A stretch of DNA of 19,790 bases from Candidatus Asbonarchaeum danakilense (lineage in GTDB: Archaea; Nanohalarchaeota; Nanosalinia; Nanosalinales; Nanoanaerosalinaceae): assembly GCA_034190465.1 (NCBI GenBank), contig JAXINV010000036.1, positions 28,658-48,447 of the forward strand, written 5' to 3'. Position 1 is the stretch's first letter, and the number at the start of each line of letters is the position of its first letter. The notes under the pieces were generated by a model. It saw only the letters and a program-made list of their open reading frames with translations, was not told where the DNA came from and did no database searches. A program made the position numbers and the translations under genes. Positions 1 to 19,790 of this stretch are shown here, one piece after another.

Positions 1-534
1 GGTAGCAAGTTGCAGGAGCATGCCGATCAGTGGCAGGACGCCGATACCTGCGACGAGGTAGCCGACGATCCGGTCCTGTTCTGAGACCTCACGTGCCTTC
101 AGACGGTAGCTGTCTGCCTGGTCCTCGGGTTCGATGACGACGGTGGAAGCCGCGATGTCGCCAGGGCGCTGGCTGTACGCTGTCGCTGTTGCAAGCCCGA
201 TGCCGACGAGGTACGCTGTCGCCAGCTCGCCCAGCCGCACGATGTTCCGAACTGCTGCCTGTTGGTAGCCGATCGGAGAGCCATCCCGGGTGACGACCTG
301 GAGCCCGAACCGCTGCTTGACAGGGGTGGTGCCGTCCCGCCCCTCAAAGTAGATGAAGTAGCCGACGTTGGCCAGACCGACGGCCGCTGCGATGAGCAGG
401 AGGCCGTCGAGGGGAAGATATTCTGTAAAGAGAACTGCAGGTAGTCCGCCGACCAGGAGTCCGATGAAACTTGCTATGAGATGGTCGACGACGACGAGTG
501 ACCGCGAGACCAGGGATGCTGGTTCAGCGTCCAT
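1..534 (-). CDS. RDD family membrane protein (3' end runs off the window)
   Basis: Not in the ORF track because it has no stop in the window. Hand translation from ATG at 534: MDAEPASLVSRSLVVVDHLIASF...YFIYFEGRDGTTPVKQRFGLQVVTRDGSPIGYQQAAVRNIVR...QRPGDIAASTVVI. This matches the RDD pattern (R..D, YF..FE...G.T..K...GL.VV..DG, RN..R, QR.GD..A.T.V). It starts 8 nt after the rps3ae stop. Confidence 0.85.
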   Translation of the reverse strand, partial: MDAEPASLVSRSLVVVDHLIASFIGLLVGGLPAVLFTEYLPLDGLLLIAAAVGLANVGYFIYFEGRDGTTPVKQRFGLQVVTRDGSPIGYQQAAVRNIVRLGELATAYLVGIGLATATAYSQRPGDIAASTVVIEPEDQADSYRLKAREVSEQDRIVGYLVAGIGVLPLIGMLLQLAT

Positions 535-542
535 GGGATCTC

Positions 543-1097
543 TTACTCAAGGATCTCGGTCTTCCGGATCTCGACCGTCCTGAGTGGGTAAATCTCCTTG
601 CATTCCTCGTTGACCTTTTTCTGAACCTCGTTCTGGAAGATGTCGCGCATGAAGTCGTCGGTGTTCTTTTTGGATGCATGGTCTGTGACCAGTTCCTCCA
701 TCCGCTTCCGGATATCGGTCTTAGCCGAGGAGTGCGTGTTCTTGATCGTGGTGCCGATCAGCTTGACGCGGACTGTCTGACCGTCCTTCGTCTCGACGTC
801 GACCACGTGGTCGATACGGTCCGTGCCGCGCTGCACCATCTTTGAGATGTATTCCTTCGAAGTGTCGTGGCCAACGAGCTCGGTCTTCGCCTTGTTCCCG
901 TCGACCGACTTGACCTGCAGGTAGACGTCCATGTAGTACTTGTCGGACGCCGGCATCAGGTCTTTCAGGTTGACTTTGACCGTCCGGTTGTCAACCTTGG
1001 CTGACTTGTCTGCCGGTGTTTCTGCGACTACCTCGTTGTCGAAGAGGTCTGGGGCGACGAGTTCGTACCAATCCTTCTGGATGACTGATTGTGCCAT
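543..1097 (-). CDS. rps3ae: 30S ribosomal protein S3Ae (eS1)
   Basis: KDWYELVAPDLF, NRTVKVNL.DL and IYPLRTVEIRKTEIL motifs; canonical position downstream of rps15 and the DHH gene. Confidence 0.95.
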   Translation of the reverse strand: MAQSVIQKDWYELVAPDLFDNEVVAETPADKSAKVDNRTVKVNLKDLMPASDKYYMDVYLQVKSVDGNKAKTELVGHDTSKEYISKMVQRGTDRIDHVVDVETKDGQTVRVKLIGTTIKNTHSSAKTDIRKRMEELVTDHASKKNTDDFMRDIFQNEVQKKVNEECKEIYPLRTVEIRKTEILE

Positions 1098-1118
1098 TGT
1101 TGACCACTCAGAGCCGTG

Positions 1119-2504
1119 TTAGAGGATTGTTTCCCCTGTCTGGACTGACTCTGTCAGACGTTCCTCCACGACGTTTATAAACCTTTCTCGGTTCTCGCGC
1201 GGGATCTTCCCTCCAGCCGCTGCCTGGTGGCCGCCGCCCTCCCCGCCGACCTCGGCGCAGACGTCCTCCATGAATGAGTTCACCGCGAAGTCGTCGCCGA
1301 TGACCTCGTCCGTCGCCCGGGCTGAGATCTTGAGATGATCTTCTTCCTTCTCCGCCAAACCCATGACGACAGGGCCTGACAGGATGTCCGACTTGATGCA
1401 TATAGTGGCGACCGTGCCGATCATATTCGCATGTATCTTGCTTCCCGCATCTATCAGCGTCCCGGGACCGATATCTTTAACCACCTCGCTGTTGTCGACG
1501 TTGTCTTCCACGAAGGAAAGGTAGCGCCCGATCTTCCGGCCGTAGGTCTGCTTCACCGTCCGGGCCAGGTCGAAGTCCCGTTCGAGGCAGATCTTCAGCC
1601 CGTCCTCAGGCCGCTCCAGACGCCCGCAGGCGTTCAGCAGCGAGGCGAACTCCCGGATCTCCCACCCGTTGTCCAGGATGTAGACATCGCCGAGCAGGTC
1701 CTCGATATCGCCGTAGCCCCGTGTGATCAGGCCGTGGACGATCTGCTTCTCCTCCTCGAAGGAGATATCCGCCAGCGACCGCCAGTCGCCGTCGTCCTTC
1801 AGCTCGAGGCCGATGCTGCGCAGGAACTGGACGGCGCCGGACTCGTTGTTCGTGATGCCCTGCAGGTACGGGTCGGTAGTGCGTGCCAGGGCGGTGGTCA
1901 GCTTCTTGCCTTGCCGGCCGAAGATCTTCAGGCCTTTCTTCACCTCGATCAGGTCGTGCTCTATGGCCTTGTCGACGAACTCCTGGTTCAGGCCGAGGTA
2001 TGTGTCGTCGTCTGTCTGGATGTCGCCTGTCGCGCCGATCAACGCGTACGGCAGCAGGTCGATGTTGTTCTCGTCCATCGCCTCGGCGACCAGGTATGTC
2101 ACGCCCGCTCCCGAGATCTGCTCGCCGCCGTCGATCCCGACCAGGTGCGGGTTGACGTGCGCCGCCAGTTCATCGCCCTCGTCCTGCGGTTCGTGGTGGT
2201 CCAGGACGGCGATCTGCCGGTCGTTGATGACGTCCCGGACGGTCTCCAGCTGGCCGCTGCCGATGTCGGTGAACAGGACGACGGGCTGCTCCCGGTCGAA
2301 CAGGTCCTCCTTGAGCTTGGCCTCGGTCAGTTCGTCGAGAAAGACGTGTTCGAACTCCTTGCCCGCCCGTTCGAGCATCTGATGGGCGATGATGGCGGAG
2401 GCGATGCCGTCGCAGTCGTAGTGGCTGAACAGGAGGATGGGTCCGTCTGTATCGTTCAGGAAGTTAGCTGCCTCTACGGCGAGTTCGTGCAGGTCGTCAT
2501 CCAT
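1119..2504 (-). CDS. RecJ/Cdc45-like DHH family nuclease (GAN-type)
   Basis: Intact DHH motifs SHYDCDG, FTDIGSG, LDHH, GATGD and DHHA1 GGGHQAAAG; lies between rps15 and rps3ae, the conserved site of archaeal GAN. Confidence 0.9.
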   Translation of the reverse strand: MDDDLHELAVEAANFLNDTDGPILLFSHYDCDGIASAIIAHQMLERAGKEFEHVFLDELTEAKLKEDLFDREQPVVLFTDIGSGQLETVRDVINDRQIAVLDHHEPQDEGDELAAHVNPHLVGIDGGEQISGAGVTYLVAEAMDENNIDLLPYALIGATGDIQTDDDTYLGLNQEFVDKAIEHDLIEVKKGLKIFGRQGKKLTTALARTTDPYLQGITNNESGAVQFLRSIGLELKDDGDWRSLADISFEEEKQIVHGLITRGYGDIEDLLGDVYILDNGWEIREFASLLNACGRLERPEDGLKICLERDFDLARTVKQTYGRKIGRYLSFVEDNVDNSEVVKDIGPGTLIDAGSKIHANMIGTVATICIKSDILSGPVVMGLAEKEEDHLKISARATDEVIGDDFAVNSFMEDVCAEVGGEGGGHQAAAGGKIPRENRERFINVVEERLTESVQTGETIL

Positions 2505-2521
2505 CGTGGGTCACGAGAAAG

Positions 2522-2971
2522 TCACTCGACCCGGAGACGTGCCTCGTCCAGGCTGTAGCTCCAGTCCTCGGGGAGCTCGTCGCCGCGGTAGTAGTCGGCG
2601 AGCCGCCTGATCTTGGACTCGGTCAGGTTCAGGTTCCGCCTGGCCTCGTCGTCCTTGCCGTGCTCCTGGAGGTGGTCGTTGATCGCGACGGCCTTCTCCA
2701 TTAGGTTGTACAGGTCCTCGGGGATCTCCCGGGCCTTGTCCTGCTCCTCCAGGATGTCGGTGATGCTCTGCCCGGTGATCTCCTTGACATCAGGCACGCC
2801 GTACCGGTCACGGAGCTTCCGTCCGATCTCGGATGCCCTGAAGCCCTGATCTGCGAGCTTTTCCACGAGCTGTCTGATCTCGTCTTCGTCGTAGACGACC
2901 CAGCTCGTGTCAGGGTTTCTGGGCTTTGTCGAACCTGAGCTTCCGCGTCGTGCTGAATGCATCCGTGCCAT
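2522..2971 (-). CDS. rps15: 30S ribosomal protein S15 (uS15/S13e)
   Basis: MARMHSARRGSSGS.KP, SEIG..LRD.YGVPDVK, IPEDLYNL, ESKIRRLADYY. Start placed at ATG 2971, preceded by SD GGTGA with 5-nt spacing. Confidence 0.97.
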   Translation of the reverse strand: MARMHSARRGSSGSTKPRNPDTSWVVYDEDEIRQLVEKLADQGFRASEIGRKLRDRYGVPDVKEITGQSITDILEEQDKAREIPEDLYNLMEKAVAINDHLQEHGKDDEARRNLNLTESKIRRLADYYRGDELPEDWSYSLDEARLRVE

Positions 2972-3015
2972 CTGTATCACCGGGTAGTCGGGTCTACGGA
3001 CTGTTGCTGCCGAAG

Positions 3016-3024
3016 TTTTATATA
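3016..3024 (-). promoter_or_regulatory. TATA box for the rps15-DHH-rps3ae-RDD unit
   Basis: TATATAAAA on the minus strand, in the only AT-rich stretch of the bud32-rps15 gap. Confidence 0.6.
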
Positions 3025-3036
3025 TGCTTCCGGGGG

Positions 3037-3618
3037 TCAGCCCTTGTACCGGCCGCGGGACGCTACCTCTTCGAGCCGCTCGAGCACCGATGCTCCGTCC
3101 TCGTACTGGTCCTGGTAGGCTTTCAGGATGGTGTCGAACGCTTCATCAGCCACAGCGGTGTGCGTCGATTCCAAGACCTGCCGCAGCAGCTGCAGATCGG
3201 TCGCCCGGTCCTCGACGCGCTGGGAGAAGAAGCCGAGCCCGAAGTCGATGAAGTACAGCTTGTCGCCGTCGAGCAGCATGTTCGATGTGGTTAGGTCGCC
3301 GTGGATGATGTCGCGGCCGTGCAGCCGCCCGATATCCTGCCCTATCCGGGGCCAGTCTTCCTCTCGCTCCTCGAAGATGTCGCGGAGCTTGGTGCCGTCG
3401 ATGAACGACATGGTGATCGTGTAGGTGTCCTTGTCGTGGACCTCGGGCACGCTGACACCTGCCTGCCGCGCCTTCTCCAGCAGCCGGGCCTCCTGTTCCG
3501 TCCGTTCCTGCCGCAGCGCGGTGTCGATCTGTGGGTGCCTGTAACCCTTGCTGATCCTTTCCTTGATCAGTCTGTCGCCCTCTCGGCGGAGAACGGCTTC
3601 TGCGCCTCGGTCGATCAT
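3037..3618 (-). CDS. bud32: KEOPS kinase/ATPase Bud32
   Basis: Start at ATG 3618 (MIDRGAEA), in a TGATG overlap with the upstream stop. Motifs GAEA, K.R..KGYRHP.ID, HGDLTTSN, IDFGL, ED.A.DL and C-terminal RGRY. Confidence 0.95.
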   Translation of the reverse strand: MIDRGAEAVLRREGDRLIKERISKGYRHPQIDTALRQERTEQEARLLEKARQAGVSVPEVHDKDTYTITMSFIDGTKLRDIFEEREEDWPRIGQDIGRLHGRDIIHGDLTTSNMLLDGDKLYFIDFGLGFFSQRVEDRATDLQLLRQVLESTHTAVADEAFDTILKAYQDQYEDGASVLERLEEVASRGRYKG

Positions 3619-5381
3619 CAGGAGTCCTCTTCCGCGATGTCTTTCCGGAAGTGTTTGAGGAAGGTGGGGCCGTACTCCAGCAGGACAAGGTCCTCTTCGC
3701 GGGACTCCAGGTACGCGAGTTCGTCCTCCCGTGCCTGCTGCAGTCCTTCGCTGTCGTTGATGTAGTCGATGATGTACTCGGAGGTTCGCTCGGCGGCCAG
3801 GAACTCGGGGAAGATGACGTAGTCGGCACCCAGGTTGTACAGCTCCAGTGCATCGTCGATGTCTTCGGCCCGGACGATGACTGGGAGATCCCAGTCCTTG
3901 GCGGCCTCGATGCACCGGATGTTGGCGTTCTGCATGGGCACGGTGGAAACGATCATGCGTGCGTCGTCGATGTGGAGGTCTTCGAAGTCGATGCTCTTGA
4001 TGTCGCCGTAGTAGGTCGCTGTCCCGGCTTCGCCGAGCCGACTGACGATTTCGACGTTGTAGTCAACGACGAGGACCTCGTGTCCGTGCTCTTGCAGGTG
4101 TTCGAGTACCTCCTGTCCCTGGACGTGGCATCCGACAAGGAGGATGTGGTCGGAGATGTCGTCGGGGATGTTGCTGTACTCCTGCATCTCTGTCGGTGTG
4201 ATGATCTTCCTGATGTCGATCAGGCTGTCGGAGAACAGCTCGTACATCCTGCGATGGTTCTTGTAGCTGTAGGAGGAGATGGTGATCGTGGTGATCGCGA
4301 TGCCGAGACAGAGGGCGAAGACGGTCTCGGAGATTGCCCCGACCATGAAGCCCTCCAGCAGGATGAAGAGGGAGAACTCGCTGACCTGGCCCAGGCCGAG
4401 CCCGGTGAGGAATGAGGTGCGCTGCCCGTACCCGTAGAAGCTCATCATCAGGTAGGTGAGGAACGGCTTTACCAGGATGACGAGGCCGGTGAACAGGAGG
4501 AAGGCGGCGAGGACGTCACCTATCAGCGGGAAGTTGACGAGGGCGCCGATTGAGACGAAGAAGACTGTGCCGAAGAAGTCACGCAGGGATTTGACCGAGT
4601 TCTTGACCTCGATACCGTACGGGAACTTTGTGAGGCTGATCCCGCCGGTGAACGCGCCGACGGCTAGTGGAAGGTTCGAAACGCTCGACAAGCCGAGGAA
4701 CAGGAATACTGTCGTCAACGCGGCGAAGATTGTCTGTTCGACGGACGGTTCCAGGTTGTTGAAGATCGTGAGGGTCACGTACCGGCTCGCAACAATGGCG
4801 ATGGAGAAGATACCGAGCGCGCTGATGATGGCTGAGAACAGGGGCTGGAGACCGCCACCGAGATTGGCGAGGCTGGAGATGGCGATGATTGCGAGGATGT
4901 CCTCGATGAGCAGGATGCTGACGATGAGCTTGCCGTGCAGGGTGTTGAGCTCGAATTTTTTCTCCAGTATATTGAGGACCTCCATGGTGGAGGAGAATGA
5001 GACGAACAACGCGATGTAGATGGCTGCGGTGCTGTTGAAACCGAGCCCATAGGCCAGCAGGAAAGCGACGATACCGACGATAACGGTGTGGCTGGCGCCG
5101 GCTGTGAAGATGGCCTTGCCGAGGCTCCGCAGCTCTTCGATGTCGGTCTCAAGCCCGGCGGTGAATAACAGGAAGATGATACCGAGCTCCGCCATGGTGA
5201 TGATGTCCGCACTGTTCTGGAGTAGACCGAGCACGTTCGGGCCGAGAAATATCCCTGCGACGATGTAAAGCGGGATGCTGGGCTGGTCAAGCTTCTTCCC
5301 GATGTACAGTAGCACCCCTGCGGCAATGAAGACGGCTGCAAGATTATGCAATAGTGATGTAACTGCGCCTGCTGCACTCAC
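3618..5381 (-). CDS. Kef-type cation:proton antiporter (CPA2) with C-terminal RCK/TrkA-N domain
   Basis: Many TM helices; LGIIFLLFTAGLE, SFSST, LLIEDI, LRDFF..VFFVSIG, LGQVSEFS; RCK domain HILLVG...VVDYN...YGD...LYNLGADYVIFPE. Confidence 0.92.
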   Translation of the reverse strand: MSAAGAVTSLLHNLAAVFIAAGVLLYIGKKLDQPSIPLYIVAGIFLGPNVLGLLQNSADIITMAELGIIFLLFTAGLETDIEELRSLGKAIFTAGASHTVIVGIVAFLLAYGLGFNSTAAIYIALFVSFSSTMEVLNILEKKFELNTLHGKLIVSILLIEDILAIIAISSLANLGGGLQPLFSAIISALGIFSIAIVASRYVTLTIFNNLEPSVEQTIFAALTTVFLFLGLSSVSNLPLAVGAFTGGISLTKFPYGIEVKNSVKSLRDFFGTVFFVSIGALVNFPLIGDVLAAFLLFTGLVILVKPFLTYLMMSFYGYGQRTSFLTGLGLGQVSEFSLFILLEGFMVGAISETVFALCLGIAITTITISSYSYKNHRRMYELFSDSLIDIRKIITPTEMQEYSNIPDDISDHILLVGCHVQGQEVLEHLQEHGHEVLVVDYNVEIVSRLGEAGTATYYGDIKSIDFEDLHIDDARMIVSTVPMQNANIRCIEAAKDWDLPVIVRAEDIDDALELYNLGADYVIFPEFLAAERTSEYIIDYINDSEGLQQAREDELAYLESREEDLVLLEYGPTFLKHFRKDIAEEDS

Positions 5382-7099
5382 TGGTTCAGAACCTCGTAGA
5401 GCCGGCTTTTATTGACTTTTTCTTGCTGCAGTTTCTCGCGATGCTGCTCGCGGATGTCGTCGAGCGTTGACGGGTCGTCCATCGCATCGTCGATGAAACC
5501 GGCGACCTTCTGGGCGGAGAGCATGTCGGGGAAGATGACGTAGTCTGCGCCGTGATCGTACAGTTCCAGGGCGGTGTCGATGGATTCGGCTTTGACGACG
5601 CAGGGGACGTCATGTTTCTTCGCCTTGTTGATGATCAGCTTGGTGTCATCCACGCTGGGGATGGTGGAGACGATGAGTTTAGCCCGGTGCAGTTTGATGT
5701 CGTTCCGTGCCTTCAGGTCGCCGATGTCGCCGTATACCGCCTGATGCCCGTGTTCAAGCAGGTGTTCGATGATATGTGGGTTGTAGTCGACGACGAGTAC
5801 GTCCTCCCCTTCTTCTTCCAGGTTGTCGAGGATCTGGTGGCCCTGGACGTGGCTGCCGACAAGCACGACGTGCTCATCCATCGACTCAGGCCGGAAGGAA
5901 AGTTCGTTGATGTTGCTCGGTTCCAGACGTGTTATATGAGGTTCGAAAATATCGTAGAGCCGTTTGCTGTAGCTTATGAAGTAGCTGGATGTCCCGATCG
6001 TGATCAGGCCGGTCATTGTCATCAGGGCGATGGTCTCCGGGCCGATGTGGCCCAGCGATGCGCCCAGTCCGACGAGGATGAACGAGAACTCGGAGATCTG
6101 TGCCAGTGAGATGGCGGACATGAAGCTGGTCTGGACCGAGTAGCGCAGCCGGTTGAGGCTGACGAAGATCGTGACGAACTTGACCGCTATGACGAGCACG
6201 GAAAGCAGGAGCGCCGGGATGATAACAGCCTGCATCGCTCCCATGGTCAGCTGGAGGCCGAGTGATGCGAAGAAGAAGGCGACGAACACGTCGGTCAAGG
6301 GCCGGACCCGTTCTTTGAGCTCCTGATTGTAGGGGAGCTGCGCCAGGCTGAGTCCGGCGAGGAAGCCGCCGATCTCCAGGGACAGCGACGCCGCCTCGGA
6401 AAGGGTGATCAAGACCATGAACCAGCCGATGCTGGCGACAAGGAAGGATTCCTCGGATTCGGCGAAGACGCTGAACATCCGCGGAAGCACGTACCGTGCA
6501 GCGATCAATGTTCCTCCTACTATCGCGATGCCGAGGCCTGTCGTCTCGAGGAGCCGGAGACTGGTTGTCCGGAATCCGAGCCCGATGTTCGGGCCGAGGG
6601 TCGAGAGGGCGGCAAGGATGAAGATGACGGCAATGTCTTGGACCAGCAGGACGCTGACATTGATCCGGCTGTACAGCTTGTCCATCTCCTCTTGCTCCTC
6701 CAGTATTTTGACAACGACGACGGTCGAGGAGAACGTCACTGCTATGGCGACGTAGATGGCGTCGAGCAGCCCCATCCCGAACCACCAGGCGATGAGATAG
6801 GTCAGTGCCCCTGTAGCGATCATCTGGGCGGCGGCGACGATGAAACCAGTCCTGCCGATGTCCCGCAGCTCGCTGAGGTCGATCCTGAGCCCGACGAGGA
6901 ACAGGAGGAAGGAGACACCGAGCTTGGACAGTGTCTCGATGAAGAGATGGTTCTCGATCGCCCCGAGCACGGGCCCGAGCACGATACCGGCGATGATATA
7001 GGACAGCACGTTCGGCTGACCGATCCAGCTGCCGACGACGGTGAAAACGGTGACTGTGGCGATGAGGATACCGAGATCGAGCATCAACGGTTCAGTCAT
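5378..7099 (-). CDS. Kef-type cation:proton antiporter (CPA2) with RCK/TrkA-N domain, paralog
   Basis: LGVSFLLFLVGL, FSSTVVVVK, LLVQDI, FFASLG, LAQISEFSF; RCK domain with GADYVIFP. SD GAGGTGA 6 nt before the ATG. Confidence 0.92.
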   Translation of the reverse strand: MTEPLMLDLGILIATVTVFTVVGSWIGQPNVLSYIIAGIVLGPVLGAIENHLFIETLSKLGVSFLLFLVGLRIDLSELRDIGRTGFIVAAAQMIATGALTYLIAWWFGMGLLDAIYVAIAVTFSSTVVVVKILEEQEEMDKLYSRINVSVLLVQDIAVIFILAALSTLGPNIGLGFRTTSLRLLETTGLGIAIVGGTLIAARYVLPRMFSVFAESEESFLVASIGWFMVLITLSEAASLSLEIGGFLAGLSLAQLPYNQELKERVRPLTDVFVAFFFASLGLQLTMGAMQAVIIPALLLSVLVIAVKFVTIFVSLNRLRYSVQTSFMSAISLAQISEFSFILVGLGASLGHIGPETIALMTMTGLITIGTSSYFISYSKRLYDIFEPHITRLEPSNINELSFRPESMDEHVVLVGSHVQGHQILDNLEEEGEDVLVVDYNPHIIEHLLEHGHQAVYGDIGDLKARNDIKLHRAKLIVSTIPSVDDTKLIINKAKKHDVPCVVKAESIDTALELYDHGADYVIFPDMLSAQKVAGFIDDAMDDPSTLDDIREQHREKLQQEKVNKSRLYEVLNQ

Positions 7100-7685
7100 C
7101 GTCTATCACCTCTCTGAGTTCGTCCCCGTCGATGGGGCCTTCCCGTACGATGTGTAGCTCGCCGTCCGTCACCTCGACGATCGTGGACGACGGCCGTTCT
7201 TCCAGCCGTCCGCCGTCGAGGATGACATCGATGTGCTCTATTACCGCCGGATCGATCTCGTCGACGCTGTATGAGGCTGGCTGGCCGGAGAGGTTTGCGC
7301 TGGTGGCGACGACAGGCCTTTTAAGGCCTGAAGCGAGGTTGCGGCAGAGCTCGCTTGCGGGGACACGGAATGCGAACCGGTCGTTCAGGACGCCCGGGAC
7401 ATTGTCGTTCTTGGCCGCGAGGAGCGTCAGCGGTCCCGGCATGAACCGTTCGCAGAGCCGCTGCTCCAGGGAAGAGAGAGTGCAGTACCGTTCCGCCATC
7501 CCGAGGCTGTCGACGATGACGGTTAGCGGCTTGTCCTGCGGTCGCTGCTTGATCTCGTATATCTCTTTGATCGCTTTTTCGTCCAGCGCGTCACATCCGA
7601 TGCCGTAGCAGGTCTCGGTCGGGTAGATGACTGTCCCGCCGCTCCGCAGTGCTTCGACGGCTTCGTCGATTTGTTCCTGGTTCAT
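7092..7685 (-). CDS. tsaC: L-threonylcarbamoyladenylate synthase, short TsaC/YrdC type (no SUA5 C-terminal domain)
   Basis: Start at ATG 7685 (MNQEQIDEAVEAL), in an ATGA overlap with the kae1 stop. Motifs IYPTETCYGIGC, IK.RP..KPL, PGPLT, ATSANLSG, SSTIV, REGPI; 197 aa. Confidence 0.93.
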   Translation of the reverse strand: MNQEQIDEAVEALRSGGTVIYPTETCYGIGCDALDEKAIKEIYEIKQRPQDKPLTVIVDSLGMAERYCTLSSLEQRLCERFMPGPLTLLAAKNDNVPGVLNDRFAFRVPASELCRNLASGLKRPVVATSANLSGQPASYSVDEIDPAVIEHIDVILDGGRLEERPSSTIVEVTDGELHIVREGPIDGDELREVIDDD

Positions 7686-8659
7686 GCCTCCCATGTCACC
7701 TCGTCCTCGTCGGTGCGCCAGTCCGGACGGACGCCGGAGTCCTGGAGCGGTGTTGTGCCGCCTGCCTGATACTTGAGCTGGCCGGCGTACGCGATCATGG
7801 CGCCGTTGTCCATGCAGTATTCGTGCGGTACCTTGTACGCTGCCCCGCCACGCTCCTCCGCCATGGTGTCGAGCATCTCCTGCAGTCGCTCGTTGGCGGC
7901 TACACCGCCTGTCAGCAGGACCTCTTCCCGTTCCAGGTGCGCCATGGCTCGTTCGGTGGCCTCGACCAGCATGGCGAACGCGTACTCCTGGAACGAGTAA
8001 CACAGGTCCTCTTCGGCGTGGTCGCCGACCATGCCCTTGGTCTCGGTGACGAGACCGGAGAAGGAGAAGTCCATGCCCTTGACGACGTACGGAAGCTCGA
8101 TGAGGTTGTCTGACTGTGATGCCAGCCGCTCGACCTCGGGACCGCCGGGATGCGGGATGCCGAGCTCTCTGGCGAATTTGTCGATGGCGTTCCCGATGGC
8201 GATGTCCTGTGTCTCGCCGAAGACGCGGTATCTGCCGGCTGCACGGGCGATGACCTGTGAGTTGCCCCCGGAGACGTACAAGGTGACCGGGTCGTTGGCG
8301 TCGGTGGTCAGTTTCCCGATCTCGATGTGGGCGATCGGGTGGTTGACGCCGACCAGCGGGACGTCGAGCCGCTGGGCCATGCTCCGCGCCACGACACCGC
8401 CGATCTGCAGGCACTGCGGGATGCCGGGTCCCTGAGAGAAGGCGATGGCGTCGATGCCGTCCCTGTCGATGCCTGCCTGAGAGATAGCGTTGTCGACGAC
8501 GTTCTTCGCCCGAGAGTAGTGGTGCTCGGATGCCTTACGCGGATGGATGCCGCCCTCGTCCGGTTCGTAGGCGGACCGCGCGTTGGCGAGGATGTCGCTG
8601 TCTTCGACGATGCCGACGCCGAAGGTGTGCGCGGTGGACTCTATCCCGAGGATGGTCAT
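7682..8659 (-). CDS. kae1: KEOPS tRNA N6-threonylcarbamoyltransferase Kae1
   Basis: ILGIESTAHTFG, GGIHP, AFSQGPG, metal-binding NHPIAHIE, YVSGGNSQ, GET.DIAIGN..DKFAR, DNGAMIA. Confidence 0.97.
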   Translation of the reverse strand: MTILGIESTAHTFGVGIVEDSDILANARSAYEPDEGGIHPRKASEHHYSRAKNVVDNAISQAGIDRDGIDAIAFSQGPGIPQCLQIGGVVARSMAQRLDVPLVGVNHPIAHIEIGKLTTDANDPVTLYVSGGNSQVIARAAGRYRVFGETQDIAIGNAIDKFARELGIPHPGGPEVERLASQSDNLIELPYVVKGMDFSFSGLVTETKGMVGDHAEEDLCYSFQEYAFAMLVEATERAMAHLEREEVLLTGGVAANERLQEMLDTMAEERGGAAYKVPHEYCMDNGAMIAYAGQLKYQAGGTTPLQDSGVRPDWRTDEDEVTWEA

Positions 8660-8683
8660 AGGTTAGAACAAGGCGCTGCAGGG

Positions 8684-8690
8684 TTTTCAA
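8684..8690 (-). promoter_or_regulatory. Possible weak TATA box for a leaderless kae1 operon transcript
   Basis: TTGAAAA about 25 nt upstream of the kae1 ATG, which has no SD sequence. Confidence 0.35.
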
Positions 8691-8705
8691 TGTACCGTGC
8701 CGCGG

Positions 8706-8858
8706 TCACTTCTGGATCTTGGTGTACCCACAGTTGCCGCAGCTCTCACGGCTGTCGTGCTGGGCGAGCAGCGATCTGCACTTCGGACACTTCTTGCCGT
8801 CGAGCTCTCCGTCGTCGCTGTACTTCTCCCAGCGTTTCACGTCAGCGTGCTTTCCCAT
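8706..8858 (-). CDS. rps27ae: 30S ribosomal protein S27ae (eS31)
   Basis: Below the ORF-track cutoff. Hand translation MGKHADVKRWEKYSDDGELDGKKCPKCRSLLAQHDSRESCGNCGYTKIQK shows a CPKC...LA.H..R..CG.CGYT zinc ribbon. It directly follows rps24e and has SD GGTGA. Confidence 0.93.
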   Translation of the reverse strand: MGKHADVKRWEKYSDDGELDGKKCPKCRSLLAQHDSRESCGNCGYTKIQK

Positions 8859-9221
8859 CTATGCATCACCTTCATCTGCTTTGCTTTCGTCGTCGCTGGC
8901 CTCTTCTTCGGCCTCTGCTTCTCCGTCTGTCTCGTTGTCGGGCTCACTTTCTTCCTGTGCTTCTTCGTCCGCGCCGTCGTCCTCTTCTACGACGACCTTG
9001 TTCTCGTAGGCGCGGACCAGGGCGGTCGAGACGTTGTGGCCGTGCCCGGTGTAGATGTGGTCGACCTCGATCTTGTCGGGGTCAAGGTCGTTCTCCGCCG
9101 CGAAAGATTTCCGTACTTTCTTATTGGACGGCGTGGCGTCGCCCTCATGCTCGATCTCAAGCTCAAACTCCTCGCGTTCGAGCAAGGGGTTGTCTCTACG
9201 CTCCTTGATTGCTATTTCCAT
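8859..9221 (-). CDS. rps24e: 30S ribosomal protein S24e (eS24) with acidic C-terminal tail
   Basis: Start at ATG 9221: MEIAIKERRDNPLLERE...H.G.ATPS...TGHG......RAYE; canonical position upstream of rps27ae. Confidence 0.92.
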   Translation of the reverse strand: MEIAIKERRDNPLLEREEFELEIEHEGDATPSNKKVRKSFAAENDLDPDKIEVDHIYTGHGHNVSTALVRAYENKVVVEEDDGADEEAQEESEPDNETDGEAEAEEEASDDESKADEGDA

Positions 9222-9250
9222 TGTTGTCGCACCTTTCGATGGCAAGTTTT

Positions 9251-9439
9251 TTATCCCTTCACCCGGATCGCGTACCGCCCGGGCGTTTCGATGCCGACCT
9301 CTTCCGCCAGTTCGGAGTCCTCGTCGTAGATGATGATGATCCCGTTCCAGGCGGTGGTGAGGTCGTTGTTCTTGCAGACGGGACATTCTGTCCCGCTCTC
9401 GATGATCCGTTTACAGTCCTTGCATGCTTTGTCTGCCAT
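9251..9439 (-). CDS. spt4: Transcription elongation factor Spt4 (RpoE'')
   Basis: KACKDC...CPVC....LT..W.G.III...DSE.A...GI..PGRYAIRV. Confidence 0.95.
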   Translation of the reverse strand: MADKACKDCKRIIESGTECPVCKNNDLTTAWNGIIIIYDEDSELAEEVGIETPGRYAIRVKG

Positions 9440-9440
9440 A

Positions 9441-10010
9441 TCAGTTCTCCTCCTCGTCTTCTTCGTCGTCTTCCTCGAGTTCCTCTTCGACCCATTCCAG
9501 CTTGCCGAGTGTGGGCTGCCGCATGGTGAGGTTGACCTTGTTGTCGGCTGATTTCTCGAGGCTGACGGCTGTGACGCGTGCCCGGACGGTGTCGCCCTTC
9601 ATCAGGGTCTTGCTCCCGTCCTCGCCGACGAGCATCTCCTGGTTCTCGTCGTAGTCGACGTAGTCGTCCATGATCTGGGAGATGTGGCAGAGGCTGTCGA
9701 TCGGGCCGAACCGGACGAACGCGCCGAACTCGGTGATGTCGACGACCTCGCCCTCGATGATCTCATGCAGTTCGGGCTGGTAGACGAGCGCTTTGTAGGT
9801 CACGGGGTAGTAGACGCCTGCGTCCTCGGGTTCGATGTCGCCGTCGCCGATGTCGTCGATGCCTGTGACGGCGAGGACGACACCGAGGTTCTCTTCGATG
9901 CTGCCTTCCAGCTGCTTGGCGAGGCTCTTCCGGACGGATTCTTCGACGTCACGGCCCAGCAGCTCGGGGGAGACGCGTACCTCTTCTTCGATGGTGAGTT
10001 TCTTGTACAT
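9441..10010 (-). CDS. rpo7: DNA-directed RNA polymerase subunit E' (Rpo7)
   Basis: VRVSPE.LG, P.L.EI.EGEVVDITEFGAFVRFGP.D.L.HISQIMDD, LTMRQP.LGKLEW. Confidence 0.96.
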   Translation of the reverse strand: MYKKLTIEEEVRVSPELLGRDVEESVRKSLAKQLEGSIEENLGVVLAVTGIDDIGDGDIEPEDAGVYYPVTYKALVYQPELHEIIEGEVVDITEFGAFVRFGPIDSLCHISQIMDDYVDYDENQEMLVGEDGSKTLMKGDTVRARVTAVSLEKSADNKVNLTMRQPTLGKLEWVEEELEEDDEEDEEEN

Positions 10011-10013
10011 CGA

Positions 10014-10553
10014 TCAGTTCCCGTGCTTTCTCTTGTACAGGTCGACGGAATGGTTTACTGCCTTGATTGCGTCTTCATGGTCGTCCCAGCCGTTGACGGA
10101 GACCTCCTTGCCCTCCTCCAGATCCTTGTAGGTCCGGAAGAACTGTGCGATCTCCTTCTTGACGTGCTCGGGGACGTCGTCGATGCCCTGGTAGTCGCTG
10201 TACCGTGGGTCCTCCTCGGGCACGGCGAGGATCTTGTCGTCCTTCTCGCCGGAGTCGACCATCCGCATCAGGCCGATGGGCCGGGCCTCGATGATGCAGC
10301 CAGGGAAGGTCTGTTTGTCCATGAGGACGATGATGTCCATCGGATCGCCGTCGTCGTAGATCGTCTGCGGGATGAACCCGTATTCGCCTGGGTAGTGCTG
10401 CGGACTGTACAGCACGCGGTCAAGGACGTACGTACTGAGGTCCTTGGAGTATTCGTACTTGTTTCTGCTTCCCTTCGGGATCTCGATTACCGCGTACACT
10501 ACGTCCGGGACGTCAGGCCCCGTCGGCAGGTCTTTCCAGTGATCGTCGGTCAT
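10014..10553 (-). CDS. ppa: Inorganic pyrophosphatase (family I)
   Basis: IEIPKGSRNKYEY, LDRVLYSP.HYP.EYGFIPQT, DDGDPMD, DSGEKDDKILAVP, FF.TYKDLE. Start placed at ATG 10553. Confidence 0.96.
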   Translation of the reverse strand: MTDDHWKDLPTGPDVPDVVYAVIEIPKGSRNKYEYSKDLSTYVLDRVLYSPQHYPGEYGFIPQTIYDDGDPMDIIVLMDKQTFPGCIIEARPIGLMRMVDSGEKDDKILAVPEEDPRYSDYQGIDDVPEHVKKEIAQFFRTYKDLEEGKEVSVNGWDDHEDAIKAVNHSVDLYKRKHGN

Positions 10554-10603
10554 GTGTATCGCCTCGTCTGCTGAGCAGAACACTGTACCAGCCACGTCCG
10601 ACC

Positions 10604-10610
10604 TTTTTAA
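10604..10610 (-). promoter_or_regulatory. Putative TATA box for the ppa-rpo7-spt4-rps24e-rps27ae unit
   Basis: TTAAAAA preceded by purine-rich AAAGAAAC on the minus strand, in an AT-rich intergenic gap. Confidence 0.45.
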
Positions 10611-10662
10611 GTGTTTCTTTCGGGTCTCCAGTGTGAACGTTTTAAAACCTCTCTCGCGGTTC

Positions 10663-10941
10663 TTAGAGCTGGTCCTCTATCGCGTCCGGGAGCCGTTCCT
10701 CGCCGCTGTACTCCTCCCCGAGCGCGGTCGCGATTGTCGAATAGGCGACAGGGCCCGTGAGGTCGTGGTATGCCTCGACGAGCTTTGTGATGATCTCGTA
10801 TCCGTCTCCCGTGACCTCGGTCACAGTCCCCTCTTCATCGATCTCCAGGCCTTCAATCTGGCGGGGAGGACCCTCCGCTGCCTCGCCCATCAGGTTCTTC
10901 TGGGACTGGATGGTCGCGGTGATGAGATCGCGATAGCTCAC
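10663..10941 (-). CDS. Small acidic hypothetical protein, partner of the FIST protein
   Basis: 92 aa, GTG start 8 nt after the FIST stop; acidic composition like the real genes; helix - beta hairpin (GLEIDEEGTVT) - helix pattern. Confidence 0.8.
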   Translation of the reverse strand: MSYRDLITATIQSQKNLMGEAAEGPPRQIEGLEIDEEGTVTEVTGDGYEIITKLVEAYHDLTGPVAYSTIATALGEEYSGEERLPDAIEDQL

Positions 10942-10949
10942 GGTGCTCG

Positions 10950-12107
10950 CTACCTGCTGCCGATGCCCTGTATTGAGATGGTTTCCTCATGGAACATCCC
11001 GTTCCCACCGCTCATAGCTATCTGGCCGAAGCCGTACAGTCCGATGATGCTGGTCCCTTCGCCAAGTTGTTCATGGACGCGCTGCACTTCCTCTTGTGTC
11101 AGCTCAGGATCGTCATAGATCGCGTCCCGTCCCACGCAACTGAACACAAGGGCGGCTTCGACGTTGCCCGTGCCGCCGAGCTGGTCCGCAACGGAACCGG
11201 AGGCGCTCGCGGCCGCGTCGAGCAGGTCTTCTTTCTGCCCCATCATGATATGGACCTCGTCGCCCTCTGGGACGCTTGCCCCACACGCATAGCACCCTTT
11301 TTCATCGACGTCGAGTGTCACACGGAGCATGTATTCATCCTCACCTTCAACATCGAGACCGAACGGCGTCATAAGAAGGAATGCAGGATCTTCAGATTCG
11401 CCGTCTCCGAATATCTCCGCATAGACCTCCTGCGGCGGACGTCCCTCCAGTTCTTTGACGACGTTCGTATCTGATTCTGTCACGGTGTAGCTGTTCGGTG
11501 TTGGCTGGAATCCATGGGCCTTGTCCGTGGCGATTTCCCGATCTGTCGACACCGCAACACAGATGACAGCGTCTTCATGTGCTTCACCGTTATGGAAGAC
11601 GTGGGTGTGTTCGAATTCCATGTTGTCGGCCGCGAACTCTCCTGTTATCTGGACATCTCCGTCTGCCGCCCTGTTGACCCCTGCGAGCATGTCCACCCCT
11701 GTCCCGTGGAGAGGGTCTGAGAGCACGGTGAGGAACGTGTTCTTCTTTTCGTCAACGCCGCCGAGCGCTTCACTGGCAGCTCCATATCCTGCCTCCTCAC
11801 TACCTTCCTCAAGACCGGTCCTGAACCCGACATGTGCGTGTACATCGTCCCCGCCGATGGCCAATGCGACCACGCTCTCCTTTTCCGGTCCGTCGGGTGT
11901 TATCTCGATCATGCTGGAGCAACCGGCAAGCGGCACCTCCTCGAGCTGTTCGTCCGCTGCCGAAAGCAGGGCATCAAGGTCGTACTGAGAGGAGGCAAAG
12001 AAGTATACAAGTTTCGGGTCGTCGATCCCGGAGAGGGCCTCTTCGACAGCTCCGGCTCCGGCTTGTGTTGCGTCAGACCGGGAGGATGTACCGACTGCGG
12101 TCTCCAT
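10950..12107 (-). CDS. Stand-alone FIST (FIST_N + FIST_C) sensory domain protein
   Basis: A..A.EEAL....PKLVYFFASSQYD, LAGCSS..EI, HGFQP....TVTES..NVVKEL.GRP, ALVFSCVGR, GLYGFGQI. ATG 12107 follows SD GAGGTGA with 5-nt spacing. Confidence 0.88.
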   Translation of the reverse strand: METAVGTSSRSDATQAGAGAVEEALSGIDDPKLVYFFASSQYDLDALLSAADEQLEEVPLAGCSSMIEITPDGPEKESVVALAIGGDDVHAHVGFRTGLEEGSEEAGYGAASEALGGVDEKKNTFLTVLSDPLHGTGVDMLAGVNRAADGDVQITGEFAADNMEFEHTHVFHNGEAHEDAVICVAVSTDREIATDKAHGFQPTPNSYTVTESDTNVVKELEGRPPQEVYAEIFGDGESEDPAFLLMTPFGLDVEGEDEYMLRVTLDVDEKGCYACGASVPEGDEVHIMMGQKEDLLDAAASASGSVADQLGGTGNVEAALVFSCVGRDAIYDDPELTQEEVQRVHEQLGEGTSIIGLYGFGQIAMSGGNGMFHEETISIQGIGSR

Positions 12108-12138
12108 GGAGATCACCTCTTTCTTATCTGCATCGGCG

Positions 12139-12145
12139 ATATAAA
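12139..12145 (-). promoter_or_regulatory. TATA box for the FIST/small-protein unit
   Basis: TTTATAT within AATAATTTATAT on the minus strand, between the PIN stop and the FIST SD. Confidence 0.55.
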
Positions 12146-12156
12146 TTATTGTCGGG

Positions 12157-12537
12157 TCACCGGAGGCGCGCGGCCTCCAGGTGGTTCTCCTGCCTGAGGT
12201 AGATGTGCGGCAGCTCCTGCTCGTCGAGCTGCTGCCGGACCTCGGTGTCGTTGGTGCAGATCACGAAACCGTGCTCGGCGAACGTGACCAGCTGATCGTC
12301 CACTGACTGGTCTGCCGGGGCGTTGATGACGTGGATATCCTTCAGGTCGACGAGACGGTCCACGAGCTGGGCGTATTCGCCGTCCTCCAGGTTGATAGCC
12401 TCGTTCAGGGTCCGATCCAGGGTGTGGGCGGTGTAGCCGGCACCGACCAGCCGCTCGAATTCGTCGAATATCTCCACGTTGAACTGGAACGGGAGGACGA
12501 GGAAGTTGGCGTCCAGCAGCAGATCGACTGTCATCAT
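12157..12537 (-). CDS. PIN domain protein (Fcf1/Utp24-like, normally downstream of aIF2gamma)
   Basis: LLLDANFLVLPFQF.V.IF.E, E at helix 2, VDD.L, VICTND, IYLRQ. The true start may be the second ATG (12534). Confidence 0.9.
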   Translation of the reverse strand: MMTVDLLLDANFLVLPFQFNVEIFDEFERLVGAGYTAHTLDRTLNEAINLEDGEYAQLVDRLVDLKDIHVINAPADQSVDDQLVTFAEHGFVICTNDTEVRQQLDEQELPHIYLRQENHLEAARLR

Positions 12538-12641
12538 CTATCACCTTCAGGCGGTCCGCATCGCAGCCCGTCTCTGGGTGCTGCCTGCTCGCAGCAGGCG
12601 TGGACGAGGAGGCCGCCGTCGAGCAGGAGGTGTGGCTGCAT
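12534..12641 (-). other. 35-aa small ORF or PIN-like remnant (MQPHLLLDGGLLVHACCEQAAPRDGLRCGPPEGDR)
   Basis: ATG 22 nt downstream of a TATA-like element; stop overlaps the PIN start (ATGA); N-terminus resembles the PIN N-terminus. Confidence 0.35.
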
Positions 12642-12663
12642 GGGAGTTACTCTGTGCGAAGCC

Positions 12664-12670
12664 TATTTAT
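12664..12670. promoter_or_regulatory. Candidate bidirectional TATA element
   Basis: TATTTAT/ATAAATA lies 22 nt from minus-strand ATG 12641 and 23 nt from plus-strand ATG 12694. Confidence 0.45.
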
Positions 12671-12693
12671 GTGTGATCGTGGAGGTACAGTGC

Positions 12694-13650
12694 ATGCGCG
12701 AGCGACGACTGGTCTCGTTTAGCATGCTCGACGGCGACCACGAACAGTTGATGTACGAGCGCGGTTCTGGAAGCCCGACGGTCCTGGTGGTCGGCGGCAT
12801 CCACGGCGATGAGACGCCTTCCATCCAGGTGGCTCAGTGGTGCCGTGACAGGCTTGATAGTGTTGACGGCACGCTCAACGTGATACCGGAGGCCAACGTC
12901 TTTGCCTGTAAGGAAAACACCCGTGACACCCCTTGGCCGAAGTACGAGGACCACGAGAGTGAGGAACGGAACATGAACAGGTGTTTTGAGGCTGCCAGCA
13001 GGAAGATCAGAGGAGAAGACGTATCGCTTAACCTAACGGAGAGTATGGCAAAAAGCGTGCTGGAGCAGGCGCTTGCTGCGGACTATGTCATCGATCTCCA
13101 CACTGCGACATGGCCTGACAAGAAGCTTCCGCAGACACGCATCAAGGTCGATGAGGCGTTTGATGGGGCGACGGTCGCTGAGATGGAACGGATGGCCATG
13201 CATGCCGGCCTTTCTACGGTCCTGAAGATGCATCCGGGCGAGATAGGCGGGGGTGTGCTTGCGGCTGTCGCACCGAAGCATGGTGTGCCGGCGGTCACCC
13301 TGGAGATAGGCGGTGCCAGTCACTTCGATGATGAGGACCGGGTTACGTATACACGGACGGTGGAGAACATCCTGGCCTATCTAGGGGTTGTGAGCAGTGA
13401 GCCGGAGCAGGGACGCGTGGAGTTCTACCAGGGGATACGCACGGTGTACACGTCTGAGACGGGCGTGTTCCAGCCTCGCGCAGATATCGGTGATGTCGTG
13501 GAAGAAGGCGACGTGCTTGCGCAGGTGCGGGGACGGGATGGCACACCCGAGGAACAGGTCAGGGCGCCTGTGACGGGTACCGTGGAATCGTTGAACCGGA
13601 AAAGGGTGGTCAACGAGGGCAGTAGAGCCGCCAAGATAGTGCATAACTAG
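12694..13650 (+). CDS. M14 family succinylglutamate desuccinylase/aspartoacylase-type Zn hydrolase
   Basis: GGIHGDE (Zn His/Glu), NMNRCF, DYVIDLH, TLEIGG (catalytic Glu), and a C-terminal biotinyl/lipoyl-like barrel (GDVVEEGDVLA...VRAPVTG). Start ATG 12694 after SD GGAGGT. Confidence 0.88.
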   Translation: MRERRLVSFSMLDGDHEQLMYERGSGSPTVLVVGGIHGDETPSIQVAQWCRDRLDSVDGTLNVIPEANVFACKENTRDTPWPKYEDHESEERNMNRCFEAASRKIRGEDVSLNLTESMAKSVLEQALAADYVIDLHTATWPDKKLPQTRIKVDEAFDGATVAEMERMAMHAGLSTVLKMHPGEIGGGVLAAVAPKHGVPAVTLEIGGASHFDDEDRVTYTRTVENILAYLGVVSSEPEQGRVEFYQGIRTVYTSETGVFQPRADIGDVVEEGDVLAQVRGRDGTPEEQVRAPVTGTVESLNRKRVVNEGSRAAKIVHN

Positions 13651-13672
13651 CCGCTCAGAGGCTCGCCCAAAC

Positions 13673-13680
13673 CTTAAATA
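13673..13680 (+). promoter_or_regulatory. Putative TATA box for the DUF1611-like gene
   Basis: CTTAAATA 28 nt upstream of ATG 13709, followed by a short inverted repeat ATTGC-N5-GCAAT (13680-13694). Confidence 0.45.
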
Positions 13681-13708
13681 TTGCACCGGGCAATGGAGTG
13701 GTGGATCA

Positions 13709-14746
13709 ATGCGTATGAACTATGATTACAAGGCCTCTGTTCTGAAACGGATTGAACTGGATGATGACGTAGACGTGGAGAAAAGCGGTCACAAGCCTCA
13801 GAGCGGGGATGTTGTGGCGGTACGTATAACCGAGAAACGGGGCAACTACGGAGAGGTCGACCTTCCTGGCGGTGAACTGGAGGAGCTTGAGGAGGGGGAT
13901 ATTGTTCTGGGAGCGTTCGGAAACCGTGCAGGGGTCAAAGGATATATAGGACGGGTTCCGGACCGGATTGAGAAGAGCGATGACGTGTTCTTCATTGGGT
14001 CGGGCGGTATATTCGGCGAATACGTCAGTGCCACGAAGGAACTCGGTCTGCCGTACAGAGCAGAGTTTCTGGGGTATGTAGCGGAGGATGACAAGATACT
14101 CAACACGAAGGAGTATGGAATCGACCACCGCGATGAACTGGGTGAGGAACCGCGGCTGTTGCCTGTGGTTGCGACACGGATGGACGCTGGGAAGACCACG
14201 GTAGCCTCAGAGCTTATCCAAAAACTGGATGGGCGTGGCTACAAGGTGGGTTCCGTCAAGCTGACTGGGTCTGCCAGAGAACGTGACAGGGTGAGTATGT
14301 ACGACGCCGGCTCGCTTGTCTCTTTGGACTTCGTGGATGCAGGACTGCCGTCCACTGTCGAGGACCCGGACGAGGTCATCGACGCGGCGAAAGGCCTGAT
14401 CCACGAGGCGTGGAATGCTGAGGACGTGGACATGATCGTCGCTGAGTTCGGTGCGGGCGTTATCAGTAATTACCATGTGATGGACGTTCTCAAAGATCTT
14501 GATGTCCGTAAAACGGTTTTTGCCATCGCATCGACTGCTCTGGATGTTTCAGGAGCATATGGCCTGAAGAAGATCCTCCAGGAGCAGGATTATGAGCTTG
14601 ACATGGTCTGCGGACCGATAACAGACACGACAGCCGGTGTTGAGAAGGTCGAGGACAGTGTCGGCGTCGAGGCGCTGAACGCGTTCCGTGACGAAGACAT
14701 GGAAGAAGCGGCGAACATCATTGAAGAGCGGTTTGAGGAGCTATAA
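13709..14746 (+). CDS. DUF1611-like P-loop protein
   Basis: N-terminal beta domain (P..GDVV.V...GD.VLGAFGNR...GY.G.VP...GG..G), P-loop-like ATRMDAGKTT, KLTG....D...M.DAG.....DFVDAGLPST, IVAEFGAGV. Family recalled from motif pattern, not from a search. Confidence 0.65.
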   Translation: MRMNYDYKASVLKRIELDDDVDVEKSGHKPQSGDVVAVRITEKRGNYGEVDLPGGELEELEEGDIVLGAFGNRAGVKGYIGRVPDRIEKSDDVFFIGSGGIFGEYVSATKELGLPYRAEFLGYVAEDDKILNTKEYGIDHRDELGEEPRLLPVVATRMDAGKTTVASELIQKLDGRGYKVGSVKLTGSARERDRVSMYDAGSLVSLDFVDAGLPSTVEDPDEVIDAAKGLIHEAWNAEDVDMIVAEFGAGVISNYHVMDVLKDLDVRKTVFAIASTALDVSGAYGLKKILQEQDYELDMVCGPITDTTAGVEKVEDSVGVEALNAFRDEDMEEAANIIEERFEEL

Positions 14747-15640
14747 TCCTTCCTCGGACTGTTTTTCAACCGTCTTCTGCTTGATGAAACGCATGACCTC
14801 TTCTGCCAGGTCAAGCCCCAGAACTTCTTGGACGCCGGCGACGCCCGGTGACATGTTGATCTCGCCGATGTGGTAGTCGCCGTCTTCGTTGACCATGATG
14901 TCGACGCCGCAGAAATCGAACCCACAGAGCTTGCTGGCCTGGACGGCTATCTCGCGCATATCCTCCGGCGCGTCGTATTCCTCTCGGGAGCCGCCTGCTG
15001 AGATGTTCGACCGCCATTCTTCCTCCCCGCCGACTCGCTTGTAGCTGTACGTCTTGTCTCCAACGACCACTATCCTGACATCTTCTCCAGGATTTTCGAC
15101 GTACTCCTGGAGGCAGATATCTTGTTCGAACAGTGTAAGCGTGTCGATGATGGGACTGAGGTCTGATTCGTTCTCGGCTTTCATTATACCTTTGCCGCCG
15201 TATCCGGATATCAGTTTGATGACCACAGGATATCCGAGACGCTCTGCGAACCGTTCCGTCTCCCGTGTGGATAACGTGTAGGTTGATACGGGAACGGGGA
15301 GACCACCTTCGGCCAGTACTTTCATTGAGTAGAACTTGTTCGATGCTATTGCCAGCGAGTCCATGTCAAGCTGGGTATAGACCCGGTGGTTCCTCAGTAT
15401 CTCTGGTATATGTTCGCCGTAGAGCAGATCGTCTCCCAGGAACCGGGTCAGGACGCAGTCGAAATTGCAGAGATTGGTATCCTGGTACATCAATCGGGTG
15501 TCGCCGTCCTCATAGACCGTCCGAACATTCTCCAGAGGGACCCCCAGCACGGTTTCGAAGTGTTCTTTGCCTGCCTCGATGAAATGATGGTGCTGGGCTG
15601 ACTTTTTACCATATATAACCGCGCATTTAATCGTTATCAC
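14741..15640 (-). CDS. RimK/LysX family ATP-grasp alpha-L-glutamate ligase, catalytically intact
   Basis: NKF....LA..GLPVP.T, YPVVIKL.SGYGGKG, LQEYVENPGEDVRI.VVG, WRSNIS.GG, GVD and EIN.SPG motifs. Start uncertain (GTG 15640 or ATT 15631). Confidence 0.9.
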   Translation of the reverse strand: MITIKCAVIYGKKSAQHHHFIEAGKEHFETVLGVPLENVRTVYEDGDTRLMYQDTNLCNFDCVLTRFLGDDLLYGEHIPEILRNHRVYTQLDMDSLAIASNKFYSMKVLAEGGLPVPVSTYTLSTRETERFAERLGYPVVIKLISGYGGKGIMKAENESDLSPIIDTLTLFEQDICLQEYVENPGEDVRIVVVGDKTYSYKRVGGEEEWRSNISAGGSREEYDAPEDMREIAVQASKLCGFDFCGVDIMVNEDGDYHIGEINMSPGVAGVQEVLGLDLAEEVMRFIKQKTVEKQSEEGL

Positions 15641-16442
15641 CTCGAAGAACTTCTGAAACGCGTCCATACACGTTTTTACCGCTCTTTTCTTCAAAGTAGT
15701 TGAGTTCGGGCCTGTTTTCTACGTCGAGCACGGTTGTTCCAACAAGTTTAACCCGGCATATCTTCGTCCCTATCGACTGCGCGGTATCCTCGAGGATTTC
15801 CTGTTGTTCGGTGGAGAGATTGTGGTACTGGGGGTTGCTGGCCGACCCATCAGGCCAGTTGTCCCTGTCGAGCTTCAGGGCGATGACCTCGCCGTTCAGG
15901 TAGAGCGCATCGTAGATGTCTTCTTCCTCCATCTCCTGGACCAGGGTGACGTGTGTACCGTGTTCCGAATACTCAACCATGGAAGATATCTCATCCGTGC
16001 TGTTCACCAGGGAACGTTCCGCTTCTTTGAATCCTTCGTATGTGGTGACCAGGGCGGGGAAGTCGATGGTTTCTTCGATGTTGTTCAGTCCCTTGGCGGT
16101 CGATATGGCGACGGTGGACGGGATGGCGATATCCTTCTCTGTCAGTACCTTGAACAGGTAATGCTTCTTCGCCATGATAAAGAATGCAGTCGGATTGAGG
16201 TTGCAGGGGATGCGGTGCTCTTGGATGGTCTCCAGCAGGACGCGGGCATAGATAGCTGCCTTGGGCTCTGGGTCTAGGTAGACGCTATCGTATTCCTCTA
16301 GCGGTGTGCCTTCGACTTCCACATCGGCTGTTTCTCCTGTCTCGATACCGATGTCAGCGAGGGAGTGGCGTTCCACGTCTTCAACGTAATCCTCGAATCC
16401 TGCGGCCTCATCTTTGTCATTCGTCAGTACCAGTAAATTCAT
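15627..16442 (-). CDS. Degenerate RimK-like ATP-grasp protein
   Basis: Keeps the RimK scaffold (YDSVY..P, N...F....KK......L....IAIPST, IDFPALV, LVQE) but lacks K.xxGxxGxG, DxR, RxN and ExN. ATG 16442 follows SD GGAGGTGA and overlaps the MscS gene end by 26 nt. Confidence 0.75.
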   Translation of the reverse strand: MNLLVLTNDKDEAAGFEDYVEDVERHSLADIGIETGETADVEVEGTPLEEYDSVYLDPEPKAAIYARVLLETIQEHRIPCNLNPTAFFIMAKKHYLFKVLTEKDIAIPSTVAISTAKGLNNIEETIDFPALVTTYEGFKEAERSLVNSTDEISSMVEYSEHGTHVTLVQEMEEEDIYDALYLNGEVIALKLDRDNWPDGSASNPQYHNLSTEQQEILEDTAQSIGTKICRVKLVGTTVLDVENRPELNYFEEKSGKNVYGRVSEVLRGDND

Positions 16443-18012
16443 CGAGTTTTTTCTCACCTCCCTCAGGCGAGTTGTCGGCCTTCCAGACCCGCTGTACTCG
16501 TTCTTCTCTGCGCCACCGGCCGAGGAAGTCTTCGACAGTTTCCGGCATGGCGTTCTTTAGGATACGGCCTCTCCGCAGGATACGACCGAGCTGGAGTTCA
16601 AGGCTCTTACTGAGCTGGTCGTAGACGTTGGAGTCGGAATAGATCAGCCCCTCCTTGATACGCCAGTAGGCGGTGGTGCCCTCCGGCGCCATGATGATGT
16701 AGCCGCGTTTCCTACCTTCCCATTCAGACATGGCGTCGTACATCTCGCTGTTGTCGACATAGTAGACGCCGCCGGACATCGTGTGGGCGCTTGGGTCGAC
16801 TATCAGTATCTCTTCGCCCTCGACGCCCACGGAAAGGGAGTAGTGGCCGGTATCCGCCTGGGGGAACAGCAGGGGCTTTGCGAAGTTGACGACTACGAGC
16901 CCTCCGTCGTTGAACCAGGTCTTCAGCTCTTCTGCCAGGTCGGTTATCTTATCGTATTCGACGAACTCTGCCTTGACTTTGCCGTTGGTCCGGCTCTCGA
17001 TGGCCTGGATTAGGTCGTCGGGCTGGACGCCGCCTGGCTGGCTGGTCCCGGATTCTTCGGCCAGTGTGCCCTGGTTCAGGTCGTAGCCGAACATGGCCAG
17101 CGCCATCTCTGCTGAGGCGGGGCCACAGTAGGATGGTTCCTGCGCGACAAAGTAGTTCTTGATATCTTCCAGCGTCTCGACGTCGGCCTTGACCCGTTTG
17201 AACATGATATCGGTGTCCATCAGTTCCTTGTTCGGCTTCAGCATGAAGTAGCCTGAGTCGGTGGTTATCGTGGTGCTGAACCCGGAGATCTCGCGTATCT
17301 CGCCTGATTCGCCGTCGAGCTTCACCTTCTTACCTGGCTTCAGGATGTCTGAGCCACGCAGATAGATGCCTGCGGCGTAGTTCTGCACTAGGTCCTTGAA
17401 GCCGAAGAATGCCAGTGCACCGAGCAACGCCACGAGGCCGTACGATGCGGCTGTCAGGGTGTTAGCTATGATGTCGGAGGAATAGACGCCCATCTGGATG
17501 ATGGCGATTTCCAGGACGACGAGGTAGAGGAACGCTTTCAGGCCGTGGAGGAATGCCTCAGCAACCTTGATGGAGAATCCGAGGTCTTTGACGTATTCTT
17601 TAAATCCGACGGTGTCGATGAAGGCGTTCAGAAGGTTCATCACCAGCTTCACGACGATGATGCCTAGGAAGAATATGAGGACGGAGGTGAGCGCGGCGGG
17701 CAGATAGGTCGACAGCTGGCTGTACAGCTGGCTGGTGACGGAGGAGTTGAGATAGAGGAGAGCCAACCCGATCGTGGTGATGGAGCCAAGGTATTCGACG
17801 TATTTGACCGGATGGTTTTTTCGCTGCTTGATTTGTTCGATGATTTCGTCCGGCTTGTATGCATTATAGGCGCGCTTGAACACACGGCTGATCAATCTGC
17901 TCAACAGGAAGCCAGCAAGCAGGATTGTGAGGGTTATACCTATCTTGATGCCGGTGGGTTGCTGGATGAGCATCGAGGCGAATGCTGAGAGCTGTTGAAG
18001 AGAGGTAGCCAT
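16417..18012 (-). CDS. MscS-family mechanosensitive channel fused to a papain-fold phytochelatin-synthase/C39-like domain
   Basis: N-terminal TM helices; MscS TM3 and beta domain (GFKDLVQNYAAGIYL...KPGKKV...GESGEIREI....T.I.T..G....PN..L); then AQEPSYCGPASAEMAL, TGHYSLSVG, ILIVDP, YDAM....GRKRGYII. Confidence 0.85.
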   Translation of the reverse strand: MATSLQQLSAFASMLIQQPTGIKIGITLTILLAGFLLSRLISRVFKRAYNAYKPDEIIEQIKQRKNHPVKYVEYLGSITTIGLALLYLNSSVTSQLYSQLSTYLPAALTSVLIFFLGIIVVKLVMNLLNAFIDTVGFKEYVKDLGFSIKVAEAFLHGLKAFLYLVVLEIAIIQMGVYSSDIIANTLTAASYGLVALLGALAFFGFKDLVQNYAAGIYLRGSDILKPGKKVKLDGESGEIREISGFSTTITTDSGYFMLKPNKELMDTDIMFKRVKADVETLEDIKNYFVAQEPSYCGPASAEMALAMFGYDLNQGTLAEESGTSQPGGVQPDDLIQAIESRTNGKVKAEFVEYDKITDLAEELKTWFNDGGLVVVNFAKPLLFPQADTGHYSLSVGVEGEEILIVDPSAHTMSGGVYYVDNSEMYDAMSEWEGRKRGYIIMAPEGTTAYWRIKEGLIYSDSNVYDQLSKSLELQLGRILRRGRILKNAMPETVEDFLGRWRREERVQRVWKADNSPEGGEKKLDEFTGTDE

Positions 18013-18046
18013 GTGTCCCCACACCGGTATTAAGCACCGGCCGTGG

Positions 18047-18054
18047 TTTATATA
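18047..18054 (-). promoter_or_regulatory. TATA box and BRE for the MscS-fusion/ATP-grasp operon
   Basis: TATATAAA preceded by purine-rich GGGAAAAGG on the minus strand, between the aIF2gamma stop and the MscS-fusion start. Confidence 0.6.
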
Positions 18055-18084
18055 CCTTTTCCCTTTTAAAGCCGTTCTGTGGTT

Positions 18085-19299
18085 TTAGCCGTCGCTGATG
18101 ACTCCGTGGCCGATGAGGCGCCATCTTGCACCGATTCTACGTGAGATGGCGACGCGTTCACCTGGTTCAGCGCATATTGGACGTTTCAGCTGCACCTTGA
18201 CGGTGTCGCCTGCTTGGGTGACGACCCCTGACGTCTTGGCCGTCCCGACGTTGAGGAGGAGGGCTTCTTTCTGCTTGATATTCTCGATCTCTTTCTCCTC
18301 CTCGCTGCCGACGACGCGCTCCATTAATGTGACGTCCATGGAGAGCTGTTCCCTGACGTCCGGCAGCTCGCCCTTCCGACCGAGCACGTTGCCGGCCAGG
18401 TTGTCGGACTTGGTCATGGAGGGATCAAGCGCGGTCTCAACGCCGAGCAGTCCGCCGGGCGTGCCTTTCTCCACCTGCTGGTCGCCCTGGATGATGCTCT
18501 GGACCTCGGTGACGACGGTCTCCCACGTTTCCTCGTCGCGGTTGACGCCGGGCCTGAGTTCGATCTCGTCACCTTCCTCGAGCTCGCCCTTGATCAGGCT
18601 GCCGCCGACGACCCCGCCTTTGAGATCTTCTGCAGCTGTCCCTGGCTTGTTGATGTCGAAGCTCCGAGCGACAAGCATCTTTGGCGGTGCTTCGTTGTCC
18701 CGCTCCGGTGTCGCGATCCGTTCCTGGATCGCTTCGATGACTTTGTCGATGTTGACGCCGTGCTGGGCGGAGACGGGGATGATCGGGGCGTCCTCTGCGA
18801 CGGTGCCGTCGATGAACTCTTTGATCTGCTGGTAGTTCTTTTTTGCCTCCTCTTCGGAGACGAGGTCGATCTTGTTCTGGACGATGACGATGTTGTCGAT
18901 GCCGACGATGTCCAGTGCCTCGAGATGCTCACGGGTCTGAGGCTGCGGGCAGTCTTCTGCAGCGGAGATGAGAAGCAGGGCTCCATCCATGATGCTGGCG
19001 CCTGACAGGACGTTGGCCATCAGTGTCTCGTGTCCGGGTGCGTCGACAAGGGAGACGGCACGCAGTACCTCGGTGTCGCCACCGCACTCGCATTCGTCGT
19101 TGATCGTGTATGTGTCGCATTTGGTGCACTGCCGCAGGACGATGTCGGCGTAGCCGAGCCGGATGGTGATGCCTCGCTTCAGCTCTTCCGAGTGCTCGTC
19201 CGTCCATTTGCCGGAGAGGGCGCGCGTCAACGTGGTCTTGCCGTGGTCGACGTGCCCGACGAGTCCGATGTTGACCTCAGGGATTGGGTGGTCGGCCAT
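18085..19299 (-). CDS. eif2g: Translation initiation factor 2 gamma subunit (aIF2gamma)
   Basis: [29 protein letters not shown], Cys zinc knuckle, [28 protein letters not shown]. Start placed at ATG 19299. Confidence 0.97.
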
Positions 19300-19306
19300 G
19301 GCGTTT

Positions 19307-19705
19307 CTACTCACCGCCCTCTTCGTCGTCCTGTTCGTCACCGTGGAGCAGTTCGTCGATGCTCTTGTCGCCTTCCTCGACGACGGTGCAGTTCAGCTGG
19401 GCGATGTCGTCGGCGACGGTGTTGCCACGGAGTGATTTCCGCTGTCTTTCGCCGTCTTCAAGGTCGCGGACGCCGGTGCCTTCCTCGACGAGGATCCGTT
19501 TCCGACCGGTGCCCTGGAGCTGGCGCTTCATGGGGAAACCGTCCTCGTCGCTGCCACCGGTGATCTCGAGGGTGTAGCCGTCGAGACCGACCGCGGAGCC
19601 GTCGAACGTGTCGCCGACGCTGAGGCCCTGCACGGTCTGTTCCTGGCTGTCGTCGAGTTCGAAAGAAGTGGTTGTTCCGTCTGTCGTACCGACTACAAGT
19701 TGCAT
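19307..19705 (-). CDS. rps6e: 30S ribosomal protein S6e (eS6)
   Basis: [46 protein letters not shown]. Confidence 0.96.
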
Positions 19706-19763
19706 TGTGTATCACCGCGCTCAGTACTCCTCGCGTTTCCCGGAGCGTGGTCGAATTTTTGCT

Positions 19764-19782
19764 GCAACTTTTAAAAGGTTGC
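19764..19782 (-). promoter_or_regulatory. TATA box (TTTTAAAA, 19769-19776) of the rps6e operon inside a near-palindrome
   Basis: GCAAC-TTTTAAAAG-GTTGC upstream of rps6e. Confidence 0.5.
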
Positions 19783-19790
19783 GCGGGCTG

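Follow-up and report, generated by a model that had tools for sequence, protein, structure and literature searches.

A conserved cassette of a RimK-family ligase, its degenerate paralogue and an MscS-type channel-peptidase fusion with a variable enzyme slot in Nanohaloarchaeota

Introduction

The RimK ligases of the Pseudomonas rimABK system and of E. coli carry ATP- and glutamate-binding motifs, and in RimK-RimB the ligase is paired with a trimming peptidase. Residues R64, R189 and N262 of the Pseudomonas enzyme are reported to bind poly-glutamate (PMC10092738), and RimK is also described as a producer of free poly-α-glutamate (PMC11957791). The RloABC system of P. aeruginosa, as presented in PMC11957051, consists of an ATP-grasp protein, a polyglutamate-cleaving peptidase and a membrane protein bearing an enzyme-like domain; RloB spans the membrane seven times (7-TM) and has a periplasmic transglutaminase that is inactive, RloA is a secreted aspartic peptidase, and the mutants fail in hypo-osmotic stress. 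The phytochelatin synthase (PCS) Alr0975 of Nostoc (PF05023) is reported to take the C-terminal glycine off glutathione (PMC3855540). Members of the MscS family include minimal channels of 171-174 aa (PDB 9seh, 9bgu).

In this study, we analysed a window of 19,790 nucleotides (the whole stretch of DNA under study) from the nanohaloarchaeon Candidatus Asbonarchaeum danakilense, in which five genes with likenesses to these systems lie side by side. In contrast to rimABK, the cassette has neither RimB nor RimA, includes a dead RimK paralogue and is found without bacterial S6, and its eraser would be a membrane-tethered cysteine peptidase, an M14 enzyme or MATCAP. Unlike that of RloABC, its membrane part is of the MscS type, with a domain that is cytoplasmic and PCS-like. 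The sequence-only reading knew of no described system with this combination of genes, and our literature search likewise found no published description of it.

Results

ORF and Pfam checks showed that the five genes are real and intact, and that they form two convergent arms with overlapping stop codons as first proposed. The features of the locus are as follows.

12157-12537, minus strand: PIN-domain gene, the fixed downstream flank of the slot
12694-13650, plus strand, 318 aa: M14 AstE/AspA-type hydrolase (P0002), an accessory slot gene, from PF24827 and motifs
13709-14746, plus strand, 345 aa: DUF1611-like P-loop protein (P0003), the type-defining slot gene, from its fold
14741-15631, minus strand, 296 aa: intact RimK-family ATP-grasp ligase, from PF08443, TIGR00768 and motifs
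15627-16442, minus strand, 271 aa: degenerate RimK-like ATP-grasp (P0005), from TIGR00768, motif loss and the complex model
16417-18012, minus strand, 531 aa: MscS-type membrane protein fused to a PCS-like cysteine peptidase (P0001), from Pfam, Foldseek, profile search and residues
18047-18060, minus strand: candidate BRE/TATA-like motif in front of the fusion gene, picked by eye against the archaeal consensus
18088-19341, minus strand: aIF2-gamma, the fixed upstream flank of the cassette

The arms share 6 nt at 14741-14746, where the stop codon of either terminal gene falls within the last codon of the opposite one; the three minus-arm genes also overlap one another. With the help of a start-codon survey, ATT at 15631, which overlaps the upstream TAA, was chosen as the most likely RimK start rather than TTG at 15694. 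The supposed insertion between aIF2-gamma and PIN is right as to the flanks, but misleads as regards the minus arm, whose place behind aIF2-gamma is the same throughout the phylum. The locus sits in a string of translation genes. Its GC content dips mildly, to 0.52-0.56 versus about 0.60, which we did not count as a sign of insertion. A single 8.4-kb contig of sequencing run X1 covers 11500-19260; as this run is possibly where the DNA itself came from, the contig argues only against a mis-join. A sigma-70 scan, which is ill-suited to archaea, returned 0 promoters and 1 terminator-like site versus 4.1 expected.

Residues 1-275 of the fusion protein, comprising transmembrane helices and a β-domain, are of the MscS type. 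The protein exceeds the Pfam cut-offs for PF05552, PF00924 and PF13529, and its TM3b and β-domain align with E. coli MscS (E 3e-12) and with PDB 9seh (6e-10). Unlike the MscS family, it has extra transmembrane helices, and the usual α/β cage domain is missing, the peptidase following directly after the β-domain. This peptidase domain (about residues 280-445) contains Q291, C296, H390 and D406 and is followed by a conserved helical tail; the C-terminus of the protein has no conserved acidic tail. As a single sequence, the domain found no significant match in the PDB, and profiles and folds were required. A profile search matched Alr0975 at E 3e-10, with the next match at 0.005, and Foldseek with the fusion model (pLDDT 85.6) gave Alr0975 as the top match, then PeiR and MscS. 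Against the Pfam Phytochelatin model PF05023, the domain alone scores 25.5 bits (cut-off 24.9) and the whole protein 21.8. The domain is collinear with Alr0975 and shares its Gln-Cys-His-Asp residues, the N-Y/F strand and the RG-aromatic motif; Pfam domains, triad residues and the Alr0975 match agree on an MscS protein fused to a PCS/C39-like peptidase, as first read from the sequence. In contrast to Alr0975, the domain is joined to a channel and differs at the PCS second-substrate site in the profile alignment (R173 is K379, K206-Y207 is Gly-Gly). It is also dead in half of the phylum (31 of the 62 scored loci); therefore catalysis at the channel is not universal.

The intact ligase scores 122 bits with PF08443 and 157.6 with TIGR00768 (cut-off 143.4), and keeps the ATP-grasp catalytic motifs (two Lys, the Gly loop, D-x-R, RSN and E-x-N). 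It falls below the equivalog cut-offs for RimK sensu stricto (118/331), LysX (120/276), CofF (77/300), MptN (143/350) and GshB (67/272). Its nearest solved relatives are the bS6 ligases (E 2e-29). Equivalents of R64, R189 and N262 are kept, and those of the glutamate contacts S7/R8 in the Pseudomonas enzyme are not evidently retained. The neighbouring ATP-grasp has no Pfam match, reaches TIGR00768 at E 8e-4, and lacks the second lysine, the glycine loop, D-x-R, RSN and E-x-N; motifs and TIGR00768 scores thus agree with the pairing of a degenerate and an intact RimK-like protein noticed earlier. The degenerate copy is probably a partner subunit of RimK, as their modelled complex scores 0.87 (best control 0.01), the score mark being one that 51 of 78 solved complexes and 2 of 108 mismatches reach. 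At least 97% of contacts are shared between the runs, with a partner pLDDT of at least 87, and the high score may stem from likeness to solved RimK homo-oligomers. No rimB was found beside rimK in the mapped loci. LysW and CofE (F420 ligase) were each absent from the 5 genomes searched, with controls matched in 4 and 3 of 14.

In the plus arm, the assignment of the M14 protein to the AstE/AspA-type family stands on its PF24827 score (85.7 bits, cut-off 25) and on its zinc and catalytic motifs (H37-x-x-E, N-R, H136 and E204). It has a C-terminal barrel-sandwich domain and stays under every equivalog cut-off. The gene is dispensable: a search with the window's query did not find it in a same-genus genome (G001, 93% complete), and none of the 10 P-loop loci in family f3 has it.

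The second plus-arm protein consists of an N-terminal β-domain and a SIMIBI-type P-loop domain with a Walker A GKT at 161-163. A sequence search against the PDB gave no significant match, and DUF1611 structures were absent among the Foldseek matches listed for its model. By VIA, the closest structures to the P-loop domain are DUF1611 proteins (Z 18.6/2.5 A/178), followed by dethiobiotin synthetase (Z 16.9/2.9 A/180) and DgcN (Z 16.4/3.0 A/183). Its nearest folds are all small-molecule enzymes or unknowns. The label 'DUF1611-like' therefore holds by fold, but not in Pfam, since PF07755 (DUF1611) does not match the protein. The C-terminal P-loop fold is common to the DUF1611/DgcN structures (PDB 2g0t, 2obn, 7xrj; Z 16.4-18.6) and some distant relatives of the protein carry PF07755, whereas identities are only 10-13% and the N-terminal 98 residues remain unaligned. 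DgcN, judging from its PDB title, is presumably a D-glutamate N-acetyltransferase. At 13% identity, with an alignment limited to the C-terminal domain, the P-loop protein was rejected as a DgcN orthologue.

Of 70 genomes of the phylum, 64 have the fusion, the dead ATP-grasp and RimK in this order; the exact five-gene set occurs in 7 genomes, all from a single family. The trio of fusion, dead ATP-grasp and RimK thus forms the core, beside a variable slot that the plus arm fills in one of several ways. The expected co-occurrence was thus found, far beyond chance, but not with the five genes as the unit. Other slot occupants are GCS2, MATCAP, other ATP-grasps and N-formylglutamate amidohydrolase, all of them amide-bond ligases or hydrolases, in keeping with the earlier theme of glutamate and peptide-bond chemistry. 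A search of the genome contigs for related loci with the window's protein found none.

The slot comes in types, which are described here for the first time. Among 62 scored loci, 31 have an intact triad, of which 17 carry the P-loop protein, 13 GCS2 and 1 neither; none of the 31 triad-dead loci has the P-loop protein or GCS2. MATCAP peptidase occupies the slot in 20 of the 31 triad-dead loci and in none of the intact ones. The P-loop protein and cassette GCS2 (19 and 13 genomes) are never found in one genome. GCS2 is absent from 49 of the 62 loci; a GCS2-like gene lies elsewhere in two dead-type genomes (G018, G020), and a canonical GCS2 elsewhere in genome G000 (C40:3794-4840). Transcripts are recorded from a locus with the same gene order in a cultured strain, at 3484 RPKM for the channel gene versus 3506 for aIF2-gamma (PMC10266531 Table S1).

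In gene trees, the peptidase domain, like RimK and its dead copy, clusters by type, whereas the membrane part clusters by species. Therefore, the segment that runs from peptidase domain to slot has been exchanged as a block between genera, with a break inside the fusion gene, and the correlation between triad and partner is partly to largely linkage. On the species tree, 11 of 12 pairs agree on triad and partner; after the gene trees, we dropped these pairs as evidence of repeated co-evolution. As 2-3 changes of triad state suffice on the RimK tree, the independent origins are few.

Outside Nanohaloarchaeota, the triad of the fusion is intact in 27 of 28 locus rows, some genomes being counted twice. 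The fusion stands alone in most of these loci, including most of those in Nanoarchaeota, and the linkage to aIF2-gamma is lost. Among 21 such genomes with the fusion, none has the P-loop family and 5 have GCS2; G147 and G070 have the fusion and no RimK match. Two loci of non-halophiles (L164, L165) again contain the trio, here accompanied by N-formylglutamate amidohydrolase. RimK is present in 223 of 401 Nanoarchaeota genomes, in 18 of 20 with the fusion and 205 of 381 without it. It adjoins a RimB-like gene in 5 inspected Nanoarchaeota loci, and in G466 RimB-RimK converge on the fusion. A MATCAP search of 5 Nanoarchaeota genomes gave no match and carries no weight, since its controls gave none either.

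Discussion

The reading to which we give about half of our confidence is a cytoplasmic build-and-trim cycle of a short N-capped or γ-linked glutamyl peptide, anchored at an MscS-type pore. Mutual exclusion and fold suggest that the slot enzyme would make the primer, GCS2 (a γ-glutamyl amide) in one type and the P-loop protein in that of the window. The hetero-oligomer predicted from the complex model would extend this primer, most likely with glutamate, using the catalytic motifs of RimK. On the channel's cytoplasmic face, the PCS-like domain with its triad would bind the peptide and, by analogy to Alr0975, clip or transfer its C-terminal residue; where the domain is dead, the associated MATCAP peptidase would usually take over. 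M14 may remove the cap, and the channel may be regulated by the peptide or release it. In favour of the cycle we counted the fixed-order trio, the gene overlaps, the likeness to Alr0975, the triad/partner pattern, the exclusion between the P-loop protein and GCS2, the small-molecule folds, the trio at L164/L165, the poly-glutamate residues, the model of RimK with its dead copy, the lack of LysW and CofE, and transcription. Against it we counted linkage with few independent origins, the lone, mostly triad-intact fusions elsewhere in genomes with no P-loop family and few GCS2 genes, G147/G070, the GCS2-like genes of G018/G020, the S7/R8 contacts, and the protein tails on which RimK's closest solved relatives and MATCAP act.

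Such tails are central to a rather unlikely alternative, in which RimK and its dead partner glutamylate a C-terminus (ribosomal, of a translation factor or of the channel) and the cysteine peptidase, M14 or MATCAP erase the mark, a toolkit like that of RimK/RimB and the tubulin code. The closeness of RimK to bS6 ligases, its frequency in Nanoarchaeota with the fusion and the arrangement in G466 point this way, as do MATCAP/TMCP enzymes, reported to cut back acidic tubulin tails (PMC10499314), and a Glu-Glu C-terminus in 27 of about 1305 crudely called proteins of G000. The surrounding translation genes also fit, and eukaryotic CDC123, an ATP-grasp protein, is described as binding eIF2-gamma (PMC4431377); a CDC123-like role directed at aIF2-gamma was retained solely within this alternative. 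However, GCS2, N-formylglutamate amidohydrolase, AstE/AspA and PCS are generally known as small-molecule enzymes, the fusion's C-terminus conserves no acidic tail, the aIF2-gamma link is gone outside the phylum, and a protein target would hardly tolerate swaps of ligase type within genera.

The one paper naming these genes calls SVXNc_0869-70 'GshAB' (PMC10266531). In a glutathione or γ-glutamylcysteine metabolism, the ligases would be GshA and GshB, and the PCS-like domain would turn over or sense the thiol and control the channel. GCS2, ATP-grasp and PCS-like domain do make a coherent set in the GCS2 type, and the canonical GCS2 of G000 would suit it, but the window's ligase passes the RimK model while falling far short of GshB, most scored loci have no GCS2 and the PCS second-site residues are changed; we consider this improbable. 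We are similarly disinclined to see only loosely linked parts, namely a plain minimal MscS that carries a peptidase on a tether, and a RimK operon with a slot prone to recombination in which the neighbouring genes would be hitch-hikers. Lone fusions, the many Nanoarchaeota with RimK and no fusion, and the ability of block exchange to yield correlations without shared chemistry speak for it, whereas the break inside the fusion gene makes the peptidase domain travel with RimK, the slot genes share one kind of chemistry and the trio recurs in the two non-halophile loci.

A bolder reading, which we regard as doubtful, is a nanohaloarchaeal MscS-type pore whose cage is a PCS-like ring that would sense, trim or export a glutathione-like oligopeptide. 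As at a serotype locus, exchange of the co-adapted cassette (peptidase domain through slot) among genera would switch the chemistry of this peptide, implying a part for it in contact with hosts or viruses. These organisms are ectosymbionts with genomes of about 1 Mb, and the module is kept in nearly all of them, with several versions circulating across genera. An enzyme instead of a channel cage, the pairing of RimK with a dead copy, and the unrelated GCS2 and DUF1611-like proteins in one role are directly testable, and cultured strains with the locus exist. The comparison calls the published 'GshAB' label into question, and yields functional predictions for an uncharacterised P-loop family found mostly in bacteria and for the archaeal MATCAP homologues.

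Results

The source genome, G000 (1.2 Mb, 92% complete), contains the window at C3:28658-48447, and the named relatives of the window proteins are Nanohaloarchaea. All five open reading frames of the sequence-only reading were found there uninterrupted, each in one copy in the genome, together with the 6-nt overlap of the two convergent arms, and the region is bridged by a single contig of sequencing run X1, possibly that of the source sample of this DNA. Profile matches bear out four of the five families; the supposed DUF1611-like protein has no Pfam DUF1611 match and is referred to here as the P-loop protein. Its model (pLDDT 94.5) matches DUF1611, dethiobiotin synthetase and DgcN in the C-terminal domain only, and its look-alikes are bacterial, mostly without a name. 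One homologue, on a Priestia plasmid (L166:5950-7011), is flanked by ATP-grasp genes and an M20 peptidase; this cluster of ATP-grasp ligases also holds TPP enzymes and a PEP mutase-family gene, and we take it to resemble a phosphonate-peptide cluster. Two other homologues inspected do not have this setting.

The 531-aa fusion has a confident predicted fold (pLDDT 85.6, pTM 0.57): transmembrane helices come first, then the beta-domain of MscS, a papain-like domain and, last, a helical tail. The nearest relative of its peptidase domain, both by fold and by profile, is the Nostoc phytochelatin synthase (PCS) Alr0975. The domain has Q291, C296, H390 and D406, whereas the second-substrate residues of PCS named in PMC3855540 are kept only in part.

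As proposed, a degenerate ATP-grasp accompanies an intact RimK-like ligase: the former lacks catalytic motifs in all cassette types, and the latter retains them. Their predicted complex scores 0.87 versus 0.01 for the best control, on a scale whose mark is reached by 51 of 78 solved pairs and 2 of 108 mismatched pairs, and the score could possibly stem from likeness to RimK oligomers. The RimK start is probably ATT, overlapping the upstream TAA (window 15627-15631, minus strand); this would put a non-canonical start codon at the second gene boundary after aIF2-gamma. ATT occurs in 12 of 65 loci at the position where 46 have ATG, and locus L034 has no in-frame ATG, GTG or TTG after the preceding stop. 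In loci L032 (G015) and L045 (G027), the core RimK is present as a second copy adjoining M14 and MATCAP.

Among 61 genomes, matches were found to the dead ATP-grasp in 57, RimK in 57, M14 in 16 and the P-loop protein in 16, and the C-terminal half of the fusion is matched in 64 of the 70 genomes of the phylum. Gene maps give the order fusion, dead ATP-grasp, RimK at 64 loci, and this trio stands behind rpS6e and aIF2-gamma in every locus whose contig extends that far. Neither ATP-grasp query matched in G004, G010, G013 or G060 (61-93% complete), a contig end truncates the locus in G003, and the fusion match is absent from G066. The co-occurrence of the five families held in part: the five-gene set recurs, but in seven genomes only, all of the family of G000 (in one, M14 is interrupted by a contig end). 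Elsewhere, the slot between RimK and the PIN gene is occupied by GCS2, MATCAP, YheC/D-like ATP-grasps or a third RimK.

Two further groups of genes lie nearby in the window:
3618-7099: two Kef-type K+ transporter genes, downstream of the cassette
10663-12116 (-): FIST-domain (NosP-like) gene and 92-aa partner, between PIN and pyrophosphatase

The FIST-domain pair was not seen at the same place in the relatives' mapped loci. In relatives (L021 and others), TrkA/TrkH and another gene of MscS-like type lie on the upstream side, beyond rpS6e. Together with the Kef-type genes, these would form a potassium/osmotic neighbourhood around the cassette.

The peptidase triad was scored in 62 loci, leaving out three loci from non-halophiles, any locus without those columns and the second of the two G009 half-loci; it is intact in 31 and dead in 31. 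Intact-triad loci hold the P-loop protein (17), GCS2 (13) or neither (L059), and none of the dead-triad loci holds either. MATCAP is present in 20 of 31 dead-triad versus 0 of 31 intact-triad loci, with seven dead and six intact loci ending short of the PIN gene. Genome-wide, the P-loop protein (19 genomes) and the cassette GCS2 (13 of 70) never occur together, and MATCAP is found in 27 of 32 dead-type versus 9 of 32 intact-type genomes. G000 is among these nine; its MATCAP (PF08014) peptidase lies directly behind rpl10-rpl12 (C4:12650-13765) and could belong to the system without being linked to the cassette. A canonical GCS2 ligase, unrelated to that of the cassette, is present in G000 at C40:3794-4840 and in G001, and a separate pair of a long GCS2-like gene and an M14-like gene occurs in G042 and G020 (L169:2777-5055 and L170:1183-3286).

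When triad state is mapped onto a tree built from five flanking markers as a proxy for the species, it switches 13-14 times; of 12 independent pairs, 11 agree with the presence of a partner. On gene trees of 53 rows, by contrast, the number of changes needed is 11 for the transmembrane part, 9 for the beta-domain, 1 for the peptidase domain, 5 for the dead ATP-grasp and 2 for RimK; the correlation therefore rests on a few co-adapted haplotypes rather than on eleven origins. Loci L039 and L068 come from one genus but differ in type; they share 83% identity in the markers and 42% in RimK. For L039 and L041, which belong to different genera, the values are 63% and 77%. AU tests on the RimK tree (run on quick LG+G4 trees with 25 of these rows, the groups having been picked after the trees were seen) rejected five of five within-genus groupings (p <= 1.4e-4). 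The simplest reading is that blocks were replaced, with breakpoints within the fusion gene. The peptidase tree by itself could be explained by relaxed selection; exchange is better supported by the RimK tree.

Full-length fusions form about 45 clusters at 50% identity, one named from Iainarchaeota. Among 401 Nanoarchaeota genomes, whose kin are not independent and which include the unpublished G432 (fusion and RimK) and five other unpublished genomes, 20 have the fusion and 223 RimK, including 18 of the 20. Most of these fusions are solitary with an intact triad, and the P-loop family is found in 0 of 21 fusion-bearing genomes outside Nanohaloarchaeota; the coupling is therefore limited to that phylum. 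Outside it, the trio also occurs with an N-formylglutamate amidohydrolase, at L164 (dead triad) and L165 (intact triad, plus a third RimK). In the Nanoarchaeota loci inspected, RimK adjoins a RimB-like aspartic peptidase, and there is no bacterial S6 there. About 130 of the 401 genomes match the membrane and beta-domain part only, in ORFs mostly of 175-260 aa that appear to be minimal MscS-like proteins.

Discussion

The architecture, motifs, co-occurrence, types and exchange of the cassette are demonstrated. As to mechanism, GCS2 or the P-loop protein may form a primer that RimK and its dead partner would extend; the PCS-like domain or MATCAP would trim the product and M14 remove a cap, and this build-and-trim chemistry would be coupled to the pore. 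A protein tail is a possible ligase target. We favour a small-molecule product, because the substrates of most partner families are N-acyl or gamma-acyl amino acids and a search of five genomes for a carrier or cofactor pathway found none.

The view that no described system has this gene combination is matched by our literature search (subscription journals largely uncovered), which gave no relevant match. The 2009 work of Iyer et al. on amidoligase operons may cover related neighbourhoods. PMC10266531 (section 8, Table S1 part 6) shows transcription of a locus that shares this gene order and is labelled there MscS plus 'GshAB'; its orthology is inferred from gene order rather than sequence. 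Comparison also drew on PMC11957051, PMC11957791, PMC10092738 (section 3.3), PMC10499314, PMC4431377 and PMC3855540. The system is real, conserved and, in the literature searched, undescribed. Among ligase-plus-peptidase systems it stands out by a novel channel fusion and by swappable types.
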